NCBI GenBank assembly: GCA_964485795.1
Contig: CAZAJQ010000001.1
Location: 142,014 to 206,013, forward strand
Origin: an uncultured Gammaproteobacteria bacterium
Lineage (GTDB): Bacteria; Patescibacteriota; Patescibacteriia; VMEV01; CAZAJQ01
Direction of reading: 5' to 3'
DNA: 64,000 nucleotides
Made by a program: the position numbers and the translations under genes
Notes under the pieces: model-generated
Seen by the model: only the letters and a program-made list of their open reading frames with translations
Databases searched by the model: none
What the model was told of the DNA's origin: nothing
Shown: one piece after another, positions 1 to 64,000 of the stretch
Position numbering within the stretch: the first letter of the stretch is position 1
How the letters are laid out: each line of letters begins with the position of its first letter

Positions 1-155
1 GCAATATACATTGTTTGCATTTTTTTTCATTTCTGTTCTATACTTGCTTCATTCCCCAACCCTTATCTCTAAAACCCCCTTGATCGCACGCGGGGTTTTG
101 TTTTTTTTCTCAATCAATATTTTATGGCTTTTCCATGCTACAATGACGAAACTCT

Positions 156-2021
156 ATGCAAAACACGCTGAAAAAATATTTTGGATACGATGCGTTTCGG
201 CCGCTTCAAAAGGATATTATCGACTGTGTCATGTCGGGGCGTGACGCGGTGGCGCTGATGCCGACCGGTGGCGGGAAATCACTTTGTTTTCAGCTTCCGG
301 CGATTTTGCTTCCGGGAATGGCCGTGGTTATTTCTCCTTTGATTTCATTGATGAAAGATCAGGTCGATGCTTTGCGCGCCAACGGGATCGCCGCGGATTT
401 TATCAATAGTTCGATTTCTCCGAGTGAACGTGAGCGGGTTGCGAACGCCGCCAAAGCCGGTCAATTAAAATTGCTCTACGTCGCGCCGGAACGATTTGGA
501 GTCTCGGGTTTTGAAAATTTGCTGCGAGAGTTGAAAATAAGCTTGATCGCCATTGACGAGGCGCATTGCATCTCCGAGTGGGGACACGATTTTCGTCCGG
601 ATTATCGAAATTTGAAACAATTGCGCCCAAACTTTCCGGGAATACCGATACTTGCCCTCACGGCAACCGCAACCCACAAAGTTCGCGAGGATATCATTTC
701 GCAACTTGCTTTGGATTTTCCGAAATTGTTTCTCGCGAGTTTTAATCGACAGAATCTTCGTTACGAGGTTTTATCCAAAAAGGATTCTTTCCGAACCGTG
801 GTGGCCTTGTTGACCCGGCACCGCAACGAAAGCGCGATTATTTATTGTTTTTCGCGCAAGGATACTGAAGTTTTGGTGCAAAATCTCAATCTCAATGGCT
901 TTCCTTCCTTACCGTATCACGCGGGACTCGATGCCAACACTCGAAAAGAAAATCAAGAGAGGTTTATCCGAGACGAAGTCGGGATTATGGTGGCCACAAT
1001 CGCGTTTGGCATGGGCATAGATAAACCGGACGTGCGACTTGTTATTCATCACAGTCTGCCGAAATCCATTGAAGGTTATTATCAAGAAACCGGACGCGCG
1101 GGTCGAGACGGTTTGCCGAGCCGTTGCGTATTGCTGTACACCTTCGCGGACAAATTCAAACACGACTATTTTCTTCGCGAGATAGTGGATAGCGAGGAAC
1201 GAAGGAACGCGGAAATCAAGCTGGATCAAGTTCTACGATACGGGACATTGACTGCCTGTCGGCGAAAATACTTGTTGAGCTATTTCCACGAAAGTTACCC
1301 GAAGCAAAATTGTGAAAATTGCGATGTTTGCTCCCCGTCTCAGCAACTGGAAATTGCAAGCGTTTCTATTGGACATTCCCGATCGCGACAGGACGACGCA
1401 CAGCGGTTTGGAGACGCTTGCGATCAGGGGTTATTTGAAGAGTTGCGTGAATTGAGAAGGCAAGAAGCTTTCAAACGCGGTGTTCCTCCGTATATCATCT
1501 TCGGCGATAAAGCGCTCCGCGAAATGGCAACGGTTTTCCCGCGAAACGATGACGCTTTATTGAAAATATCCGGAGTCGGTCAAAAAAAACTTGCGCAGTT
1601 TGGCGTGCAATTTTTATCCGTGATTGCTCGTTATGCCGAGATTCATAATATCCCGAATAAAGTTGAGATTCAGCCACGCGTTGTGCACATAAAAAAAGCC
1701 GTGATGGTCGGTTCCACGGTGGATGAGACCAAGGATTTGGTTTTGCAAAAAAAATCCATTGAAGAAATGGCGAAGATTCGCGGGATGACCGTTGGTACGA
1801 TATTTTCTCATCTGGAAAAAATCGTCGCGGTTGATTCAAACATCGATATCGAACATTTGAGGCCGAAAAAAGAACGATTCGAAAAAATCGCCGCCGCGTT
1901 TCAAAAATCCGGAGGTGTATTGCTCACTCCGGTTCGTGAAATCCTGGGAGAGGAGTATTCATTCGACGAATTGAGGCTCGCGAGGATGTTTTTGGGGAGG
2001 GTTTCCGGACTGCCCGATTGA
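156..2021 (+). CDS. recQ: ATP-dependent DNA helicase RecQ (helicase core, RQC zinc region, HRDC, plus a C-terminal HTH-like extension)
   Basis: Walker A MPTGGGKSLCFQLPA, DEAH box IDEAHCISEWGHDFRPDY, arginine finger region QETGRAGRDG, C-terminal cysteine cluster CENCDVC, and an HRDC-like segment (ALREMATVF...ISGVGQKKL). Full-length 621 aa ORF. Confidence 0.9.
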   Translation: MQNTLKKYFGYDAFRPLQKDIIDCVMSGRDAVALMPTGGGKSLCFQLPAILLPGMAVVISPLISLMKDQVDALRANGIAADFINSSISPSERERVANAAKAGQLKLLYVAPERFGVSGFENLLRELKISLIAIDEAHCISEWGHDFRPDYRNLKQLRPNFPGIPILALTATATHKVREDIISQLALDFPKLFLASFNRQNLRYEVLSKKDSFRTVVALLTRHRNESAIIYCFSRKDTEVLVQNLNLNGFPSLPYHAGLDANTRKENQERFIRDEVGIMVATIAFGMGIDKPDVRLVIHHSLPKSIEGYYQETGRAGRDGLPSRCVLLYTFADKFKHDYFLREIVDSEERRNAEIKLDQVLRYGTLTACRRKYLLSYFHESYPKQNCENCDVCSPSQQLEIASVSIGHSRSRQDDAQRFGDACDQGLFEELRELRRQEAFKRGVPPYIIFGDKALREMATVFPRNDDALLKISGVGQKKLAQFGVQFLSVIARYAEIHNIPNKVEIQPRVVHIKKAVMVGSTVDETKDLVLQKKSIEEMAKIRGMTVGTIFSHLEKIVAVDSNIDIEHLRPKKERFEKIAAAFQKSGGVLLTPVREILGEEYSFDELRLARMFLGRVSGLPD

Positions 2022-2252
2022 TAAAAACAAAAATCTGACAATGTCATGTCGCTGCGAAAATATATTTCGAATTCACCGCGGATAGGTAAATATAAAATAT
2101 AACCGACCACGAGCGATTGCGATTTTTCAGTGACTGTTGCACAATGAAGTTAGAATTGTTATTTCGTAATGGGAATCTCCCGAAAGAGGTATTGAGAAGA
2201 GTTGCGTCATTGGACTCGTTGAAAAAATTGAGATTATAATTTTTTTTACTCT

Positions 2253-2435
2253 ATGCAACAGAGGCACGATCAAAATCTTAAAGATTCGCAAGGGAGCATG
2301 TACACCTGCCCCAAATGCGGTTATCGCTATGCGGAAAAAGCATGGGCGGAAAAATGCGAGGAGTGGTGCGAGAAACACTCGTCTTGTAATCTGGAGATTA
2401 TTGCTCATGGGTTTCCGCCGCAAAGCGAAAACTGA
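2253..2435 (+). CDS. small zinc-ribbon protein (CxxC...CxxxC)
   Basis: 60 aa ORF with CPKC and CEEWC motifs. Its stop lies 5 nt before the ATG of the downstream VIT transporter, consistent with translational coupling. Too short to confirm by homology from sequence alone. Confidence 0.4.
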
Positions 2436-2439
2436 TTTT

Positions 2440-3195
2440 ATGCATTCCACTCGTGAAAAAATGCAGCATGATGAGGCTTCATTGCATTCCTCTGTCCAAT
2501 CCTCATGGCAAAAATATCTCTCGGAATTTGTCTACGGCGGAATCGACGGATGCGTGACGACGTTTGCGGTTGTTGCGGGCGCGGTGGGAGCGGGTTTGGA
2601 TTCCTCGGTGATCATCATTTTGGGTCTTGCGAACCTTTTCGCGGACGGTTTTTCCATGTCGGTCGGGAGTTACCTGTCCTCGAAGTCCGAATGGCAAAAT
2701 TATCTCAAGCACGAAGGCATAGAACGTTGGGAAGTTGATCATGTCCCCGAGAAGGAACGGCAAGAAATACGTGACATTTATTCGCGCAAAGGTTTTCAAG
2801 GGAAAGCGTTGGAATCGGTGGTGGATACTATTTGTTCGGACAAGGAACGCTGGATCGATGTCATGATGAAAGAAGAGTTGCTTTTGCAAAAGCCGGATAA
2901 AAAACCCGTTATGCGAGGTTTGGTCACCTTCATTTCGTTCCTCGTCGTGGGTATGGTGCCATTGTCCGTTTACCTCGTGGATTTTTTAGCGCCCATTGCC
3001 ACAGGTTTTCAATCGCGATTTTCACTTGCCATCATTTTGACCACATTGGCGTTTGCTTTAATAGGGTTTCTAAAATCTTCAGTAACGCACAGCAACACAT
3101 GGAGAGGCGTGATCGAAACCGTACTTTTGGGTTCCCTTGCAGCCGCAATATCTTACGGAGTCGGCTCGGGGTTGGAACGAGTGATTGGTTCGTGA
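2440..3195 (+). CDS. VIT1/CCC1-family iron/manganese transporter
   Basis: [15 protein letters not shown] and [15 protein letters not shown] motifs typical of the VIT family, with C-terminal transmembrane helices. Start placed at the internal ATG at 2440; the ORF track extends to 2329. Confidence 0.75.
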
Positions 3196-3254
3196 AGCTT
3201 GCACCGTTTGTAGTTTCGTTCTCTTCATTGTGAACGTTCACTGGGGGCTTTCAT

Positions 3255-4037
3255 TTGTTTATTGATCAATATATGGGTCGAATACAAAATATCTTTTTTG
3301 CGACAGGTATTTTTTTTGTATCTATTGCATTGGTCGGTTGTGCGGCGATCCGGCCGAGCCAACTATCATTGTCACTCAACATGGATGCTCTCGCTTACGT
3401 TGGGCAATCGTTACCCATAAGCTATGAAATCGTGAACACTTTGAAAAAAAATCCCGATGGAGACTTCGTCGTGAATATCATGTATAAAAAATCGGGTGAT
3501 ATCGGTTATGTTGTTTTGCATGAATTTTCCGTCTCGTTTGTGCCAAATCAAGCTGTCCGAGGCAATTACATTTTTGATACAGCCAAAGTTTCGACAGGAA
3601 AATACGAGGTTAAAATGATCGTTTTCGAACGGAAATCCGGGAGTAACGTTGCGATTACTGATACTTCGAAGTTTGTTTCGATCTCGACCGTTCCGGAGGG
3701 AGTCAGCCTCGAACTTGATTTATCGAGTGAAGTTGCAAGGGACGGGAGGCCATTGAAAATTCGCGCGAAGGTTGCGAATGGAGGGCAAGAGGATTTGACC
3801 GACTTTATTCTTGAGATTGCGTATTCGAAATTCGGCATGGAAAATGAGAGATACCCAATAAAAGAATTCCCAGTGAATCTTAAGAAGGGGGATACTTTTG
3901 AAACGACCTACAACTACGTTTCACTTGGAATTCCGATCGGTGAAAAGAGTCATGAAATGATTCTTCTTTTTCACCACAAAAACGTTGCGGATCCGCGATC
4001 GTTTATGAATATTCGTAAACCGTTTCGCTTTGAATAG
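3255..4037 (+). CDS. hypothetical lipoprotein
   Basis: N-terminal signal peptide with a lipobox-like LVGC|A. No recognisable catalytic motif. Confidence 0.5.
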   Translation: MFIDQYMGRIQNIFFATGIFFVSIALVGCAAIRPSQLSLSLNMDALAYVGQSLPISYEIVNTLKKNPDGDFVVNIMYKKSGDIGYVVLHEFSVSFVPNQAVRGNYIFDTAKVSTGKYEVKMIVFERKSGSNVAITDTSKFVSISTVPEGVSLELDLSSEVARDGRPLKIRAKVANGGQEDLTDFILEIAYSKFGMENERYPIKEFPVNLKKGDTFETTYNYVSLGIPIGEKSHEMILLFHHKNVADPRSFMNIRKPFRFE

Positions 4038-4290
4038 GCGCTCGGTCAAGCACGCGGTTGTCGCTTCATGAAAAATTTTTCATGAGTATTGGGACGGGAA
4101 AATCGTTTGCATACCGATTCACTTCGCTTGCCAATGTTTTCAAAATACACAACCCGTTACTTTTAAAAATGAAGTCTTGCGGATTCGGAAAAAATGCAAG
4201 ATCCGTTTGTTTTGATCATGAGGAAAAATGATTCAACCAACGGAAAAGAGGCTTTCAAGCCTCTTTTTTCATGAATGGAGGATAACGATT

Positions 4291-4755
4291 TTATCGAATG
4301 ATGCTGATCGTTTCTCCGAGTTCGGCACCGCTCGCCGAGATGGTGATCTGACTCGTCGTGGCGTTTCGAACGATCGAATATTTGCTGTCATAATCGGTCG
4401 TGGATGTCCAATGCGCACCGGAAACGGACGGATCAAACGGCATGGTGGAAATGTAGTTTGGCACCAAACAAGGCGCAATGTCATACTCGCCCACGGTATT
4501 GGACATATTCGTCGCAGTCGCGGGTATCGCTCCCGCGGCGCAGGTAAATGTCCCGTTGTTGCGCGCTATATTGGCGCTGATGCCGTTTGCGATCGTATTG
4601 AGATGCGATTTTCTTTGCGAATTTCTGGCGTTTGCAAATTGCTGTCCCGGATTGATCACGGCAATCAGGATACCCGCAAGAATGGCTATCAGCGCAATGA
4701 CGATAAGCACTTCGATAAGCGTAAACCCGCGCCGAAACGATTGATAATGATGCAT
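4291..4755 (-). CDS. type IV pilin / pseudopilin (prepilin-type N-terminal cleavage/methylation domain)
   Basis: N-terminus MHHYQSFRRGFTLIEVLIVIALIAILAGI, i.e. a G|FTLIE class III signal with E at +5 and a hydrophobic helix. It is divergent from the pilus ATPase operon. Confidence 0.8.
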   Translation of the reverse strand: MHHYQSFRRGFTLIEVLIVIALIAILAGILIAVINPGQQFANARNSQRKSHLNTIANGISANIARNNGTFTCAAGAIPATATNMSNTVGEYDIAPCLVPNYISTMPFDPSVSGAHWTSTTDYDSKYSIVRNATTSQITISASGAELGETISIIR

Positions 4756-4834
4756 AAATAAAATTACTGTTGATATGTTATAATTATATCAGATTCAATA
4801 CATTTTCTCAAAAAAAATTTTCAAAAAAAATGCT

Positions 4835-6118
4835 ATGGCCACAGCCGAAGAAAAAAATTATCTTGAAGAAATGCTTCGCCAGCAAATCTTGGCCAATGCC
4901 GAAAAATCTTCCGCGATAGCGGATATCGGTGCCATTCGATCTCTGACCGGATCGACTCCCGTCACGGAAATCGTGGATAGGCTCATTGAAACCGCAATGA
5001 AAGTACGGGTTTCGGACATTCATTTCGATCCCACGGAATACCACCTCATCATACGATATCGTATCGATGGAATTCTTTATGATGTTTTATTGTTGCCGGT
5101 GAGACTTCTGGTGGTGATCATCACACGATTGAAAGTTCTCGCGAATTTGAGAACCGATGAACACGCTTCGGCTCAAGACGGACGCATCCAGAGGCAATTC
5201 GGCACGCAAACCATCGATATTCGTCTATCGATCATGCCGGCCTACTACGGTGAAAATGCGGTCATGCGCCTTCTCGTATCCGGAGCGCAATCTTTGAAAC
5301 TTCTGGATCTCGGATTTCGAGAGCAAGACATGGAAAAAATCAACGCGGCGATTCGTCTGCCCTACGGAATGATCCTCACCACAGGACCGACCGGATCCGG
5401 GAAAACCACCACGCTCTACGCCATGATAAATGAAATCAACAAGCGAGAAATGTCCATCATCACGATCGAAGACCCCATCGAATTTTCCATACCGGGAATC
5501 ACGCAAATCCCGGTAAACGTGCAAACCGGACTCACCTTTGCGAAAGGACTTCGCTCGATAGTGCGGCAAGATCCCGACATCATGATGGTCGGAGAAATTC
5601 GCGATTCGGAAACGGCCGGAATCGCGGTCAACTCGGCGATGACCGGACATCTCGTGCTCTCCACTTTGCATACCAATGACGCCGCGGTTACCCTGCCGCG
5701 ATTGCTTGATATGGAAGTCGAAGCTTTTTTGATCGCATCGACCGTGAATCTCGCCATCGGACAAAGACTGGTTCGCAAACTGTGCCAATCGTGCAAAGCG
5801 CCCCATGAAGTGACAAATCCCGAAAAACTCGCTTTCGCTTCTTTTGTGGACGAAAAATGGCTGGACGCTCACAAATTTCACGAACCCGTCGGATGCAACG
5901 ATTGCAACAATAAAGGCTATAAAGGACGCGTGGGGATTTTTGAAATCATGCCCATGAGCGAAAAGATCCGCCATGCCATCATGCAAAACAGCAATGCGCA
6001 GCTCATACGAAGCATCGCCATAGAAGAAGGGATGACCACCATGCTGCAAGACGGTTTGGTAAAAGCCGCGTCCGGAATCACCAGCCTGCAGGAAATTCTC
6101 CGCGTATTTCATGAATAA
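4835..6118 (+). CDS. type IV pilus / competence pseudopilus assembly ATPase (PilB/GspE/ComGA family, short form)
   Basis: Walker A GPTGSGKTT, Asp/His boxes, and a C-terminal tetracysteine CQSC...CNDC. At 427 aa it lacks the long N-terminal GspE domain, as ComGA-type ATPases do. Confidence 0.9.
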   Translation: MATAEEKNYLEEMLRQQILANAEKSSAIADIGAIRSLTGSTPVTEIVDRLIETAMKVRVSDIHFDPTEYHLIIRYRIDGILYDVLLLPVRLLVVIITRLKVLANLRTDEHASAQDGRIQRQFGTQTIDIRLSIMPAYYGENAVMRLLVSGAQSLKLLDLGFREQDMEKINAAIRLPYGMILTTGPTGSGKTTTLYAMINEINKREMSIITIEDPIEFSIPGITQIPVNVQTGLTFAKGLRSIVRQDPDIMMVGEIRDSETAGIAVNSAMTGHLVLSTLHTNDAAVTLPRLLDMEVEAFLIASTVNLAIGQRLVRKLCQSCKAPHEVTNPEKLAFASFVDEKWLDAHKFHEPVGCNDCNNKGYKGRVGIFEIMPMSEKIRHAIMQNSNAQLIRSIAIEEGMTTMLQDGLVKAASGITSLQEILRVFHE

Positions 6119-6126
6119 TTTTTCCC

Positions 6127-7215
6127 ATGAAAACCATCATAAACAATGACCGAAGTTTAAATATTTCTCCCTTCCTCCATATTTCCGAGCGTGAAAAAAT
6201 GTTTTTTGCGCGATATCTTTCCATACTCTTGCGCTCGGGAATCCCGCTCTTAAAATCCGTCGAAAGCATTCGAAAAAACACCCGATCCAAACATTTTCAG
6301 AAAATATTGGATATTGTATTGGTGGATCTCAACAGCGGTCTTTTTTTGGCCACCAGTCTGGATCGTTTCCGAAAAATATTTTCGCGGTCTTTCGTGAGTA
6401 TCGTGAAAGTCGGTGAAGAATCGGGACAACTCGCCGAATCGCTGAATAAGCTCTCTATCCAAATGCAAAAAAACGAAGAACTTCGAGCGAAAGTCGTCAC
6501 GGCCTTCATCTATCCGATGATTCTCATCGTGGCGTCGCTCTCCGTGGCCGGATATCTGGTGGCGTTTGTGATACCAAACCTTCTTCCAGTGTTCACATCT
6601 TTGAATGTCGCCCTGCCTTTCACCACCCGAACCGTCATCTGGGTATCGGATTTTTTCATCACCAAATATTGGTTGGTATTTCTGATCATTTTTTCCATCA
6701 TCGTGACTCTGCGTTTTCTGTTTATGATCGAAAAATTCGCGTATTCCGTGGACGCTTTGCTTCTGAAAACACCGCTGATAGGCAATATTTTAAAAAACGC
6801 GCAGTTGGCTTTTTTCAGTCGCATTTTGAGCATCATGATAACGTCGGGAGTGAATATCGTCGACGCGATAGCTACGACGAGCAACGCACTGTCAAATCGC
6901 GTTTACAAAAAAAGATTGCATGACATGGGACTTTCTCTCAACAAGGGACAATACATCTACTCGGCGCTGGCCGACCAGCCCGATCTTTTTCCGAGCATGG
7001 TACTCCAGATGATCGAAGTCGGAGAAAAAACGGGAAAATTGCCGGATACTTTGCTTTTTGTCTCGGATTTTTCAGAGGAAGAAGCGGAACGATCCATCAG
7101 TCGTCTTTCCATATTCGTCGAGCCGGTCATCCTTCTTTTCATGGGATTTTTGGTCGGATTCATCGCCATTGCGGTCGTAACGCCAATCTATCAGCTCACC
7201 ACCGGCATTCGATGA
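6127..7215 (+). CDS. type IV pilus / T2SS platform protein (PilC/GspF/ComGB family)
   Basis: Two GspF-like repeats, polytopic membrane topology, and a position immediately downstream of the ATPase. Confidence 0.85.
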   Translation: MKTIINNDRSLNISPFLHISEREKMFFARYLSILLRSGIPLLKSVESIRKNTRSKHFQKILDIVLVDLNSGLFLATSLDRFRKIFSRSFVSIVKVGEESGQLAESLNKLSIQMQKNEELRAKVVTAFIYPMILIVASLSVAGYLVAFVIPNLLPVFTSLNVALPFTTRTVIWVSDFFITKYWLVFLIIFSIIVTLRFLFMIEKFAYSVDALLLKTPLIGNILKNAQLAFFSRILSIMITSGVNIVDAIATTSNALSNRVYKKRLHDMGLSLNKGQYIYSALADQPDLFPSMVLQMIEVGEKTGKLPDTLLFVSDFSEEEAERSISRLSIFVEPVILLFMGFLVGFIAIAVVTPIYQLTTGIR

Positions 7216-7273
7216 TGATCGGACGAAAAAAAATCCTCTCGGTGATGGATACTCTCAAGTAAACTGACCTATT

Positions 7274-7738
7274 ATGCGCATCCGACCAAGGGAAAAGGGA
7301 TTTACCCTCATGGAAATGATCATCGGACTTGCTCTCATTCTTCTCACGCTCACGGGAATCGTGGCGATAAGCAACACTTACCTCATCAATCAACAGCTCG
7401 ACAATGCGGCTGAAAGCGCGCTTGAAGAAATACGACGTGCGCAGGGAGATGCGATAGCCGCCACCGGAGATTCCGGTCACGGAATAAAAATCATCGGATC
7501 GACGCTCATTCGTTTTCGAGGAAATTCGTTCGCTACCAGAAACGCGATTTATGACGTCGATTCGACGTTTCCGCCATTTCTCAGCTTTGGCGGAAACGAT
7601 GAAATCATTTTTCCGAAATTAAGCCCGGCCCCTGTCGCCGCAGCTTCCCTCACAATCTCAAACAACATTGAGCTATACACCATTTCAACATCTCTCTATG
7701 GAAATATTTCGCTCTCAAGAGGGTCAGTCGCTCCTTGA
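7274..7738 (+). CDS. prepilin-type pseudopilin (ComGC-like)
   Basis: N-terminus MRIRPREKGFTLMEMIIGLALILLTL, i.e. G|FTLME followed by a hydrophobic helix. Confidence 0.7.
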   Translation: MRIRPREKGFTLMEMIIGLALILLTLTGIVAISNTYLINQQLDNAAESALEEIRRAQGDAIAATGDSGHGIKIIGSTLIRFRGNSFATRNAIYDVDSTFPPFLSFGGNDEIIFPKLSPAPVAAASLTISNNIELYTISTSLYGNISLSRGSVAP

Positions 7739-9080
7739 GGTTTTGATAGCTCTCACCATCATCGTCATCATCATGAGCGGTATTTTCCCGTTGCTGGGGA
7801 CGCAAATACTCGGCATCGTCGACAGTCAAGACAGGATCGAAGCCATGTACCTCGCTCGGGAAGGAGTGCAGGCCAGCCGCGCCATACACAGTCGATCGTT
7901 TCATGAGCTTCTCGACGGCATTCATGGTCTCAGCCTCACGAACGGATCATGGCAATGGTCGGGATCCAGCGATCAATACGACAAATTCACTCGATCCGTC
8001 ACGATCAGCAGCCCCGATCTGGTCACAAAACAAATTTCTTCACAAATTCTCTGGACGGATACCTCGGGGTTGCAGCAAACCCTTGATTTCACCTTTAACG
8101 CTTTATTCACCGACTGGTATCAAATAGACGTTTGGGGCAACTGGACCGATCTGCAGCTTTTGGGGCAAATAGATATAGGAGCGACCGCACAAGGCAATGG
8201 GATCGACACCGACGGCATCACGGCTTTCATCGCGGCAAGCGCGGCAACCGGAAAACCAAAACTCTACAGCTTCAATGTCGCAAACAAATCCGCTCCGGTA
8301 CTGCTGCAATCTTTGGATACCGGAGACTCACTCAACGACGTCGTCATGTACGGCAATTACATTTTTACCGCCGGCACAAAAGACAATGAAGAACTGCGCG
8401 TCTTTGACGCAAGCAATCCCTCATCGATGATACCGGTAACGGTCATCAATCTCTCTTTAGACGCAAAAAAACTTATTATCCAGAACACGTCTCTCTTCGT
8501 GGTGGCGGAGCAGACACTTTTTATCTTTGATATCGGCAATCCCGCCGCCCCGACGCTCCTTTCGTCATCCGCTCTCGCATCAGCCGGCAATGATATCGAT
8601 GTCGTGAATGACAGGGCTTATATCGCGACCGGTGCCGACATATCTGAAGTGCAAATTTTTGACATTTCAAATTTTTCCTCCCCCGTCCTTATCGATTCAA
8701 TCGATATCGTCGGCATCGCCGATGCTCTTTCGCTGAATGCGCAAGAAAACTTCATCATCATCGGCATGGGATCAAACTCGGCGGGAGCTGAGCTTTTTCT
8801 CTATGACATTACGGATCCATTCTCCCCGATTTTGCGGTCAGCCGTGGAACAGTCAAATGATGTAATGGCAATAGAATTTGCGATTCCCTATGTTTTCATA
8901 GGAACCGCGGATGCAAATGAAGAGCTCAAAATCTATGATTTTCGCGACACGCAATCCCCCGTCAAAATCGATTTCATCAATCTTTCGCAGCTGGTAAGAG
9001 ATATGATCATGAAAGACAATACTCTTTACGCGACGGTAAGGAGTCAAGATTCTCTAAAAATTATCGGTCCGTCTTTATGA
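7698..9080 (+). CDS. pilin-like protein with a C-terminal LVIVD-repeat beta-propeller domain (candidate pilus-associated adhesin)
   Basis: Prepilin-like N-terminus MEIFRSQEG|QSLLEVLIALTIIVII. It is followed by at least four LVIVD-type repeats (ELRVFDASNPSS, VQIFDISNFSSP, LFLYDITDPFSP, LKIYDFRDTQSP). Start moved to the internal ATG at 7698; the ORF track starts at 7668 and overlaps the upstream gene. Confidence 0.65.
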   Translation: MEIFRSQEGQSLLEVLIALTIIVIIMSGIFPLLGTQILGIVDSQDRIEAMYLAREGVQASRAIHSRSFHELLDGIHGLSLTNGSWQWSGSSDQYDKFTRSVTISSPDLVTKQISSQILWTDTSGLQQTLDFTFNALFTDWYQIDVWGNWTDLQLLGQIDIGATAQGNGIDTDGITAFIAASAATGKPKLYSFNVANKSAPVLLQSLDTGDSLNDVVMYGNYIFTAGTKDNEELRVFDASNPSSMIPVTVINLSLDAKKLIIQNTSLFVVAEQTLFIFDIGNPAAPTLLSSSALASAGNDIDVVNDRAYIATGADISEVQIFDISNFSSPVLIDSIDIVGIADALSLNAQENFIIIGMGSNSAGAELFLYDITDPFSPILRSAVEQSNDVMAIEFAIPYVFIGTADANEELKIYDFRDTQSPVKIDFINLSQLVRDMIMKDNTLYATVRSQDSLKIIGPSL

Positions 9081-9577
9081 TCTCATCTCCGAGTCAAAAA
9101 GGATTCACGCTCTTGGAATTCATCATCTACACGACGCTGACGACTCTTATCATGGGAATACTCGTGATCATTTCCATTTCGACGCTTCGCTCCCGAGCCT
9201 TATCAAACAACGACCTGATCGTTCAAAGAAACATGACGGTGGCGTTTGAAACGATCATAACAAAAATCGAGAAGGCAAACGCCATCACCGCTCCGACATC
9301 GGGAACCTCGAACACGCTTGAACTCACCGGCGATGATCCGCTCAAGTATCCATCGATTTTCACTTTGAACGCGGGGAAATTGATGCTGTCTGTCGCCGGC
9401 TCCGCGACCGAACCCCTGACATCCGATGACGTTGCGGTTACGGATTTTTCCGTAACAAGAATGAGCGATCCCATAGACGGCGCGCAAATATCCTTGAGCA
9501 TCGAAACGAAAAATCCTCCCACACCCGATCTGTATTCAAAAGAAAATCTCCGGACGACGATAATGCTTTCTTACTGA
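9077..9577 (+). CDS. prepilin-type pseudopilin
   Basis: N-terminus MISSPSQKGFTLLEFIIYTTLTTLIMGIL, i.e. G|FTLLE. The ATGA overlap with the upstream gene suggests translational coupling. Confidence 0.7.
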   Translation: MISSPSQKGFTLLEFIIYTTLTTLIMGILVIISISTLRSRALSNNDLIVQRNMTVAFETIITKIEKANAITAPTSGTSNTLELTGDDPLKYPSIFTLNAGKLMLSVAGSATEPLTSDDVAVTDFSVTRMSDPIDGAQISLSIETKNPPTPDLYSKENLRTTIMLSY

Positions 9578-9578
9578 T

Positions 9579-10046
9579 ATGTCAAAATTTCCTTCACGAA
9601 AAAATCCCACCCCGAAGTTAAGCGAAGCACATACTTCAGGGTTCACCCTAAAGTTAAGCGAAGCGCATACTTCAGGGTTCACCCTCATCGTCGCCGTCAT
9701 CATCATGACGGCCGCGTTCGTATTGATCGTGGTGCTGGGGGCAAAAAGCTTTCGATACACCAGTAGCGTCATCCAAGCTCAGATCGATCAGACGACGACA
9801 AATCTCCTCGCCGAATCATGCGCCCAGAAGGTGCTCCGCATGATCGTGGATAATTCAAATTACCCCGGAAATGAAACAATCACCAATCCCGAAGGAGATT
9901 GCACACTCTACCCGATAGCTCCCGGAGTGCCAGCCGATATCGATATTGAAGCGACAATACGCGATCATACCACGAGATTGCGCGTCACCATCGATTCAAA
10001 AACACCTCCCAATGTCATAAAATGGGAAAAATTGGAAAACTTTTAA
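9579..10046 (+). CDS. pilin-like / small membrane protein whose 5' region is built from a tandem hairpin repeat
   Basis: Its ATG lies 1 nt after the upstream stop. The N-terminal residues KLSEAHTSGFTL KLSEAHTSGFTL are encoded by two tandem copies of the 32 nt hairpin repeat. A hydrophobic helix (IVAVIIMTAAFVLIVVLG) follows but lacks E at +5. An alternative start at ATG 9711 would place the repeats in the intergenic region. Confidence 0.45.
   Translation: MSKFPSRKNPTPKLSEAHTSGFTLKLSEAHTSGFTLIVAVIIMTAAFVLIVVLGAKSFRYTSSVIQAQIDQTTTNLLAESCAQKVLRMIVDNSNYPGNETITNPEGDCTLYPIAPGVPADIDIEATIRDHTTRLRVTIDSKTPPNVIKWEKLENF
9609..9686 (+). repeat. two tandem copies of the 32 nt hairpin repeat CCCTGAAGTTAAGCGAAGCGCATACTTCAGGG (family A)
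   Basis: Near-identical adjacent copies, each able to form a 9 bp stem (CCCTGAAGT/ACTTCAGGG) with a 14 nt loop. The same element recurs at 10727, 20079 and 20521. Confidence 0.8.
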
Positions 10047-10090
10047 GACGCCTCGGCTGCTAAAATTCTTTTCATCAAAAAATCATATTT

Positions 10091-10630
10091 TTGTTCAAAT
10101 CCGCTCTTTGTGATTTAATGATTGATATGGAATCATCGCCATCGTTTGAAACCCAGCTCAAGGGAAAACAACTTCTATCATGGTCATTTCCCGAATATGA
10201 AACGCACGAAAGATCGGATCTTTGGTATATTTTTTTTGGCGTCATCGTCGCTTTTCTCATCATTTACTCGATCGTCAAGTTTAATTGTCTCTTTGCCGTC
10301 ATCGTTATCCTCATCGCCTTCATTCTTTTTATCCAAAACGCCCGAAAATCCGGCACGATTCATTTTTCCGTATATCAGACCGGCATACAACTGGAAGACA
10401 ATTTCCATACATACAAAGAATTTTCTCACTTCTGGATAGCCTTCAATCCTCCGGTCGTAAAACAGCTTTATCTTCGGAAAAAAGGATTTTTCGGTCAAAC
10501 ACTTTCCATTCCCCTGATGGATCACAATATCATGAAAATCAGGAAAATTTTGGAAAAAAATATTCCCGAAAACGTGAATATGGAAAATGAAAGCATTTCA
10601 GACTTTTTGAGCCGAATTTTAAAAATTTGA
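10091..10630 (+). CDS. hypothetical membrane protein (two transmembrane helices)
   Basis: ORF with two hydrophobic helices (FFGVIVAFLIIYSIV and LFAVIVILIAFILFI). The true start may be the internal ATG near 10132. Confidence 0.4.
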   Translation: MFKSALCDLMIDMESSPSFETQLKGKQLLSWSFPEYETHERSDLWYIFFGVIVAFLIIYSIVKFNCLFAVIVILIAFILFIQNARKSGTIHFSVYQTGIQLEDNFHTYKEFSHFWIAFNPPVVKQLYLRKKGFFGQTLSIPLMDHNIMKIRKILEKNIPENVNMENESISDFLSRILKI

Positions 10631-10726
10631 AACGAATTTATACGTTCATGCAAGACGATTTGACCGAAAGCCGTCTTTTTGTCAAAATCCCCCCACAGGC
10701 GATTTTTTTATTTTTTTGACTGAAAT

Positions 10727-10762
10727 CACCCTGAAGTTAAGCGAAGCGCATACTTCAGGGTA
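10727..10762 (+). repeat. single copy of the family A hairpin repeat, immediately upstream of tRNA-Arg
   Basis: ACCCTGAAGTTAAGCGAAGCGCATACTTCAGGGTA is identical to the consensus seen at 9609-9686. Confidence 0.8.
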
Positions 10763-10774
10763 TACCTTCTTTTG

Positions 10775-10846
10775 GCTCCTGTAGTTCAATGGATAGAACA
10801 CGGGTTTGCGGAGCCCGTGATCCAGGTTCGATTCCTGGCGGGAGCA
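10775..10846 (+). tRNA. tRNA-Arg (anticodon GCG, inferred)
   Basis: Manual cloverleaf: acceptor GCTCCTG/CGGGAGC, D-arm GTTC...GAAC, anticodon stem CGGGT/GCCCG with loop TTGCGGA, T-arm CCAGG TTCGATT CCTGG, discriminator A. The anticodon assignment was read by eye. Confidence 0.7.
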
Positions 10847-10974
10847 TGATCAATGTGACGCCCTCATAAACGTGTCAGTATGTGCCTGCGAGCAACAAAT
10901 TTACACAGCTTCATCTCTTGAAAGAAGCGTGTTACGATATCTTTGAGGCACCTCAATCCGATTTTAAACCTTCT

Positions 10975-11433
10975 ATGGAAGCAATGACTCTTTTCCCGGT
11001 GATCGTCAAAGCATGGATACAAAAGGGAAATCGTTTTCTTGTTGCAAAACGCGGTTCCCATGAATCTCATCTGCCCGGAAGCTGGACATTGCCGGGCGGT
11101 AAGGTGGAAGCGTCGGGTGAAACCGAGCATGTCCTCGAAACGACGTTGCAAAAAGAAATCCTGGAAGAAGTCGGCGTGAATATCACGAACGATATCCGAC
11201 TGATCTACGATAATTCCTTCTTTCGATCCGACGGTGTCCATGTCATCAATCTCACTTTTCTTTGCGTCTGGAAATCCGGCGACGCGAAGCCGCTCGAAGA
11301 TACCGACGAAATCCGATGGCTTACGATTGCTGAACTTCAATCATTCGCTCCTCTGCCCGATTTTTTGAAAAAAGAAATCCTTATTTTGCAGACTTTTTTG
11401 AAAAAATACTATCTTGAGAGTATCGGCTCATAA
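10975..11433 (+). CDS. NUDIX hydrolase
   Basis: Nudix box GGKVEASGETEHVLETTLQKEILEEVGV (Gx5Ex7REUxEExGU pattern). Start set at the internal ATG 10975, just upstream of the conserved fold. Confidence 0.8.
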   Translation: MEAMTLFPVIVKAWIQKGNRFLVAKRGSHESHLPGSWTLPGGKVEASGETEHVLETTLQKEILEEVGVNITNDIRLIYDNSFFRSDGVHVINLTFLCVWKSGDAKPLEDTDEIRWLTIAELQSFAPLPDFLKKEILILQTFLKKYYLESIGS

Positions 11434-11461
11434 TCTCTCGTCCACCTCTTCACCGTTTATT

Positions 11462-11866
11462 ATGGATTACCGACTTCACCCCAATCGTTTCTTGCGACAC
11501 TTCATATCCTTTCCGTTCATATGGGGAATGCTCATCCCCACGCTTTTTCTGGATATTTGCATGGAAATTTATCATCGCATCTGTTTTCCGCTGTACGGGC
11601 TTCCGTATGTGAAACGCTCGAACTACATCCTCATCGATCGACATCGATTGCAGTATCTCACTTTTTTGCAAAAAATCGGCTGCGCGTATTGCGGCTACGC
11701 AAACGGCGTTTATAATTACGCCGTCGAAATCGCCGCCCGCACCGAGCAATACTGGTGCGGCATCATGCATGAAAAAAAGAAAGGATTCATACCGCCAAAA
11801 CATCATGCGAATTTTTTGCCTTATGGCGACCGAGAGGCATTTGAAAAACGATACGGAAAGGAATAG
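11462..11866 (+). CDS. hypothetical protein (one hydrophobic segment, Cys/His-rich C-terminal part)
   Basis: ORF in operon-like spacing after the NUDIX gene. No recognisable motif. Confidence 0.4.
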   Translation: MDYRLHPNRFLRHFISFPFIWGMLIPTLFLDICMEIYHRICFPLYGLPYVKRSNYILIDRHRLQYLTFLQKIGCAYCGYANGVYNYAVEIAARTEQYWCGIMHEKKKGFIPPKHHANFLPYGDREAFEKRYGKE

Positions 11867-11907
11867 ACAATTTTTTTCAATTCCATTTTTTCGCTGATGT
11901 TTTTTCT

Positions 11908-12915
11908 ATGGAATATATCCTCGCTTCACTCATCAATATTTTTCTTGCGTTCATCGGCACGCTTATCGCCGGCTATATTTTCGTCAAAAAAAACAATGGC
12001 CACGCGATGGTATGCCCCATGAATATGCATTGCGAACCGGTGCTGACGAGCGAATATGCAAGGACTTTCGGCATCCCAAATGAACTTATGGGAATCGCTT
12101 ATTATTCTTTCATAGCCCTCTGGTACGCCATGACTTTACTTTTCACTTCCTTGGTGACGGAAACGACGATGCTCCTCACGGTCATCGTTTCCGGGGGCGC
12201 GTTTCTTTTTTCCACCTATCTCATCGGCATTCAAGCCTTTGTCCTGAAAAACTGGTGTTCGTGGTGCATCATTTCGGCGGCGCTGAGCACGGCTATTTTT
12301 TTTGTCACGCTTTTGTCCTTGCCGTTTCCTTTGGCTCCGATACTCGTCAGATACGAGTTCCTCTTTGTCCTCATGCATCTCATCGCCGTGGGGCTTGGTG
12401 TGGGCGGAGCCACCATCGGGGATATACTTTTTTTCAAATTTTTAAAAGATTTTCGCATCTCACGATTTGAAGCCGACGTGTTGCGCACGCTGTCGCAGAT
12501 CATCTGGACGGCTCTCGGTATTTTTTTCATCAGCGGCGCGGCCATCTACCTCACGGATATGGCAAAATACAACGAATCATCAAAATTCCTTGTCAAAATG
12601 TTCATCGTGCTCGTCATCACCATCAACGGATTTTTTCTCAATCTCGTCATCGCTCCCAAACTCATGAAAATTTCCTTTCACAAAAAACACGATCACAAAG
12701 CCAGAGAGCTCGCGAAATATCGCAAACTCGCCTTTTCCCTTGGCGCCATTTCTCTTACCTCTTGGTATACGGCGCTTATTTTGGGTTCAATGCACCAAAT
12801 CCCATTTGATGTGGAAACGGGCATCCTTGCCTATCTACTCATATTGCTCATGGCCGTCTCCATCAGCCAAATACTCGAACATCGGTTTTCCAATCAACGC
12901 AAAGCTGAGCACTGA
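11908..12915 (+). CDS. vitamin K epoxide reductase (VKOR)-family membrane protein with a C-terminal polytopic extension
   Basis: N-terminal VKOR-like helices with the active-site CxxC (NWCSWCIISA) and a loop cysteine pair (VCPMNMHC), followed by additional transmembrane helices. Confidence 0.7.
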   Translation: MEYILASLINIFLAFIGTLIAGYIFVKKNNGHAMVCPMNMHCEPVLTSEYARTFGIPNELMGIAYYSFIALWYAMTLLFTSLVTETTMLLTVIVSGGAFLFSTYLIGIQAFVLKNWCSWCIISAALSTAIFFVTLLSLPFPLAPILVRYEFLFVLMHLIAVGLGVGGATIGDILFFKFLKDFRISRFEADVLRTLSQIIWTALGIFFISGAAIYLTDMAKYNESSKFLVKMFIVLVITINGFFLNLVIAPKLMKISFHKKHDHKARELAKYRKLAFSLGAISLTSWYTALILGSMHQIPFDVETGILAYLLILLMAVSISQILEHRFSNQRKAEH

Positions 12916-12931
12916 CCCCTTAATTGAGTTC

Positions 12932-13747
12932 ATGTTCACCGTAAATTTTGATCCAATCCTTTTTTCCGTCGGAAGCCTACCCGTCTATTGGTACGGCTTT
13001 TTGTATTTTGTGAGTTTCGCGCTCGCCGCATGGTATACGTTCAGAAAAATTGCGCATGACGAGGATACGACTCTCCGCAATGACGAAATTTGGGATTTGC
13101 TTTTTTGGGTATTTCTGGGAATCATTGTCGGAGGAAGGCTCGGTTTCGTATTTTTTTATGATCCGGACTATTATGTCGCATTTCCTTTGGAAATTTTCCA
13201 GCTGTACAAAGGCGGAATGTCTTTTCACGGCGGATTGCTGGGAGCGGCTATCGCGGGATGGCTCTTCTGCAAGAGCAAAAAAATATCCTTTCTTTCCTTG
13301 GCCGACAAACTCATCATCATGGCACCCGTGGGAATCATGCTGGGAAGAATCGGAAATTTCATAAACGGAGAGCTCTTCGGAAAACCTGCGGATTTCTTTT
13401 TCTCAATGAAATTTCCTCGACTGGGCGGAGATGTGCAGCGGCATCCTTCACAGCTTTACGAAGCCTTTTTTGAAGGATTGGTACTTTTTTTCATTTTGCT
13501 TTTTTTCCAAAAACGTTCACATAAGCATTCTCAAAAGCCCGGAACGCTTTTCTGGATATTCGTGTTTTGCTATGGCAGCTTCCGATTTTTCCTCGAGTTT
13601 TTCCGCGAACCCGACAAGTACTGGGACAACGCTTACCTTTTTTCGATGACGGCCGGACAATGGCTCTCGATCCCGATGATTGGACTCGCCGCGGTATTTC
13701 TCCTGAAAGGAAAATCGGCGCCGATCGTTGACGTTGCAAAGAAATGA
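12932..13747 (+). CDS. lgt: prolipoprotein diacylglyceryl transferase
   Basis: Lgt signature regions (FSVGSLPVYWYG, GGRLGFVFFY, HGGLLGAAIAGW, GRIGNFINGELFG). Start at the internal ATG 12932, which avoids the overlap with VKOR. Confidence 0.85.
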   Translation: MFTVNFDPILFSVGSLPVYWYGFLYFVSFALAAWYTFRKIAHDEDTTLRNDEIWDLLFWVFLGIIVGGRLGFVFFYDPDYYVAFPLEIFQLYKGGMSFHGGLLGAAIAGWLFCKSKKISFLSLADKLIIMAPVGIMLGRIGNFINGELFGKPADFFFSMKFPRLGGDVQRHPSQLYEAFFEGLVLFFILLFFQKRSHKHSQKPGTLFWIFVFCYGSFRFFLEFFREPDKYWDNAYLFSMTAGQWLSIPMIGLAAVFLLKGKSAPIVDVAKK

Positions 13748-13820
13748 CGTCGCTCAAACCTCTCTCCCCCGAAATCTTCTCAAGTTTTTAAACCTATGGT
13801 ATCCTAACCGACGAAAAAAT

Positions 13821-14336
13821 ATGCTTATCAATTTCCTCCTCATCATCTCGGCTATACTGCTGATCATTTTTCTGATCATCTTCGTCGCCGGATATTTCAC
13901 TCCGGAAAAATACCATTGCTCCGTTCAAGGGGCGGTGAACGTTCCGCAAAACGATCTATGGATTTTTCTCAATGACATCGGGAGCTTTCCGAAAAATCGC
14001 CCGGAAATAGACTCCATCAGCATGCTCGGGAAAAACGCCAAAAACCTGCCGACATGGAAAATCATCTCCAAAGATGGTAGATTTATCGTATGCGAATGGC
14101 TGGAAAGGACTCCACAAGCCGCTTTGATTTTGTCTGTCAAAGAAAGTTCCTACGGCATCACCGGCCTATGGAAATACGAGTTGCATTTTGAAAACGGGAA
14201 TACCTTGGTACGACTTACAGAAGACAGCGTGTCAAAAAACATTTGGTATCGGGGACTCCAGAGAATTCTCGGATCAGATCTTCACATCCGGCATGAGCTG
14301 AGTTTTTTGCAAAAACATTTTCTTGCGCAACATTAA
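13821..14336 (+). CDS. hypothetical membrane-anchored protein (possible SRPBCC/START-like fold)
   Basis: N-terminal transmembrane helix LINFLLIISAILLIIFLIIFVAGYF. The soluble domain's pattern loosely resembles polyketide-cyclase/SRPBCC proteins. Low specificity. Confidence 0.4.
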   Translation: MLINFLLIISAILLIIFLIIFVAGYFTPEKYHCSVQGAVNVPQNDLWIFLNDIGSFPKNRPEIDSISMLGKNAKNLPTWKIISKDGRFIVCEWLERTPQAALILSVKESSYGITGLWKYELHFENGNTLVRLTEDSVSKNIWYRGLQRILGSDLHIRHELSFLQKHFLAQH

Positions 14337-14355
14337 TTCATCAATACTTTTTCGT

Positions 14356-14748
14356 ATGAAAAAAACATTGCTTCTCATCAGCGCTTTTCTGCTTCTGGGC
14401 GCAGCTTGTTCAAAGCAAACGGCGCCTCAAACACAGACTCCGACGGGAAAAAAGAATGCAATCGTATTTGAAAACAACGCGTTCACGCCCGCTGAAATCA
14501 CCGTAAAAAAAGGTGATGCCGTCTCTTTCCTCAATAAAACCGAACAAAATCTCTGGCCCGCGAGCGGCGTCCACCCCACGCATGCGCTGTACCCGACCAC
14601 CGGAGGATGCCTTGGCAGCACTTTTGACGCCTGCCGCGCTCTCAAAACGGGCGAAGAATTCACTTTTACCTTTGATATCGTAGGTACATGGCCGTTTCAT
14701 GATCATCTCCATCCCGACAAAAGAGGGAAGGTCATCGTTACGGAGTAA
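14356..14748 (+). CDS. hypothetical lipoprotein, possibly cupredoxin-like
   Basis: Signal peptide with lipobox (LLGAAC|S) and a beta-rich domain with a His cluster (FHDHLHP). The cupredoxin assignment is weak. Confidence 0.4.
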   Translation: MKKTLLLISAFLLLGAACSKQTAPQTQTPTGKKNAIVFENNAFTPAEITVKKGDAVSFLNKTEQNLWPASGVHPTHALYPTTGGCLGSTFDACRALKTGEEFTFTFDIVGTWPFHDHLHPDKRGKVIVTE

Positions 14749-14771
14749 AAGGAATCAGAAATTTGAGTGCC

Positions 14772-14800
14772 AAAAAAGCGAGAATTCCTCGCTTTTTTTG
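14772..14800 (+). terminator. rho-independent terminator
   Basis: GCGAG AATTC CTCGC hairpin followed by TTTTTTT directly after the stop of the 14356..14748 gene. Confidence 0.6.
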
Positions 14801-14977
14801 TGTATCAGATACTGACTCTGAGTCATCTCTCGAAAAAAAATTCCCGCAAGGGCGATTAGATTTTTTTAAAAAAAATCGCCAACCGTTATTTTTCTCTGCC
14901 CTGATTCTCCACTTACATTTTCGAAGAATTTCATTCTCATTTTCCCTCTTGATGCGGTATTGCGGTAAAAAAAGAAT

Positions 14978-16342
14978 TCACAAATGTTGATCGCGAAAAG
15001 CCATTATCTCTTCATAAAGAAGTCGCAGATACCATATCCCCTCCCGGTTTGGATCGGCGGCGTATTTTTCTCCCATGAATCGCGCAAACTCGGTTTGGAT
15101 ATCGGCTTCGAGAATGTCGCGATTTTTCAAATATCTATCGACCTTGTTTTGATCCTTGTTTTTTTGGGCCGTCAGGCGAAGTTTTTCGACCTTTGCCAGC
15201 TGCTCCACACGATGACGCAGACGATCCATCGCATCACCGAAAAGCTCCTTCCATACGCCGATAAACGCGTCCCAAAGACGCGTCAAAACCCCCACTTCTA
15301 CGGAAATTGCGGCCGTCGGACAAACATGCAGGTCGTTTTGATATTCTGAATTCGCGTCGATACGTTTCTTTGCCGCACTCTCAAAAGTCTTTTGCAAAGA
15401 CAGCAAGCGTTGTTCCTGCCCCCGATATCGCTTCTCGGCGTCGGCTATCGATGCAACTTCATTCCATCCCAAAAATGATTGATCCAAAAACGCGGAAAGC
15501 AATGCGACGCTTGTATCTTCCTCGGCAATCGTTTGCGAAAAACGTTTCCTGTTTTGCGCAAGCGATTCTTTGCACCCCCTGTCCGCCGAAAAGTCCGAAT
15601 CGAGAATAATGGCAGAAGAAAAATTTTCGAATTCTTTTGCGAATCGATCCAACGATTCCTTCACCACCGCATCTTCGATGATTTCCGTCTCAAGCGGACA
15701 AGCACGAGCGCAAGAGAGGTAATCTTGAAACTTTGTCTCGATATCGCGCTCGAGCAATTTTTGATTGATGATGTCCCCTGCCATAAAAAGTTCATTTTTT
15801 GCCGCGGCAACGATCGACGGAAGCGATTGAGTCTCCTCAGCAGTTGCTTTCGCCTTTTCATTCATTCTCTTTTCAAGTCGAGTTCCGATTTCATCATGAT
15901 AGCCCTGAAACGATTCCCATGCGTTTTTTTCTTCAAAACATCCGCATACCTTGGATTCTCGCTCCATGAGACGTTTTGTCTCGACCGCAACGTCTTTTGA
16001 GACTCTTTCATCTTTTGGCTGCAAAGACTCGACGGTCAATGTTTCCAAAATCTCCTTCGTATCATGCGTCTTGGATCCATCGGTCAATCTTGACGCGAGA
16101 GCGTACCAATCCTTGGAAAATTTCTCCGTCGATGGCACCGCGGATATTTTCGGATCGTCGTGGCTGATGGCGTCGATTGAAGTCGCTTCATGCTTTGACA
16201 GATCGATCAATTCCACACCACGCGACGTCGTTTGCGGCTGCTTCACTTCGGAAACCGGAACGAACACGACGAAAAGAATGGCGGAAACTCCGGTGATTGC
16301 AGTCATGATCGCAAAGAAAATCAATATTTTTTTTATGGTCAT
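14978..16342 (-). CDS. hypothetical membrane-anchored protein (N-terminal transmembrane helix, alpha-helical ectodomain)
   Basis: 454 aa ORF with the N-terminal helix ILIFFAIMTAITGVSAILFVVFV. No known motifs. It lies downstream of, and in the same orientation as, 16433..18403. Confidence 0.5.
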   Translation of the reverse strand: MTIKKILIFFAIMTAITGVSAILFVVFVPVSEVKQPQTTSRGVELIDLSKHEATSIDAISHDDPKISAVPSTEKFSKDWYALASRLTDGSKTHDTKEILETLTVESLQPKDERVSKDVAVETKRLMERESKVCGCFEEKNAWESFQGYHDEIGTRLEKRMNEKAKATAEETQSLPSIVAAAKNELFMAGDIINQKLLERDIETKFQDYLSCARACPLETEIIEDAVVKESLDRFAKEFENFSSAIILDSDFSADRGCKESLAQNRKRFSQTIAEEDTSVALLSAFLDQSFLGWNEVASIADAEKRYRGQEQRLLSLQKTFESAAKKRIDANSEYQNDLHVCPTAAISVEVGVLTRLWDAFIGVWKELFGDAMDRLRHRVEQLAKVEKLRLTAQKNKDQNKVDRYLKNRDILEADIQTEFARFMGEKYAADPNREGIWYLRLLYEEIMAFRDQHL

Positions 16343-16432
16343 ACATGAAGCGTCACTCCGACATGTTCATCACAAAAACCTATATTCGGCGACATAAAAA
16401 TAGGAATCGTAAAAGGATACCGGACCAAGCCA

Positions 16433-18403
16433 TCATATCCCCTCCAGATCCGCTATTGCTCCGTCGGGATGGATGACGACTCCCCGAGTAAGACTCGGAT
16501 CAATCGTACCGACCGAATCAATGAGAAACGACAGATGCACGATATCATTGCAATTCTGTGAACTCAGCACGAGCATAAGATGTCGGGCTTTGGCATCAAA
16601 CAGATAGGCGATGAAACGATCCTGACCCGGTTGATCGCATTGAGGAGCATCATCTCCTTGCGTCACAAAACCTTGCGCTATTCCCATGACCACTCCATCG
16701 GTTTGCAGCTTTCTCTGCAAAGCTTCGATGTTTCCACGTAAAAGCGTCAACGTATCCATACTCATATTTCCAGATGCGCCGATTTTGTTTTCAAGATTGG
16801 ATCGTATCCATGCCGAAGTCGCACTCCTTTTCACCAAAGAAACCATTGCGTCTCCGAAAACGCTCGCCAAAATCGTTTTCTGCGCATCCGGTACGTTCAT
16901 ACGATCGAAATTTTCAAGCAAACCGCCGGTCAACGCCTGACCGACTTGTCCGTTTATCGAAGCCGGGAAAATTTCCGTTCCGTGCACTGAAACGGGCGCC
17001 AGCCCGAAATTCCACATGTTGACACCGAGCTTTTCTCCCCCGAGGATGTTCATCCCGGAAAAAATCAGTGTAAAAGGACACTGACATTCGCTCACTATCG
17101 CTTTCGAAGCGACGGAAGCCAAAATTCCTTTCACTTGCTCGGGTATTGTTTCCCCTTGATAGGGTAAAGATACCGCATTTTTTGGAGCCTCGCTTCGAAC
17201 GACCATATCTTCTTTCCATCGCTTCAAATTTTTCCCAGCTTCGCTTATGCCTCTCAAACATTGGAATTTCTCTTCCGAAACACCGCTGAAACTTTGCGTC
17301 ACTTGGGTCTGCAACGACGCATATCGGTCGGACAGCATTCCCAAATCCGTAACGCCGCGAAAAAATTCTTCCCGCGAGACATTCCCCTCGCCGCCGGATT
17401 CGTTCATTCGCTCCCAAACGCCGTACTGATTGCGATAGCCGGAAAAAAAATCCTTCCTCAATGTCACCAGTTCACCGTATCGCTCCAAAACCGCATTTTG
17501 TTTTTGCATCAGATCCCCTTCGGCGCATGACAAGCGCGTCTCGTGGTTTGCGGACACCAGATATCCGGAGTCATTTTCAAAGGTTCGTCGCGCAACATCA
17601 AGACCGCTCAATTCCTTTTCAAGCGTTTGCGTCAGCATATTCATGATCGACTCGCGATACAGCACGCTCGCCAAGGCGCGATGAAGCGTCTCTCCGGATT
17701 TTTCCAAGATCTGCTCCGTCGGGATGCAAAGACCGGATCCTTTTTTGAGAATTTCAAGCTTTGTGATCAAATTCACCTTTTTTTTCTCGCAATCTTGCAA
17801 TTGTTCCTCAAGTTTGCGAATATCAATCTCCAGCCTCCGAGCTGCGACCTCGACATCTTTTTGCAGCCTCATGAATTTTTCATAGTTTTGCGCACTTTCA
17901 TCAATATTTTTTTTCAAAAAATCAACATATTTCCCGAAATCCTGAAGAAAAAGGAAACTTTCCGAAACATTTTTTTCATCCAATCTCACCCAAAAATCCA
18001 AACCGTATTTTTGATAACCGATATGACCATAGTCCGAAAGATTTTCCTTTGGAGCTTCAAACAGCCATGATGAAGCAAATTTTTTTTTCAAAAATGAAAC
18101 GTATGCATTGACGTCGTCTCGATAATCTTTTTGATAACTTTCTTTTTGAATTTGAATTTTCGCGGAAATGTCTGTCAGCCGATGTACGGTTTCCTGTTTT
18201 TGCGCGATCATCAATCGAATTTTCTCGCAAGAAACGGCGTTCACCTGTTCGGAAACACTTTCATACTCGCTTTGAGAGTTCCCGCAATCATCGCCGCGTG
18301 TTCCATTTTCCGAATCGCTTTGTGAAAAAACAAACGATGGCGCCAAAATTGCGATCGCAAACGCAACGACACACAGGCTTGCCAACGTACGATTTTCTTT
18401 CAT
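16433..18403 (-). CDS. hypothetical secreted protein (signal peptide, coiled-coil region)
   Basis: 656 aa ORF with a signal peptide (ASLCVVAFAIAILAPSFVFSQ). No recognisable catalytic motif. Confidence 0.5.
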   Translation of the reverse strand: MKENRTLASLCVVAFAIAILAPSFVFSQSDSENGTRGDDCGNSQSEYESVSEQVNAVSCEKIRLMIAQKQETVHRLTDISAKIQIQKESYQKDYRDDVNAYVSFLKKKFASSWLFEAPKENLSDYGHIGYQKYGLDFWVRLDEKNVSESFLFLQDFGKYVDFLKKNIDESAQNYEKFMRLQKDVEVAARRLEIDIRKLEEQLQDCEKKKVNLITKLEILKKGSGLCIPTEQILEKSGETLHRALASVLYRESIMNMLTQTLEKELSGLDVARRTFENDSGYLVSANHETRLSCAEGDLMQKQNAVLERYGELVTLRKDFFSGYRNQYGVWERMNESGGEGNVSREEFFRGVTDLGMLSDRYASLQTQVTQSFSGVSEEKFQCLRGISEAGKNLKRWKEDMVVRSEAPKNAVSLPYQGETIPEQVKGILASVASKAIVSECQCPFTLIFSGMNILGGEKLGVNMWNFGLAPVSVHGTEIFPASINGQVGQALTGGLLENFDRMNVPDAQKTILASVFGDAMVSLVKRSATSAWIRSNLENKIGASGNMSMDTLTLLRGNIEALQRKLQTDGVVMGIAQGFVTQGDDAPQCDQPGQDRFIAYLFDAKARHLMLVLSSQNCNDIVHLSFLIDSVGTIDPSLTRGVVIHPDGAIADLEGI

Positions 18404-18532
18404 AGCTATTTTCCTAAACTTTCTTTTTCCAGTATAAATATATCATAGATGTTCCATCTGCAGGAATCGGACAGCTTGATCGGATTTCCGTTTCACAAAC
18501 CATCTGTTTTATAATCACATCATGACTTTTCT

Positions 18533-19630
18533 ATGAACCAAGAACTCTATCATTTTGTCAAAAATTCCATCGATCGCGGAATTGAAAAAAAATCCATCGA
18601 AACCGTTCTCAAAAAAGCCGGATGGAGCCCGGATGACGTCAAAAACGCTTTTGATCGCTTTTATCTGACGGATTATCCGATCGCCATTCCCAAACGAAGC
18701 CCCTATCTCAACGCAAGGGAAGCTTTCCTCCTTTTGATCGTATTCACTACGCTCTACATCAGCGCCATCAATTTTGGCATACTCATCTTCCAGTACATCA
18801 ACTACTGGTTTTTTGATCCGATTTCCTTTCCCGAAGGCGACTTCTCGACCATAACCGTCCGATCGGCTTTGGCGTCGCTGATCATTGCCTTTCCGATTTT
18901 TTTGCTCGTTTCGCGCGCCGTGGAACAATCTTTTGCCGCCATTCTCGAAAAAAAAGAATCAAAAATATACAAATGGCTCACTTACATCACTCTTTTCGTC
19001 ACAACGATCGTGATGATCGTGGATCTCATCATGCTCATGAACAATCTCTTGGCAGGCGAATTGACCTGGCGGTTTTCCTTGAAAGTTCTGACCGTGCTCA
19101 TCATTGCCGGTACGGTTTTCACCTATTATCTTCTCGACCTGCGCCGCGGAGAAAAAGGGATGAAAGATTCCCAGTCCAAAACTCCGTTTCGATTTTTTCT
19201 CGCGCTTCTTATCGCTGCCGTCGTCACGGTGGTAACTGGCGGCATTTTCCTTTCGGGAAAACCATCTTCGCAAAGGGATATTTTACTTGATGATCAAAGA
19301 GTGTCGCATCTGCAGAGCATCAGCTTTGCCATCGACCGGTATTGGGAAAACCATGATAAAAAACTTCCCGCCGATTTTGAATCGTTGGGGAATGAACGGG
19401 ATATTTATGTGAACTCTTTTTCGGATCCGCAAACGAACGCCACTTACGAGTATTCCCAAACCGACGAAACATCCTATCGCCTCTGCGCCACGTTTGCGAG
19501 AGCATCCGAAGACACCTCCCTCCAGACAAAACCAAGAGCACTCGCTCCATCGACGTTTGAAAATCGATTTTGGGATCACCCGAGCGGGTATCATTGCTAT
19601 GATTTCACGGCGAGGCCGTCAATAAAATGA
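18533..19630 (+). CDS. polytopic membrane protein with a C-terminal pseudopilin(GspG)-like globular domain
   Basis: N-terminal soluble segment, about five transmembrane helices, then a C-terminal approximately 120 aa region (DDQRVSHLQSISFAIDRYWENHDKKLPADFESLGNE...DPQTNATYEYSQ...YRLCATF). This region resembles the alpha-beta fold motif of T2SS/T4P pseudopilins. Confidence 0.5.
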   Translation: MNQELYHFVKNSIDRGIEKKSIETVLKKAGWSPDDVKNAFDRFYLTDYPIAIPKRSPYLNAREAFLLLIVFTTLYISAINFGILIFQYINYWFFDPISFPEGDFSTITVRSALASLIIAFPIFLLVSRAVEQSFAAILEKKESKIYKWLTYITLFVTTIVMIVDLIMLMNNLLAGELTWRFSLKVLTVLIIAGTVFTYYLLDLRRGEKGMKDSQSKTPFRFFLALLIAAVVTVVTGGIFLSGKPSSQRDILLDDQRVSHLQSISFAIDRYWENHDKKLPADFESLGNERDIYVNSFSDPQTNATYEYSQTDETSYRLCATFARASEDTSLQTKPRALAPSTFENRFWDHPSGYHCYDFTARPSIK

Positions 19631-19660
19631 CAGGGCCGATTGAAAAGCATCAAAAAAACG

Positions 19661-19692
19661 AAAGAAGCGAAATCATATCGCTTCTTTTGTTT
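19661..19692. terminator. bidirectional terminator hairpin between convergent genes
   Basis: GAAGCGA AATCATA TCGCTTC with an A-run upstream and TTTTGTTTG downstream. The loop contains the stop codon of the minus-strand gene 19673..20071. Confidence 0.5.
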
Positions 19693-20071
19693 GCGACGGA
19701 GAGGATTGCCGCGTAAAAAAAATTTCCAAAACGACGCACGCGAAAAAAAGGGCGAAAAAATTGATGGCGTTGAGAAGACTGTTGGCCATCAAATACAGTG
19801 ACACGACTATCATTCCCGAATAAAAAAAAGCCTGCCGCAACGAAGGATATGTGATGGCTTTATAATGGGTTTTTTTGAAAAAAAAAGTTCTCACCCCCAT
19901 TCCGCACAAGGAAAAAAAACCAAGTGAAGAAAGAAACAACGTCACATAAAAAAGAATCAGCTCCGCTGGAGTTGCAAAAAAAGGGTCGGTACGAAATACG
20001 ATCACCGACCAACCGATAAACGAAATGAGCGTACCGGTCATCATGAAAATGATAAACTTTTTATACGTCAT
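19673..20071 (-). CDS. hypothetical small membrane protein (4 transmembrane helices)
   Basis: 132 aa hydrophobic ORF. Confidence 0.45.
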   Translation of the reverse strand: MTYKKFIIFMMTGTLISFIGWSVIVFRTDPFFATPAELILFYVTLFLSSLGFFSLCGMGVRTFFFKKTHYKAITYPSLRQAFFYSGMIVVSLYLMANSLLNAINFFALFFACVVLEIFFTRQSSPSQTKEAI

Positions 20072-20078
20072 AAACGTT

Positions 20079-20150
20079 ACCCCTGCAGTAGAACGAAGCG
20101 CACACTGCAGGGTAAACCCCTGCAGTTAAACGATGCGCATACTGCAGGAT
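20079..20150 (+). repeat. two tandem variant copies of the family A hairpin repeat (CTGCAG variant)
   Basis: CCCTGCAGTAGAACGAAGCGCACACTGCAGGG and CCCTGCAGTTAAACGATGCGCATACTGCAGGA. The A-to-C change in the 5' arm is matched by a T-to-G change in the 3' arm, so the stem pairing is preserved. Confidence 0.75.
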
Positions 20151-20151
20151 T

Positions 20152-20475
20152 TCATGCGACAAATCTTAACCTCAAAACCAATCGAGACCCTGTTTTCTCA
20201 TGCAAATGAGCCAAAACTTCCGCTTCGCGCATTTTGATCTCCGAGGCGATCGACGAATTCTTCACGGATATCGCGAGACTTTGCTGACGGATATACCGCG
20301 CTTCGGCTTCTTTCGTCGCTTCTTGACCAAAAGTCTTGGCCAGCCATTTTTGAAAAACGTCCATCACCAGAAGCTTTTCCATATCTTCGCCAAGGGCATC
20401 GGTTTTCATCTTGCGCTTCAAAATATTTTTCAGAGAATCCATAGTCTTTGTTGCCAAGATGATTTCAGGTCTCAT
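20152..20475 (-). CDS. DUF721/DciA-like protein
   Basis: About 100 aa protein whose pattern (EKLLVMDVFQKW...SLAISVKNSSIASEIKMREAEVLAHL...RLVLRLRF) matches the DUF721 family usually found near replication/repair genes. Assigned from memory of the family pattern. Confidence 0.45.
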   Translation of the reverse strand: MRPEIILATKTMDSLKNILKRKMKTDALGEDMEKLLVMDVFQKWLAKTFGQEATKEAEARYIRQQSLAISVKNSSIASEIKMREAEVLAHLHEKTGSRLVLRLRFVA

Positions 20476-20520
20476 TTTGAGACTGTAAAAAAATTATGAA
20501 ATACGAAGCTCTGGAGCGAG

Positions 20521-20551
20521 CCCTAAGTATGCGCTTTGCTTAACTTCAGGG
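20521..20551 (-). repeat. reverse-orientation copy of the family A hairpin repeat
   Basis: Reverse complement of CCCTAAGTATGCGCTTTGCTTAACTTCAGGG matches the consensus with two mismatches. Confidence 0.7.
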
Positions 20552-20604
20552 TGAGTAGTTCGCATTTTGCTACTGTCTCATTTTTGATTTTTTTTCAAAT
20601 GTCT

Positions 20605-23568
20605 CTACAACTTTCGATACTCGCATATTTCTTTGTAGTCGCAATATTTGCACTTTTGCGGAGCCGGATCCGGATGAAATACGCCTTTTCGAATTTCAGC
20701 CACGAGCTGCATGATTTTTTCTTTCAATTGTTCTAAATCTTTTTCTTTTCCCAAAAAAGAAAGAGGCTTGTTTTCATTGAGGTAATAAAATTCCAACTCC
20801 GCGACTTTTCTTCCCATGCACTCGGAAGCAGCGAGCTGATAGAGCAAGAGCTGATCCTTTTCAACCGTTTTTTCGGTCTTTACTCCGCCGGTTTTATAAT
20901 CCACGATCTTGACGCTTCCGTCTCCGACATTATCCACCCTATCCATGACTCCCCGCAAGGTAACGTCTCCGATTTTGAGATGAAACCCTTTTTCGACAAA
21001 GAGCACGTCCGGCCAAGCGTCGCGATGCTTTTCAAAAAATCCCCGCAAAATTTCCCTTCCTTTTTTTCGGTAATTTTCTTTTTGAACAGCGTTTTCATAC
21101 CATTCGTCAATCCACGATTCCTCATAATATCTCATCAGATCCTCAAGTGACGGCGGTGTAAGCGGTTTTTCGCTCGCATCCGAAAAAAGAGATCCTTGCC
21201 GCCGATCTTTCGCGACGACCAAGATGGAAAAAAACTTCTGCAGACACGAATGCAAGGTTTTTCCGAAGCTGAACGCCGCTTTTCCGGCTACGGGAATTTT
21301 CACGATAAAGGCGTAACGATATTGCCACGGGCAGGTTTCAAAAGATTTGATCTGCGTAAAACTCAAATGCTTGGGAATCTCGGCCGGCACAAGCGCGTTT
21401 TTTTCGCTCCGTTTCGTTTTTGGAAATCCGAGCATGACGCCGCCGAAAACATGCGTCGGAATCTCTTTGACCGTGTCGGATTCGTTCACCAAACCGGCCT
21501 CATGCAAGAATCTTGAAAGTTTCTTTTTCCTTTTTCCTCCGTAATTTTCCGCCGAGGTGAAGAACAAGCTTGCCTTCGCGCGGGTGATGGCGACATAAAA
21601 CAAACGTCTTTCTTCTTCGAGATGAGTATCTCCCTCGGGGATAATCTCCTTGATCAAAGCCGAAGGTATCAAAATCGCATCTTTTCGCTCGCTTGTCGGG
21701 AAACGCCGGTCGACCATGTTGACGACAAACACATGTTCGAATTCGAGCCCCTTGGCGCCATGCACCGTCATGATTTTGACGCTGTCGGGACCGTCATCCG
21801 GCTTTGCCCCCAAAGCTCCTTCGTCTCCGGCCTCAAGATAAAATTTTTGATGCGACAAAAACGCTTTCAAGGAACGATCCTTGGAAGTTTCTTCAAATCT
21901 CTTTATAAATAGATACAATTGATTGAGGTGATCAAAATGTTCCAAAGACTCGGCTTCCGGCAATTTCTGCAATCCGCGAATGACTCCAATATCCGATACC
22001 GCTTCCAAAAAAATGTTGCTCGCGTTCGTCGCTCGAGATTTTTGACCGTGTTTTTTGATAAGCGACACGATTCTTTCCGCGTTTTTGCAAAACTCGGGGG
22101 AAAAACCCAAGGCGCTTGCCCGAAGAAACACTTCGTGAAGCGACCATGCTTTTTTGCGGGCGACCTGCATTGCCGCCATGACTTCCTCTCGCGAAAATCC
22201 CACGGAATCCATGTTGATCACCCGATACATGGCGCCGCTCTCGTGATAATCGTCAAGCAACTTCAGATACGAAAGCAAATCCATGATGAGCGGCTTCAAA
22301 AAAAGTCCGGATGACGCATAATACGTAAAGGGAATCATCGCAGCTTCAAAAGCGGCCACAAAAGGATCGGCGGCTCGGTTTGAGCGTATCAAAATGGCGA
22401 AATCCGACCATGCGCAAGATGTTTTTTCCCGCATTTCAACGATCTTTTGGATCACTCCCGTCACTTCATCATCCCCGGTGGCGAAATGAAGATATTCGAC
22501 GGTGCCGGTCTTGCGGTCATGCGCCAATAGCTTTTTTTCGATATGCAGTCGTTCTTCGAGACGATTGGGATTGTTGTGCACGATGCACCGGTACGCCAGA
22601 TCCAAAATGTTTTGCGATGAACGATAATTTTGCGTCAAAACGATTTCTTTCGCGTCCGGATAATCCTTTTTGAACGTCAGAATATTGCTGATCGATGCCC
22701 CGCGAAATTTATAAATGGCTTGATCATCGTCCCCCACGACCACAAGGTTGTTGTGCGGAGATGAAAGCATTTTTACGATCTCATATTGCGCAAAATTCGT
22801 GTCTTGAAATTCGTCCACGAGAATGTATTTGAATTGCTTGAGATACAGTCCCAAAATATGATTGCGTTTGGAAAAAAGGCGCAGCGTATCGGTAATCAAA
22901 TCGCCAAAATCCAAAGCCGAATTTTCGAGTAAAACGTTTTGGTACGTATGATAGGCGTCGGCGATTTCAGAGACGCGATCCGTCTCGTTTCGGTCGGCGC
23001 TTCCTTCGGCGATTGGTCCGTTTTTGACGTCCAAAGCCGTATCGGCGTCAAGCTTTAAACTTTTCGCGTACTCCACATAGCTTTCCGGAAAAATGGCTTC
23101 GTCCTTGCATTTGGAAAAATGGTTCAGCATCGCGACGATAAACTTGGTGGGATTTCCCAAGGGACGATAATAATCGAGCCGAAAACGCGCGAAATTCTCA
23201 AAAACCAGCTTCCAGCGTTCGGTGTCGGAAAGGATGCGAAAATCGTTTGGCAATCCGATATCCATGCCGTTGCGTTGCAATACGCGTTCGCAAAACGCAT
23301 GAAACGTCATGATCCACAAATCAAAATATCCATAAGGAAGCAAACGATCCACCCGTTCTTCCATCTCTTCCGCCGCCTTGTCGGTAAATGTCAGCGCAAG
23401 GATTTCTTCGGGTTTCGCCAGTCCGCTGTCAATGAGATAGGCGATGCGGGAGGTGATCACGGTCGTTTTCCCGGTACCCGCGCCGGCGACGATCAAAAGC
23501 GGCCCCGCCCCGTGCATGGCCGCTTCTTTTTGAGCTTGGTTGAGCGTATCCAAGTATGAAAATGCCAT
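20605..23568 (-). CDS. UvrD/PcrA-family helicase fused to a C-terminal PD-(D/E)xK Cas4/AddB-like Fe-S nuclease domain
   Basis: Walker A AGAGTGKTT and UvrD motifs (YILVDEFQDTN, VVGDDDQAIYKFRGA, TVHGAKGLEF). C-terminal domain with conserved Cys (ETCPWQYRY ... CKYCDYKEIC) and nuclease motifs (IVDYKTG). Confidence 0.85.
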   Translation of the reverse strand: MAFSYLDTLNQAQKEAAMHGAGPLLIVAGAGTGKTTVITSRIAYLIDSGLAKPEEILALTFTDKAAEEMEERVDRLLPYGYFDLWIMTFHAFCERVLQRNGMDIGLPNDFRILSDTERWKLVFENFARFRLDYYRPLGNPTKFIVAMLNHFSKCKDEAIFPESYVEYAKSLKLDADTALDVKNGPIAEGSADRNETDRVSEIADAYHTYQNVLLENSALDFGDLITDTLRLFSKRNHILGLYLKQFKYILVDEFQDTNFAQYEIVKMLSSPHNNLVVVGDDDQAIYKFRGASISNILTFKKDYPDAKEIVLTQNYRSSQNILDLAYRCIVHNNPNRLEERLHIEKKLLAHDRKTGTVEYLHFATGDDEVTGVIQKIVEMREKTSCAWSDFAILIRSNRAADPFVAAFEAAMIPFTYYASSGLFLKPLIMDLLSYLKLLDDYHESGAMYRVINMDSVGFSREEVMAAMQVARKKAWSLHEVFLRASALGFSPEFCKNAERIVSLIKKHGQKSRATNASNIFLEAVSDIGVIRGLQKLPEAESLEHFDHLNQLYLFIKRFEETSKDRSLKAFLSHQKFYLEAGDEGALGAKPDDGPDSVKIMTVHGAKGLEFEHVFVVNMVDRRFPTSERKDAILIPSALIKEIIPEGDTHLEEERRLFYVAITRAKASLFFTSAENYGGKRKKKLSRFLHEAGLVNESDTVKEIPTHVFGGVMLGFPKTKRSEKNALVPAEIPKHLSFTQIKSFETCPWQYRYAFIVKIPVAGKAAFSFGKTLHSCLQKFFSILVVAKDRRQGSLFSDASEKPLTPPSLEDLMRYYEESWIDEWYENAVQKENYRKKGREILRGFFEKHRDAWPDVLFVEKGFHLKIGDVTLRGVMDRVDNVGDGSVKIVDYKTGGVKTEKTVEKDQLLLYQLAASECMGRKVAELEFYYLNENKPLSFLGKEKDLEQLKEKIMQLVAEIRKGVFHPDPAPQKCKYCDYKEICEYRKL

Positions 23569-23582
23569 ATGGTATTCCGTTT

Positions 23583-23617
23583 AAAAAACAAAAGGCGAAA
23601 CTCGCCTTTATGTTTTT
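23583..23617 (-). terminator. rho-independent terminator (bidirectional in form)
   Basis: GGCGA AAC TCGCC hairpin flanked by an A-run and a T-run, immediately downstream of the minus-strand gene 23635..23880. Confidence 0.5.
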
Positions 23618-23634
23618 GTGTTTTTGGCTTTCTT

Positions 23635-23880
23635 CTATCGATTTTTTTCCAATGCCTCGATTTTTGAGTTCAAAACTTCTATCTGAATTTGGAGATCCGA
23701 AATTTGCTCCTGATACCCTTCTTTAATGCTCGTATCTTTGTAGTCCATATCGCCGGAAATGTCCGTCAGCTTGATCAGAAAAAAAAGCACTATCAAAGCC
23801 CCCAACAAAATGCAAATAAAAGGGAAAATGTGGTCGCACCCGATCTGTTCGCACAATGAATCGTTTTTGTTGTTTTTCAT
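23635..23880 (-). CDS. small bitopic coiled-coil membrane protein (FtsB/DivIC-like topology)
   Basis: Transmembrane helix followed by a heptad coiled coil (LQIQIEVLNSKIEALEKNR). The family assignment is tentative. Confidence 0.35.
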   Translation of the reverse strand: MKNNKNDSLCEQIGCDHIFPFICILLGALIVLFFLIKLTDISGDMDYKDTSIKEGYQEQISDLQIQIEVLNSKIEALEKNR

Positions 23881-24092
23881 ATGACGATGCTCAAGGCATT
23901 CATTTTTTTATAAAATCATTTTTTCTTGTCGGGCATCATGGATGCGACGGCGAAACCAGCGGCCACCAAAGCGATGCTGTTGGAATTGTTCACCACGCGA
24001 TCATAGTCGGTCTGCACTGCAGACATGACCGTCAAAAGACCGAGAACAAGCGCCAGATAAAAATACACTTTACTGATATACATAGAAAAAAA

Positions 24093-24920
24093 TTAATTAT
24101 TTGCTTTTGATTTTTGAGCTTCGGATTTTTGAGCCTCGCATAGCGTCACCTTTTCTTTTTCAGCCGCAGCCCGATCGGCGGAAAGGACATAGTGTTCATC
24201 GGAAATCAGACTTCCGGCATTGAGCAGATCTTTCGTGAGGGTAATCGTTTTCAGATCTTTTTCATAGGTAAGCAAAAAACTTTCGCAATCTTTGAGCGTA
24301 TCGACCGGATCCTTTTCCAGGAAAACAATGCTCTTGTCCGTAACCTCGTAAACGGCCAATACATTTCCGGAAGACACTTTTTTCTGATACAGTCTTTTTT
24401 GAGCGCCAAGGATGTCAAAAGCTTTGGATTGAGCGTATTGCGCGTCTTTTTCGGCGTCGTAGAGCCACAAAGAAAATGTGCCCTTTTTCTCGGTCACATA
24501 CACATACCGATTGCTCTCTCCGGGCATCTTTTGAGCTTCGGAAATTCCCAATGCTTCATTCAGCGCCAAAATAAACTTCGCATACCACAATTCTTCGGAC
24601 AATTTTTGGATTTCATCGCTGATTTTCGATATCTCGCCGCTTGCCTTGTCTTTTGCCTGTCCCTCAAGCGTCGACAGCTTTCCGGTAAGCTCCGAAATTT
24701 GCGATTCGAGCTCCATACGCAGCTTGGATATTTCCGCGTCTTTTTTCAGCTGCTGAGAAGCGCTTTGCCAAATGAACAAACCAAAAACGATGACGATGAC
24801 GATCAAAACAAAAACAAATCCAAAATTTTTCGATTTCTTTTCCTCATGCGCGATCCTTTTGTCGGGTTCGCTTTTCGCATCTTCATCGGGATCGATAAAC
24901 GTTTTTTTGAGTCGAGGCAT
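24093..24920 (-). CDS. hypothetical membrane-anchored coiled-coil protein
   Basis: Transmembrane helix (FVFVLIVIVIVFGLFIW), then a coiled coil, then a C-terminal globular domain. Confidence 0.45.
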   Translation of the reverse strand: MPRLKKTFIDPDEDAKSEPDKRIAHEEKKSKNFGFVFVLIVIVIVFGLFIWQSASQQLKKDAEISKLRMELESQISELTGKLSTLEGQAKDKASGEISKISDEIQKLSEELWYAKFILALNEALGISEAQKMPGESNRYVYVTEKKGTFSLWLYDAEKDAQYAQSKAFDILGAQKRLYQKKVSSGNVLAVYEVTDKSIVFLEKDPVDTLKDCESFLLTYEKDLKTITLTKDLLNAGSLISDEHYVLSADRAAAEKEKVTLCEAQKSEAQKSKANN

Positions 24921-24971
24921 AAAAAATATTATTCAAATGTCTTCCTTGAGTATAGCACATGTTTCGACTTT

Positions 24972-25814
24972 TCACGGAGAAATTTTTTTGAAAAAAGAAA
25001 GGGCGTTTTCAAAAAGTCTTTTCTCGACTTCCTCCGCATCCATTCTCTTTATTTCCGCGATGCGCGCGACAACGTATTTCACGAAGCTGGGCTCATTGCG
25101 CTTCCCGCGATGCGGCACGGGAGTAAGATACGGAGCATCGGTTTCCGAAAGGATATGCGCGATGTCGGTCTTTTCGATGATATCATCCCAATCATGGCAA
25201 AAGGTGATCAGCCCGGTAAACGAGATACGCATGCCGCACGAGATGTAATATTTTGCATCGTCTTCCTTTGCCGTGAAACAATGCACGACCGCTCCCACTT
25301 TTTGCATTTCCTTGCGATGATCCGCGACAAAACGTTTCAGGTCCGAGTGAGCGTCGCGGCAATGGATGATAAGCGGGAGATCAAATTCCAAAGCGAGCTT
25401 CAGGTGCTCTAGAAGATTCTCGATTTGTGTATTTCTCAGCTCAAAAATTTCGCTTTTTTTTCTCTTGTAATAGTCCAGCCCCACTTCTCCCACCGCCACC
25501 ACGCGAGGATGTTTGGCGAGATTGGCATAATAATCGTAATCAAACCGCTCCCGTCGCACTTTGAATTCGGATTTTTTGCCATCCGCGAAATACTCTTCAT
25601 ACCTGTCCCCGTCGAGATGTACTGGATGCAAACCGATGGAGGCATACACGCCTTTTTCAAAGCGTGATGCAAGCTCCACGCTTTTTTTTGACGTGTCTTT
25701 TTGCGTGCCCACATTCACGAGCCATGTACCCTGCTGATATGCGCGCTTCAACACGACTTCGTCATCATCTTTGTACGCGATGAAATTGACATGAGTATGC
25801 GTATCAAAAAACAT
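24972..25814 (-). CDS. tatD: TatD-family metal-dependent DNase/hydrolase
   Basis: N-terminal FFDTHTHVNF and the conserved His/Asp/Glu pattern of the TatD/YcfH family. Downstream of metG, as in many bacteria. Confidence 0.85.
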   Translation of the reverse strand: MFFDTHTHVNFIAYKDDDEVVLKRAYQQGTWLVNVGTQKDTSKKSVELASRFEKGVYASIGLHPVHLDGDRYEEYFADGKKSEFKVRRERFDYDYYANLAKHPRVVAVGEVGLDYYKRKKSEIFELRNTQIENLLEHLKLALEFDLPLIIHCRDAHSDLKRFVADHRKEMQKVGAVVHCFTAKEDDAKYYISCGMRISFTGLITFCHDWDDIIEKTDIAHILSETDAPYLTPVPHRGKRNEPSFVKYVVARIAEIKRMDAEEVEKRLFENALSFFKKISP

Positions 25815-25909
25815 AACATGATTTCTCTTAAAACTTTTCGAAACCGCAAGAAATATTTCTTTTTATAAAAAAAAATCCGAATGACCGTCGCTAAGACATC
25901 GGAGTCGTC

Positions 25910-26425
25910 TCACTTTGAAACCCAGGAAATGACTCCGGGAATATCGGGAACCCAAGCGGTAGCAAAAGACGATATCCAGAATATCGCGCTCGGAACCGTG
26001 GAAAGTCGAATAATTTCACGGAAAGGTTGAGAGAGAGGAAATCTCGACAATGCGAAAAAAATCACTCCAAGGAGCAGGATGCCTTCGCAAAAACCCAAAG
26101 CCGCGCCCGCCAAACGATTGACGCTTTTTGCGAACGGAATGATCGAAAGAATGCGAAAAATCCTGTCGATCACCATGAAAATGATATGGATGATTTTGCT
26201 GGATACCGCGAATACGAGAAAAAAAACGATGGCGTATCCGTATCGAGATCCGTCGAGAAAATCGATGCTTTTGTAAACCACCGCCGTGAATTTTCCTGCG
26301 ATGATCATGCCACCGAATACTCCGATCAAAGCTCCCAACGTGCGGATCAATCCGCGCGCAAATCCGGCGACGGCAAAGCACAAAAGAATACCAAAAAGGA
26401 GAATGTCAAAATAAGTCATGTGCAT
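25910..26425 (-). CDS. cvpA: CvpA-family membrane protein
   Basis: About 170 aa 4-transmembrane protein with a CvpA-like N-terminus (FDILLFGILLCFAVAGFARGLIRTL). Overlaps the metG stop. Confidence 0.65.
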   Translation of the reverse strand: MHMTYFDILLFGILLCFAVAGFARGLIRTLGALIGVFGGMIIAGKFTAVVYKSIDFLDGSRYGYAIVFFLVFAVSSKIIHIIFMVIDRIFRILSIIPFAKSVNRLAGAALGFCEGILLLGVIFFALSRFPLSQPFREIIRLSTVPSAIFWISSFATAWVPDIPGVISWVSK

Positions 26426-27942
26426 TATTGTTTTGTTTCAAGCATGGGAAAAAGCGCGGGAAACTTTTGCGCGCGAATTTCACCTGAAATTGTACCCCAC
26501 TTTCTCAAATTCGCATAAGGCGATTTTTTTTCGCGATCGAAAACTCCCATAGCCGCGAGCATGGTTTCAGAAACTTCAGGCATAAAAGGAAAAAGCATCC
26601 AAGCGATATGACGCAAGCATTCCATGAGTGAGGTCAAGACTTGGGAAAAACGAACCGCGTCGCTTTTTGCGAGCTGCCAAGGCTTCTCACACTCGATAAG
26701 CAAGTCGCAGCTTGAAACGATGTCCCAAACAACGGTGAGTATTTCATGGAATCGCAATTCGGACATCCGTGCGTCGTATTGGTCCCATGCCGCGCATACG
26801 ATTGTGGAAATATCTTCGAAACCTCCGCCGTAATCGGCGTTGAAGGGGCGTTTTTCCGCCAAAGCGAATACCCGACTGACAAGGTTTCCGAGACCGTGGG
26901 AAAGATCGGACGTGTAACGCTCTTTCATACGTTTTTCGGAAATATCTCCGTCTTGACCGAAAGTCACTTCGCGAAAGAGAAAATATCGCAAGGCATCGTT
27001 TCCATATCGCCTCGCCCAATCCGTGGGATCGATCACATTGCCCAAGGTCTTTGACATTTTTTGCCCCTCGATGGTGAAAAAACCGTGCGCATAGAGTTTT
27101 TTTGGCACACGCAAACCCAATGCCATGAGCATGGAAGGCCAGATGACGGCATGAAAAGTCTTGAGAATGTCTTTGGCCATCAGCTGCACATCGGCGGGCC
27201 AAAATTTTTGAAAATGTTCCTCGTTTTCGTACACATCCAAAGCCGTAATGTAATTCATCAACGCTTCAATCCACACATAGCAGGTTTGTTCGCGGTCAAA
27301 GGGCAATACGATTCCCCACGGAACATCCTTGCGGGAAATGGGGATATCTTTGACTCCCTGCTCCAAAAAGCTCAAGACTTCGTTGCGTCTCGCCTCGGGT
27401 TCGATGCGCATTTCCTTTGACAGTATCTTTTCCTTGATTCGAGGCGTAAAATCCGAAAGCCGGAAAAACCAATTTTCTTCGGACAGCGGTATGGGGGCTT
27501 TTTTATGAAAGGGACACAGTCCATCCACCAATTCGCTTTCAGCCTTGTACGCTTCGCATCCGACGCAATACAGCCCTTCATAAGAACCCTTGTAGAGAAA
27601 CCCGTCGTCATAAAGCTTTTGCAAAAGCATGCTGGCGATCCTTTCATGTCGGCTTTCAGTGGTGCGTATGAAAAAGTCGTGGCTTAGCCCAAGCGTATCC
27701 CATGCTTCCATGAAGGTTGCTGACCATTCGTCGACAAACGTTTGCGGAGATTGTCCACGCTTCTCGGCCTCTTGGGCGATTTTTTTTCCGTGTTCATCCG
27801 TGCCGGTAAGGAAAAAGACGTCGTCTCCCTTCATGCGATGAAATCGAGCCAATATGTCGGCCGCTATCGTCGTGTACGCATGCCCGATATGGGGTTTGTC
27901 GTTCACGTAGTAAATTGGGGTGGTGATGTAAAATTTTGCCAT
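26425..27942 (-). CDS. metG: methionine--tRNA ligase (short form)
   Basis: HIGH motif (PHIGHAYT), KMSKS (KMSKTLGN) and a zinc knuckle (CVGCEAY...CPFHK). Confidence 0.9.
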   Translation of the reverse strand: MAKFYITTPIYYVNDKPHIGHAYTTIAADILARFHRMKGDDVFFLTGTDEHGKKIAQEAEKRGQSPQTFVDEWSATFMEAWDTLGLSHDFFIRTTESRHERIASMLLQKLYDDGFLYKGSYEGLYCVGCEAYKAESELVDGLCPFHKKAPIPLSEENWFFRLSDFTPRIKEKILSKEMRIEPEARRNEVLSFLEQGVKDIPISRKDVPWGIVLPFDREQTCYVWIEALMNYITALDVYENEEHFQKFWPADVQLMAKDILKTFHAVIWPSMLMALGLRVPKKLYAHGFFTIEGQKMSKTLGNVIDPTDWARRYGNDALRYFLFREVTFGQDGDISEKRMKERYTSDLSHGLGNLVSRVFALAEKRPFNADYGGGFEDISTIVCAAWDQYDARMSELRFHEILTVVWDIVSSCDLLIECEKPWQLAKSDAVRFSQVLTSLMECLRHIAWMLFPFMPEVSETMLAAMGVFDREKKSPYANLRKWGTISGEIRAQKFPALFPMLETKQ

Positions 27943-28067
27943 AATAAACGATCATCAACATGCTCAAAAACAATGGTGCACACAAACAGTATCAAAAAAA
28001 ATGCCCCCTGAAAAGAAACAAAGGTGCTTGTGACACCTTTGTGTGATTTTTCCTTTTTTAAAAAAAA

Positions 28068-28964
28068 TTACTGTGTATCGGTTAGAAAGCTGTACTTGAG
28101 CTTTCTTTTCATTTCTTGGGGAAAATTCAGCTTTTCCACCCCTTCAAAAAACACCCATGTCTGAACCAGCGCCACGATTGAGATAAGCTGCCTTTTTGAA
28201 GGTTTAACGTACCCGATTATTTTTGCAATATGAAGAATTTCTTCCAAAGAAATGTACCGCAAGACATTTTTCCCGGAAATTTCACCGTTGATCTTTTTTC
28301 CTATCGTCCGCAGGATGAACTCAATTTTTTTTTCGTGCATCACGTTCATAAGTTCCTGCATATGAACGGCAATAAAAAACAGATCATCGGCGTTCAGGGT
28401 CCCGTGTCGGATTCCACTTTTATCAAAGGCCAAAAATCTCTCGGCCAATTTCGCGTAGATCATGGCGCAAAGCATTTTCACCGATCCTTTGACGGGCTCG
28501 ATAAAGATTTTTTTCGCTGACATATCGAGTAAGGAATAAGTCATTTTTCCTTCCGAAATCATCATTTTCCCTCCTCCCATCGAAGACTTGCTCATCCATA
28601 CGATACGAAACGACTCTCCTTCCCGCTTGATCGAGAGAATTTCCGAGAAAAGTTCATTGCCTCCTTCGGCGCGGTAAAAATCAAAAAATCCAAGACGAGC
28701 ATACACTTGCCTCGTCAAATCATTGGTATCTCGATACTCGACGAAAATCTTCACCAGTTCCCGATTCAGGGCGCTCACTTCATCGGGCTTGCTTTCTTCG
28801 GTCACATACAGAGTATCTTCACCCTCCGGATAGCTTTTCAAAATAGCTTCCCAATCCGAAGTTTCCACTTTCTTTTTTTCTTTTCCTCCAAAAATCAAAC
28901 AGAGCAACGCAAGAACCGCTAACATCCCCATCACCCCCTGTTTCTGAGCTTCGTTTTGAAACAT
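28068..28964 (-). CDS. hypothetical membrane-anchored protein
   Basis: N-terminal transmembrane helix. No motifs. Confidence 0.45.
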   Translation of the reverse strand: MFQNEAQKQGVMGMLAVLALLCLIFGGKEKKKVETSDWEAILKSYPEGEDTLYVTEESKPDEVSALNRELVKIFVEYRDTNDLTRQVYARLGFFDFYRAEGGNELFSEILSIKREGESFRIVWMSKSSMGGGKMMISEGKMTYSLLDMSAKKIFIEPVKGSVKMLCAMIYAKLAERFLAFDKSGIRHGTLNADDLFFIAVHMQELMNVMHEKKIEFILRTIGKKINGEISGKNVLRYISLEEILHIAKIIGYVKPSKRQLISIVALVQTWVFFEGVEKLNFPQEMKRKLKYSFLTDTQ

Positions 28965-29120
28965 TAAAAAAATCCTTTTGCTGAAAAGATTCTAAAAAAG
29001 AGAACGAACATCGACAAAGAATCCATCTTTTTACCACACCATCAAATATGATGCAATAAACCGTCACGTCGTCGGCCGTAAATGGAAAACGTTTTGCGCA
29101 TCCATCGTCATCAGACCCTT

Positions 29121-30473
29121 TCAATAAATCAACGAAGGCATCTCCAATTTCAGTTTCTTGTGTATGAGAATTTCTTCGATATTGTAGGTTCCCATTTTGG
29201 GCGCGTAGAGGAAGCCTTCAAATGCGGCCTTGGCGAGCCAGCCGGAATCAAGCCAATCCATGAGCCATTCATCAGCATAGGTGGGGTCCTTTTGCGTGAT
29301 GCCCGCTCCCACGGCCTTGAGCCATTCGCGATTGAAATTTTCCTGAGCTCCGATGGATGGCGCCATGATGATGGGAATGCCCAGCCCCGAGTAAAATGAG
29401 AGCTCGGAAGGTTTCGTCCACAAAATATCGGTTTTTCGCAAAAGCGCGTTAAAAGCCGCAAAATACTTTTCCTTATCCGTGGCATAAAGAATATCCGCAC
29501 AATTTCCAAAGCACTTTTTCAACCCAGCGAATTCAAACGATTCGCGGAAAAAATGATACACTTCGTTTTTCACACCCGCCACAAGCACCAGTTTCATTTT
29601 TCCTTTGGCTATCAAATGCCGAAAACGATACACGAGCTCCCGACCCAATTCTCGCTGGGCTCCGGCTCCTCCGACCGCAAACGTCACGGTGAGGGGACGA
29701 TCGGGTTTTTTCATAAAAGAAGACAATCCAAGCTCGGTGGCCACCGTGTCTTTGTATTTGGAGAGAAACCTTTTTTGCGGATCGATGAGAAAGAGTCTTT
29801 CGGCAAGATCTTTTTTGAGTATCCGAAGATTTTTACCTCCGATATTTTCTTTTGGCAAGGGAAATCCGGTCAAAAAAATCTTGTTTCTCGGAACTCCATA
29901 CAGCTGCAAGCGCTTGACAACTCTTTCGGTGGGTGCAAAATACTGGATTCTGCTGCGTTTGGGATCCAAAGCCACCCATGCTCGGCTCATATCCGTATCG
30001 GTGACGATGCAATAGATCTCGCCCTGATACCCGAAATAATCGGCGGCCAAAGCCGTGACGAAAAACGTGGTGATCATCGGCAACGGCCGACGATTCATTT
30101 TTTCGACGAGACTTTTGAGCCAGCCTTTTTTCAGCAACCTATAAATGGCTCTCACCTGCATATTGGGTGCGGACAGGTCGCGCTGGGGATAAAAAGACGG
30201 TATGGACTGCAATCGGTCGAAAGCGTCAAACATCATTTCTCCGAAAAAAGGAACGCGTTTGAAACGCGATACAAATTCATAAAAACCGCGGCTTTGACGC
30301 CACAGCTTTTCATCCTTGGCGGTGATGCCTTCGTAATTGTTTGCGGTCAAGACTTCATCGAGCGCAAGGTAACGCAGCGGGTGTGCGGCTCTTTCATGCC
30401 CGTACCCCATATCCGCCGAAACGATCCATGCGAGATTTTTTTTTGTTTTGACAGTGGTGTGCGCACCGGACAT
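29121..30473 (-). CDS. GT-B glycosyltransferase, MGDG-synthase/UgtP-like (GT28 family)
   Basis: N-terminal (S)ADMGYGHERAA resembles the GxGH motif of UgtP/MGD. The C-terminal half carries a nucleotide-sugar-binding motif (FAVGGAGAQ). Confidence 0.5.
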   Translation of the reverse strand: MSGAHTTVKTKKNLAWIVSADMGYGHERAAHPLRYLALDEVLTANNYEGITAKDEKLWRQSRGFYEFVSRFKRVPFFGEMMFDAFDRLQSIPSFYPQRDLSAPNMQVRAIYRLLKKGWLKSLVEKMNRRPLPMITTFFVTALAADYFGYQGEIYCIVTDTDMSRAWVALDPKRSRIQYFAPTERVVKRLQLYGVPRNKIFLTGFPLPKENIGGKNLRILKKDLAERLFLIDPQKRFLSKYKDTVATELGLSSFMKKPDRPLTVTFAVGGAGAQRELGRELVYRFRHLIAKGKMKLVLVAGVKNEVYHFFRESFEFAGLKKCFGNCADILYATDKEKYFAAFNALLRKTDILWTKPSELSFYSGLGIPIIMAPSIGAQENFNREWLKAVGAGITQKDPTYADEWLMDWLDSGWLAKAAFEGFLYAPKMGTYNIEEILIHKKLKLEMPSLIY

Positions 30474-30508
30474 ACGTTCACTTTTTTTCTTAGTATAACA
30501 CAGAAGAT

Positions 30509-30538
30509 AGTACTCAGTACTCAGTGCTCAGTAGTCAG
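30509..30538 (+). repeat. heptamer tandem repeat (TACTCAG)x4
   Basis: AGTACTCAGTACTCAGTGCTCAGTAGTCAG between the glycosyltransferase start and the glyS stop. The same heptamer array occurs at 40077 and 51313. Confidence 0.75.
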
Positions 30539-30540
30539 CA

Positions 30541-30571
30541 AAAAAAAACGACCTTTTTAGATCGTTTTTTT
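30541..30571 (-). terminator. putative bidirectional terminator downstream of glyS
   Basis: A-run, then an AACGA...TCGTT hairpin, then a T-run (AAAAAAAACGACCTTTTTAGATCGTTTTTTT). Confidence 0.4.
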
Positions 30572-30600
30572 CAAAATTCATGTTCCATCGTCTCCTCCGC

Positions 30601-31968
30601 TCATATCCCAAACTTCTCGTCAAAATACTTTCCTATTTCCGCGACGTTCACACGTTCCTGTTTCATGGAATCTCGCTCACGGACGGTCATGGCATGATCA
30701 TCGAGGCTTTCAAAATCCACGGTGATGCAATAGGGCGTGCCGATCTCGTCTTGTCGCCGATAACGTTTTCCGATCGATCCGGTTTCGTCGTAAACCGTCA
30801 TAAATCCGGATTTCAAAGAGTCAAAAATATCTTTCGCGAGTTTTTGGAGAGCCGGTTTCTTTGAAAGGGGTAAAACGGCCGCCTTCACCGGCGCCAAGGC
30901 GGGGTGAAGCCGCAAAACGACTTCCGACTCTTTGACCGCATCCTCACCCCGACCGCCGGAAATTTCTTCATAGGCGTTCATGAGATGAAAAAGAACGGCG
31001 CGATCCACGCCGACGGAAGTCTCTATGATCCATGGAATATATTTTTCGCCGGTCCGCTGGTCGCGATACGAAAGGTCTTTGCCAGAATATTGCGAATGTC
31101 GCGACAGATCCCAATCTCCACGGTTGTGTATGCCTTCAAATTCCTTCCATCCAAACGACGATGAAAATTCGATATCGCAAGCGGCCTTTGCATAATGCGC
31201 CCTTTCATTGGGAGCATGATCGCGAAAACGAATCGACTCCGGTTTGAATCCCAAAACTTTATGCCATCGCATCCTTTTTTCTTTCCAAAGTTCAAAAAAT
31301 TTCTGCGCCTCATCCGGATGCACGAAATATTGCATTTCCATTTGTTCGAATTCTCTCATGCGAAAGATGAAGTTGCCCGGGGTGATTTCATTGCGAAACG
31401 CTTTGCCGACTTGCGCGATGCCAAAAGGGAGCGATTTATGCGTGGTATCCACAATGTTTTGAAAATTTACATAGATTCCCTGACAGGTTTCTCCGCGCAA
31501 ATACGCAAGCGAAGCCGTATCTTCCACCGGACCCACCGATGTTCTCATCAGCAGATTAAAATCGCGCGGAACGCCGAAATCTCCCCCGCATTCGGGGCAT
31601 GATATTTTTTTCACGGCTTCTTTCGGATCCGACGCAAGCATCTCGGGATCCATGCCCTGTTTTTCGAGCAAATGATCCGCTCGGAATCTTTTATGGCATT
31701 TTTTGCACTCCACCAGCGGATCGGAAAAATTCTCGACATGTCCGGACGCTTCCCATACCTTGGGATGCATCAGAATGGATGCGTCCAACCCGACGATGTC
31801 GGCGTTTTCATACACCATCGAGCGCCACCAAAGTTTTTTCAAATTATTCTTCAGCTCCACCCCCAAAGGCCCGAAATCATAACACGAAGCAAAGCCTCCA
31901 TAAATTTCGGAAGACGGAAATACAAATCCGCGCCTTTTGGCAAGATTGACTATTTTTTCTAGAGACAT
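30601..31968 (-). CDS. glyQS: glycine--tRNA ligase (dimeric class II, GlyQS type)
   Basis: N-terminus RRGFVFPSSEIYGGFASCYDFGPLG, class II motifs and a C-terminal anticodon-binding domain. 455 aa. Confidence 0.9.
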   Translation of the reverse strand: MSLEKIVNLAKRRGFVFPSSEIYGGFASCYDFGPLGVELKNNLKKLWWRSMVYENADIVGLDASILMHPKVWEASGHVENFSDPLVECKKCHKRFRADHLLEKQGMDPEMLASDPKEAVKKISCPECGGDFGVPRDFNLLMRTSVGPVEDTASLAYLRGETCQGIYVNFQNIVDTTHKSLPFGIAQVGKAFRNEITPGNFIFRMREFEQMEMQYFVHPDEAQKFFELWKEKRMRWHKVLGFKPESIRFRDHAPNERAHYAKAACDIEFSSSFGWKEFEGIHNRGDWDLSRHSQYSGKDLSYRDQRTGEKYIPWIIETSVGVDRAVLFHLMNAYEEISGGRGEDAVKESEVVLRLHPALAPVKAAVLPLSKKPALQKLAKDIFDSLKSGFMTVYDETGSIGKRYRRQDEIGTPYCITVDFESLDDHAMTVRERDSMKQERVNVAEIGKYFDEKFGI

Positions 31969-32014
31969 ACACGATCGATATTTGAGATGAAAAAAAATTC
32001 CCCGCGAGGGCGGC

Positions 32015-33946
32015 TCACATCCTTTCCGGAGCTTCTATGCCAAGGATGGCAAGCCCGTTTTTGAGCACTTGAGCCGCTCCGGCGATAAGAAGCGTTCTCG
32101 ATTTTCGAACCTTGACATCCGGCGCTTTCAGAATCGCACAACGATCATAAAACGTATTCAGAGCCGACGCAAGGTCTATCAAATAGGCGTACACCAGATG
32201 CGGATGCACCTTTTCGCAGGACGACGCCACGACTTCCGGAAAAAGACGCAGTTTCCGAAGCACATTTTTCTCGAAAATGTCGGAGCAAACGAAATCCGAC
32301 TTCACGTCTGAAGAGGAAAAACGTTCTTTTGATTTTTTTAAAATACCATGAATCCTTGCATGAGTATATTGAATATAAGGCCCGGAATCGCCGGTCATCT
32401 GCAAGGCTTCTTCGGTGTCAAAAACCACCTCTTGCCGAGGATTGGCCTTGAGCATATAGGCTCGCAAAGCCGCATTGGCTATCGAAAATGAAGAAGCACT
32501 TTCGCCTTCGACAGATTCGCCTGTCGATTTTTTGTGTTCGACGGTCTTGATCAGCAAATCAAAGAGATCATCCACTTTCACGCCGATGCCCTTTCGCCCG
32601 GACATGGTATAGGCCTTCTTTTCGTCGGTGATATCCATGCCGATTTTTTTGAGAGTCGCTTGCGAAAGCGTCACCACTCCATAGGAAACATGGTGCAAAG
32701 CCGCGGCCTCTTTTTCATATCCCATTTTCATCAACGCCGAACGGATGACCGATTGCGGATATGCTTGCCGCTCATCAACGACCGTAAAGGCAATGTCGGC
32801 ATTTCCCCATTCGGACATGGTTTCACCCTTTGCGGAAGTTTTATAAATGTATTTACCGTTTTTTTGTTTCAAGAACGGTTCATAACGAAAATCCGCTTTC
32901 GCCAAACCGAATTTCCAGAGATGGTAGGCCAGATCTTTGGCCGTATAGACGATATTCCCGCCCGAAGTGACCAAAACCTTATCGGGATTTTCCATGTTTT
33001 CCGCGTTCTTCATTTCAATGTTTTTCATCACCCAGCATCCCTTGTTTTTCCCTTCGGTTTCGAGACTGATATGACCATCTTTTTTCAATATTTCAAAAAC
33101 GATTTCCCAAAGCCCGGTACGTAAAATCGCGCTTTCGCAGAAAAAAACATCATAGAAAACATCAAAATTCGACAATGTTTGCTCATGATCGAAAAGAATC
33201 TTTTTCACCACGTTTTCGGCATATTCGGCCGTCGCATCGCTCCCCCGCTCCAGAGACGCAAGGATTTCTCTTTGTTCTTTTTTCAAATCCGGATTTTCTT
33301 CATACGCTTTCTGAATGGCCGTGTACAGATCCCAGCAATAATGGTCAAACTTCTGATGCGCTTTTGGGGGGCGATCAGCAAAATGTCTGAGTGCCAAAAC
33401 AATATCCGCCACTTGAACGCCGGTGTCGTCAATATAATTATGAACTTCCACGGTATACCCGTTTTTTCGCAACAGATGAGACAGGGAATCACCCAAAAAG
33501 GCATTCCGTATATGCCCGACATGCATGGCCTTGTTCGGATTCACCGAGGTATGCTCGACGATGGCCTTTTTTCCTTTTCCAAAATCATTGTCTCCGTATT
33601 GATCTTTGGCTTCAAGGATACGGTGCAGCTCACGAACAAGATAGCCGTCCGAAAGCGTAAAATTGATGAATCCGGGGCGTTTGGCTTCGATGCTGGAAAA
33701 TATGGCATCGAAGTCTTCACCCTTGAGCGCCTTCATACTGGCGATAAGTATATCGGCTATTTCCATTGCAGGTTTTTTTGCTTTTTCCACGCAAACCATG
33801 GCAATATTGGAAGCATAGTCGCCGAAATCTCCCACATTGGGTCTTTCCACGGTGATCGGTAAAGCATCAAAATCCGGCAACCTCTGCTCCTTTTGCGCCG
33901 ATAATAAAGCTTTCAGCAGATATTCTCGTATTTTTCCTCGAATCAT
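32015..33946 (-). CDS. argS: arginine--tRNA ligase
   Basis: N-terminal Arg_tRNA_synt_N-like region (GDYASNIAM, GFINFTL), HIGH-type motif (AMHVGHIRNAFLGD) and a C-terminal DALR-like anticodon-binding domain. Confidence 0.85.
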   Translation of the reverse strand: MIRGKIREYLLKALLSAQKEQRLPDFDALPITVERPNVGDFGDYASNIAMVCVEKAKKPAMEIADILIASMKALKGEDFDAIFSSIEAKRPGFINFTLSDGYLVRELHRILEAKDQYGDNDFGKGKKAIVEHTSVNPNKAMHVGHIRNAFLGDSLSHLLRKNGYTVEVHNYIDDTGVQVADIVLALRHFADRPPKAHQKFDHYCWDLYTAIQKAYEENPDLKKEQREILASLERGSDATAEYAENVVKKILFDHEQTLSNFDVFYDVFFCESAILRTGLWEIVFEILKKDGHISLETEGKNKGCWVMKNIEMKNAENMENPDKVLVTSGGNIVYTAKDLAYHLWKFGLAKADFRYEPFLKQKNGKYIYKTSAKGETMSEWGNADIAFTVVDERQAYPQSVIRSALMKMGYEKEAAALHHVSYGVVTLSQATLKKIGMDITDEKKAYTMSGRKGIGVKVDDLFDLLIKTVEHKKSTGESVEGESASSFSIANAALRAYMLKANPRQEVVFDTEEALQMTGDSGPYIQYTHARIHGILKKSKERFSSSDVKSDFVCSDIFEKNVLRKLRLFPEVVASSCEKVHPHLVYAYLIDLASALNTFYDRCAILKAPDVKVRKSRTLLIAGAAQVLKNGLAILGIEAPERM

Positions 33947-34018
33947 AGAAAAACTTCAAAGCCGTTCGTATCATCAACGTACACAATCTTTCCATGCCTT
34001 GGCAAGCCTCCTTACCCT

Positions 34019-34471
34019 ATGTCCATTCTCGCGGTCAACAAAAGAGCCCGTTATGATTATGAAATCCTTGAAACTCTTCAGGCCGGTTTGGCATTGCTCG
34101 GCCACGAGGTGAAATCAGCAAAATTGGGGCAAGTGAGTCTGAAAGGATCATATGTGACGATCCGAAACAACGAAGCCTATCTTCTCAATGCCCATATCGC
34201 GGCATATCGTTTTGCGTCACCCCTTGTCTCCTTGGATCCGGTGCGTACGAGAAAGCTCCTGCTCAAAAAATCCGAAATAAAAAAACTCATCGGCAAACAA
34301 AAAGAAAAAGGTCTTTCGCTTATTCCGATAAAGCTTTACACAAAAAAAAACCTTATCAAACTAGAGTACGGAGTCGGAAAGGGAATGAAAAAAAGCGATA
34401 AAAGCGAACGCAGCAAAAAAAGAAAAACCAACAACAACATCCGCCGGGAGATGAGTGTACGGAGGCGGTAA
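34019..34471 (+). CDS. smpB: SsrA-binding protein SmpB
   Basis: Strong match to the SmpB fold (ARYDYEILETLQAGLALLGHEVKS ... LLNAHIAAY ... RTRKLLLKKSEI) and a basic C-terminal tail. Confidence 0.9.
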   Translation: MSILAVNKRARYDYEILETLQAGLALLGHEVKSAKLGQVSLKGSYVTIRNNEAYLLNAHIAAYRFASPLVSLDPVRTRKLLLKKSEIKKLIGKQKEKGLSLIPIKLYTKKNLIKLEYGVGKGMKKSDKSERSKKRKTNNNIRREMSVRRR

Positions 34472-34785
34472 AAAGAGCCCGCCCTCCGTCATCCTCCGCT
34501 TACCGCCAAAGCCCTCCCCCCTTCTACGAATACGTGCGCTTGCCGCGAAGCCCCCCCCTCCGTCATCCTCCGCTGCGCTACGGATGACACCTCCCCTTGT
34601 CCAAGGGGAGGATAGAGTACGAAAGAGTTTCCTCCCCTTACACAAGGGGAGGTGCCCGAAGGGCGGAGGGGTGAGCTCCGTCGATAGGTGAAGCAGTTCC
34701 GCGAAGAGCGGAGGCCTGCCATCCAAAGTCTGCCTCAGACAGGGACAGTCTTGGGATGGTTGACTTTCCTCCCCTCTCCCTGTAT
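34472..34785 (+). repeat. GC-rich structured repeat cluster (family G), copy 1, between smpB and ssrA
   Basis: Contains hairpins CTCCCCTT(GTCC/ACAC)AAGGGGAG and GCCCGAAGGGC, and the GGAGGGGTGAGCTCCG module shared with loci at 55.4 kb and 61.4 kb. GC content is far above the local average. Confidence 0.8.
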
Positions 34786-34841
34786 AGTTTCCTTAATAAG
34801 CGCTGTGCTTATTGTTTTTTTTCGTTTCCTTGGAAACATTC

Positions 34842-35238
34842 GGGGATGTTTGGATTTGACGGAATGACTCGATAGGTTTCTATGCAAGACGAGCTCGCCA
34901 TGATGCTCGCAAATCTCCGTGGCACATTATAAGTGCAAACTTATTCGCAAAAGCAAAAGATGCCGTGAAAACTTTTTTTGCGGTACCAAGCTTCAGCATG
35001 GCTATTGCCTAAACGCATCGGCCCATCGCGGCTTTTGAGGATTCATAAGGAGCCCGCGGTGCAATATTCATGAATCTCAGGAAATATGTTCGTCACGCCA
35101 TATTCTCCGAAAATTTTGTGACTGTGATGCGGTCGTTTTGCTTTCTTTCTCAGATCGCATCAAGAATGAAAGAAAGCTACTCTTGAAGAAATAGAATTCT
35201 ATCCATTCCAGACGCGGGTTCGATTCCCGCCATCTCCA
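34842..35238 (+). ncRNA. ssrA: tmRNA (ssrA)
   Basis: 5' end GGGGATGTTTGGATTTGACGG closely parallels E. coli GGGGCTGATTCTGGATTCGACGG. 3' tRNA-like domain GGACGCGGGTTCGATTCCCGCCATCTCCA (T-arm plus acceptor 3' strand pairing with the 5' GGGGATG). Candidate tag frame from resume codon GCA at 34935 (preceded by AUAAGU, like E. coli AUAGUC) to TAA at 35010: ANLFAKAKDAVKTFFAVPSFSMAIA. A shorter tag AVPSFSMAIA is an alternative. Confidence 0.8.
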
Positions 35239-35282
35239 TTTTTCGCTCTTCGACGAAGAAGGGCTTTATAAATACTTTATCC

Positions 35283-35852
35283 ATGCGAAAAACTTTCCGT
35301 CGAAAAAAATTTGAAAAAATCGACTTGGAATACCGCGCCAATGAACAGATTCGCGTACCTGAAGTGCGCGTGATCGACGACAAAAACGAAATGATCGGCG
35401 TGATGGACACCAAGAAAGCCATTGAGATGGCTTATGATCGTCAAATGGATCTCGTGGAAGTGTTTCCCAAAGCGGTTCCTCCGGTGGTGAAATTTTTGGA
35501 TTACGGGAGCTTCAAATACAAAAGGGAAAAACTCAAACAAAAACAAAAGCAAAAGATGAAAAAGATTGACATCAAAAGCATCCGTCTCACCATACGCATG
35601 AGCGAGCATGATGAAAATATCCGACTGGATCAGGCCATCAAGTTCATCGAAAAAGGACAAAAAGTAAAGGTTGAAATTGCGCTCAAAGGTCGAGAACATA
35701 TGCTGTCAGCGCAAGCCGCAGAAAAAATCAATCGTTTTATGGATAAACTCAAAAAATCCAACGAAGTCTTTGACATCGTCATCGAGTCACCGCTCAAAAA
35801 AATGGGAGGCAAATTCACCGTCGTATTTTACAACAAGGATTCAACCGTTTAA
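35283..35852 (+). CDS. infC: translation initiation factor IF-3
   Basis: Clear IF3 N- and C-domain similarity (IRVPEVRVIDDKNEMIGVM ... KIDIKSIRLTIRMSEHD ... VKVEIALKGRE). The true start may be a non-ATG codon upstream. Confidence 0.85.
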   Translation: MRKTFRRKKFEKIDLEYRANEQIRVPEVRVIDDKNEMIGVMDTKKAIEMAYDRQMDLVEVFPKAVPPVVKFLDYGSFKYKREKLKQKQKQKMKKIDIKSIRLTIRMSEHDENIRLDQAIKFIEKGQKVKVEIALKGREHMLSAQAAEKINRFMDKLKKSNEVFDIVIESPLKKMGGKFTVVFYNKDSTV

Positions 35853-35868
35853 TATTTTATTCACGCGT

Positions 35869-36063
35869 ATGGGAAAATTGAAATCGAAAAAAACCATTAC
35901 CGGAAGATTCCGCGTCACCAAAACCGGAAAATTGATGAAAAAAGTCGCTGGACAAAGTCATTTTAACGCCCGAGAGAGCGGAAAAGTCGGTCGCGCCAAA
36001 CGCCGTGATTTTGCCATAGCGGCGGTGGAGCAAAAGCAGCTCAAAAGATTCATTCATCTTTAA
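35869..36063 (+). CDS. rpmI: 50S ribosomal protein L35
   Basis: MGKLKSKKTITGRFRVTKTGKLMKK... is the canonical L35 sequence. Position in the infC-rpmI-rplT operon. Confidence 0.85.
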   Translation: MGKLKSKKTITGRFRVTKTGKLMKKVAGQSHFNARESGKVGRAKRRDFAIAAVEQKQLKRFIHL

Positions 36064-36103
36064 AAATCCGGATTATTTTTTTTACCGTCAATCTATCAAT
36101 CAT

Positions 36104-36454
36104 ATGCCTCGAGTCAAACGTGGAAAGACACATGTCAAAAGACGCCGAAATATCCTCAAAGCCGCCAAAGGCTTCAAATGGGGACGTAAAAAGCTTATTC
36201 GTCAGGCAAAAACCGCCATTACCAAGGCCGGCGTCTATGCTTACAAGGATCGCAGAAAGAAAAAGCGCAATTTCAAAAATCTTTGGTTGATACGCATCAA
36301 TGCCGCATTGCGAGAAAAGCATGATTTGAATTATTCAAAATTCATGCATTTGCTCAAACAAAAAAATATCAGCCTCAACAAAAAAATGCTTGCGGAATGC
36401 GCCTTGGAGCATCCGGCCGTTTTTGATAAGATTGTGGAGAAGGCCAAGTCGTAA
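36104..36454 (+). CDS. rplT: 50S ribosomal protein L20
   Basis: MPRVKRGKTHVKRRRNILKAAKGF... is the canonical L20 sequence. Confidence 0.9.
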   Translation: MPRVKRGKTHVKRRRNILKAAKGFKWGRKKLIRQAKTAITKAGVYAYKDRRKKKRNFKNLWLIRINAALREKHDLNYSKFMHLLKQKNISLNKKMLAECALEHPAVFDKIVEKAKS

Positions 36455-36466
36455 AAGGATAGTCTC

Positions 36467-36490
36467 GGGGCGTTTGTACGCCCCTTTTTT
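36467..36490 (+). terminator. rho-independent terminator after rplT
   Basis: GGGGCG TTTGTA CGCCCC followed by TTTTTT. Confidence 0.7.
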
Positions 36491-36514
36491 CCATACTTTT
36501 TTTCTCACCACATC

Positions 36515-36588
36515 GGGCCGGTAGTTCAATTGGTTAGAGCGCCGCCCTGTCACGGCGGAGGTTGCGGGTTCGATCCCCGTCCGGCCCG
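36515..36588 (+). tRNA. tRNA-Asp (anticodon GTC)
   Basis: Cloverleaf: acceptor GGGCCGG/CCGGCCC, D-arm GTTC..GAGC, anticodon loop CTGTCAC, T-arm GCGGG TTCGATC CCCGT, discriminator G. Confidence 0.85.
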
Positions 36589-36658
36589 ATGTGGTTGAGA
36601 AGGATCGCTGAAGCAAGCAGCTGTGCCCTCCGAAGCCTCAATACATAAAGATGATTCC

Positions 36659-37375
36659 TCATTCCCCGCGGCACAAGGCCAATCCCATAACGGATTTTGC
36701 TCCGACTTTTTTGAGGACTTTGGCGGCCTCCTGCATGGTGGCACCCGTGGAATAAACGTCATCCACGAGCATTATATTTCGACCGCGAACGGATGACGAA
36801 TCAACGCAAGCAAATACCCCATGAACGCTTATTTCGCGTTCTTTTTTTATTTTCGTCACCTGTGAGCTTCGGTAGTGCGTGCGGATCAACGCCAGAGTAT
36901 TGATTTGTGCGGGTACATGACATTGGATCAAGGCAAGGGCAAGACGTTCGGATTGGTTGAATCCCCGATCTCTCAATCGCTGCCGATGAAGCGGGATTGG
37001 GATGAGGATGGCGTCGCAATGACGCAACGAAACCTTGTGAGCCAAGAGTCGCTGTCGCATATACAAAGCCAGCACGGTAGCGATCTCTTCCACGTATTCA
37101 TATTTGAATGCCAAGAGAAGTTTTTTCACCAAAGCCTGTTCATACGACACGGCGACGAGGAGTCTATCGAGATGGCTTGTTTTCTCGCATGCGCGACACG
37201 GTACGCCATCGGTATTCTGCTGATAGCAGACCGGGCATATCTGATACGGAAGAAGCGAGACGGTGTCGATGCAATCCGTGCAACAAAAATCGACTTCCCG
37301 ATTGCACCCCAAACACACCTTTGGAAAAAGGCTATCCAAAAAAATCTGTCGCATGTGAAATAAAAAATCCTCCAT
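36659..37375 (-). CDS. comF: ComF-family phosphoribosyltransferase (competence protein ComFC-like)
   Basis: N-terminal double zinc-finger cysteines (CLGCNREVDFCCTDC ... CPVCY) and a C-terminal PRTase motif (IMLVDDVYSTGATM). Confidence 0.75.
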   Translation of the reverse strand: MEDFLFHMRQIFLDSLFPKVCLGCNREVDFCCTDCIDTVSLLPYQICPVCYQQNTDGVPCRACEKTSHLDRLLVAVSYEQALVKKLLLAFKYEYVEEIATVLALYMRQRLLAHKVSLRHCDAILIPIPLHRQRLRDRGFNQSERLALALIQCHVPAQINTLALIRTHYRSSQVTKIKKEREISVHGVFACVDSSSVRGRNIMLVDDVYSTGATMQEAAKVLKKVGAKSVMGLALCRGE

Positions 37376-37444
37376 AGAAATGTGGGGGATTTTTTATGAA
37401 ACCGATCGATCATATCAGCACGCTGATAGGCTACGAGACGCATT

Positions 37445-38026
37445 TTACAACCAAAATGCTCCGCTGACAAGCCAATGACCGTCGAGTTTTTGAAGCTCGA
37501 TTTTGAGGTCTTTGAGCTTTGCCGCTAAAACGACCTCGCCGGCTTTGGATTCAAGCGTTTGAACCTTGGCGGTAACGACGGCTTTTTCCGCGTCAAGCGC
37601 ACTTTCCAGTGAAATGACTTTGGCGCTGATACCCTGATAGACTTCGGTACCGGCGGCATAGGTGTCTCGTATCGTCGACTGATACGTCGTAAGCCATTCC
37701 TGCATTTTTGGAGTGGATAATGTTTTCAAATCCGAAAACCCGGAAAACTCGGTTTGATTTGAGTAGCTGCCGTATTTTTCCGCGAAAATGCGGGCAATCA
37801 CTTCCACTTCCGATTCATCGCGACTGGGCTTTGCTTCCGGGGAGGTCAGCGCTTCTTCCGGCGTTTGCGGAGTGCTGTCCAGCCGCGAGGCGGTATCCAA
37901 AGCCGGAGGAAGCGCGCCGCTGAGATTTTCGGAAACCTGTTGCGTTCCCCCGTTTCGCGTCGCAAACCAATACCATGCGAGCGCAAGAACCGCGAGGATC
38001 CCCAAAAAGGCAAAAATTTTTTTCAT
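37445..38026 (-). CDS. hypothetical bitopic membrane protein (possible VirB8-like NTF2-fold component)
   Basis: N-terminal transmembrane helix, a proline/serine-rich linker, and a C-terminal approximately 110 aa domain with an NTF2-like hydrophobic pattern. Sits immediately downstream of the VirB4-like gene. The VirB8 assignment is inference only. Confidence 0.35.
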   Translation of the reverse strand: MKKIFAFLGILAVLALAWYWFATRNGGTQQVSENLSGALPPALDTASRLDSTPQTPEEALTSPEAKPSRDESEVEVIARIFAEKYGSYSNQTEFSGFSDLKTLSTPKMQEWLTTYQSTIRDTYAAGTEVYQGISAKVISLESALDAEKAVVTAKVQTLESKAGEVVLAAKLKDLKIELQKLDGHWLVSGAFWL

Positions 38027-38166
38027 AGTTTCTCCCTCTGTTTAGAAAACGTCTTCATAAACACGAAATGGAACTTTTTTTTCAAAATTCTCTCTGCTCG
38101 AGATGCCGTTTTCACTCATTCGTCGAAAACTCCGCCCCGATGGTGACCGTATCAAAGTGAAGCGGG

Positions 38167-40065
38167 CTATTTCTCTTTCTCGAGAGCTTTCGCAAACTCC
38201 GCTTTTGCGTCTTCGAGCTCGAGGATTTGTCTCGGATCGGAGGTGATGATCTGATCTTCGGTGTAAGAAGCGACGATCTTAATGGCCGCGTGTTTGGCAC
38301 CCGCAAAGAAAATGCCTTCGCCCACACCGCCTTCAAGGAGCAAGTACTTTTCCCCTTCGGTGAGTAAAAAAGTTTTTTGCACGAGGTCTATGGCCGCCGG
38401 AGACTGCTTGAGCAAAAGCTGCAGGGAGGAATTATTGAGGATCGCCTGTCCGTACGGTGAAGAAAGAAAATCATTGACGTCTTGGGTGATGGTCGTCACG
38501 CCAAGATAGTATTTTCTGCAGCGCTTCACCAGCGCATAGATGAATTTCGCGGAATCCTCCCGCTGCATCAGCCACCAAGCTTCGTCGATCACGAGAATGC
38601 GTTTTTTCAGCTCGGAACGGACCACATTCCAGATGTAATTGACGATCGTGTAAATGGCGATAGGGCGAAGCTCGTCTTCAAGATCGCGCACGGAAAACAC
38701 CACAAGCTGATTTCTCATATCCACGTTTGTCGGACTATTGAACAGCCCCGAAAACGTGCCTTGCGTGAATTTGCGCAGCCGCATGGCCAAGTCTTCGCCT
38801 CCGGCCATACCTTCGAGAACGTCTTCAAAATCCTGCATCAGCGGCGCTTCGACACGGCTCAAGTCCGAATCCGCGGTGATATCTTTTTTCGCGTACGTTT
38901 CAAGCAAAGCCCGATCCACGATGGAGTCATCCTTATGCGAAAGATGCCCGATCATGAGGCGAACCAAGCCTTTCAAAGTGATGACCGCCGAGCGAATGAT
39001 GTCCGATGTCTTGACTTCGGATCCGATGGGACGAGGCAGATCAAAAGGATTGATTTTCGCTTCGGAAGCGAGGGAAATATTGATATAGGTGCCGCCCACC
39101 GCATCGGAAAGGTGCTTGTACTCCATCTCCGGATCGATGATGATGATTTCCACGCCCATCATGAGCGAACGCAACACTTCGAGCTTGATCGCATAGCTTT
39201 TTCCGGCTCCGGATGTGGCGAAAATGGAAAAATTGGCGTTTTGCAATGAAAAACGATCAAAAAGAATTAAGCTGTTGTTATGCCGATTGATGCCGTACAA
39301 AATGCCGTTATCGGAAGTGAGCTCCGAAGAAATGAAAGGAAACGAGGATGCGCATGGGGATGAATTCATGTTAAACGACACCATGAGCTCATCGTTGCCC
39401 AAAGGCAAGGTGGAATTGAACCCTTGCTCGGCTTGATAGAGCACCCTTCGCGAATAAATCAATTTGGAACCGAAAACCAGCTCGATGTCATTGGAAATTT
39501 TATCGAGTTCTTCTTTATTTTCCGCATAGGCGGTGACATAAAGAGCGAATTGAAAAAACTTTTCCACGCCCTGCGTCAGACGATCGCGCAATTCCTCGAT
39601 ATCGCGCAAGGCCGTCTCTCGTATCGGGTCTCGGGGAGCGCCTTTTTCGGAATCGCTGATGATCTGCGCTTCGACATAGCCGACTTTTTTTTGCAGCTGT
39701 TTGAGCACGATATGCGCCGGAACCGGATAAAAAAACATGGCGATATCAAGCGTCACGCTCATATTGATCACCGGCGCAAACCAGCCCACGGATATATAGC
39801 GCGGATAGGTGACAACAAAATGGGTACGGACGATTTTCGTGCCCAAAACCACATGATCGGGATTCACTTTGAACGCCGCGGGCGATATCAAATCGCGCAC
39901 CGAAATGGCGCCCCTGCGATACACTCGTTCGGCTTCGACGATTTCCTTTTGACGATTTTGCTCGGCCAGCTTTGCGATACGAGTCGCTTCTTTTTCCGAA
40001 ACGGACACCTCGTCTTTCAGAGGAGAAACGTCTATGGGCGAGATGGATTGTGGGGTGATGGGCAT
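38167..40065 (-). CDS. VirB4/TrbE/PrgJ-family type IV secretion ATPase (C-terminal approximately 630 aa: domain linker plus ATPase)
   Basis: Walker A FATSGAGKSYAIK, Walker B LVIDEAWWLM, and conserved VirB4 regions (VTYPRYISVGWFAPVINM, IIIDPEMEY). Confidence 0.75.
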   Translation of the reverse strand: MPITPQSISPIDVSPLKDEVSVSEKEATRIAKLAEQNRQKEIVEAERVYRRGAISVRDLISPAAFKVNPDHVVLGTKIVRTHFVVTYPRYISVGWFAPVINMSVTLDIAMFFYPVPAHIVLKQLQKKVGYVEAQIISDSEKGAPRDPIRETALRDIEELRDRLTQGVEKFFQFALYVTAYAENKEELDKISNDIELVFGSKLIYSRRVLYQAEQGFNSTLPLGNDELMVSFNMNSSPCASSFPFISSELTSDNGILYGINRHNNSLILFDRFSLQNANFSIFATSGAGKSYAIKLEVLRSLMMGVEIIIIDPEMEYKHLSDAVGGTYINISLASEAKINPFDLPRPIGSEVKTSDIIRSAVITLKGLVRLMIGHLSHKDDSIVDRALLETYAKKDITADSDLSRVEAPLMQDFEDVLEGMAGGEDLAMRLRKFTQGTFSGLFNSPTNVDMRNQLVVFSVRDLEDELRPIAIYTIVNYIWNVVRSELKKRILVIDEAWWLMQREDSAKFIYALVKRCRKYYLGVTTITQDVNDFLSSPYGQAILNNSSLQLLLKQSPAAIDLVQKTFLLTEGEKYLLLEGGVGEGIFFAGAKHAAIKIVASYTEDQIITSDPRQILELEDAKAEFAKALEKEK

Positions 40066-40076
40066 AGGTTGGAAGT

Positions 40077-40106
40077 AAGTTCTCAGCAGTCAGTACTCAG
40101 TTCTCA
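40077..40106 (+). repeat. heptamer (TACTCAG-type) repeat in the gap between the two VirB4 ORFs
   Basis: AAGTTCTCAGCAGTCAGTACTCAGTTCTCAG. The same short intergenic segment also contains the GAGAACTTA direct repeats. Confidence 0.6.
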
Positions 40107-40148
40107 GAAATAAGTTCTCAATGCTCGGCAGTGAGCTTGAAGATGGGG

Positions 40149-40826
40149 TCAGTCGACTTGAATTTTGCTGGTCTCAACGAGTTTTTGATTTTGAGAAACG
40201 ACGGGATTGTAACTATTATAGTACAATTCGATGAGATTTTGTGTATTGAGCATTACCGAATTCAGCCCCATGCTGTTCAGCCCCTGTCGGATAAGGCTGA
40301 CCCGCTGCATGAGATCTTTTTTGCGAGAGACGAAACGTTTTCGGTCGAGCGTCACGGCCGCAGCCGGTCGCAAACTTTCGGACAATCGGGAAAAAAATCC
40401 CTTTTGTTTGTTTGACAGCGGATCATAGGGAACGGTGAGGTAAAATTTTTTGCTCATGATTTGCCCCAAGGAAACCAGCTCCTGGATATATTGACGATAT
40501 TCGATGGTCTGCATGCGCAGAAGCTCGTTGGTTTGCTCCTTTTCCATTGATTTGAGACGCTCGATGTAATTGTCGATGTTGAGCTTGCGTGATTGCACCA
40601 CGATCTGTATGGGAAATTCAAAGGAATTGATGAAACTCACATACGAAGAAATCACGGCGTTTTGTTCGTCTTCGGACTTCAGAGCAAAATTTATGGACGA
40701 TACCAAAAGCACGGCGCGCAAAGTGCCGTCATTGAGCACCACCGCATCGTCACGGATCTCATAAATGTCAAGGTATTTTTGCGTGGACTGACGGGTGATT
40801 TTTTTTGCGAGTTTTTTGTTTTGCAT
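40149..40826 (-). CDS. VirB4 N-terminal domain protein (separate ORF)
   Basis: Pattern typical of the VirB4 N-terminal domain (DGTLRAVLLVSSINFALKSEDEQNAVISSYVSFINSFEFPIQIVVQSRKLNIDNYIERL). Its frame differs from the downstream ATPase ORF and it ends 84 nt before that ORF's ATG. Confidence 0.55.
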   Translation of the reverse strand: MQNKKLAKKITRQSTQKYLDIYEIRDDAVVLNDGTLRAVLLVSSINFALKSEDEQNAVISSYVSFINSFEFPIQIVVQSRKLNIDNYIERLKSMEKEQTNELLRMQTIEYRQYIQELVSLGQIMSKKFYLTVPYDPLSNKQKGFFSRLSESLRPAAAVTLDRKRFVSRKKDLMQRVSLIRQGLNSMGLNSVMLNTQNLIELYYNSYNPVVSQNQKLVETSKIQVD

Positions 40827-40859
40827 AGGAAAATTTCAACGAATGTCGGACATTCCCCT

Positions 40860-41333
40860 TTATGAAGGGGGGGCTTTCTGGTTTAAAATGCCCTCCCCCC
40901 GATACTCTCCTCCGGTGTCGACGATGAGAGCGATTTCGGAGAGCGAAGATGAGCCGAGCGGACGCTTGAGCGGGACGGGATCTTCTCCGGCGACCACGGA
41001 TTCGGTTTCGCGTTTCAGGATGGCCGAAACTTCGGCATCCGTGAGGCTTTTGTCCCAGACGCGAAGCTTGGGCTTTCGAAACGTCTGGATGATATTGAGG
41101 ATGAAATAATGAAACGGCATGCCATTGACCCTGAAAAACGCGAAAAGCGCGGTAACTCCCACATCCACTATCGCGGATATGACAAAGTAAACGAAGTATC
41201 GGGTGGAAAGAAGCTTGAAAAGTATGAAAAGAATCAATCCTCCGACGATGAGCAGGACAAATTGTCGCGTGGTGATGGGTCCGAAAATCTTGTCCTCCAC
41301 GTCAATGAATTGCGGAACCGTGAATTGCTGCAT
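40860..41333 (-). CDS. VirB3/PrgI-like small membrane protein
   Basis: N-terminus FTVPQFIDVEDKIFGPITTRQFVLLIVGG with two transmembrane helices, resembling the PrgI/VirB3 family, and placed immediately upstream of VirB4. Confidence 0.5.
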   Translation of the reverse strand: MQQFTVPQFIDVEDKIFGPITTRQFVLLIVGGLILFILFKLLSTRYFVYFVISAIVDVGVTALFAFFRVNGMPFHYFILNIIQTFRKPKLRVWDKSLTDAEVSAILKRETESVVAGEDPVPLKRPLGSSSLSEIALIVDTGGEYRGEGILNQKAPPS

Positions 41334-41349
41334 AGGATTCTTTCAAAGG

Positions 41350-43047
41350 CTAATGGGAAAATCGCAATCGACCCGACAGTTTCAAGATCGACAGGCATTC
41401 TTCATAGGTCAAAGTTTCCTTTTTCGCTTTTTGCCTTTGCGCTATAGCTTCCTTGATACTTTGACCGCCTTGCAAACATTCCCAGAGAATCGTCTTGTAC
41501 TGCGAAAAAACTTCCGATCGTCGGAAAGCCTCGATCGCAAGGATATAATTGGAAAAAGATTCCTGTCGCAAAAAATAAATCTTATCGTAAATCTTCTGGC
41601 ATATGTCTTTTGGCTTTGACGCCAAACGGCGGAAATCCGTCAAAGAATATTCCAGCTCGGTAACGGGTGAACGAAGCTTGAACTTGTCCGCATCTTTGGA
41701 CACCGGAGATATCGTTTCGGCGGATTTTTCGTATATGACCTCGGTAATCTTTGATGCATTCCCTTTCTTTTCTTCATTCATTTCAGGTTGAACCTTCCGT
41801 GTTGTATCGATCGCGGGCACAATGGAATCTTCGACTGCCGGAAGCTTGAGAACATTGCTCTTTTCCGTGCCCTCCTTTGCCGAGATCGGCTCTATGGCTT
41901 CAAAGGGGTGATTCATCTCGCTCGCATGAACCGATTCTTTTTTTGTATTCTCTTGAAGCTTCGTCGATAAAGTAGATGGAGTTTGAAGTGTTTGTTTCGT
42001 TCCTGCCAACAGCTCTGCAACCGGTTTTGTCATCTCGCTTTTCTTCCTCAGCTGAGGAACCGCCGGCTCTTGCATCTTTTTCTGCGAACCGGCCGATAAA
42101 CTTTTATGAAATTGCTCCTTGTCTTTGTCGGTAACTTCGGAGTAAATATCCGCGAGAATTTTTTGCGTCAGCTCTTCGGCTTCTTTTTTCACGTCAAAAG
42201 GCGTTTCTTTTTTGACTTCCGTGGAGCTTGGAAACGGTTCTTCGACCGGTGAAGACATAATTTCCCGTTTCGGGGGCACCAAAATTTCAACCTCCGAAAC
42301 GACCGGTAGAGGTCTTGACGCTCCCGCCTTGAGTTCCGCTTTTTCTTTGAGCGACATCGGTCTTATGGGAGACGGCATGGAAGATTTCATCTCCGCGGGC
42401 TTTGGCGATTGTTTGCTTCCCGACGCCGATTTGAACTCGATTTTTTTTGGCAATGGCGGCAAAATCTTATGATCCGCCCCGCTAAAAGATTTTTGCACCG
42501 AGGCCTGAAACCCTTCAAAAGGAAGCTGCATGGCTTCGGCCGTCAAGCGCAATAAAATATCGGCCTGATGAGCGAGAAGCGACACTCCGCCGGAAGCGAT
42601 ATCGGAAACGAGCATTTTTTTGAAATCGTAATTTTTTCTGACGTTTTTCAGACGGCTGACAACGAGGGACACGAGCCTCCGGCGCAAATCCTTGCTCATG
42701 ACGAGAATTCCGCTTTTCTTGATGATTTCATGCGCCTTGACTTCATCGTGATTGCCGCTTTGAGCGGGCATTAGCGATTTGAAACGCTCGATCTCGCGAT
42801 CTTGCCCGACAGAGTCGAGCGGATCGTCTTTGAGAATGTCCCCTCTCGTCAAAGGCTCGTCGGTGGTTATCGTTTTTTGCAAGGTTTCCGCTGAAACCGT
42901 TTCGGACGCGCGATCCAGGACGACTGCCGGATACTGATCCAAGGGTATCAATTTCCCCCGCGACAGCACTTTGAAGCTCCCATCATTGTCTTTGATGAGC
43001 ATATCGTCGTCATGGAGCTCGATGTCGGGGAAGTTGTTGTCGGACAT
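41350..43047 (-). CDS. hypothetical protein (565 aa, low-complexity central region)
   Basis: Long ORF with operon spacing inside the T4SS-like cluster. No known motif. Confidence 0.5.
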   Translation of the reverse strand: MSDNNFPDIELHDDDMLIKDNDGSFKVLSRGKLIPLDQYPAVVLDRASETVSAETLQKTITTDEPLTRGDILKDDPLDSVGQDREIERFKSLMPAQSGNHDEVKAHEIIKKSGILVMSKDLRRRLVSLVVSRLKNVRKNYDFKKMLVSDIASGGVSLLAHQADILLRLTAEAMQLPFEGFQASVQKSFSGADHKILPPLPKKIEFKSASGSKQSPKPAEMKSSMPSPIRPMSLKEKAELKAGASRPLPVVSEVEILVPPKREIMSSPVEEPFPSSTEVKKETPFDVKKEAEELTQKILADIYSEVTDKDKEQFHKSLSAGSQKKMQEPAVPQLRKKSEMTKPVAELLAGTKQTLQTPSTLSTKLQENTKKESVHASEMNHPFEAIEPISAKEGTEKSNVLKLPAVEDSIVPAIDTTRKVQPEMNEEKKGNASKITEVIYEKSAETISPVSKDADKFKLRSPVTELEYSLTDFRRLASKPKDICQKIYDKIYFLRQESFSNYILAIEAFRRSEVFSQYKTILWECLQGGQSIKEAIAQRQKAKKETLTYEECLSILKLSGRLRFSH

Positions 43048-43125
43048 AATATCGCATTAGCGCACTCTGAAAAAGAATGGTTCGTCAAATCTGCGAACGA
43101 GTACTCGGTTGTAAATTCTCAGCTC

Positions 43126-44508
43126 TTATTTTTTCATCCACACAAAAGCATTGGTTTGCATGTCGAAAAAAGAAAGCTGGGCGTATTTTTTTATTCCGGA
43201 TTTCTGTGAAATTTTTGAAATTTGCATGCCCACCATGCACGCTTGGGGCACCGATTGCTTGAGCCGATGCACAAAAAGGTATTCAAGGAATATCTGAAGA
43301 TTTCGCGGAGTTCCCGGGAGGATGGTATAGCTTTGCAAAGCGTCCGCGTCTTTTTTGACCTCGCGCAAATATTTTTCAAATTCACGGGCGATTTTGACCT
43401 CGCGAAGCATATCATCCAACCAGCCGTTTTTCGCCAAAAGCCGCAACGAAGCGATCGTTTTGATCATGTTTGGATTATAGCCTGTTTTGGGATTCATTGC
43501 ATCAAAAACATAGTTCATCAAAGCGTGTTTCAGATCATGGGCATCGCCCAAAATTTCATTTTCGGATTCGGCGATGAGCGTTTGCTCTTCCGCGCTGCCC
43601 CGATAATCCGTCACATTGCCGGAAAAATTCACTGCGCTTGTTTTGAAAGTCGGCGCCGTAGGCAAACTCGGCAATCCGGCGGGGAGTTTCGGTTTTTGGG
43701 GTGATGCAACGCCACCGTTTTTTTTCAGCTTCTGCGCGATATCGTATACGGTCGTCACATCGACTTTTTCGCCGGTTTCGATGTCATACATTTCTCCGCG
43801 ATCATAATCATAGGCCTTGTCTCCGACGATGAGTATGCCCTCTTCATCGAGCCCCTGCGGAGTGAACGAAGGCATCTTCAGATAAAGGTAAAGGTTGAAC
43901 AGGTTCAGAATCTTTTTTTTCTCATCGGACAGTAGACGATTGAACGCTCGATCCTGCGTTTTAAACTTGGAAATTTCCAATGCGCTGACGACCGGAAAAA
44001 CGTTGAATTTTGCGATGAGATACCGCATCCAATCGCCCAAACTCCCCTCGATCTCTCCGTCGTCGCGGAGAATATTTTGCGTGATCACTTCTTTGTTGCG
44101 GGTCAACGAGTCCAAAAAACGCTTTTTGACGGCGTCGCGATCTTCCCAGTCCACGATATTGCCGCGTATGAAGGTGCGAAGGTTCAAGATGAGGTCAAAA
44201 CCTTCGCGGTCGAATTCGAGAACCGACCCGAGATGGCTTTCGAGGAGGCGGAGGATATCATTGATCGTCAAGGTTCGTATCATTCGGAAACGAAGCTTCA
44301 TGAGCAGCAAACGAAGCTCTTTTTCATTGGCTGAGCCGACATTGACGTCAAAGGGATTTTGAAGCTTCCCTTCGAGAGTTTCGATGAATTTTGAAGTTTG
44401 CCCGTTCGCATCTGCAAGCAAATCCAAACCTTCCCGATACACTTCTTCAAACGTGTCCGGGACGAGGATTTCAGGGAGGGTGAGGGATTGGATGTCGGGC
44501 ATAGGCAT
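43126..44508 (-). CDS. hypothetical protein (460 aa)
   Basis: Long ORF with operon spacing inside the T4SS-like cluster. No known motif. Confidence 0.5.
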   Translation of the reverse strand: MPMPDIQSLTLPEILVPDTFEEVYREGLDLLADANGQTSKFIETLEGKLQNPFDVNVGSANEKELRLLLMKLRFRMIRTLTINDILRLLESHLGSVLEFDREGFDLILNLRTFIRGNIVDWEDRDAVKKRFLDSLTRNKEVITQNILRDDGEIEGSLGDWMRYLIAKFNVFPVVSALEISKFKTQDRAFNRLLSDEKKKILNLFNLYLYLKMPSFTPQGLDEEGILIVGDKAYDYDRGEMYDIETGEKVDVTTVYDIAQKLKKNGGVASPQKPKLPAGLPSLPTAPTFKTSAVNFSGNVTDYRGSAEEQTLIAESENEILGDAHDLKHALMNYVFDAMNPKTGYNPNMIKTIASLRLLAKNGWLDDMLREVKIAREFEKYLREVKKDADALQSYTILPGTPRNLQIFLEYLFVHRLKQSVPQACMVGMQISKISQKSGIKKYAQLSFFDMQTNAFVWMKK

Positions 44509-44517
44509 ACAAAAAGA

Positions 44518-47211
44518 CTAAGTCGTTGGAGGATTGCCCATCTGGCCCCCCCCTTTTTTCTGCATAGGTTTCCGTACCTTTCGCTGATTCGCTTCTCGCT
44601 CTTTTCTTCTCTCAGACTTGGTATGAACATTTTTAAACTCCTCAACAAAAGCATCAATATTTGCTTTCTGACCTTGAGTCAAGTTGTCATATCCCCCTTC
44701 CCCGGTAATATGGCCCTTATCATCAAAGGTCGCATGTTTTCCAAGTTCATTTTTGAGAAGCCTTTCACCGTCCGGCTTTTTCATGATCTCAAGAAGCTTA
44801 TTGGTGATATAAGAATTCAGCTTTGGAATATCACCCGAATTCGCCCATGTGGTGCCGAATTTTTGCAGTCCCATGGTAAACTCCATCTTAATTTTTGCAT
44901 TATAGGCAGAACGTTCATAGGCATTATCTCTCGAGTATCCGGTAATTTGCCTCCGCGTATCCAGCTTCTCCTTATCCGAAATCGCCTTATTGATGCGTTC
45001 CTGATCAGTGGAAAATCGCAGCTTTTTTTCCTTCATGTCATAAACCGTAATGCCGGATAAGGTCGGAAATTTATCAGCCATATTATCAAGCATTTGTGCG
45101 ACTTCCGCGGCCTTGTGTTCATCGCCGTGAAATAAATGTTTGAGCACCGTTTCAGCATTTGACATATTGTCCGCAACTCCATATATTCTTTTTCCATCCT
45201 CTTTTTCAACTCCATTTTCATCTTTCTCTCTCTGTATATATTCCTTCTTAGCGTCATCCTCTAAGCTGTCAAATACATCTGCATCCATTATAGTTCCATT
45301 ATCATGTATATATTGACCCGCATCATTTTTCCTATATTTCGGATCCATTTTGAGGTTTTGCCCCTCCGGTAAGTGTGCATTGACCTGAGCTATAAAATCC
45401 GGAGTCATATCCTTGAGAAAATCGTTAAAATCTCCCTTTTGCGTCATGGCCGCCAACAAAGCTTGTATTTCCAATTCCTTACCGCTGCCAGCAGTAAAAT
45501 CAGGATTCAAATATTCGTACAGCTTGGCCATGAAACGCGGGGCTTCATTTCCTTCCTTTTTCATTTTATCCATTTTTTCAACCAATTCACGACGTTCAGT
45601 CTCTTCACGCTTCCCGAGATCTTCCGGAATTTCCGGCAACCCGATCTTTTGAGTCTGTTTATTGATCCCGCGTATCGCATTATAAAAAACATCCTGCACA
45701 GCCTCTTCCTGATGCTTGGTCATCTCATGCGATACATGATCCCAAACCGCTTTTGCGGCGGCGGGTATAGCGGGTAGCTTTTGAACGCCTCTGCCGACCC
45801 ATGAGGTATAATCTCCCGCGCCCTCCACCGCTTTTCCGAGCCCTCCCGTCCATCCTTCACGCTCCGAACCAAGAATTTTCCCCGCCTTCTCCAGCCCCCC
45901 ACCAACGGCTCTCAAGCCGACTCCGTACATCCGCCCCCCCCACTTCATGGAGCTGAGCGCCAGCTTGCCGCTCGTGATGCTTTCCGCCAGCTTCCCTGCC
46001 CATTGACCTCCGGCCACACCCAGTTCGCCGGTGATCATGAGCCCCGCCACGAGCATGCCGATACCGACGATAAAGGTGGTTAAAGTGTTTGAGTTCAACT
46101 TCGTCAATCCTTGCCCGCCTTGCGGATCATCCTTGGGTTGAAAAGCCGTTCCTCCGTATCCTTCGGTTCTTGTTATCGTCGTGATGGAAAGCCATAGAAA
46201 AAAAGCGAGTACCGGCCCCACGATAAGATACTTGGTGAACATATCCCACCATTTTTTCCCGTACGATTCCCCGCCGGGGATCACCGATAAGACGTACGGC
46301 AAGGGTGACAAAGCCACGAGCAACCACAACATGATGACACGCATGACCAGCACGCCGATGATCACCAACACCAGCCAAAACAAAATAAAAGATGTAAAAA
46401 GAGTGCCAAAAAGAGCGAATAGAGTCGCTGCGATAAAATTGGCGGCTGCTCCGGGAGCCGATCCTACTGCTGGTTCAAAACCATCATTGGAGACCTTCAT
46501 ATCCGAAATGAGAGATATCAAATGAGACGGCCACTTCGGCCCCAGAACATTCAAAAATGTGAGCATGATAACTTGAGAAATGTCAATGAAGAATCCGGCT
46601 ATGGTTCGAGAAAAATTCACGAGTATCGCCATCAAGATAAGCTTCGGCAACATTTTTTTGTAATTGTACGCTTCAATGCGAAGTATGGTGCTGAAGGCGA
46701 TAATCAAAAGCGCCACGACAAAAAAACTGTTCGCCACGTCTCTCGCGGCGATCCAGCCGAGCGTTACGGCCGTGGAAGATAAAAAATCGTTGTATGAGGC
46801 AACGGTTGTCAGCACGGGAATCAAAAGGTTTGACAACGCGCCTCCTATCAAACGAGTCACCACCCATATGAGCCAACCGAAAATGGTCAATACCACATTA
46901 GCGATCGAACCGAGCTGCGCATGACCGGCGAACGGCACAAACAAAAACACCATCGCAAAAAAACCTACGATGATGGAGTGTTTTGAATTCAAAATCTTTG
47001 GTATCCGAAACAATCGCGAAAACAGAAGTGACATGCGAATATTCCACGCAAAAAGCACTTCAAAAAGTATTTCATGGAAGCGACGGAACATAATCCCTGC
47101 GTTTTTGTTTGAAGAAAACTTCCGAATGAAGAAAAAAATCTCACCACGAGAGAGGAAGATGAAATAATAATACCATAAGACCGCGTTCATGCCATAGCTT
47201 TGCGGCAACAC
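44518..47211 (-). CDS. large polytopic membrane protein, VirB6/TrbL-like candidate, with a charged C-terminal domain
   Basis: Signal-like N-terminus, at least eight hydrophobic helices in the first 450 aa, and a K/E-rich C-terminal approximately 400 aa. Heads the minus-strand operon that contains VirB3/VirB4. The family assignment comes from topology and context only. Confidence 0.45.
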   Translation of the reverse strand: MLPQSYGMNAVLWYYYFIFLSRGEIFFFIRKFSSNKNAGIMFRRFHEILFEVLFAWNIRMSLLFSRLFRIPKILNSKHSIIVGFFAMVFLFVPFAGHAQLGSIANVVLTIFGWLIWVVTRLIGGALSNLLIPVLTTVASYNDFLSSTAVTLGWIAARDVANSFFVVALLIIAFSTILRIEAYNYKKMLPKLILMAILVNFSRTIAGFFIDISQVIMLTFLNVLGPKWPSHLISLISDMKVSNDGFEPAVGSAPGAAANFIAATLFALFGTLFTSFILFWLVLVIIGVLVMRVIMLWLLVALSPLPYVLSVIPGGESYGKKWWDMFTKYLIVGPVLAFFLWLSITTITRTEGYGGTAFQPKDDPQGGQGLTKLNSNTLTTFIVGIGMLVAGLMITGELGVAGGQWAGKLAESITSGKLALSSMKWGGRMYGVGLRAVGGGLEKAGKILGSEREGWTGGLGKAVEGAGDYTSWVGRGVQKLPAIPAAAKAVWDHVSHEMTKHQEEAVQDVFYNAIRGINKQTQKIGLPEIPEDLGKREETERRELVEKMDKMKKEGNEAPRFMAKLYEYLNPDFTAGSGKELEIQALLAAMTQKGDFNDFLKDMTPDFIAQVNAHLPEGQNLKMDPKYRKNDAGQYIHDNGTIMDADVFDSLEDDAKKEYIQREKDENGVEKEDGKRIYGVADNMSNAETVLKHLFHGDEHKAAEVAQMLDNMADKFPTLSGITVYDMKEKKLRFSTDQERINKAISDKEKLDTRRQITGYSRDNAYERSAYNAKIKMEFTMGLQKFGTTWANSGDIPKLNSYITNKLLEIMKKPDGERLLKNELGKHATFDDKGHITGEGGYDNLTQGQKANIDAFVEEFKNVHTKSERRKEREANQRKVRKPMQKKGGGQMGNPPTT

Positions 47212-47280
47212 CAGAAGCGACGCATCAAATCTCTATGAAGACTTTTAAAAAAATATCAAAAGTTGATCTCATAAAAAGCG

Positions 47281-48714
47281 TTATATCAACAAGAAGTAGT
47301 CTAACGGAACTTTGACCACATTGGCGTCATCCAGTAAAGTGAGCGAATTTTTGCAGATCACGACGCCATACTTGGCCGATCCGACTTTCTTCATAGATTT
47401 TCTTACCTGAGTGCCAAGCTTTTCACCCACACCCACTTCAATCGGAATAATGCTCTTCCCTGCGACAGTGAGTATAAAATCCGCGCCGGCTTTTGAGCTG
47501 TCGTAATTCAAAGCACCTCGGCTATTGGCGACGTATTCCCGATACAAGGTCATCGCGACGATATCTTCCATAAGACGGCCTTTCTGTCCCGCGAAAATTT
47601 GCTCATTGCCCGCGATGGAAAGAAATGCCGAACGGAATGCGCTAGACATGAATTGGTAACGAGACGGCTTCCTAACTTTTTTGGCGTTTGAGCCGTATGG
47701 CATCACACGTATGAGCAATTCGGTCTGCTCCAATACTTCAAGAATATTGGAAACGGTGTTGACGCTCGTCTCAAGCGTTTTGGCGAGTTTCTGAATACTC
47801 ACTACGTCAGACTCCGCCAACAAAAACAATACCCTTTTGATATGAATGAGAGTCGAGGCATCAAAACGACCAAGATTTTGTACGTCCTGATTAATTACTT
47901 TGTCCAAAAGCAAAGTGATCGTCTGATAGACACGCGCTTCGTCTTTCATCCGGATGGCGAACGGCAAAGTGCCGATTTTCAAATACTCATCGACATAATT
48001 GCGATCGATAGAAGCCCACGTACTTGCCACAATCGGCTCATGTTTTTTTAGCTTTTCATAAGCATCTCGAGCCGATTCGGCGCCAAATAATGCATCCTTT
48101 ATATTTTGCTTCAACCCCTTCGCAGGCAGTTTTCCATCGCGGATCATTAAAAATTCAGAGAAACTGGTCGGAAAAAGTTTTTGAAAAACGGATCTACGTA
48201 TCACATCAGGGTTGGTCTGCAGAGAAACAGCCGACGAACCACTGCACGCAATAAAAACTCTATTTGACCGGTCATATACAGACTTTAATACCGACGCCCA
48301 CCATGGATCGTATTGCGCTTCGTCTATAAATATAAAAATCGGCTTGGTGAGCTTTTCAAAGCTTTCACCGATTACCTTTTCGTATGCACTCAAGACATCC
48401 TTCAAAGACGAGCCGAGTACATTCACCACTTCATCCAGCGAAACGTAAAGCATTCTCCGATCATCGACGTCTTGGCGATGATTGAAAAAAAGCTGTGCCA
48501 GAATGGTGGTCTTACCGACACCGCGAAGTCCCGGAATTATGATCCAGCGATCTCGAGCGTTTGGGTTATGTAAAAAATCTCGAAAATATTTATCCATTTT
48601 GACATAAATATTCCTTTGCGGATATTTTTTACCCTGCTCATCATGGATGTAGGATTTAAGGCGAAAAGGGGCTTGAACAAGCTGGTTTTGTACATACTTG
48701 AGGATTTCTTCCAT
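47281..48714 (-). CDS. AAA+ ATPase with a C-terminal DUF4143-like domain
   Basis: Walker A PGLRGVGKTT and Walker B IFIDEAQY. The overall architecture matches the widespread AAA_14/DUF4143 ATP-binding proteins. Confidence 0.8.
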   Translation of the reverse strand: MEEILKYVQNQLVQAPFRLKSYIHDEQGKKYPQRNIYVKMDKYFRDFLHNPNARDRWIIIPGLRGVGKTTILAQLFFNHRQDVDDRRMLYVSLDEVVNVLGSSLKDVLSAYEKVIGESFEKLTKPIFIFIDEAQYDPWWASVLKSVYDRSNRVFIACSGSSAVSLQTNPDVIRRSVFQKLFPTSFSEFLMIRDGKLPAKGLKQNIKDALFGAESARDAYEKLKKHEPIVASTWASIDRNYVDEYLKIGTLPFAIRMKDEARVYQTITLLLDKVINQDVQNLGRFDASTLIHIKRVLFLLAESDVVSIQKLAKTLETSVNTVSNILEVLEQTELLIRVMPYGSNAKKVRKPSRYQFMSSAFRSAFLSIAGNEQIFAGQKGRLMEDIVAMTLYREYVANSRGALNYDSSKAGADFILTVAGKSIIPIEVGVGEKLGTQVRKSMKKVGSAKYGVVICKNSLTLLDDANVVKVPLDYFLLI

Positions 48715-48735
48715 ATTTTTTATATACTTTCAAAA

Positions 48736-48760
48736 TACATAGTATTGATATTTACTATGT
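48736..48760. promoter_or_regulatory. inverted repeat ACATAGTA-N9-TACTATGT in the divergent promoter region between the AAA+ ATPase gene and recQ-2
   Basis: Perfect 8 bp arms in an AT-rich divergent intergenic region. A candidate operator; no function is known. Confidence 0.25.
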
Positions 48761-49025
48761 TAATCTATTAACACAGAGATGTCAAACACGCTTTTTTTGC
48801 CTGTAGTTAAGGCTTTTTCAGAGCATTTACTAAACAGATTTAAAACATTTTCATAATTTTGCAGCGCCGAAAAACTTTTCTCTCCTCTCTGACATATCAT
48901 TCCCCATATAATAAAATTCAAGATAAAAAAATAAGCGAGTCACGTGAGGTTTCTCTTCGCATCTGATACAATAAGGCAACATTCTCTTTTCCCTTCATGT
49001 ATGAAGATTTGGAATGGAGGAATCT

Positions 49026-50801
49026 ATGCACACCGCCACAGTCAACGCCATTCCGAACACGACGCAAAAAAGCTCGCTGCTTGAGCTTCTTTCGCGTCAC
49101 TTCGGCTATACGATGTTTCGGCAAAACCAGCAAGATATCATCGAGAGCATCCTCGCGGGAAAAAACACGGCGGTGATCATGCCCACGGGTGCCGGGAAAT
49201 CCCTGTGTTATCAGCTTCCGGCCATGATTTTGCCGCATCTCACCGTCGTCGTTTCTCCCCTCATCTCGCTGATGAAGGATCAGGTGGACAGTCTCAACGC
49301 ACGGGGAAATCGATCGACGTTTATCAACAGTTCCCTTTCGTATGCCGAACAAACGGCTCGACTCGACGCGACTCGGAGCGGATCGTTCAAGCTTCTCTAT
49401 GTCGCTCCCGAGCGATTCGGCAATCAAGAATTCCTCGCATCGCTCAAAACCATTCCCCTATCGCTTTTTGTGATCGACGAAGCGCATTGCATCTCCGAAT
49501 GGGGACATGATTTTCGCCCCTCCTATCTGCGGATCAAAGACGCCATCGGCGAACTGAAAACCGCGGGGCAGTCGTTTCCCGTCAGCGCATTGACGGCCAC
49601 CGCCACACCGGAAGTGAAGCGTGACATCATCAAACAGCTGGCTCTGGAAACCCCCCGCATCTTCGTGTCGGGATTTCGCCGCGACAATCTCCGGCTGGAA
49701 GTGAAGCGCACGTCGGCTTTCCAAAAAATCGATTATCTTCTGCCGGCTTTGCGAAGCGCGCAGGCCGACGGAAGCGCCATCATCTATGCCGGAACGCGAA
49801 AAAAAGTCGAGGAAACCGTCATGGTTTTGCGGGAATACGGCATACCAAGCGACGGATACCATGCCGGCATGGAAAACGAAGAACGAAAAAAAGTTCAAGA
49901 AGATTTTCTTACGGGAAAAACGAAGGTCATGGTGGCGACCAACGCTTTCGGCATGGGCATCGACAAGCCGGACATACGACTCGTCATACACCACGATATG
50001 CCCGGAACTCTCGAAAATTATTATCAGGAAATCGGACGCGCCGGTCGAGACGGGAAGCCGAGTCGATGCATCTTGCTCTCCAGCGCCGGAGATCGTTACC
50101 TGCGCGAATTTTTTCTTGCCGGAGAAAATCCCTCCCCTCAAACGATCAAAGAAGTGTACCATTTTCTCATCCGCGAACACAGCCGCCACAATCACGCTGC
50201 GACCGGCGAATCGACTCTCTACGTGACGGGCACGGACATAGCCGGCAGCGTATCCGATGAAATCAATGAAATGGCCATTTCCACGGCTCTCAAAATACTT
50301 GAAAAGGAAGGATATATCGAACGTCTCAGCGAAAAAGACAATCCCGCTTCCGCGACGCTACTCCGTCAACCCGAAGAAATCCTCGCGGCCGTCGGCAATC
50401 GCGCCAAAAAACAAATCGAAGCGATCCGCATTTTCGTCTCCAGCTACGGAGCGGCAAAAAGTCGAGAAATCCGATTTTCACTCGATGATGTCGCCTCACT
50501 CATGAACGTGAAAAAAAACTCCGTGCAAGCCGCGCTCAACGCCATGAAAAAAAATCATCTCATCGCGTATGAACCTCCCTTCCGAGGACGCGGCATCAAA
50601 ATGCTCAAAACCTCGGGGCTCAACATGAACTTTGAAGCTCTAGAAGAAAAACGCAAACGCGACTACGGCAAACTCGATCTCATGGAAGCCTACGCCCATC
50701 ACTCCGGCTGCCGGCACGCTTATATCCTCGAATATTTCGATGAAAAAAATATTCTGAGATCGTGCGGAAGCTGTGATAATTGTCTCATGAAATCGCTATG
50801 A
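49026..50801 (+). CDS. recQ: second RecQ-family helicase (helicase core plus RQC zinc/winged-helix region, no HRDC)
   Basis: MPTGAGKSLCYQLPA, VIDEAHCISEWGHDFRPSY, QEIGRAGRDG and a C-terminal Cys cluster (CRHAY...CGSCDNC). Start moved to the internal ATG 49026. Confidence 0.9.
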   Translation: MHTATVNAIPNTTQKSSLLELLSRHFGYTMFRQNQQDIIESILAGKNTAVIMPTGAGKSLCYQLPAMILPHLTVVVSPLISLMKDQVDSLNARGNRSTFINSSLSYAEQTARLDATRSGSFKLLYVAPERFGNQEFLASLKTIPLSLFVIDEAHCISEWGHDFRPSYLRIKDAIGELKTAGQSFPVSALTATATPEVKRDIIKQLALETPRIFVSGFRRDNLRLEVKRTSAFQKIDYLLPALRSAQADGSAIIYAGTRKKVEETVMVLREYGIPSDGYHAGMENEERKKVQEDFLTGKTKVMVATNAFGMGIDKPDIRLVIHHDMPGTLENYYQEIGRAGRDGKPSRCILLSSAGDRYLREFFLAGENPSPQTIKEVYHFLIREHSRHNHAATGESTLYVTGTDIAGSVSDEINEMAISTALKILEKEGYIERLSEKDNPASATLLRQPEEILAAVGNRAKKQIEAIRIFVSSYGAAKSREIRFSLDDVASLMNVKKNSVQAALNAMKKNHLIAYEPPFRGRGIKMLKTSGLNMNFEALEEKRKRDYGKLDLMEAYAHHSGCRHAYILEYFDEKNILRSCGSCDNCLMKSL

Positions 50802-51316
50802 ACCTCTCCACCACTCCGCTCGTATTTTTCGACATCGAGACCACCGGACTTTCTCCGAAAAACGAAGGAATCATCGAAATCGCCGGACAAAAAGTCCTCG
50901 ACGGGGTGATCATCGGGAAATATGAAAACTTCGTGAATCCCGGGATACCGATATCGTCGGGAGCCGAGGCCGTGCACGGCATTTCCAATGATTTTATCGA
51001 AAAAAACGGCATTCCCGTCGAAGTCGTGATACCGGAATTTTTGACGTTTTGCCGGGATTCCGTGCTCGTGGGACACAATATCATAAAATTTGATTTTCCT
51101 TTCATAAAAAAACATGCCCACGGTTTGGGCATGACGCAAATCGACAATATGCTTCTGGACACTTTACTTCTCGCTCGAAGAACTTTGCGACTTCCTCGCT
51201 ACAATTTGGGAAGCATTGCATCGTATTTTGGCATCAGCTACGAAGGCGCCCACCGCGCCATGACGGACGTGAACATCACCAGGCAAGTGTTTTACAAATT
51301 GATGGGTAATCGCTGA
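50798..51316 (+). CDS. DnaQ-like 3'-5' exonuclease (DEDDh)
   Basis: Exo I FFDIETTGL, Exo II HNIIKFDFPF and Exo III HRAMTDV. The start overlaps the recQ-2 stop (ATGA). Confidence 0.8.
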   Translation: MNLSTTPLVFFDIETTGLSPKNEGIIEIAGQKVLDGVIIGKYENFVNPGIPISSGAEAVHGISNDFIEKNGIPVEVVIPEFLTFCRDSVLVGHNIIKFDFPFIKKHAHGLGMTQIDNMLLDTLLLARRTLRLPRYNLGSIASYFGISYEGAHRAMTDVNITRQVFYKLMGNR

Positions 51317-51347
51317 GTACTGAACACAAGTACTCAGTACTCAGTAC
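51313..51347 (+). repeat. heptamer (TACTCAG) repeat forming a 9 bp hairpin, overlapping the exonuclease stop codon
   Basis: CTGAGTACT GAACACA AGTACTCAG TACTCAGTACG. Confidence 0.7.
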
Positions 51348-51371
51348 GCTGGAATCATTATCCGCCACTTC

Positions 51372-53111
51372 TCACTCCAAAACGGACAACACGTCATTAC
51401 CCTCACCGCGGATATCCTCACCCGTGAAACGATCTTTGGCGATGATTGTGACGTCTTCTACAAGCGGAAAAGGTTTATTGACTTGCGAGACTTTTTCGGG
51501 AGAAAACTCCACTTCAAAGGCCAGTCCCACGCGCGAACCGAAATTCACGTTTGGGAGGCTCCAGACGAGTTGACGGCTTTGCGCGTCAAAACGAATCTCA
51601 CCCCCGCCGGCCTTGCTTTGCCCCGTAAAACTCACCTGCGGCACCAACGTCGAACTTACCGCGACATTTTCAATGTCATTGGGAAACGATTCAAGCTCAA
51701 AGAATATCCAATACTTGGTCTTTTTCCCGACCTCGGGAGGCAATGCGCCGCGCCCGAGCTGTTCTCCGTTCAGGCTGAAATATCGGGCATTCCCAAGGAT
51801 GCCGACCACACTGCTAAGCTTGAAAAAAATCGGCGTCGCCGGAATCTTCCACCGTGCGGGTTCTCCTTCCTTCGAATACGACACATGGCTTGAAAGCCCA
51901 ATCTCCTTTCCCGAAAATCGTAAAACCTCATCGGCTTTGAATGTTCCCGTATTCAAGGTGAACGCACCGGAAATTGTCTCGCCGACGGCCACATCTCGCA
52001 ATACAAACACTGATTTCGCCGCATCGCTTCGCAATGCGACACCTTCCGGCGTTTCAAAACTCATCAACGGATGGGAATCAAAAGAGATTTCAACGTTTTT
52101 CAGCGTTTTATTTTCATTGTTTCGCAAGGTAAAATTGAGAATTTGACTTTGACCGGAACTCAAAGTGCGAGTTTGCGGAAACAATTCAAACACCACGTTC
52201 GGATACCGTATGGGAACCGTAAAAACTTTTTCTTCCTGCTTTTGATTGCGGCCGTTTTCAAAAATCAAGCTTTGAAAAATAAACTGTTTTTCTTTATCGC
52301 CTTGGGCGTCCATGCGACCCCGTATGCGAATTTCACCTTTTTCGCGCTGATCAAGCGCGTCGATGATCCATCCTTCATCCGTGAGAAGCGGCTCGGAATG
52401 CAACACTTCAAAGGCCGGCGGGAAAACGGGGAAAATGCGGAAATTTTTTTGCGAAAATTGAGACGAAGTGTTTTCATAGCCGATGGAAATGTCAAACTCC
52501 TGCTTATCCACCAATTCCGAAGGCATGTTCACGTCAAAGGAAAACACGGAAGACGTCAGAGAAAAAATGACGAAGAAAAGTTTTTTTTCAAAATGAATGG
52601 AGCGCGGATCGGTTTTGTAATTCAAAAAAGCTCGCAAATGCTGATCCTTGCCGACATCGCCGATCATTTTCCCGGAAATCGTGAATTGCCCTCGCTGCCC
52701 GGGATCAAGCGTTCCGAGAGGGTAGCTGTTTTTTTCGCCGATAACCGATTCCGGCGCGGAGCGAATCGAAGTAAAGCCTTCAGGAAATAAAAATTCAATA
52801 AACGCGTCATGCAAGATCGTATCGGCGTTTTCATTGGCATATGAAACTTCAAACGCCACTTCTCCCCCGCTTTGCGCTTCGGAGGTCAAAAGTCGCAAGG
52901 ACGCATCCACGCGCTCGGCCACGAGAGCCCGGCCGTACCAGCCGAAAAGAAAAACGATAAACGCCGACAACAGCACGATGATGGTCAATAAAAAAACATC
53001 CGCAAAAAGATGCTTGGATCCGTGGATGTGATCCGGATGATAATGCCGATGATATCTTTTTTTGAAGTAGGCTTTCGAAAATGCAAACATAAAAAATAAT
53101 CTTTCTCTCAC
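51372..53111 (-). CDS. hypothetical membrane-anchored extracellular protein (579 aa)
   Basis: Basic N-terminus, one transmembrane helix (VFLLTIIVLLSAFIVFLFGWY), then beta-rich repeats. No catalytic motif. Confidence 0.5.
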   Translation of the reverse strand: MRERLFFMFAFSKAYFKKRYHRHYHPDHIHGSKHLFADVFLLTIIVLLSAFIVFLFGWYGRALVAERVDASLRLLTSEAQSGGEVAFEVSYANENADTILHDAFIEFLFPEGFTSIRSAPESVIGEKNSYPLGTLDPGQRGQFTISGKMIGDVGKDQHLRAFLNYKTDPRSIHFEKKLFFVIFSLTSSVFSFDVNMPSELVDKQEFDISIGYENTSSQFSQKNFRIFPVFPPAFEVLHSEPLLTDEGWIIDALDQREKGEIRIRGRMDAQGDKEKQFIFQSLIFENGRNQKQEEKVFTVPIRYPNVVFELFPQTRTLSSGQSQILNFTLRNNENKTLKNVEISFDSHPLMSFETPEGVALRSDAAKSVFVLRDVAVGETISGAFTLNTGTFKADEVLRFSGKEIGLSSHVSYSKEGEPARWKIPATPIFFKLSSVVGILGNARYFSLNGEQLGRGALPPEVGKKTKYWIFFELESFPNDIENVAVSSTLVPQVSFTGQSKAGGGEIRFDAQSRQLVWSLPNVNFGSRVGLAFEVEFSPEKVSQVNKPFPLVEDVTIIAKDRFTGEDIRGEGNDVLSVLE

Positions 53112-55243
53112 TTCCCCTCGATCCGAAACACGTCTCTGGTCATGACGACGATATCCAGCATACCGTCATGATCCATATCCGACAAGGCCAAAGTGATTTC
53201 TGACGTGCCGTTGTTTCCAAAAGCTTGAAAGGATTCGCCGCGATGGCCGTCCATGTCAAAAACCGCGACTTGGGAATCGCCTCCGAGAACGGGACTGGCG
53301 ACGATTTCATCACGGCCGTCGCCGTCAAGATCGCCGGACACGACATGCACTCCGCCGCGAAACGTCGAGTCAAACGCGAAAAATCCGGCGTTCACCGCGC
53401 GTCCGTCCGGTCTGAACATGCGCACATGAGGCCCGCCCCCGACACCCGCGCCCGTGATGATTTCTTTTTGCCCGTCGCCGTCAACGTCTCCCACGGCGAC
53501 ATTCACCCCTCCGCGGAAATTTTTCTCATACGCGAAAAAACCGTCCGAAAGCAATTTTCCGCCGGTATTGAAAATCCTCACATGCGGGCCGCCGCCCTCA
53601 CCCGCGCCGGTAACGATCTCAAGGGTTCCGTCTCCTTCAAGATCGGCGACCACAAAATGCACCTCGCCGGTATAAGCTTCTCCGTACGGAAAAAATCGAA
53701 GCGTCAGCTCCCCGTTTTCTTCAAAGATGCTGATGGCGCCGTTTTGCGCCGTGAGGATTTCTTTGATGCCGTCAAAATCAATGTCCTGCTTGAGCACGGC
53801 TTCGTCTTCTTTTTGCGTCGATTCATAGGCGAAAAAACCGTTGCGAATCACCTCTCCGGACGCGTCGAACACTCTGGCAAAGGCGCCGTTTTCAAACACC
53901 GATGACGCGATTTCATTGAGAGGGTGCAAAAGCAGTATGCCGTCTTGGCCGTTGAGCGTCAGCTCGGAAACGATGCGTCCGTCATTGATATCCGGATCTT
54001 GACCGCCTCGTAATTTTTCATGGTCATAGGGCAAGGCGATGACGCGTTCGTCATAGGTGGAATTCACGAAAACGCTTCCATAGTCAAAATCGCGTCCCCA
54101 TACCCCCCTGCCAGAGGCAGGCAGGCTTCCGGAGGCATCCTTGCCGAGTGGAAACATGTTTTTCGCATCCGTTGTCGGAAATCCCAAATTCGCGTCATAC
54201 TCGTCATACCGCCACACATAGGTGCGGTCTTTGGGTCCGTTGTCAAAATTAAAATACGCATTTCCGAGCAAGGAGCTGCCCAAGGCGTATCTCATGGCGC
54301 GATAATCGTCGAATTTTCCGGAATCATTGACATCAGCGTTGAAAAAAACGGCTCTGGGACTTTTTCCAAAGCTGTCTTTTTCGATCTCTCGATAATTTTT
54401 CATGGCGCCGTTCCAACCGCCGCGCTCAAGATAGGGAAAATCCTCAAAACCTCGGCCATTGAGATGATCGGTGTAATAATTTCCAATGGTATTGCCGATG
54501 AGCAGGTATTCGTCTCCCACGATTTCGCGCATTTTCTTGAAAAAACCTTGATGACCTTCTTGCCAACGCCGGTCGATGAATGCGGCTTCATCGGCTTTTC
54601 CGTCATGGTCGATATCGATGCCTGCGGCCGACCACGATATCGAGTCCCATACCACGTCAAAAAAGATGCCGTCCCACAGCCCGCTTCCAAGCATTTGAAC
54701 CGCAAGATAGGTCGCGAGAAAATCGCCGTAAGTTTGTCCCTCCTTGTTTTTTCCGCTGAGATTCATAACCACGTTTTTTGGCCAAAGGCTGATTTCCTTA
54801 TTTTCCGCCGTGTTCAGATACCACTCCTCCGACATTTTTGAAGCCAAATCATGGTAGATTCCCTCGCGATCGATTTCGACGTCTTTGAGCCCGTACTTGG
54901 GAAACTCGGTGAGATTGAAATACGCCAAGAGTATGATATCGGGGTTTTTCTTCCGAAGCGCGGTCAAAAGATCCTTTCCCACTTCTTGGGCGGCGGGATG
55001 GAAAATCGCCACATCATATTTTGAAAATTCATCGGCAAGGTCGGCTCCGAGGTGATACTGGGAGCTGGAAAGGTACATCATGCCCGTACGTGGAAAATCG
55101 TGTTTTACTATCGACTCTTTCCAGTTTTGCGCAAACGCTGGGGCCATTCCCTGCGGGAAACTCGCGGAAACGAAAAAAACGCCCAGAAAAATGGGGCGAA
55201 GGAGTTTCATGAAAAGGCTGTTTTCACGGAAAAAAGAGATCAT
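53108..55243 (-). CDS. secreted protein with C-terminal FG-GAP/VCBS-type repeats and an N-terminal putative glycoside-hydrolase-like domain
   Basis: Signal peptide and four calcium-binding-type repeats (DGDGTLEIVTGAGEGGGPHVRIF, DGDGQKEIITGAGVGGGPHVRMF, DGDGRDEIVASPV, DHDGMLDIVV). The N-terminal approximately 400 aa are TIM-barrel-like; that assignment is weak. Confidence 0.6.
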   Translation of the reverse strand: MISFFRENSLFMKLLRPIFLGVFFVSASFPQGMAPAFAQNWKESIVKHDFPRTGMMYLSSSQYHLGADLADEFSKYDVAIFHPAAQEVGKDLLTALRKKNPDIILLAYFNLTEFPKYGLKDVEIDREGIYHDLASKMSEEWYLNTAENKEISLWPKNVVMNLSGKNKEGQTYGDFLATYLAVQMLGSGLWDGIFFDVVWDSISWSAAGIDIDHDGKADEAAFIDRRWQEGHQGFFKKMREIVGDEYLLIGNTIGNYYTDHLNGRGFEDFPYLERGGWNGAMKNYREIEKDSFGKSPRAVFFNADVNDSGKFDDYRAMRYALGSSLLGNAYFNFDNGPKDRTYVWRYDEYDANLGFPTTDAKNMFPLGKDASGSLPASGRGVWGRDFDYGSVFVNSTYDERVIALPYDHEKLRGGQDPDINDGRIVSELTLNGQDGILLLHPLNEIASSVFENGAFARVFDASGEVIRNGFFAYESTQKEDEAVLKQDIDFDGIKEILTAQNGAISIFEENGELTLRFFPYGEAYTGEVHFVVADLEGDGTLEIVTGAGEGGGPHVRIFNTGGKLLSDGFFAYEKNFRGGVNVAVGDVDGDGQKEIITGAGVGGGPHVRMFRPDGRAVNAGFFAFDSTFRGGVHVVSGDLDGDGRDEIVASPVLGGDSQVAVFDMDGHRGESFQAFGNNGTSEITLALSDMDHDGMLDIVVMTRDVFRIEGK

Positions 55244-55406
55244 ATCTAAACCTAAGGCAAGGGAAATTTAATGCAAAATTGAAAATAAATTATACAATAA
55301 AATAATAAAAAAAGCAACACTCTTCGAAAATATACAAAAATAACTGAAAAAAAGAAGGATATTGAAAGAAAATTATACCATAGAAATGAGGTTTTCATTA
55401 TTTCAC

Positions 55407-55690
55407 CGCTTACAAACGATGCCGCCACTCCGCCTACCGACGAAGCACCACCCCTGCCAGAGGCAGGCCTCCGTAAAGGAGCGCTCGTTTCGAAGCAAGG
55501 TATATGCCGCTTATCGCCGAAGCACTACCCCTCTGCCCTTCGGGCATCTCCCCTTGTCCAAGGGGAGGTGGCCGGAGGCCGGAGGGGTGAGCTCCGTGAA
55601 CATGGAGCTTACCTTGTCCGAACCGGAGGCCTGCCTCTGGCAGGGGTGAGGCTTCGTCGATAAACGGGGAGTGTCCCGTCGATACGCGGA
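55407..55690 (+). repeat. GC-rich structured repeat element (family G), copy 2, bounded by 33 bp terminal inverted repeats
   Basis: Left arm CGAAGCACCACCCCTGCCAGAGGCAGGCCTCCG. Right arm is the reverse complement of CGAAGCCTCACCCCTGCCAGAGGCAGGCCTCCG. Internal module CGAAGCACTACCCCTCTGCCCTTCGGGCATCTCCCCTTGTCCAAGGGGAGGTGGCCGGAGGCCGGAGGGGTGAGCTCCGTGAACATGGAGCTTAC. Confidence 0.8.
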
Positions 55691-55718
55691 AAAAAAATAA
55701 AAGCCCATACGAGTATGG
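55691..55718 (-). terminator. putative rho-independent terminator downstream of the minus-strand gene 55743..56798
   Basis: CCATAC GA GTATGG hairpin preceded by an A-run, which is a T-run on the minus strand. Confidence 0.45.
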
Positions 55719-55742
55719 ACTTTTATAATGAACGAAATTGAA

Positions 55743-56798
55743 TTATTTCTTGCACTTTTCATGCACTCTCTTCAGAGTGCAAAACTCTTTGACTACTTCA
55801 ATGAGAGCCGACACAAACTGGAGACATATCTCCTTTTCTTGTCTTAACATTAACTTGGTCAGCTCATGCGCATCTGATATTTCTTTTTTTTCGCGATTAA
55901 AAGATATCTGAAGCGTCTTTTCCTGCGCGTTCAAGGCTATTGTTTTGTCTTGTGCAGCCTTCTGCTCAAGCTCATTTTTTTGCTTCACAAGAGCCTCGTT
56001 TTGACCTTGTTCAAGTACCCTTTTTTGCGCTAACAGAATCTCACCATGATTTTTTTCGAGAGCCTTTTTTTGAGCCTCGAGAGCTGAAGATTTTTCTTTT
56101 TCAAGATCACTCTTCTGCTTTTGAAGTGCAACGGATTGTTTCGTGCTGAACTTTTTGTGAAGCCAATGATCGGTATTATCAAAGACTCCATTCAGTTCAA
56201 GTTTGAAAGCAGCTTCTAATTGATTTTTTTGCTCGGTCAAAGCATCTTTCTTCTTTTCGAGAAAGAAAGCTTGAACTTGATGTCCGGGATCAGACACGAC
56301 CTTTTTCAGCTCATCTTTTACAGCTTTCGTTACGGCATCCTGCTTTTCATCGGAAATTTTTTTCGACAAAGCATGGGAGGGATCAGCAAGTATCTTTCTA
56401 AATTCGACATCGGCATCAAATTTCGCCTTGATACTTTCTAACTTCTTCACCACCTCTTCTCTTTTTGCAATATCCTTTTCTCGATCCCCAAGCTTCACCT
56501 CTTTAAGCTCCACCGAGGCTTCACGTTCTGCGAGGATATTGTCCTGATTTTTTTTCTGAGCTTCAAGAAACTCCAGAACAAGCTTCTTGACGTCCGCATG
56601 CTCGGAATTCGTGTCAAAAATCTTCAATTGCTTCATGACTTTTTCAAGGTTTGCATTCTGATCTTTCAAAAACTTCACCTTATTTTCAGCAGCAATCCTT
56701 AACTTTTTTTCGTTTTCCAAGATTTTAGTCTCTTCATTCCCGAAAATACTTGAAAAACACCACAACACAGCACAAAAACTAAATACAACCTTTTTCAT
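55743..56798 (-). CDS. secreted K/E-rich coiled-coil protein
   Basis: Signal peptide (FSFCAVLWCFSSIFG), then heptad-rich charged sequence throughout. Confidence 0.5.
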   Translation of the reverse strand: MKKVVFSFCAVLWCFSSIFGNEETKILENEKKLRIAAENKVKFLKDQNANLEKVMKQLKIFDTNSEHADVKKLVLEFLEAQKKNQDNILAEREASVELKEVKLGDREKDIAKREEVVKKLESIKAKFDADVEFRKILADPSHALSKKISDEKQDAVTKAVKDELKKVVSDPGHQVQAFFLEKKKDALTEQKNQLEAAFKLELNGVFDNTDHWLHKKFSTKQSVALQKQKSDLEKEKSSALEAQKKALEKNHGEILLAQKRVLEQGQNEALVKQKNELEQKAAQDKTIALNAQEKTLQISFNREKKEISDAHELTKLMLRQEKEICLQFVSALIEVVKEFCTLKRVHEKCKK

Positions 56799-57034
56799 GA
56801 CAAAAACTCCTTTTCAGAAAATTAACCACTATTATAAAGAAACAATACGTTTTTTGAATAATATAAATTATCACAAAATAGTATATTGGTCAATATTGAC
56901 AGTATTGTATAAATATGGCAATTTATGAGATTGGTTTTTTATGGACCGTTGTTTACAATTCAATGATTTTTTTGATGAAAAAATAGTTATTTGAAGAGAA
57001 TTTTTTGTTTTTGAAAACAGAGAGGAAGAAAAAA

Positions 57035-60000
57035 ATGAATTTGGATGAACTGAAAATGTTTCTGCCGAAACAGGCAGCTATTATGGGGATCAAAGACATT
57101 CATACGAAAAACTTCAAAGTTCTATTCGCTGAAGTGTATGAAAGATTGGGACAATTCTTGAGGCTCTGCACACAAGAAAAGATTCCATTTTCGGATTATC
57201 TCTTGCAATTTGTCCGAGGCACGGAGTGCGGCTATCGGTACACGCCGGCTCATATTCTTGAACATGTTCTCAAACAAAGGGCATGTTATACGAATTGCCA
57301 AGACTTGATGGAGGATTATCCGGGGTTGAAGGATAAAATTGAATTACCGGCTTGCTCAAAATGCGGACTGCCAAAGCTTCCCTGTTACTGCGGTAATTTT
57401 CATTTTTGCCATTACTGCAAGACGGAAGAGATATTTCTTGTAGCATTGATAGCGAAGCTGGGACTCAATGTTGACCTCAACACAGCGGAAACAATTGAAA
57501 ATTTCAAGCATTATCTTTTCTATCAGTATGTCGCGAATATGCTTGAAATACTCGACGGGTGGAATTTTTTACCCCCCAGAGGAGGAATTCGCTCCTTGAT
57601 GGAGGACAAAATGAAACTCACCTGCTGCACATGGGGAAGACCTGATCTTTCGAAACTCACTCGCGCTCGCTGCGGAGGGCATGACTGCAACGGTGGAAAA
57701 GGATGTCTCATCATCACTTGCAAACCCTGTAATCAAAGTCGCGGAAGTCGCTGCGGACGCATCATCGGAGGCGTGACGACGATCGCGGTGGACACTCAAA
57801 GCGCCACTCCGATTGAAAACAGAGCTACGCAAATTGCAATCCCGATCGTTTCGCAACAGTCTCCACCGCAGCAGTCGCAACAAAAAAGCGAGGAAGCATT
57901 ACTCGAAGCCATGCTTGGAGATGATATGATCACGGGAAATGAAAACGAAAATCCCGAATTGTATCAAAGCGGTGAATTCGATGTTGACCCTACCCTTTTT
58001 CGGGAACCAACCGAAGAAGAAGGAGAAGAAAAGAAAACATCCAAAAATGAAGAACAAAAGGCTATCGTCTTCGATGAAATGCCTTTTTGGATGCAAGCGT
58101 TTTCCGTTTCGACGCACGATTTCAAACGAAAGTATCCGATACTTTCAAATGCGATCTTCATCGGGTTGATCTGCTCCATGTCTTATTTTATCATCAGGAT
58201 TCCGAGTATCATGGCCGTCATCGACTTTCCGGCATGGTTTGGGTATGCGATCATGGTGCTCTTCGGCATTCTCAATGTCGGCTTTGCCTTGGCGGTCTTT
58301 TCGCACTCGATGGCCGTTTTTTTTCAAACCGGGTTGCTCATTATGTGGAAAATAATGCCATGGAGTCTCTGGGACGCTTTTTGCGCATGGAGGCTGAAAA
58401 ACGCCTATCTTGCAAAAGAAGCCAAGCTCAAAGAGGAAATGGTGTATCTTCGGAAGGGAAAAGAAAAACTTGAAAAACGAAAAACGTTTTTCAAGATGGC
58501 AATGGTGCAGCCGCTCGCTTCAAAGAGGAGAATAAAGCTCTCTGAAGCGAACAAAAAACTCAATGCCGTGATCGCCTGCAATGCCGCTACGAATGAAGTC
58601 GTATCGCTTTTTGAACTGCTTTTGAAATGGTCATCGTCAAAGACCTATCAGATCTTCGGGGACATGCTTGTGCAAGCGCATGAAAGATTCAAAAGCATGA
58701 ATCTCGAAACTCAAACCGGGAAACTTCAAGTATTGGCCGAACGGCTCAATACCGCCATTTCCTGCGCCGAGATGGAAAAAACTTTTTCGGATTGGAAAGA
58801 AACGATCAAAGATAATGTGAACGAATTCTCCGACAACACTGAGTTGGTGGAAAGAAGCAGGAAATGTTACAAAGATTGGGAGGCGGAAGGAATAGACGAG
58901 AAGCGGCTTGCCGAGCGATTTGCGACGATGAGAAAGCTCATCGCTGAAACGCGAAGTATCTCCGCCGATATTCAAAAGCATGCTCGCGAAAAAGAGCGAG
59001 AAAAGTTGAATGATGGAAAAAAGGCTGAAAGAGAAAAATTCAAAGAAACGAAAAAGCGTCTCAAGCAAGAGCACGCTCTTCGCTGGAAGGAGAAAAAAAT
59101 GAATAGAGCTGGATATCTGTTTTGCACGCTCTATGCTCTCTTTGTACTCTTCGCAGTGATCAAACTCGAAGAGAAAAAAGAGGCGGAATCGGAAAAAATG
59201 AAACTCAGCATCCAAAAGGATGCGGAAAAACTTTTTCTCACGGCCGTCGAAAACCGTGATGCCGAGCTGACTCGGGCAAACGAAATTATCGACGGAAAAT
59301 TTTCCAATGATCAGGTTTATAAAAACTTGAAAGAAGTCGTCAAATGGCAACTGAAAAAGCTTGAAGAAAGCGGCCAAAAAATTGATGCTTTGGAAAAAGA
59401 AAGCGACAGTCTCAATGAAAAGCTCAAGGAAGAAAAAGTGAGTAAAGATAGGCTTGCCGCTCTCCTCAAAGATCAGAAAAAACTTGAAGAGCAAATTTCC
59501 AAACTTCAAAAGAAATATTCCGGACTCGAAAATTCCCACAAAGAGTTACAGGGAAAATTGGGAGACCAGAATACTCTCAAAAGCAAGCTTAAAACTTCGG
59601 AAGAGGAAAAGAAAAAGTTCAAAGAGCAGAATGAAGCTCTTACCAAGACCGTGGAGGATATTCGTCAGAGGCTTGGTGATCAAAAGAAACTCAATGACGA
59701 AATGGTTTCTCTGAAGTCGAAGAATGCAACGCTTGACGGAAAATTCAATACGCTTACCGGAGAGCACAATCTTCTCCTCGATAAGCTCAAGAATCAAGAA
59801 GCCCTCCTCAAACGCATTTCCGAGCTTGAAGCTGAAATCCGAAGTCAAAAGGTTCAAATCGCGGAGTTGGAAAAAGCTCTCAAAGAAGCACAAAACGCAA
59901 CGACCCTCGCTTCTCTGAAAGTTCCAGCACTCGAAGCTTCTTCCGAAGAAGCCAAGAGCAGGATCAAGGCTTATGAAACTCAACGGAAATTGATCGCCCT

Positions 60001-60112
60001 GAAGTACAAAAAAGAGCTTGAGGAAAAGCTCAAAAAGCTTCAACCTCAAGACGCAGACGGAAAAAAGAAGCTGGAAAGCAAAATCCAGCTACTACAAAAA
60101 ATCATTGAATAA
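57035..60112 (+). CDS. giant protein: N-terminal Cys-rich domain, central transmembrane block, C-terminal approximately 330 aa coiled coil
   Basis: 1025 aa from ATG 57035, which has a good AGAGGAAG Shine-Dalgarno sequence 7 nt upstream; the ORF track starts at 57005. Multiple CxxC-like clusters (CSKCGLPKLPCYCGNFHFCHYC, CGGHDCNGGKGCLIITCKPC), at least four hydrophobic helices, and a K/E/L heptad coiled coil to the C-terminus. Confidence 0.55.
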   Translation: MNLDELKMFLPKQAAIMGIKDIHTKNFKVLFAEVYERLGQFLRLCTQEKIPFSDYLLQFVRGTECGYRYTPAHILEHVLKQRACYTNCQDLMEDYPGLKDKIELPACSKCGLPKLPCYCGNFHFCHYCKTEEIFLVALIAKLGLNVDLNTAETIENFKHYLFYQYVANMLEILDGWNFLPPRGGIRSLMEDKMKLTCCTWGRPDLSKLTRARCGGHDCNGGKGCLIITCKPCNQSRGSRCGRIIGGVTTIAVDTQSATPIENRATQIAIPIVSQQSPPQQSQQKSEEALLEAMLGDDMITGNENENPELYQSGEFDVDPTLFREPTEEEGEEKKTSKNEEQKAIVFDEMPFWMQAFSVSTHDFKRKYPILSNAIFIGLICSMSYFIIRIPSIMAVIDFPAWFGYAIMVLFGILNVGFALAVFSHSMAVFFQTGLLIMWKIMPWSLWDAFCAWRLKNAYLAKEAKLKEEMVYLRKGKEKLEKRKTFFKMAMVQPLASKRRIKLSEANKKLNAVIACNAATNEVVSLFELLLKWSSSKTYQIFGDMLVQAHERFKSMNLETQTGKLQVLAERLNTAISCAEMEKTFSDWKETIKDNVNEFSDNTELVERSRKCYKDWEAEGIDEKRLAERFATMRKLIAETRSISADIQKHAREKEREKLNDGKKAEREKFKETKKRLKQEHALRWKEKKMNRAGYLFCTLYALFVLFAVIKLEEKKEAESEKMKLSIQKDAEKLFLTAVENRDAELTRANEIIDGKFSNDQVYKNLKEVVKWQLKKLEESGQKIDALEKESDSLNEKLKEEKVSKDRLAALLKDQKKLEEQISKLQKKYSGLENSHKELQGKLGDQNTLKSKLKTSEEEKKKFKEQNEALTKTVEDIRQRLGDQKKLNDEMVSLKSKNATLDGKFNTLTGEHNLLLDKLKNQEALLKRISELEAEIRSQKVQIAELEKALKEAQNATTLASLKVPALEASSEEAKSRIKAYETQRKLIALKYKKELEEKLKKLQPQDADGKKKLESKIQLLQKIIE

Positions 60113-60197
60113 AAAATGATCCGCGCTACTCGCGAGATCATGAAACGAAAAAGCTCTGTAAATTGTATACAGAGCTTTTCTTTTTTTCCTTCTCTTT

Positions 60198-60656
60198 TCA
60201 AGACATTCTCTTCTCCGCAAATACGGCTTTCTCAAGCACCACGACTCGCCTCTCAAGCTTCGCAACATCATGATACACCGCCACATCGTCCTCATTGGTA
60301 CGCTTATCAAGCCTGACGAGATTATCTTCGACCCTCTCGAGACGATCATCAATTTTATCAAGACGGTCTTCGATCCTATCAAGACGATTCTCGATGTCGG
60401 AAACCTCTTTCTGAAGGCTCTTGACAGCTGATTCAAGACCGTCCATGCGATGTTCCAGATTTTCCATGCGAACTTCCAATGCATCTATTCGCTTATTCAG
60501 GCTACGTATTTGCTCGCTCACGTCATCAAAAGAGCGCTTGATGATAAGCATTATCTCTTCGATCTTTTGGTCAAGCTTCTGATCGAGTTTTTTCTCAAAT
60601 CGGACTTCAAACTCATCAAACATGGAGCGCAGGACTTGCACGGTTTCATTATCCAT
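60198..60656 (-). CDS. coiled-coil protein with DRLxxIxDRL heptad repeats
   Basis: Repeating units (IENRLDRIEDRLDKIDDRLERVEDNLVRLDKR). No transmembrane helix. Confidence 0.45.
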   Translation of the reverse strand: MDNETVQVLRSMFDEFEVRFEKKLDQKLDQKIEEIMLIIKRSFDDVSEQIRSLNKRIDALEVRMENLEHRMDGLESAVKSLQKEVSDIENRLDRIEDRLDKIDDRLERVEDNLVRLDKRTNEDDVAVYHDVAKLERRVVVLEKAVFAEKRMS

Positions 60657-60796
60657 AGGCGTAGGAGGTTAAGATGAAATAAAAACCTACGTTTCGTACC
60701 TTTCGACCTTTGCTGGGAGTAGGAGCAGTATAGCATGGGGATGACGAGAAAAAAAGAACGCCGGAATCGGTGATTCCGGCGTGGATGGTTGGGAGG

Positions 60797-61315
60797 TTAC
60801 TTGTTATTTTTTTTTTGAAGCTCCTCAAAAGCCCTTTTGGCGGCTTTGTTTTCATCCACCAAACGTTGGAACTCTTCTTTCCAGTAAATCTTATCCTTTA
60901 TTAACTCATTTCTATCCTTGATCAACTCGTTGATTTTCATAGTGTTATTCAACGACTCATTCTCATAGAGTACCTGATGGGGAACCAGCACATGAAAATA
61001 ATACCAATACATCAGGCAAATAAGAATCGGAAGAAAAAGAAAAAAAAGGATTTTCCAGTCTATTAAAGTGATTTCCTCATGCGGAGGCATGAAAATGATC
61101 CTTCCATCATCTTTCTTTTGAAATTCCTCCAAGAAATCATCGAAGGCTTGCTGAGTGATCTGAATCACCGCCTTTTCCTGTTTCTTGAAAAACCCAGATT
61201 TTTCAAGAGCTTTTCTTTCAACGCTTGAGAGGCTCGCTTCTGTCCTAGAACCGATTTTTAGAAGATACTTCAGCTCTTCCAGAGCTTTTTTATCCATTTT
61301 TTTTTGTCCTTCCAA
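60797..61315 (-). CDS. hypothetical membrane protein with a coiled-coil C-terminus
   Basis: One transmembrane helix (LFFLFLPILICLMYWYYFHVL). Confidence 0.45.
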   Translation of the reverse strand: MEGQKKMDKKALEELKYLLKIGSRTEASLSSVERKALEKSGFFKKQEKAVIQITQQAFDDFLEEFQKKDDGRIIFMPPHEEITLIDWKILFFLFLPILICLMYWYYFHVLVPHQVLYENESLNNTMKINELIKDRNELIKDKIYWKEEFQRLVDENKAAKRAFEELQKKNNK

Positions 61316-61420
61316 AATAGATTTTTTTTATAAAATGAACATTTACAAACTTTTGAACTATGCTTTTTATCATATTTTTATGATTTCGTCAAATTCAGCT
61401 CGTCTAAGATCATCTATCGG

Positions 61421-61852
61421 TGAAGCAACACACTGCTTACCATCGAAGCCCCACCCCTCTGCCTTTCAGGCATCTCCCCTTACACAAGGGGAGGTGGCCG
61501 CAGGCCGGAGGGGTGAGTTTCGTGAACATGGGAGCTTAACGTATCCAGGCCGGAGGGGTGAGTTTCGTGAACATGGGAGCTTAACGTGTCCCGAGGTTGC
61601 GCTCCATGGATGAGTGCCTTTTCAACGTTCACTCCCCTGCTTGCCACCGAAGCCCTACCCCTCTGCCTTTCAGGCATCTCCCCTTGTCCAAGGGGAGAAA
61701 TTCATAGTGGTACGGGTTTCCTCCCCTTACACAAGGGGAGGTGGCCGCAGGCCCGGAGGGGTGAGTTTCGTAAACATGGGAGCTTAACGTATCCAGGCCG
61801 GAGGGGTGAGTTTCGTGAACATGGGGATTACCATGTCCCCGGAGGGGTGTGC
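61421..61852 (+). repeat. GC-rich structured repeat cluster (family G), copy 3, containing an internal approximately 200 bp segmental duplication and 43 nt tandem sub-repeats
   Basis: Two consecutive copies of the module CGAAGCCC(C/T)ACCCCTCTGCCTTTCAGGCATCTCCCCTT(ACAC/GTCC)AAGGGGAG...GGCCGCAGGCC GGAGGGGTGAGTTTCGTGAACATGGGAGCTTAACGT, each followed by a second GGCCGGAGGGGTGAGTTTCGTGAACATGG unit. Confidence 0.8.
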
Positions 61853-61951
61853 TAAACATTTACATGTTTCCTCGTAGTCGTGACTCGTCCTAAATAAAAA
61901 CACCGATATTCCTCCAAATACCGGTGCTAATGATTTTACTCAAAAAAAAAT

Positions 61952-62704
61952 TTAAAGACCAAGGAATCTGCGAACCCACTCTAGCGCATCCTTCACATAA
62001 AGGGATGTGAGTACTCCGAGTACAAAGAAACCGAAGAGGATAACAAAACAGAGCGCGAAGAGCCAAAACCCGAGCTTGTTTTCAACAACCGGGGCGGGCA
62101 TATAGCTCGTTTGAACAGTTACTGTTGAAGGGTTAATCACTGGCTGCTGAAGTTTCTCAAGCTGCACGATGATGGGATGATCATAGGTGAAAGTAGTATC
62201 ACTTTCTCCTATTTCTTCTGGAGTTTTCTTCTTAGTAGAAGAAGCAGAAATTTTTTTCTTTTTCTCAGCTTCCTCCTTAATCGCACCTCTATCCATCAAT
62301 TCGTTATAACTCTCCGCGGAAATCTCATTCACATTGATTATTTTTTTTCCTTCCCTCTCTACAAGGATGCCTTCTTTTTGCATCTCGGAGAATTCGCTAG
62401 CTGAAATTTTATTGATGTCAATCGACACCCATTTTTCCTCCTTGGCTGGAATCTTCTCCCGCACTTTCTTTTCTGCGCCTCCGTCTTTTTTAACATCTTC
62501 TTTTTGCACAGAGTTTTTAACTTCCGGGTTCTCTTTCTCCTTTATCACAATAGCCCCGGAACTCACCATTGATTCGATCTCCTCCTTTGAAAGAGAGGTA
62601 ATATTAATGCTGTCCCCATCTTGTCCCTGAGTGATCAAACGATTTGTAATACATTTCACTAGGAGGGCATTTAAACCCTCCATTTTTTTTAGCTCGATTT
62701 TCAT
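61952..62704 (-). CDS. hypothetical protein with a C-terminal membrane anchor
   Basis: 250 aa, K/E-rich, with a C-terminal transmembrane helix (FWLFALCFVILFGFFVLGVL). Confidence 0.45.
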   Translation of the reverse strand: MKIELKKMEGLNALLVKCITNRLITQGQDGDSINITSLSKEEIESMVSSGAIVIKEKENPEVKNSVQKEDVKKDGGAEKKVREKIPAKEEKWVSIDINKISASEFSEMQKEGILVEREGKKIINVNEISAESYNELMDRGAIKEEAEKKKKISASSTKKKTPEEIGESDTTFTYDHPIIVQLEKLQQPVINPSTVTVQTSYMPAPVVENKLGFWLFALCFVILFGFFVLGVLTSLYVKDALEWVRRFLGL

Positions 62705-62915
62705 GAGAAAATCCTTTCTTTAAAAAATAAAAAAAATAGAACCAAACAATTCAAGAACAAATATTTTTATCATATTTACTTACAAAAGTCAATATTTACG
62801 GTTCTCGACTTTTTATCATTTCGCTTATTTGAAAGAAAATACAATCATCGTATCAAAAAAAATAAACTCCCTTCATGTTTGAACATGGGGAGTTTATGTA
62901 TTGAGAAAAAAATTA

Positions 62916-63782
62916 TTATTCCGGATAATGGTGGACATCCTTCCACCATTGAGAATTTTTCCCATTTTTTCCTTCAAATATCTTCTTTTCCGAAGACAAT
63001 TTTGAAGGTTGGGGTACGATGGGAGAGATATATTGGTAAGTGATTTCCCCCCAGCGCTTATGAGCCATTTTGAGCAGCTTGATTCGATATTCCCTAGAAC
63101 GATTGGGAACATAGAGAACTACCCCATCTCCTGCTACTCTGATGAATGTGAACAGCTGTGCCCATGGCTCCTCTCCAAGGCCATATTTCTGACTTGCAAG
63201 TTTCTCGCCTTTGTAAGCACCCCCTGCAAGCCATTTCTTTCCCCTCTCGGAATGGAGCTGCTTGAGATTCTGAGGAGCTTTTTCAAAAAAGCAATAAGCA
63301 TAGTGGCATTCTCCGAAGATTGAAGCGGCCAACCTGATCTTGGCATTTCTATCTTCATAACCTTTGTTTTGAAGATGGAACCCAATTGCCTCCTCGCCAT
63401 TTTTTCCGTTACTGATGACTAAATACGGATAGTCATCAGCCCCCTTTTCAGCTCCCGGATTCTTCACATATTGATCCTCATTATTTGTCTCTGAAGGATC
63501 CGTTTCTTTTTTTTCAGCAACGGGCGCAGCATCTTTTTTGAATTCAGGCTTTGAAATTTCGGAAGATTTTTTGCCTTCAGTGGAACCTTCTTTTTTTGCT
63601 GCAATCGTTGGAGCGGCTTCTTTTTCAGGAGCTTTCAGTGGTTCAGGCTTTTTTTCTAAAACCTTTTCTTCCTTCTTGACTACAGGAGCATCTTTTTTTT
63701 CTTCTTGCTTTGCTACAACAGGAATATCTTTTTTTTTTTTTTTCTTGACTTCATTCGAAGCTTCCTGTTTTTTTGAACCCAC
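62916..63782 (-). CDS. hypothetical protein (K/E-rich low-complexity N-terminus, globular C-terminal domain)
   Basis: 288 aa ORF. The N-terminal approximately 110 aa are lysine/glutamate-rich. Confidence 0.45.
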   Translation of the reverse strand: MGSKKQEASNEVKKKKKKDIPVVAKQEEKKDAPVVKKEEKVLEKKPEPLKAPEKEAAPTIAAKKEGSTEGKKSSEISKPEFKKDAAPVAEKKETDPSETNNEDQYVKNPGAEKGADDYPYLVISNGKNGEEAIGFHLQNKGYEDRNAKIRLAASIFGECHYAYCFFEKAPQNLKQLHSERGKKWLAGGAYKGEKLASQKYGLGEEPWAQLFTFIRVAGDGVVLYVPNRSREYRIKLLKMAHKRWGEITYQYISPIVPQPSKLSSEKKIFEGKNGKNSQWWKDVHHYPE

Positions 63783-64000
63783 TCCCGAATAGAATACTCC
63801 TTATTTTTCAGGAGTAACGCCGCCGACAAAAGTACCGAGCACCAACAGAACCAGCACAAAAATGTTTTTCGTCATGGAAAAACCCTTTCCAAAATAAAAA
63901 TAAAATAAGGACAATCACTATATCCCAACCATTCAGCAAAAGCATTTCGCTTTGCTGAAAATATCGGGAAGAGATCAAATCCTTTTAACATATTTTATCA

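Follow-up and report, generated by a model that had tools for sequence, protein, structure and literature searches.

Type IV pili are the most conserved surface machine of the Patescibacteria (CPR). Raynaud et al. (2021) defined modular type IV pilins, of which PilB (vWA module) and PilC (lectin module) of S. sanguinis are examples. A role as adhesins exposed at the tip has been argued for such pilins, and it is through its grafted module that S. sanguinis PilB binds host proteins (PMC8179133). Dataset S1 of Raynaud et al. (2021) lists the combination of IPR012902 (N_methyl) with IPR013211 (LVIVD) for at least 30 proteins, with 1 to 13 repeat hits; an 860-aa protein of Candidatus Falkowbacteria is singled out, and the LVIVD motif is termed 'of unknown function'. 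These LVIVD pilins were only counted, without structure, operon position or function. LVIVD-repeat proteins of the cell surface were described by Adindla et al. (2004; PMC2447325). In Nanosynbacter lyticus TM7x (Saccharibacteria), a heptabladed β-propeller is borne by the minor pilin PilX2, a candidate tip adhesin (Grossman et al. 2024, PMC11623550); deletion of pilX2 lowers host binding by about half (host cells bound drop from 10.6% to 4.6%), and filaments persist. The exact combination of pilin and LVIVD repeats has thus already been catalogued (Raynaud et al. 2021), and the gene described here changes no concept, since both modular pilins and propeller-bearing pilus adhesins of Patescibacteria have been reported. 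It adds a well-supported example of a minor pilin with its own propeller, and it belongs to a sizeable syntenic family of the same design (at least 59 clusters at 50% identity).

The window, i.e., the whole stretch of DNA that was analysed (64 kb), contains this design as a single gene of a Parcubacteria (Patescibacteria/CPR) bacterium (Table 1). The open frame runs from 7668 to 9080 on the forward strand, and the ATG at 7698, from which 460 aa are read, agrees with the start annotated for the gene at NCBI and is backed by the homologue P0002, which is of equal length, 51% identical and has a leader of the same length (MAISSRQEG↓QSILE; arrows mark the predicted cleavage site). The NCBI contig ends at about window position 48,703. 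The preliminary description had read the frame as one gene of 460 aa and had named evidence for two genes as a finding that would overturn it; there are no internal stops, the full-length relatives are colinear, and at least 59 clusters have the same layout. Two genes, or a frameshift artefact, are ruled out because the homologues are colinear. The gene had also been counted as the third pilin-like gene, which holds if the divergent major pilin gene is included; counted within the operon alone, it comes second among four minor-pilin genes. The modular architecture is shown by the results below, and we think it rather likely that this minor type IV pilin displays an adhesive propeller at the pilus tip, where the tip location and the adhesion are what we infer.

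Table 1. Features of the propeller-pilin locus in the window (residue numbers are those of the 460-aa protein)
Feature	Residues	Position	Strand	Basis or remarks
Putative major pilin, 154 aa		4291..4755	-	leader MHHYQSFRRG↓FTLIE; N_methyl 33.2 bits (cut-off 21.2), TIGR02532 34 bits
PilB/GspE-type assembly ATPase, 427 aa		4835..6118	+	Pfam T2SSE 414 bits
PilC/GspF-type platform protein, 362 aa		6127..7215	+	Pfam T2SSF 170 bits, 2 stretches
Minor pilin 1, 154 aa		7274..7738	+	leader MRIRPREKG↓FTLME; N_methyl 26.2 bits; best NCBIfam match a weak GspH, 23.8 bits
Modular minor pilin (pilin module plus predicted seven-bladed LVIVD β-propeller)		7698..9080	+	460 aa plus stop
Class III leader peptide MEIFRSQEG	1-9	7698..7724	+	read from sequence; predicted cleavage after Gly9
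Pilin module (predicted)	10-147	7725..8138	+	hydrophobic N-terminal part of helix α1 with Glu at +5; helix; five-stranded sheet
Pilin-propeller junction TDWYQIDVWGNW	138-149	8109..8144	+	family alignment
Seven-bladed LVIVD β-propeller (predicted)	148-460	8139..9077	+	AlphaFold2, Foldseek, PDB profile search
LVIVD-type motif 1 KLYSFNVANKSAP	188-200	8259..8297	+	
LVIVD-type motif 2 ELRVFDASNPSSM	232-244	8391..8429	+	
LVIVD-type motif 3 TLFIFDIGNPAAP	273-285	8514..8552	+	overlooked in the preliminary description
LVIVD-type motif 4 EVQIFDISNFSSP	317-329	8646..8684	+	
LVIVD-type motif 5 ELFLYDITDPFSP	365-377	8790..8828	+	
LVIVD-type motif 6 ELKIYDFRDTQSP	409-421	8922..8960	+	
Truncated motif 7 and C-terminus DSLKIIGPSL	451-460	9048..9077	+	
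Minor pilin 3, 166 aa		9077..9577	+	leader MISSPSQKG↓FTLLE; N_methyl 20.6 bits, just under cut-off
Minor pilin 4, 155 aa		9579..10046	+	weak ComGG_2 and Pilin_N matches; syntenic homologues

The protein opens with the canonical class III signal that had been described for it: as in type IV pilins, a short hydrophilic leader ending in Gly is followed by a hydrophobic stretch of ~20 residues with Glu at +5 (MEIFRSQEG↓QSLLEVLIALTIIVIIMSGIF, i.e., Gly9 followed by Gln-Ser-Leu-Leu-Glu). The signal form G↓QS(L/I)(L/I/V)E was seen again in many family members. An HMM search, the check proposed in the preliminary description, did find the LVIVD and propeller signal on which that description depended: the protein matches LVIVD PF08309 (IPR013211) with 38.8 bits (E 6e-10) in three stretches, Beta_propel PF09826 with 26.0 bits and N_methyl PF07963 with 24.2 bits, against curated Pfam cut-offs of 20.2, 22.4 and 21.2 bits, respectively. 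Judged by these profile scores, all three matches exceed chance expectation. Neither RCC1 repeats nor the PilY1/PilC family were among the Pfam matches at E values up to 1, and a sequence search of the PDB with the whole protein yielded nothing below E 0.5. Compared with PilX2 as described, which has an RCC1-type propeller and no predicted PilD-type signal, the target combines LVIVD repeats with a G↓QSLLE signal. Typical LVIVD proteins of 400-1200 aa carry Sec signals, lipoprotein anchors or T9SS sorting domains, whereas the target carries a class III signal; with them, with the choice-of-anchor B family and with Sb-PTE (PDB 5HRM) it shares the repeat family and the seven-bladed propeller, but its score for choice-of-anchor B (TIGR04312) is 43.9 bits against an NCBIfam cut-off of 100.

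Residues 1-147 were modelled with AlphaFold2 from 25 sequences (pLDDT 87.5) and are confidently predicted to adopt the pilin "lollipop" fold, with a long N-terminal helix (residues 12-66) and a small antiparallel sheet (strands 74-81, 84-88, 97-104, 110-120 and 126-130). Foldseek matched this model to no solved structure in the PDB at a significant level (best E 0.55; EpsI 2RET_C E 1.1), GspI/EpsI and PilV included, and a profile of the pilin module run against the PDB gave a single weak match, PilA 6XXD (E 0.025). A GspI/PilV/ComGE-like class of the module is a tentative assignment, from gene order (second of four) together with NCBIfam matches that stay below threshold (ComGE 27.3 bits, cut-off 49; GspI 13.6 bits, cut-off 44). 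The junction to the propeller contains W140, G147 and W149, which are among the most conserved positions in an alignment of 24 single-propeller family members, and pLDDT falls below 50 at residues 136-141 in the full-length model. Two separately predicted domains are joined by a short linker at residues ~134-148, and the protein qualifies as a modular pilin because the LVIVD family is mostly non-pilin and this pilin module also occurs on its own. As in the modular pilins of Raynaud et al. (2021), a class III signal and a small pilin module are followed, after a short linker, by a bulky module whose family is not confined to pili; PilB and PilC of S. sanguinis are Firmicute proteins with modules other than an LVIVD propeller.

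For the full protein, AlphaFold2 gave a pLDDT of 82.6; most of the region 148-460 exceeds 90, and it forms 28 strands in seven blades. The propeller matched seven-bladed WD40-type propellers in Foldseek (E 2e-12), and in a PDB profile search the LVIVD-related 5HRM (E 2.7e-16) was the closest solved relative by sequence. The LVIVD repeats are therefore confidently predicted, from these models, to form a seven-bladed β-propeller, the result of the structure prediction that had been proposed for the C-terminal domain. Seven LVIVD-type strands with a spacing of ~44 residues were read by eye (starts in Table 1) and agree with the strands and blades of the model; all four of the repeats previously reported are real, and the list was incomplete. 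The fusion of a pilin N-terminus to an LVIVD propeller, claimed from the start, is now supported by two confident structure predictions and a conserved operon context. Across the 24 single-propeller members, conservation peaks in the pilin module, the junction and the last strand (DSLKIIGPSL is the best conserved stretch within the propeller), and the propeller loops are variable. Such variability appears to match what is expected of a diversifying binding module.

The gene lies within type IV filament machinery: T2SSE and T2SSF genes are directly upstream, three other minor pilins flank it, and a major pilin gene is adjacent. The ATPase scored 500 bits with PilB, 490 with GspE and 243 with ComGA (NCBIfam), and the platform protein 274 bits with GspF, 239 with PilC and 145 with ComGB, all under the respective cut-offs. 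The ATPase is without the N-terminal ~160 residues of canonical PilB (the match spans profile positions 159-562). Minor pilin 1 and the target gene share 41 nt, at the end of the former and the start of the latter, and the start of minor pilin 3 overlaps the stop codon of the target; homologues of minor pilin 1 occupy the equivalent position in 12 of 13 related loci, and positional homologues of minor pilin 3 were found in 10. Minor pilin 4 has a hydrophobic N-terminus after SG↓FTLIVAV, without Glu at +5, and its leader includes a 36-bp tandem duplication (repeat at 9608-9685). In 12 of the 13 related Patescibacteria loci examined, T2SSE and T2SSF are likewise followed by minor pilin 1, the propeller pilin and then minor pilins 3 and 4 (among them L004, L005, L075, L073, L024, L063, L052, L029, L076 and L017, of which L073 and L017 are titled as Saccharibacteria), and L008 has a bare 171-aa relative in the slot of the propeller pilin. 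Like GspH-I-J-K, FimU-PilV-W-X and ComGD-E-F-G, the locus has four consecutive minor-pilin genes, the last without Glu5. The best NCBIfam matches run GspH, ComGE/GspI, ComGF, ComGG, weak and all far under cut-offs; the large core minor pilin, which is the fourth (GspK/PilX) in known systems, is the second here.

In the proposed mechanism, a prepilin peptidase would cut the nine-residue leader off after Gly9, and the hydrophobic α1 helix with Glu at +5 would let the pilin module (10-147) assemble with the three further minor pilins that the operon encodes. As a complex, the four would prime the assembly of the pilus on the PilB/PilC machine and would finish at the distal tip of the filament. 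The propeller (148-460), linked to the pilin module by the short conserved junction, is probably too bulky for the filament body and would for that reason be displayed at the tip, where it may bind a ligand on the surface of a partner cell or particle, probably a glycan or protein rather than DNA. A tip adhesin, already suggested as a candidate in the preliminary description, fits the concept of modular pilins (PMC8179133) and the role of PilX2 in Saccharibacteria, which has experimental support (PMC11623550), although adhesion and tip location are again what we infer.

The N-terminus might instead only export the protein and anchor it in a short pseudopilus or in the membrane, outside any extended pilus, for which the archaeal bindosome and the T2SS pseudopili are models; the propeller would then be located at the cell surface. 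Within the window, no prepilin peptidase (PilD), PilT or PilM genes were found: a regular-expression search for the peptidase motif G-G-G-D-x-K gave no match in six frames of the 64 kb, and phmmer searches that used PilB, PilC and a pair of PilM proteins as queries detected no second ATPase and no PilM. Processing and retraction can thus not be tied to the locus, a gap that agrees with a mere surface anchor, as do the truncation of the ATPase relative to PilB and the roughly equal scores of GspE/GspF and GspH/GspI models and pilus models. Against it, the major-pilin gene adjoins the operon both here, divergently transcribed, and in related loci (L004, L063, L017 and L073 each have a homologous pilin next to this operon), PilM is encoded beside the same genes in L005 and L007, and an ordered set of four minor pilins is the signature of a filament-priming complex. 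Visible type IV pili are, moreover, made by Patescibacteria (PMC11623550). We regard this alternative as unlikely.

PilY1/PilC of type IVa pili resembles the favoured tip adhesin in that the tip, besides four core minor pilins, displays a β-propeller, but PilY1 is a non-pilin that docks onto the minor pilins, whereas the propeller of the target is covalently fused to one of them. Membership in PilY1/PilC itself is ruled out because there is no family match and the protein is itself a pilin. A similar role, in which the propeller has no ligand of its own but stabilises the priming complex and counters retraction, is nevertheless conceivable: the C-terminal propeller of PilY1/PilC sits with the minor-pilin tip complex and is required for pilus biogenesis (PMC8179133), and in the family of the target it is the junction and the last propeller strand that are best conserved. 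Against such a cap, TM7x filaments form without PilX2 (PMC11623550), and most members of the carrier family are bare or are loaded with unrelated lectin-like or BNR modules; the propeller is hence dispensable for assembly across the family. A profile search with the pilin module returned 20 relatives, most of 100-200 aa without an extra domain, and the module belongs to a Patescibacteria-wide family of minor pilins that are mostly bare (130-220 aa). A purely structural cap is accordingly considered quite improbable.

CPR bacteria are without nucleotide synthesis and are naturally competent, and the propeller could on this premise be the DNA receptor of a competence (Com-type) pilus, capturing extracellular DNA that the pilus passes on to a ComEC-type channel. 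The order of ATPase, platform protein and several small pilins is comG-like, minor pilins 2 to 4 give weak ComGE, ComGF and ComGG matches, and some modular pilins, e.g., ComZ, bind DNA (PMC8179133). The propeller, however, is strongly acidic (pI 4.05; 39 D+E vs 16 K+R), a trend shared by 21 of 23 single-propeller relatives, and for this reason the DNA-binding module that had been offered as an option is disfavoured. In TM7x, T4P-2 mutants (pilA2, pilX2, pilB2) retained wild-type competence (PMC11623550). The label "comG-like" used previously for the operon is not specifically supported either: the PilB/GspE and GspF/PilC models outscore ComGA and ComGB, which remain below their cut-offs (300 and 240 bits, respectively) like every other ComG match, and the major pilin gene lies upstream on the opposite strand, unlike in the ComG order, where ComGC is the first of the pilins. 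A role as DNA receptor thus appears very unlikely.

The last alternative takes its cue from 5HRM (Sb-PTE), an enzyme with a His/Glu-ligated binuclear metal centre. A catalytic propeller displayed on the pilus or surface, e.g., a Sphingobium phosphotriesterase-like metallo-hydrolase or a glycan-degrading enzyme attacking the partner envelope, would agree with the best PDB profile match being the haloalkylphosphorus hydrolase 5HRM/5IOJ, which is also in the Foldseek list, and with the existence of modular pilins with peptidase modules (PMC8179133), but it has little probability, as no catalytic family was detected on the protein in Pfam or NCBIfam and, beyond those of the structural LVIVD motif and of the terminal strand, no residues conserved throughout the family mark an active site. 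The propeller, for all its relatedness in fold to Sb-PTE, holds no His and no Cys that could ligate a metal, so that a His-ligated binuclear centre cannot be present and an Sb-PTE-like hydrolase is rejected.

The favoured tip adhesin may be one case of a wider arrangement. Tentatively, and with a good deal of doubt, we suggest that a single Patescibacteria-wide "socket" pilin serves as universal carrier for recognition modules that are swapped between lineages and set the range of hosts or substrates, the LVIVD propeller being a host-recognition lectin. The role of carrier would fall to the core minor pilin encoded second of four, recognisable by E-A-V-R-S-I-R-D-x-x-W...G-T-H-G-L and a G↓QS-L-x-E signal, and the swapped cargo would comprise one to several LVIVD propellers, BNR/Ycf48-like propellers, ConA-like lectins and domains without known family. 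If this were true, swapping at a single locus would set the range of ultrasmall episymbionts; that the same carrier bears other cargo in other lineages in any case provides concrete candidates for host specificity. A degenerate DNA pattern for EAVRSIRDxxW was used to search GTDB genomes, and the motif was found in 71 pilin ORFs (58-1431 aa), almost all of which bear titles of Patescibacteria lineages. A propeller of the target's type is carried by 11 of these 71, and others carry Laminin_G_3 or PSII_BNR domains. Cargo among the non-bare family members consists of one or more LVIVD propellers, BNR-type propellers and ConA-like lectin domains. Among the best 150 representatives (of 50% clusters), 59 were fusions of pilin and LVIVD propeller, with lengths of about 460-490, 790-1040 or 1230-2000 aa.

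The open frame at 7668-9080 on the plus strand encodes, from the ATG at 7698, a protein of 460 aa (the propeller pilin) that begins with MEIFRSQEG|QSLLEVLIAL. Regarding Pfam, where the curated cut-offs served as thresholds, the protein passed all three of LVIVD (38.8 bits vs 20.2, E 6e-10), Beta_propel (26.0 bits vs 22.4) and N_methyl (24.2 bits vs 21.2). The fusion of a pilin with an LVIVD propeller, as proposed in the preliminary description, is confirmed, and a division of the frame into two genes was checked and does not hold. The LVIVD-type repeats number seven instead of the four originally counted; they start at residues 188, 232, 273, 317, 365, 409 and 451, the last one being truncated and forming the C-terminus. 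Membership in the PilY1/PilC, choice-of-anchor B, ComG and RCC1 families was rejected on Pfam and NCBIfam scores. NCBI holds an identical protein, and the window matches GCA_016204025.1, contig JACQLO010000002.1 (106,474 bp), which would stop at approximately window position 48,703. A protein encoded past this position is not on record, and the window therefore stems from a longer assembly of this organism; a 210-kb contig is also listed.

The full-length protein was modeled with AlphaFold2 from a 55-sequence alignment (mean pLDDT 82.6). Residues 148-460 (pLDDT mostly >90) were confidently predicted as a seven-bladed propeller of 28 strands, four per blade, and Foldseek against the PDB returned seven-bladed WD40-type propellers for this model (beta-TrCP, E 2e-12, TM-score 0.67 on the target). 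The N-terminal 147 residues, the pilin module, were poorly predicted in this run. A second run with an alignment of 25 pilin-module relatives yielded a pLDDT of 87.5, a helix at residues 12-66 and a five-stranded sheet; the predicted fold is a pilin lollipop. Foldseek gave no significant solved match for the pilin module (best E 0.55; EpsI, E 1.1), so that it is identified as a pilin by its signal, its predicted fold and the gene context, not by a homologous structure.

The genes of the locus are listed in the table. The order ATPase, platform protein, minor pilin 1, propeller pilin, minor pilin 3, minor pilin 4 also occurs at the loci of the homologs P0002 and P0056 and is kept in 12 of 13 related loci (phmmer). 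The exception is L058 (Uhrbacteria), 859-4966, where the propeller pilin directly follows the platform gene, ahead of minor pilin 1. The best NCBIfam matches of the four minor pilins were, in order, GspH, ComGE/GspI, ComGF and ComGG, all weak and each scoring far below its cut-off; this succession is consistent with the canonical four core minor pilins. The label 'comG-like' is not specifically supported, because the ATPase scores higher with PilB/GspE than with ComGA models, and the platform protein higher with GspF/PilC than with ComGB. Genes resembling pilT, pilM or pilD were not found in the 64-kb window. With its 427 aa, the ATPase is a short form that covers only positions 159-562 of the PilB model; versions of about 560 aa with an MshEN domain are present in the related Patescibacteria loci L005 and L007.

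Features of the window, and carrier pilins with other cargo in other Patescibacteria
Feature	Sequence	Coordinates	Strand
Major pilin	window	4291-4755	minus
PilB/GspE-type ATPase	window	4835-6118	plus
PilC/GspF-type platform protein	window	6127-7215	plus
Minor pilin 1	window	7274-7738	plus
Propeller pilin	window	7698-9080	plus
Minor pilin 3	window	9077-9577	plus
Minor pilin 4, without Glu5	window	9579-10046	plus
36-bp tandem duplication	window	9608-9685	
Predicted membrane protein, 179 aa	window	10091-10630	plus
ORF with DUF87, AAA_10 and TraG P-loop matches	window	38167-40065	minus
TraC-like ORF	window	40149-40826	minus
Carrier pilin with Laminin_G_3 + DUF2341	L025	3921-7037	
Carrier pilin with PSII_BNR/Ycf48-like propellers	L048	4588-7608	
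Carrier pilin with PSII_BNR/Ycf48-like propellers	L082	2170-6006	
Carrier pilin with PSII_BNR/Ycf48-like propellers	L081	1316-4252	
Carrier pilin with PSII_BNR/Ycf48-like propellers	L011	5586-8000	
Carrier pilin, 1431 aa, no Pfam match	L050	3074-7366	

The end of minor pilin 1 and the start of the propeller pilin overlap by 41 nt (7698-7738), as they do in L004 (5864-5904), a locus with 51% identity; the overlap in L005 is 23 nt (8001-8023). Such overlaps suggest that the two genes are translationally coupled. No obvious Shine-Dalgarno-like sequence precedes the ATG of the propeller pilin. In minor pilin 4, the leader contains the tandem duplication (2.2 copies, 92% match) and reads KLSEAHTSGFTL-KLSEAHTSGFTL-IVAVII in the protein, so that a prepilin peptidase would have two candidate sites. 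The mature N-terminus resembles GspK, ComGG and PilX in the missing Glu5. The membrane protein encoded directly 3' of the pilin genes had no Pfam or NCBIfam match, was not recovered by phmmer from any of the 14 related loci searched, and was seen only in contigs with an identical propeller pilin. The conjugation or type IV secretion-like genes further downstream appear to be unrelated to the pilus locus.

Modular pilins were defined, and argued to be tip-exposed, by Raynaud et al. 2021 (PMC8179133), who also reported that the grafted vWA module of S. sanguinis PilB binds host proteins. Dataset S1 of that study contains architectures combining IPR012902 with IPR013211, the LVIVD repeat (PMC10210494), in at least 30 proteins with 1 to 13 repeat hits, and its text names an 860-aa Candidatus Falkowbacteria protein with this motif "of unknown function" (PMC8179133). 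The window protein belongs to this catalogued architecture, which limits its novelty; added here are a confidently predicted model of both domains, the constant place in the operon, the extent of the family and the recognition of one Patescibacteria-wide minor pilin, the carrier pilin, that takes different cargo modules. PilX2, a minor pilin of Nanosynbacter lyticus TM7x, bears a heptabladed RCC1-type propeller and is required for normal host binding (10.6% vs 4.6% of hosts bound) and competition, but dispensable for filament formation and competence (Grossman et al. 2024, PMC11623550). In view of these findings, the window protein is a candidate for working like PilX2 and the modular pilins of the S. 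sanguinis PilB type.

In an alignment of 24 single-propeller members, conservation peaked in the pilin module, at the junction (W140, G147, W149) and in the last strand (S449, D451, L453, I455, I456), whereas the remaining propeller showed little conservation besides the LVIVD residues of structural importance, a picture consistent with a scaffold bearing variable binding loops. Because of this pattern, the acidity of the propeller and the lack of a metal centre like that of a related phosphotriesterase, we favor the reading as a candidate adhesin displayed at the pilus tip, with a glycan or a protein as its ligand, which is rather probable and agrees with the role originally suggested. Anchoring of the protein at the cell surface, outside any pilus, is unlikely, and an assembly cap without a ligand is slightly less likely again. 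A DNA receptor is quite improbable: with a pI of 4.05 and 39 D+E vs 16 K+R, the propeller has a strongly acidic composition, as in nearly all relatives, which argues against direct DNA binding and disfavors the DNA-binding module considered in the preliminary description. An enzyme is just as improbable; among solved structures, the propeller of the Sphingobium phosphotriesterase (5HRM, E 2.7e-16) comes closest by sequence profile, but the window propeller contains neither His nor Cys, which excludes a comparable metal centre.

Word-seeded searches recovered few full-length relatives, namely P0002 (51% identity, 460 aa), P0003, P0031 and P0008/P0056. An exhaustive profile search covered 1.84 billion representatives, and in 59 of the best 150 matches LVIVD propellers follow a class III signal. 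These proteins group by length at about 460-490 aa (one propeller), 790-1040 aa and 1230-2000 aa; judged by these matches, the family is far from being a rarity. The pilin module alone retrieved 20 relatives, mostly bare Patescibacteria pilins with a length of 100-200 aa, which share a strong E-A-V-R-S-I-R-D-x-x-W...G-T-H-G-L motif that has diverged in the window copy. In L008, a bare 171-aa member occupies the same operon slot. A degenerate DNA pattern for E-A-V-R-S-I-R-D-x-x-W matched 74 places in GTDB species genomes, 71 of them ORFs with a class III signal (58-1431 aa), nearly all in records whose titles name Patescibacteria lineages (Saccharibacteria, Paceibacteria, Uhrbacteria, Gracilibacteria, Peribacteria and others). 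A propeller homologous to that of the window is present in 11 of these 71; others have Laminin_G_3 + DUF2341, PSII_BNR-type domains or nothing in Pfam besides N_methyl. Thus, a single conserved carrier minor pilin has been fitted with several different modules, of which the LVIVD propeller is one.

The Patescibacteria-type carrier pilin is also present in 11 GTDB records that bear the title 'uncultured Gammaproteobacteria' (TPA MAGs; L009, L010, L024, L025, L035, L052, L054, L062, L064, L079 and L082). These titles are probably wrong; the three records checked (L024, L035 and L052) hold the whole Patescibacteria-type operon.

Follow-up and report, generated by a model that had tools for sequence, protein, structure and literature searches.

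Background

Elhai et al. 2008 (Genome Res 18:1484) reportedly described small dispersed repeats of cyanobacteria that are mobile, well under 100 nt in length, hairpin-forming and nested in other repeats. Insertion sequences of the IS1380 family have CC termini and make 4-5-bp duplications. Among the systems described in bacteria, the Rickettsia palindromic elements (RPEs) are palindromic repeats that lie in frame in many unrelated genes, where the conserved peptide that they add is tolerated by the host protein (PMC10969869). Full-length MITEs are far longer than the repeat considered here, with examples of 235-400 bp (PMC10969869). In the IS1380 family, IS1247 is listed with inverted repeats of 16 bp and a direct repeat of 5 bp (PMC3281130, Table 2). 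Here we analyze a 32-bp palindrome, designated family A, that occurs twice in tandem in the 5' end of a pilin gene. Our analysis indicates that the pilin locus exemplifies a wider phenomenon, in which what appears to be a tiny palindromic mobile element occurs across phyla and is tolerated in frame.

Hairpin copies in the window

In the window (the whole stretch of DNA analyzed here, 64,000 nt in length), the 32-mer CCCTGAAGTTAAGCGAAGCGCATACTTCAGGG is found at 9610-9641 with two mismatches, at 9646-9677 with one mismatch and at 10729-10760 in perfect form; the chance expectation for such matches in shuffled sequence is 0. A looser core pattern, used together with a repeat finder, supplied the CTGCAG pair (20079-20151) together with one reverse copy (20518-20553). 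A covariance model made from 52 copies, run over the whole 64 kb window with its filters off, recovers six hairpin copies in total (45-63 bits) and nothing else above noise (Table 1). The original prediction had placed the hairpin at four places, including tandem pairs, and since the model yields these six matches and no others, that census of the window is complete.

Table 1. Positions of the pilin operon genes and of the hairpin copies in the window
Feature	Coordinates	Strand	Description
Upstream genes of type IV pilus/Com-like operon	4835..9577	+	ATPase, platform, three prepilins
T2SSE ATPase	4835-6118	+	Operon upstream of fourth pilin
T2SSF platform	6127-7215	+	Operon upstream of fourth pilin
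Three prepilins with N-terminal methylation motif	7274-7738, 7668-9080, 9077-9577	+	Same operon
Fourth pilin-like gene, 155 aa	9579..10046	+	Family of 120-140 aa minor pilins, G↓F/Y (arrow, cleavage site), no Glu at +5
Hairpin copy 1	9608..9643	+	36-nt unit, core 9610-9641 CCCCGAAGT..ACTTCAGGG, one stem mismatch; 55.2 bits, E 2e-13
Hairpin copy 2	9644..9679	+	36-nt unit, core 9646-9677 CCCTAAAGT..ACTTCAGGG, one stem mismatch; 57.5 bits
Hairpin copy 3	10727..10762	+	Perfect 10-bp stem, intergenic; 62.9 bits
Hairpin copy 4	20079..20114	+	CTGCAG stem variant, loop AGAACGAAGCGCAC; 45.5 bits
Hairpin copy 5	20116..20151	+	CTGCAG stem variant, loop TAAACGATGCGCAT; 47.7 bits
Hairpin copy 6	20518..20553	-	Reverse orientation, 3' arm degraded; 45.4 bits

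The six copies can be grouped by their genomic context. Copies 1 and 2 lie inside the fourth pilin gene, copy 1 coding for residues 11-22 of the leader (TPKLSEAHTSGF). Copy 3 ends 14 nt upstream of a tRNA-Arg(GCG) gene (10775-10846), in agreement with the earlier observation of a single copy just upstream of that tRNA. Copies 4 and 5 occupy in tandem the 80-nt spacer that separates two minus-strand genes, and copy 6 lies between a UvrD-like helicase gene (20605-23568, minus strand) and dciA (20152-20475, minus strand), which is the gene in the window bracketed by inverted hairpin copies. Relative to transcription, copies 4 and 5 are antisense and copy 6 is sense. Matching flanks of the target-duplication type are present only around copy 2, which has TTCA on either side; the other five copies in the window are without a target duplication.

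The hairpin consists of a 9-bp stem (10 bp counting a flanking A-T pair) and a 14-nt loop that contains GCGAAGC. Across 52 distinct copies from many genomes, changes on both sides of the stem are seen in three of the ten pairs, and 92% of stem cells pair. The observed covariation score was reached by none of 500 shuffles and is lost when the pairing register is shifted. The compensatory A-to-C and T-to-G change originally noticed in the CTGCAG variant is real. Each of the two in-gene copies has one broken stem pair, with predicted folding energies of -4.4 and -6.4 kcal/mol as DNA and -11.2 and -11.7 kcal/mol as RNA, and the intergenic copy folds more strongly than either (-11.6 kcal/mol as DNA, -18.3 as RNA). 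A search for the features of intrinsic terminators found no T-run abutting the stems, a loop of 14 nt and no coinciding terminator-like site on the transcribed strand. No family in Rfam 15 covers the hairpin at the gathering threshold in the window and the related loci, and nothing meaningful was retrieved up to E=10.

The pilin gene and its leader

The fourth pilin gene is the last gene of its operon. The upstream stop, TGA at 9575-9577, and the ATG at 9579 are separated by 1 nt, and this ATG is the sole in-frame start upstream of the GFTL that precedes the hydrophobic helix. The translation beginning MSKFPSRKNPTPKLSEAHTSGFTLKLSEAHTSGFTLIV..., which had been proposed from the ATG 1 nt past the upstream stop, is confirmed by the sequence, and the same 155-aa product with the same start is annotated by NCBI as a hypothetical protein in the Parcubacteria-group MAG GCA_016204025.1. 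The leader comprises residues 1-33 (9579-9677) and reads MSKFPSRKNPT-PKLSEAHTSGFT-LKLSEAHTSG, followed by FTLIV...; the predicted cleavage falls between G33 (9675-9677) and F34 (9678-9680). A second G↓FTL lies inside the leader, at residues 21-24. Both hairpin copies fall within the translated 33-residue leader.

An exhaustive HMMER search retrieved 290 homologues of this protein at E<=1e-3, in contrast to a word-indexed search, which found no relatives. Among the best 150 of the 290, nearly all are 120-140 residues long, and most alignments begin at query residues ~30-33 and match homologue residues ~3-10. Family members conform to M-x(2-10)-[KRS]-G-[FY]-x-x-[LIV], and beyond this segment they have a hydrophobic helix, a pair of conserved Cys and the motif Y-x-G-N-E-T. 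A Gly stands right before the hydrophobic run in 142 of 149 homologues, preceded by a leader with a median length of 10 residues (IQR 7-13), and in an N-terminal alignment the family G↓F/Y coincides with G33↓F34 of the window protein (G33↓FTLIVAVIIMTAAFVLIVVLGA). The same alignment to homologues identifies Gly33 as the -1 Gly of the prepilin site, and the Ser32-Gly33 codons lie in the 3' arm of hairpin copy 2. The window pilin thus has the -1 Gly and the hydrophobic helix from +1 (~20 residues in this class) of a class III signal peptide, but with a leader of 33 residues rather than ~10.

The original prediction had also remarked on a helix lacking the usual Glu at +5. The absence is real, the window protein having Val at this position, but it is not peculiar to the repeat-bearing gene: when the 142 homologues with the Gly are scored together with the window protein, 112 of 143 have F or Y at +1 and 0 of 143 have Glu at +5, so the missing Glu is a trait of the family and not an effect of the repeat. 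Some minor pilins likewise lack the +5 Glu.

The closest relative (P0002, 54% identity) belongs to an operon, L086, with the same gene order as the window. As in the window, a single base separates the upstream stop from the start codon of this orthologue (TAA-T-ATG-ATG-AAA...), whose N-terminus, MMKQTQKG↓YALIIGVIIL..., has a leader of only 7-8 residues. No hairpin was found in the 16 kb of L086, which, as judged from the protein alignment, represents an orthologous empty site. The suggestion that a REP-like element had inserted into the leader and been co-opted as coding sequence is supported by these comparisons, and can be sharpened to a mobile 32-bp palindrome lying upstream of the ancestral cleavage site.

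Prepilin leaders are class III signal peptides that are cut off by prepilin peptidase. Since the leader is removed in this way, the region that codes for it should be under little sequence constraint, and the 33-residue leader of the window pilin would be processed in the same manner.

The sequence at the junction reads ...AAT CCC A (copy 1) TTCA (copy 2) TTCA CCC TCA TC... From it we infer an order of events at the pilin locus in which the tandem pair may have arisen either by two insertions or by one insertion followed by 36-nt slippage between CACCCT repeats. Copy 1 departs from copy 2 at 3 of its 32 positions, which indicates that neither the insertion nor the duplication is recent. Under a simple model of TTCA duplication, copy 1 should be preceded by GGNTTCA, but the sequence there is AATCCCA. 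The closest orthologue is only 54% identical, and every model of the pre-insertion pilin sequence needs several additional substitutions to account for the flank AATCCCA. From local codon usage, GGG TTC ACC CTN would be the expected spelling of a native G-F-T-L in ~1.2% of cases, so that at least the Gly codon before FTL is most simply regarded as element-derived. The element may have inserted immediately 5' of a Gly already present, or it may have replaced that Gly.

The same element in other genomes

Scans with the exact pattern revealed 26 loci in species-representative genomes and 55 metagenome loci, nearly all with the same 32-mer in hairpin form; these scans demanded the loop sequence, so the cross-genome sets make the loop look more conserved than it is. 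The named hosts include Verrucomicrobiota, Kiritimatiellota, Bacteroidota, Daviesbacteria and WWE3. Near-duplicate loci aside, similarity between loci is mostly confined to ~45-60 nt around the hairpin. At two loci, L018 and L021, the hairpin lies within an insert of 140-170 nt that is delimited by a duplicated tRNA 3' end.

Three lines of evidence, namely flanking repeats, filled and empty host repeats, and orthologous helicases, indicate that the element is an insertion. An exact direct repeat abuts the 32-nt core in 24 of 63 non-redundant copies (4 nt in 13 and 5 nt in 11), against an expectation of 1.4 of 63 from random re-pairing of left with right flanks, and almost all of these repeats are CNNG or CNNNG. 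In addition, a separate and widespread palindromic host repeat is found both filled, as TGTCATCCTGAACGAAG (32 nt) CGAAGTGAAGGATCTC, and empty, as TGTCATCCTGAACGAAGTGAAGGATCTC. The hairpin sits in the filled host repeat in either loop orientation, and many insertions are at CGAAG, the center of this host palindrome. Finally, two DinG-like helicases from related Verrucomicrobiota, which are 75% identical, contain one copy each at different sites: one has LKLSEAHTSGRA where its orthologue has nothing, and the orthologue has RPEVCASLNFRA where the first has nothing. Each of these is a net gain of 36 nt, or 12 residues, made up of the 32 nt plus CGCG on both sides. Taken together, the polymorphic insertions and the target duplications seen outside this genome argue that the 32-bp palindrome is an inserted and mobile piece of DNA.

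In-frame copies also occur in one TilS protein and one ABC ATPase. Four of the six frames of the 32-nt core are open, encoding LKLSEAHTSG, PEVKRSAYFR, PEVCASLNFR and LKYALRLTSG, and one of the three frames on each strand hits a stop (CCC TGA). All well-supported coding insertions are of the 4-nt form, and the pilin hairpin unit is likewise 36 nt. The 5-nt cases, with one exception in a spurious-looking ORF, are all outside called ORFs and mostly in the host repeat. This distribution fits a reading-frame filter.

Several other candidates were pursued and rejected. An apparent strain variant with a different gene after the hairpin (L028) is an assembly chimera: this Logan contig tracks the window to the last hairpin base, 10760, and its remaining tail matches a Daviesbacteria contig at 100% identity over 1,041 nt. 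The k=31 chimera formed at the hairpin, which is direct evidence that two co-occurring CPR organisms have the identical element. The hairpin does not appear to be part of a tRNA-linked integrative element, as most copies are not near tRNAs and the tRNA-Arg of the window has no 3'-end repeat. A small peptide gene suspected in the Verrucomicrobiota context ATTAGG (hairpin) CAACTTTT was dismissed because its frame is not conserved among copies. A seeming second leader case, in the homologue P0113 ('SLNFR'), proved to be a different DNA repeat, (TCTCAAC)n, that the covariance model does not match. Viral contigs contained no copy of the hairpin, and PLSDB plasmids gave one chance-level match and nothing else. 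A search for published descriptions by the element sequence, the host-repeat sequence or the encoded peptides, which was not exhaustive, found none.

A proposed minimal mobile element tolerated in a leader

We propose, with a probability of roughly 70%, that family A is a mobile minimal MITE that is tolerated in the pilin leader and has no function of its own. The element would be a very small non-autonomous mobile element, a 32-bp palindrome in which 9-bp terminal inverted repeats surround a conserved 14-bp center. Its insertion would create a 4- or 5-bp target duplication, the 4-bp form adding 36 nt in total and hence a 12-residue insert. This 36-nt gain, combined with the four open frames of the core, would enable the element to persist inside real genes. 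At the pilin locus, one or two insertions would have placed two copies in the leader-coding 5' end of the fourth pilin gene. Translation from the ATG at 9579 would pass through both copies, the 3' arm of copy 2 would provide, with its GGG, the -1 position ahead of FTLIVAV..., and prepilin peptidase would be expected to take off the whole 33-residue leader, including the element peptides, releasing a normal mature minor pilin. The pilin insertion is thus most plausibly selfish DNA that is tolerated in a little-constrained region of a gene, and not a functional device.

The element may amount to hardly more than a pair of abutting transposase-binding ends. It would be mobilized in trans by a DDE-type transposase, possibly one of the IS1380-like kind, with ends of 16 bp and duplications of 4-5 bp. 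An autonomous partner would have the ends CCCTGAAGTTAAGCGA ... AGCGCATACTTCAGGG around a transposase gene. Our searches found no transposase or autonomous element with these ends, no isolated half-sites in ~450 kb of loci examined and no recurrent neighboring gene among 173 ORFs within 1.5 kb of copies. A more far-reaching proposal, which we put forward tentatively and at less than even odds, is that an element of two abutting ends (or a single-stranded DNA hairpin with a GCGAAGC loop) constitutes an undescribed minimal class of mobile DNA. Such an element would have remained unchanged across CPR, Verrucomicrobiota, Kiritimatiellota and Bacteroidota, would act in genes as a 36-nt, four-frame cassette of 12 residues, and would provide the pilin with its -1 Gly through GGG.

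Alternative explanations

The main mechanistic rival to a DDE-type transposase is a single-strand route, in which the element moves as single-stranded DNA through a hairpin-recognizing HUH/Y1 enzyme in the style of REP/RAYT or IS200/IS605. The strength of the hairpin is consistent with such a route, as is the GCGAAGC in its loop, a motif known as an extraordinarily stable DNA mini-hairpin (PMC13037366), and so are the many insertions at the center of another palindromic repeat. However, the variable 4-5-nt flanking direct repeats are the mark of staggered cuts, no conserved GTAG-like tetranucleotide lies beside the copies, and no Y1 gene was seen among the 173 ORFs near them. Y1 enzymes insert beside a fixed short sequence without duplicating it. 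We therefore regard the single-strand route as improbable. A different view of the hairpins is that they are regulatory structures selected by the host, with REP-like roles in mRNA stability, processing or translation, the pilin pair being an attenuator that lowers the amount of minor pilin. Compensatory changes do preserve the stem, every copy in the window is inside an operon or beside a tRNA, and the pilin hairpins begin 30 nt after the ATG and reach about -11 kcal/mol each as RNA. Yet the copies lie in both orientations relative to transcription, their stems are without the T-run or coinciding site of a terminator, the in-gene copies are the weakened ones, and the orthologous operon L086 has no copy at all. 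Moreover, the identical sequence, with target duplications, in unrelated phyla and unrelated proteins points to spread rather than local function, and we consider the regulatory reading unlikely, although the hairpins may have a secondary regulatory effect on translation of the pilin.

The two remaining alternatives concern the pilin gene itself. The original prediction had allowed that the repeats are simply intergenic and that the gene starts at a downstream in-frame ATG, which it put at 9711; the codon is in fact at 9705-9707 (residue 43). Besides the presence of this ATG, the failure of Pfam N_methyl to give any score on the fourth pilin protein would be in keeping with such a start. A protein beginning there, MTAAFVLIVVLGAK..., would however lack the G↓F along with 9 residues at the start of the hydrophobic helix (half of it), which are conserved among homologues. 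The homologues and the syntenic orthologue start before the G↓F/Y motif, the 1-nt gap between stop and ATG 9579 recurs in that orthologue, and 126 nt of repeat sequence contain no stop despite the CCC TGA in one core frame per strand. These observations refute the downstream start, to which we assign almost no weight. It had also been suggested that the tandem pair is a recombination hotspot, that is, a contingency locus whose copy number changes by slippage or recombination and so varies the pilin N-terminus. The 36-nt in-frame units bounded by CACCCT direct repeats would permit slippage, and a second tandem pair exists at 20079-20151. On the other hand, the two-copy sequence is identical in the NCBI assembly and in two independent Logan assemblies, with no copy-number variation, the divergence of the two copies argues against a recent duplication, and any variation would fall in a leader that is expected to be removed, leaving the mature pilin unchanged. 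The contingency reading finds no support in these data and is very improbable.

Implications

If the reading as a tolerated minimal element holds, the lower size limit of a transposable unit is pushed towards its two bare ends. In-frame colonization of genes by palindromic repeats would then not be peculiar to Rickettsia, and would extend to free-living and episymbiotic bacteria of several phyla. Cleaved signal or leader peptides, in particular, would be a safe place for insertions. There are also practical consequences for sequence analysis. The 32-nt sequence, being common to co-occurring organisms, produced a chimeric contig at k=31, and the occurrence of LKLSEAHTSG or PEVCASLNFR within conserved proteins should be taken as a marker of the element and not as homology.

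Comparison with known systems

Of the known systems, REP and REPIN-RAYT sequences resemble the element in being imperfect palindromes of 20-40 nt that are mostly intergenic and sometimes occur as tandem or inverted pairs. The element differs from them in that it has no conserved GTAG-type 5' tetranucleotide, its flanks being variable and direct repeats of each other, and in that it extends beyond one species or genus; in addition, no RAYT was seen among its neighbors. The small dispersed repeats of cyanobacteria are alike in size, hairpin and nesting, but differ in sequence families and host range. The IS1380 family offers a lead only: the element starts with CC, can be viewed as 2 x 16 bp and makes 4-5-bp duplications, but the inner 7 bp of its two halves are unmatched, and no IS1380-like transposase or full-length element was found.

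RPEs are the closest system in behavior and MITEs the closest in anatomy. Like RPEs, the element forms in-frame palindromic insertions, here in a DinG-like helicase, TilS, an ABC ATPase and a pilin leader. RPEs, however, are ~100-150 bp in length and restricted to Rickettsia, whereas the element, with 32 bp and a footprint of 36 nt, is found unchanged in sequence in at least four phyla; it is not an RPE, since size, sequence and hosts all differ. With MITEs it shares a short, non-coding and multi-copy nature (six copies in 64 kb and 81 further loci), 9-bp terminal inverted repeats (CCCTGAAGT / ACTTCAGGG) kept by covariation, target-site duplications (24 of 63 copies), and filled and empty sites. 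It is far smaller than a MITE, amounting to little more than two abutting ends, and has every defining MITE feature except a known parent IS. The element is unusual for its 32-bp size, its identical sequence across phyla and its frame-neutral footprint of 36 nt.

Landing sites and flanks of the hairpin

A palindromic repeat, TGTCAT(T/C)(C/G)(C/T)GA(A/G)CGAAG(T/C)GA(A/G)G(G/C)AATCTC, is widespread and, in our collection of loci from other genomes and metagenomes, occurs in CPR, Verrucomicrobiota and Bacteroidota (among others, in L011, L018, L021, L035 and L068). The 32-bp hairpin of family A lands preferentially in this repeat, at the central CGAAG. In addition, about a dozen Verrucomicrobiota copies of the hairpin have common flanks, ATTAGG[hairpin]CAACTTTT (L001, L006, L011, L020, L036, L043, L060, L068 and L076). 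In L007, these flanks are reversed in order relative to the hairpin loop, as if the loop had inverted or the hairpin had entered one and the same target either way round.

Features with coordinates in the window and in other loci
Feature	Source	Positions	Strand	Context
dciA	window	20152-20475	-	lies between family A copies 4 and 5 and family A copy 6, which are inverted relative to each other
GC-rich multi-hairpin repeats	window	34588-34681; 55430-55667; 61435-61825		
tmRNA gene	window	34842-35238		one GC-rich multi-hairpin cluster a short way upstream
Tandem heptamers	window	30501-30537; 40070-40134; 51321-51357		AGTACTC / CAGTACT-like
DinG-like helicase	L010	4873-7270		Verrucomicrobiota
DinG-like helicase	L064	6220-8755		Verrucomicrobiota
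Minor pilin leader (P0113)	L085	3030-3075		(TCTCAAC)n repeat
Chimeric Logan contig	L028	10974-12014		
tRNA-bounded insert	L018	within 2413-2613		Daviesbacteria
tRNA-bounded insert	L021	within 3400-3642		WWE3
CCATGAAG-stem hairpin variant	L053	1-60		
CCATGAAG-stem hairpin variant	L055	229-300		

Repeats within and around genes

The two orthologous DinG-like helicases differ, besides their hairpin inserts, in several low-complexity insertions, such as GRQTTD-rich and SEISNQ-rich stretches. Coding sequence in these Verrucomicrobiota may be colonised by further repeat families too. P0113, a homologue from another organism of the window's fourth pilin-like gene, carries a short tandem repeat in its leader, which suggests that the leaders of this pilin family are tolerant of repeat expansions in general.

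The gene enclosed by inverted family A copies, dciA, has a role in replication and does not encode a transposase. The window also contains a second family, unrelated to family A, of GC-rich multi-hairpin repeats with units such as CTCCCCTTGTCCAAGGGGAG and GGCCGGAGGCC, and short heptamer repeats in tandem at three separate sites.

Assembly through the hairpin

The Logan contig of L028 is a chimera of the window's Parcubacteria genome and a Daviesbacteria genome, with the junction at the hairpin common to both. In k=31 assemblies, short repeats that are common to different organisms can give rise to mis-joins.

Hairpins and tRNA genes

A link between the 32-bp hairpin and tRNA genes is possible. 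In the window, copy 3 is situated 14 nt upstream of tRNA-Arg, and the CCATGAAG-stem variants of L053 and L055 are immediately adjacent to tRNA genes of the other strand, at their 3' ends. In L018 and L021, the hairpin lies within an insert of 140-170 nt; the L021 insert holds one further hairpin, whose loop (TAAGCGA) is related. Each insert has a tRNA gene (Asn, Ile) at one border, with its 3' end facing the insert, and at the other border a direct repeat of 16-20 nt that copies this 3' end. The layout resembles that of a miniature integrated element between its att sites.

Follow-up and report, generated by a model that had tools for sequence, protein, structure and literature searches.

Probable kin of BoxC/PIT elements: clustered triplex-type repeat units in a Parcubacteria genome and related units flanking DUF559 endonuclease genes

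The repeats known as BoxC, PIT or TMECO have been recognised since the 1990s and are intergenic elements with the sequence layout of an intrastrand triplex (Hoyne et al. 2000; Holder et al. 2015, PMC4666352). A class II triplex is defined by the succession, on a single strand, of a pyrimidine arm, a purine arm and a reverse-Hoogsteen block composed of purines or T (PMC4666352). For TMECO, whose consensus is CCCTCNCCC-N3-6-GGGNGAGGG-N3-GGGNGAGGG, triplex formation by oligonucleotides was observed in vitro by CD, NMR and melting, and the elements, reported in 262 proteobacterial genomes, are intergenic, occur in inverted pairs and are linked to instability (PMC4666352). In vivo, Holder et al. 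detected no DMS protection of TMECO (PMC4666352). The published searches confined the loops to 1–6 nt (ITxF) or 0–10 nt (Hoyne et al.), and the published work on BoxC/PIT/TMECO describes no connection with mobile elements and makes no mention of DUF559.

Here, we analyse a stretch of 64,000 nucleotides, referred to as the window, from a small-genome Parcubacterium, which widens the host range of such repeats well beyond the Proteobacteria. Three loci in the window are, in our judgement, probably clusters of a non-coding, DNA-level repeat that is built from inverted pairs of triplex-type units and is akin to BoxC/PIT. A preliminary description of this DNA had announced a new family: While there is indeed no Rfam match and no GTAG-tagged REP, the class is already known as BoxC/PIT/TMECO, and the novelty lies in the variant.

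Three composite loci and their units

The three intergenic loci were found at about 34.5, 55.4 and 61.4 kb, as had been claimed. Their GC contents of 0.62, 0.63 and 0.56 (loci 1, 2 and 3) bear out the description of a GC-rich module, whereas the window as a whole, which had been called AT-rich, is only moderately so (GC 0.459). Folding z-scores amount to −5.4, −11.8 and −5.3, repeat families D1, D4, D5 and D8 connect the three loci with one another, and the exact hairpin CTCCCCTT-N4-AAGGGGAG occurs six times against an expectation of 0.01. The features are as follows, with Y and R denoting the pyrimidine and purine arms and the strand given where one applies:

34472..34759: repeat locus 1, a composite palindrome flanked by smpB and the tmRNA promoter
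34538..34553: family-specific outer arm GCTTGCCGCGAAGC of locus 1, with GCGAAGC (coordinates by eye, approximate)
34554..34611, minus strand: candidate triplex unit of locus 1, with Y CCTCCCCTT, loop GGAC, R AAGGGGAGG, a 28-nt hairpin linker and tail GGAGGGGG (motif regex)
34631..34672, plus strand: candidate triplex unit of locus 1, with Y at 34631-34639, R at 34644-34652, linker TGCCCGAAGGGC at 34653-34664 and tail GGAGGGGT at 34665-34672; 8/8 triads
34673-34695: partner arm GAGCTCCGTCGATAGGTGAAGC of locus 1, after the right-hand tail (by eye, approximate)
55406..55690: repeat locus 2, a nested palindrome of 285 nt (MFE −181 kcal/mol, z −11.8, GC 0.63)
55430..55473: left outer inverted-repeat arm of locus 2, a degenerate unit, partner of 55624-55667
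55527..55568, minus strand: candidate triplex unit of locus 2, with R AAGGGGAGA, linker TGCCCGAAGGGC and tail AGAGGGGT; 8/8 triads
55547..55588, plus strand: candidate triplex unit of locus 2, with R AAGGGGAGG, linker TGGCCGGAGGCC and tail GGAGGGGT; 8/8 triads
55624..55667: right outer inverted-repeat arm of locus 2 (inverted repeat I1)
61410..61870: repeat locus 3, with four units in an alternating array plus three orphan tail-and-arm segments (ends approximate)
61453..61494, minus strand: candidate triplex unit of locus 3, with linker TGCCTGAAAGGC and tail AGAGGGGT
61473..61514, plus strand: candidate triplex unit of locus 3, with linker TGGCCGCAGGCC
61657..61698, minus strand: candidate triplex unit of locus 3
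61720..61762, plus strand: candidate triplex unit of locus 3, with linker TGGCCGCAGGCCC, longer by one base

The basic unit occupies about 42 nt of a single strand and reads CCTCCCCTT-N4-AAGGGGAGG-(TG-mini-hairpin-C)-GGAGGGGT: The pyrimidine arm CCTCCCCTT is followed by a loop of 4 nt, the complementary purine arm AAGGGGAGG, a linker and the purine tail GGAGGGGT, and the linker is itself a mini-hairpin composed of TG, a stem, a GNA loop, the second half of the stem and C. The window contains eight complete units, four per strand. In all eight the tail mirrors the purine arm at 8/8 positions, and each unit yields 8/8 allowed triads (G.G:C, A.A:T or T.A:T). For the 34554..34611 unit, the linker of which has a folding energy of −11.5 kcal/mol, the mirror relation was established by direct reading. 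Arm and tail vary in concert: AAGGGGAGG goes with GGAGGGGT and the variant AAGGGGAGA with AGAGGGGT, as in the 55527..55568 unit, where an R arm ending in GA covaries with a tail beginning with AG.

In this genome the units form inverted pairs, one unit per DNA strand, which share or abut a central hairpin. It is this arrangement that creates the appearance of an ACCCCTC...GAGGGGT helix around three hairpins, as which the module had been described. The supposed single fold is in fact one 42-nt unit that occurs twice, in inverted orientation, and ACCCCTC and GAGGGGT are not the two strands of a helix: each is the mirror repeat, or putative third strand, of a unit, and the two belong to opposite DNA strands. 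Lineage-specific arms (GCTTACCnnCGAAGC) extend the unit pairs to composite palindromes of 285–460 nt. In locus 1, two central hairpins are separated by a 19-nt spacer (34612-34630), and inverted repeat I3 pairs 34546-34562 with 34664-34680. In locus 2, the 55527..55568 (−) and 55547..55588 (+) units have the central hairpin in common, and the terminal inverted repeats, previously given as 33 bp, are present as arms of 44 nt with 89% complementarity. In locus 3, the 61473..61514 and 61657-61698 units form a tail-to-tail pair around 142 nt (I1 of this locus), and orphan tails lie at 61552, 61800 and 61841. A tandem duplication of about 200 bp had been proposed here; what we found instead of a clean duplication is a 45-nt tandem (×2, 61501-61591) together with segmental repeats at offsets of 204 and 248 nt, with an additional hairpin and spacer in the second copy. 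The hairpin variants quoted in the preliminary description can be read in the sequence, but hairpin 1 of copy 2 is TGCCC-TTC-GGGCA (13 nt) rather than TGCCC-TTCG-GGGCA, and copy 1 lacks hairpin 1 and has GTCATCC...GGATGAC in its place.

The genomic surroundings were compared with those in relatives. Copy 1 does lie between smpB (stop at 34471) and the tmRNA gene (start at 34842), followed by a promoter-like TTGACT-17-TATAGT at 34760-34788. The smpB-ssrA spacer thus measures 370 nt, compared with 0 and 133 nt in motif-less relatives with ~60% SmpB identity; copy 1 represents an extra ~240–370 nt relative to the spacers of L248 and L246 and is inserted relative to the spacer of these distant relatives. 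Copies 2 and 3 are located between a terminator-like hairpin of minus-strand genes and the next gene: Locus 2 abuts such a hairpin at 55726->55697 and locus 3 adjoins one at 61928->61899, both on the minus strand. By consensus scan, no promoter-like site is present within copies 2 and 3, and one lies ~100 nt outside copy 2. At its edges (TTTCA on one side, AAAAAAAA on the other), copy 2 shows no direct repeat that would indicate a target-site duplication; copies 1 and 3 have no sharply defined ends.

Hairpin pairing and the mirror tail

Pairing was analysed by motif regex, MAFFT and pair counts. In 22 units from many taxa, the third (linker) hairpin is 93.6% paired, compared with 64% in shuffled sequences, none of which (0/500) reach this value; slid controls are 27–44% paired, and the covariation score is 0.67 versus 0.155. 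The pairing-preserving variation that had been noted among the three copies is therefore real and holds, with strong cross-phylum support, in the larger alignment. Nearly all of 50 distinct linker sequences fold. As their lengths (10–28 nt) are not multiples of three, the element is non-coding, in line with the earlier claim, and the reading as a coding repeat is out.

The second regularity concerns the tail. In single units of other taxa it has no Watson–Crick partner and is a mirror of the purine arm. Across all fetched loci, which were partly chosen by the motif itself, 327 of the 774 informative hairpin-strands have a mirror 7-mer of their own hairpin ≤50 nt downstream; a direct copy is found in 88, shuffled windows give a mean of 17 (maximum 28) and windows swapped between arm classes a mean of 88 (maximum 117). 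Set out class by class, the arms produce a mirror matrix with a clear diagonal, and the mode is 8 triads family-wide. Opposite A:T pairs, the third-strand base is A in 331 and T in 135 cases, these being the two that the purine motif permits. A tail that mirrors the purine arm follows the rule of the antiparallel purine-motif triplex and identifies the element as a repeat of the class II intrastrand-triplex type; the block order and the 8/8 mirror triads of this class are present in all eight window units.

How such a unit might act can be outlined as follows. Once a strand is single-stranded or extruded, the pyrimidine and purine arms would pair as a hairpin. The tail would then fold back on this hairpin, antiparallel to the purine arm, with formation of G.G:C, A.A:T and T.A:T triads, and the resulting fold would be a class II purine-motif intrastrand triplex. 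Judging from the mirror relation of arm and tail in the window units, which supplies the direct evidence, we infer that they may adopt this fold in vivo. Structures of this type could stall replication, which may have given rise to the local duplications and nestings of copies 2 and 3, and recognition or cutting of the folded unit by a DUF559 nuclease may be what spreads it.

DUF559 genes and the competing explanations

In many phyla, units of this kind flank genes for DUF559 (Vsr-fold) endonucleases as inverted repeats. A DUF559 gene lies within a few hundred nt in 18 of 157 motif-selected loci. Among 79 loci picked by the protein alone, hairpins have a density of 1.59 per kb near the DUF559 gene and 0.18 per kb farther off, and 24 of the 79 display a unit upstream and an inverted copy downstream of the gene; as the first set was chosen by motif and many loci of the second are homologous alphaproteobacterial sites, none of these counts represents independent events. 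The first cross-phylum examples came from a scan of a genome collection with the central hairpin alone, in which mostly unrelated hairpins were among the matches listed. Unit pairs enclose 25–53 nt, a DUF559 gene or the decayed remains of one (as in L147), and no other gene was found enclosed. In the alphaproteobacterial cassettes the tail lies 6–18 nt ahead of the DUF559 start (by eye); a reading as a Shine–Dalgarno mimic (AAGGGGAGGTG) was discarded, since it leaves the inverted downstream copy and the gene-less pairs unexplained. The unit-adjacent proteins match 3HRL (E 1e-29) and, distantly, the catalytic domain of I-Bth0305I (E 2e-4). In E. coli, ycjD, present in 3375 of 5426 genomes, is positioned 168 nt from published TMECO no. 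9. Array copy number differs between strains in a related metagenomic locus, and in a gut-metagenome locus family that was compared for an allele without DUF559 (L157 versus L142), the contig ends within the array.

The window itself and the 10 kb upstream of it contain no DUF559 gene, and no description of an association between DUF559 and repeats was found in the searchable literature. Moreover, orientations differ: The window pairs are mostly head-to-head with the tails outermost, whereas DUF559 cassettes are tail-to-tail with the tails beside the gene. Consequently, a simple origin as a deleted cassette fits only the 61473-61698 pair. We nonetheless suspect that the gene-less pairs of the window are non-autonomous relatives of the DUF559-endonuclease cassettes. 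A broader proposal is put forward tentatively, as possible rather than probable: DUF559 nucleases (Vsr-fold PD-(D/E)XK) would be the missing partner enzymes of the intrastrand-triplex repeats, including BoxC/PIT/TMECO of E. coli, with the gene framed by inverted units as the autonomous form, the gene-less pairs as its non-autonomous offspring and the folded hairpin-triplex as the structure that is recognised or cut, in a REPIN-RAYT-like or homing-like manner, across Proteobacteria, Bacteroidota, Bacillota, Armatimonadota and Patescibacteria. The association of the units with DUF559 genes in an inverted-repeat arrangement is strong, crosses phyla and includes ycjD beside TMECO, and it offers a testable handle on the mechanism.

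Since MDA and mis-assembly can generate long perfect palindromes, the loci might be chimeric artefacts of assembly or amplification. The chance of this is practically negligible: An independent NCBI assembly (L158, GCA_016204025.1) has copy 1 without a single base difference, contigs of separate sequencing runs extend into copies 1 and 3, and the unit architecture recurs in hundreds of unrelated contigs. That short-read contigs of other runs break within these two copies (Logan contigs at 61796, in locus 3) is expected where repeats are true. A structured non-coding RNA (sRNA or cis-regulatory element) in which an enclosing helix and three hairpins meet in a four-way junction would account for the strong predicted folds (z −5 to −12) and for the covariation of the stems, which is real, and copy 1 could be transcribed as the 3' UTR of smpB. 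To this reading we give very little credence. With 271 Watson–Crick and 9 G–T pairs, the stems show neither the wobble nor the strand asymmetry that would be the signature of an RNA; 24 of 28 triloops are of the GNA type, which is typical of DNA mini-hairpins. The module is a perfect DNA palindrome with units on both strands rather than in an orientation consistent with transcription from a promoter to a terminator of its own, and copies 2 and 3 lie past terminator-like hairpins with no promoter-like site inside. Rfam at the gathering score returned only tmRNA and tRNAs in the window and nothing on the motif in 20 related loci; at E ≤ 10 the window loci yielded only noise, for instance miRNA hairpins. 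Finally, purine-motif triplexes are stated to be unable to form in RNA (PMC4666352), so that the mirror geometry of the unpaired tails makes a DNA element the more likely. Of the earlier suggestion of selection on structure in an RNA or a structured DNA element, the selection for pairing and the DNA alternative survive.

Mobility of an ordinary kind deserves more weight but still appears unlikely. Here, the repeat would be a MITE or a REP/BIME-type element moved by a DDE or Y1/RAYT transposase encoded elsewhere in the genome, and both the triplex layout and the DUF559 genes would be incidental. The 44-nt terminal inverted repeats of copy 2, the clustered intergenic loci with alternating orientation, the strain-variable array of the related metagenomic locus and the breaking of assemblies at the copies all suit such an element. 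The 5' end of REP palindromes, however, is marked by a conserved tetranucleotide (GTAG or CGTC) that the units lack, and no target-site duplication is seen at the edges of copy 2. Neither the window nor 30 kb of annotated sequence in L158 and L241 yielded a transposase. With 64 kb plus 10 kb of this genome covered, no Y1 (HUH) RAYT gene appeared in the annotated parts, and no IS was found. Furthermore, the sequence of hairpin and tail is conserved in at least five phyla, whereas REPs and MITEs are lineage-specific; the mirror covariation calls for a structural explanation, and DUF559 is the sole gene enclosed by unit pairs. Integron attC sites, IS200/IS605 ends, retrons and CRISPR were set aside, as the defining gene or sequence box is lacking. 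Distinctly unlikely is a DNA signal of benefit to the host, namely replication pausing or priming, nucleoid-protein binding or insulation of intergenic transcription. The positions just behind terminators and ahead of promoters and the retention of copy 1 in two assemblies speak for it, and PIT elements stop DNA polymerase in vitro (PMC4666352). Yet the same spacer does without the element in relatives, earlier work found PIT elements without in vivo effect and without promoter or terminator activity in E. coli (PMC4666352), and three loci per ~74 kb, with no further copy in the 10 kb upstream of the window, are few, while their messy duplication and nesting is typical of selfish repeats. The reading as clustered, BoxC/PIT-related DNA repeats consequently remains the one that we prefer.

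Comparison with known systems

Like the BoxC/PIT/TMECO elements, the window units consist of a pyrimidine arm, a loop, a purine arm, a second loop and a mirror tail of purines or T; both are G/C-rich with 8–9 triads, strictly intergenic, multi-copy and without strand bias, often form closely spaced inverted pairs and are tied to local rearrangement. They differ in host (a Parcubacterium of the Patescibacteria versus Proteobacteria) and in the stem, as the window's CCTCCCCTT/AAGGGGAGG/GGAGGGGT departs from the TMECO consensus CCCTCNCCC/GGGNGAGGG/GGGNGAGGG. A further difference from TMECO is that the two members of a window pair have one hairpin in common and that palindromic arms are added to the pair. 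For its second loop the window unit has a mini-hairpin of 12, 13 or 28 nt, where TMECO has 3 nt; a loop of 12–28 nt might disfavour triplex folding. Measured against the published limits, which are search criteria and not structural ones, loop 1 (4 nt) falls inside and loop 2 outside both. The published census of triplex repeats is therefore probably an underestimate. In practical terms, short-read assemblies of CPR genomes break at these repeats, which also create spurious ORFs and could pass for structured RNAs.

MITEs such as Correia, RUP and Nezha resemble the window loci in their terminal inverted repeats, small size, AT-rich intergenic sites and nested copies, and they also have gene-less derivatives beside gene-bearing versions; in the window, by contrast, no target-site duplication was seen at copy 2 and no DDE transposase parent was found. 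With the Vsr/EDxHD homing endonucleases (I-Bth0305I, PDB 3R3P), DUF559 shares small free-standing nuclease genes of patchy presence, but DUF559 genes have no intron or intein context, and their role in moving the repeats is a putative one. The overall layout also resembles that of REP/BIME and REPIN-RAYT systems: Short GC-rich palindromes form intergenic clusters of alternating orientation, inverted doublets give long hairpins, and a single gene is flanked by inverted repeats, with DUF559 in the place of RAYT. In contrast to these systems, the window units carry no GTAG/CGTC tag, and the search revealed no Y1/HUH transposase; the protein that accompanies the units is a PD-(D/E)XK nuclease of the Vsr fold, the unit possesses a mirror third strand, and its core sequence crosses phyla.

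Layout and surroundings of the three loci

The three GC-rich loci reported in the preliminary description (34472-34759, 55406-55690 and 61410-61870, here copies 1, 2 and 3) are real: direct-repeat families link 34.6, 55.5 and 61.5 kb, and the hairpin CTCCCCTT-N4-AAGGGGAG has six exact occurrences in the window against 0.01 expected. Their GC content is 56-63% compared with 45.9% in the whole window, and their folding z-scores against shuffled sequences are -5.4, -11.8 and -5.3 for copies 1, 2 and 3, respectively. The loci are not assembly artefacts, because an independent assembly of the same population (GCA_016204025.1, Parcubacteria group bacterium) matches 24019-44471, copy 1 included, with only 18 mismatches, none of them within the repeat, and because other, short-read contigs end inside copies 1 and 3. 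All 18 mismatches of this 20,453-nt stretch sit in 83 nt at the smpB 3′ end (34363-34445), where two Logan short-read contigs also differ from the window; in the SmpB C-terminal tail they replace about 10 of the final 36 residues (KSDKSERSKKRKTNNNIRR against KIDKRERIKKRETDRTMRG). The tract stops 26 nt short of the stop codon, beside the left edge of copy 1, and could reflect strain variation, or recombination or repair beside the repeat.

Copy 1 lies between smpB and the tmRNA gene, as had been claimed, and a promoter-like TTGACT-17-TATAGT is found downstream of it.

Genes adjoining copy 1
34019-34471: smpB, immediately left of copy 1
34842-35241: tmRNA gene, right of copy 1

The smpB-tmRNA spacer measures 370 nt here, whereas two Parcubacteria-like relatives (about 60% SmpB identity) without the motif have spacers of 0 nt and 133 nt; because these relatives are distant, the comparison shows gain of copy 1, not recent mobility. 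No further copies were found in the 10 kb upstream of the window, and no target-site duplication is visible at copy 2. In a distant relative (L246, 3000-3600), a stretch of tandem repeats, each about 120 nt and partly N-masked, lies downstream of the tmRNA gene and ahead of a 23S_rRNA_IVP (four-helix bundle) gene.

Copy 2 is flanked by two minus-strand ORFs and adjoins a minus-strand terminator-like hairpin, and copy 3 is placed likewise. All hairpin variants described earlier were found in the sequence, except that hairpin 1 of copy 2 reads TGCCC-TTC-GGGCA; copy 1 differs in having another, longer hairpin 1 and two central hairpins. The terminal inverted repeats of copy 2 exist but measure 44 nt at 89%, not 33 bp, and the copy resembles one pair nested within a degenerate pair. 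Copy 3, an array with duplications, combines a 45-nt tandem with segmental repeats at offsets of 204 and 248 nt and is not a clean 200-bp tandem. An exact 18-mer of the copy 2 outer inverted repeat, CCCCTGCCAGAGGCAGGC, recurs at 54105-54122 in a GHL15/FG-GAP gene (ORF 53108-55243), where it encodes LPASGRG.

The window holds other repeats as well. A second small hairpin family, CACCCTGAAGT-TAAGCGAAGCGCAT-ACTTCAGGGT, whose loop carries the DNA mini-hairpin motif GCGAAGC, has five copies at three loci (9607-9686, 10726-10769 and 20078-20158), one of them 5 nt before tRNA-Arg (10775-10846); a strain contig (L242) departs from the window at 10760, inside this copy, and has a Fic gene in place of a NUDIX gene. 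A 7-nt tandem repeat, AGTACTC / AGTTCTC, forms short runs at 30509-30537, 40078-40134 and 51329-51357. ORF 156-2021, which has RecQ-type helicase domains, and ORF 49014-50801 share DNA stretches 71-89% identical (987-1175 / 49929-50117; 552-598 / 49473-49519), a similarity from which we infer that they are probably paralogues.

Unit anatomy and the mirror tail

Palindrome analysis resolves the module, formerly drawn as an enclosing helix around three hairpins, into a single unit present twice in inverted orientation, as in copy 2, where 55527-55556 pairs with 55559-55588. Each unit of about 42 nt comprises a pyrimidine arm, a 4-nt loop, a purine arm, a mini-hairpin linker and a purine tail. 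Among the matches listed, it occurs as a single copy in Alphaproteobacteria, Bacteroidota, Bacillota, Armatimonadota and several Patescibacteria lineages, and also in 37 metagenome contigs, with the cross-taxon form CCTCCCC(T/C)-loop-GGGGAGG-TG-[hairpin]-C-GGAGGGG. The linker between the conserved blocks varies freely in both sequence and length (50 distinct versions of 10-28 nt) but is nearly always self-complementary, with a mean consecutive-pair run of 5.2 versus 2.8 in shuffles. In a 22-sequence alignment, 93.6% of the linker cells are paired versus 64% in shuffles (reached by 0 of 500) and 27-44% in slid controls, four of five pairs show double-sided changes, and the covariation score is 0.67 versus 0.155. 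These linker statistics, in which the relatives give far more support than the window alone, therefore bear out the claim that structure is under selection, pairing being kept across variants; a coding repeat is excluded by the linker lengths. GNA makes up 24 of the 28 triloop linkers and is reportedly, from work by Hirao and co-workers, the loop of very stable DNA mini-hairpins such as GCGAAGC.

In single units the tail GGAGGGGT is without a Watson-Crick partner; it is the purine arm AAGGGGAGG read backwards rather than reverse-complemented. This mirror relation was assessed on every polypyrimidine/polypurine hairpin in all fetched loci.

Mirror tails among 774 informative hairpin-strands
Own-arm mirror within 50 nt downstream: 327
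Direct copy of the arm (control): 88
Shuffled windows (control): mean 17 (max 28)
Windows swapped between arm classes (control): mean 88 (max 117)

Tabulated class by class, the counts form a clear diagonal: arms with the mirror GGAAGAG, for instance, have it in 50% of cases and other patterns in at most 8%. The 327 tailed hairpins, a partly motif-selected sample, include 171 with a structured and 143 with a short linker. Antiparallel purine-motif triplexes are built from the triads G.G:C, A.A:T and T.A:T; opposite A:T pairs the tail base is A in 331 and T in 135 cases. The window contains eight units, four per strand, each with 8/8 allowed triads, and arm and tail co-vary (AAGGGGAGA with AGAGGGGT, AAGGGGAGG with GGAGGGGT). 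Given this mirror relation and the complete triads of each unit, each strand of the former enclosing helix is predicted to serve as the third strand of a triplex unit, the two units lying on opposite DNA strands.

The preliminary description had left the choice between an RNA and a structured DNA element. Five points favour action at the DNA level: the purine-motif geometry; stems that are nearly all Watson-Crick (271 versus 9 G-T) and show no strand preference; units on both strands; the position of copies 2 and 3 directly past terminators; and the lack of an Rfam match at the window loci or in 20 related loci. A scan of the elements found no promoter-like site within copies 2 and 3. Copy 1 may have an RNA role as the smpB 3′ UTR; nothing requires such a role.

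Association with DUF559 genes

The most interesting lead, and a directly testable one, is an association with genes of the DUF559 endonuclease family (PF04480). Such a gene adjoins the motif in one fetched locus (L022), and in 18 of 157 motif-selected loci, which come from several phyla, tblastn places DUF559 within a few hundred nucleotides of the hairpins. Against selection bias, 80 loci were fetched by DUF559 protein alone: a hairpin of this kind lies within 350 nt of the gene in 39 of 79, and hairpin density is 1.59 per kb near the gene versus 0.18 per kb farther off. The hairpin copies up- and downstream of DUF559 form inverted repeats of 43-103 nt, and the full layout [hairpin-linker-tail] - DUF559 - [tail′-linker-hairpin] is present in 24 loci, which are not independent because many are homologous alphaproteobacterial sites. 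Tail-to-tail unit pairs in the motif-selected loci enclose 25-53 nt, a DUF559 gene or a truncated DUF559, and nothing else. Within the window, tblastn finds no DUF559 and a six-frame profile search gives a best E of 0.13; the pairs are head-to-head whereas those of DUF559 cassettes are tail-to-tail, with one exception (61473-61514 with 61657-61698, enclosing 142 nt).

In E. coli K-12, no. 9 of the triplex repeat TMECO (Holder Table 1; 1351239-1351204) lies 168 nt downstream of ycjD, a DUF559 gene. Holder et al. (PMC4666352) describe no connection with mobile elements, and the terms DUF559, endonuclease and ycjD do not appear in their paper; no description of a repeat-DUF559 link was found in the literature searched. 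The DUF559 profile has a match in PDB 3HRL and a distant one in the catalytic domain of I-Bth0305I, a homing endonuclease with which, together with Vsr, DUF559 has been grouped (PMC3424549).

Further observations concern these neighbourhoods. In L249 (E. coli K-12 1351204-1351760) and L250, a duplicated ycjD 3′ end surrounds a C-rich/G-rich piece, CCCTCTCCC...GAGGGGG. Of 5426 complete E. coli genomes, 3375 carry the ycjD-TMECO segment; inspection of one such genome (H16) showed fabI adjoined instead by an RND efflux locus (TetR regulator, adaptor, permease, outer-membrane subunit). In gut-metagenome loci with the same flanks (L142 1654-2772 with L130, L149, L133 and L157), the number of near-identical 123-nt [unit + inverted unit] repeats behind the DUF559 gene is 0, 2 or 5, differences that may reflect strain copy-number variation or assembly collapse. 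In L165, L172, L187 and L056, the triplex tail GGAGGGG(G) stands 6-18 nt before the DUF559 start codon, the Shine-Dalgarno position, so that unit folding, if transcribed, might also gate nuclease translation.

Proposed mechanism and comparison with known triplex repeats

The unit sequences follow the logic of a hairpin combined with a purine-motif triplex and include a structurally conserved mini-hairpin linker; the units are paired into palindromes and sited in non-coding gaps. Each unit would fold into a triplex on single-stranded or extruded DNA. Folded units could impede polymerases, as is reported for PIT elements in vitro (PMC4666352), and promote slippage and breakage, which might in turn account for the duplicated and nested structures of this window and for the variable arrays elsewhere, unless the latter reflect assembly collapse. 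More speculatively, DUF559 nucleases might recognise the folded unit and drive its spread, gene-less pairs being non-autonomous copies; we consider such a nuclease-driven mechanism possible but less likely than not.

Class II intrastrand triplexes have been described for E. coli BoxC / PIT / TMECO (Holder et al. 2015, PMC4666352, citing Hoyne et al. 2000). TMECO, with the consensus CCCTCNCCC-N3-6-GGGNGAGGG-N3-GGGNGAGGG, has 23 copies in MG1655 and 3610 across 262 proteobacterial genomes; it is always intergenic, without strand bias, and includes five inverted pairs. Its triplex was shown in vitro by CD and NMR, and it is associated with local rearrangement, with no function assigned (PMC4666352). 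The window repeat is probably a DNA-level intrastrand-triplex repeat too, with the same defining geometry but a different sequence, and its second loop is a 12-28 nt mini-hairpin, beyond the loop limits of the two published searches. Of the novelty first claimed, the absence of a matching Rfam family holds, but the element would belong to a known, poorly understood class of DNA repeat and is not a new RNA. What is new here is the sequence, the hairpin-bearing loop, the shared-hairpin pairs and the Patescibacteria host.
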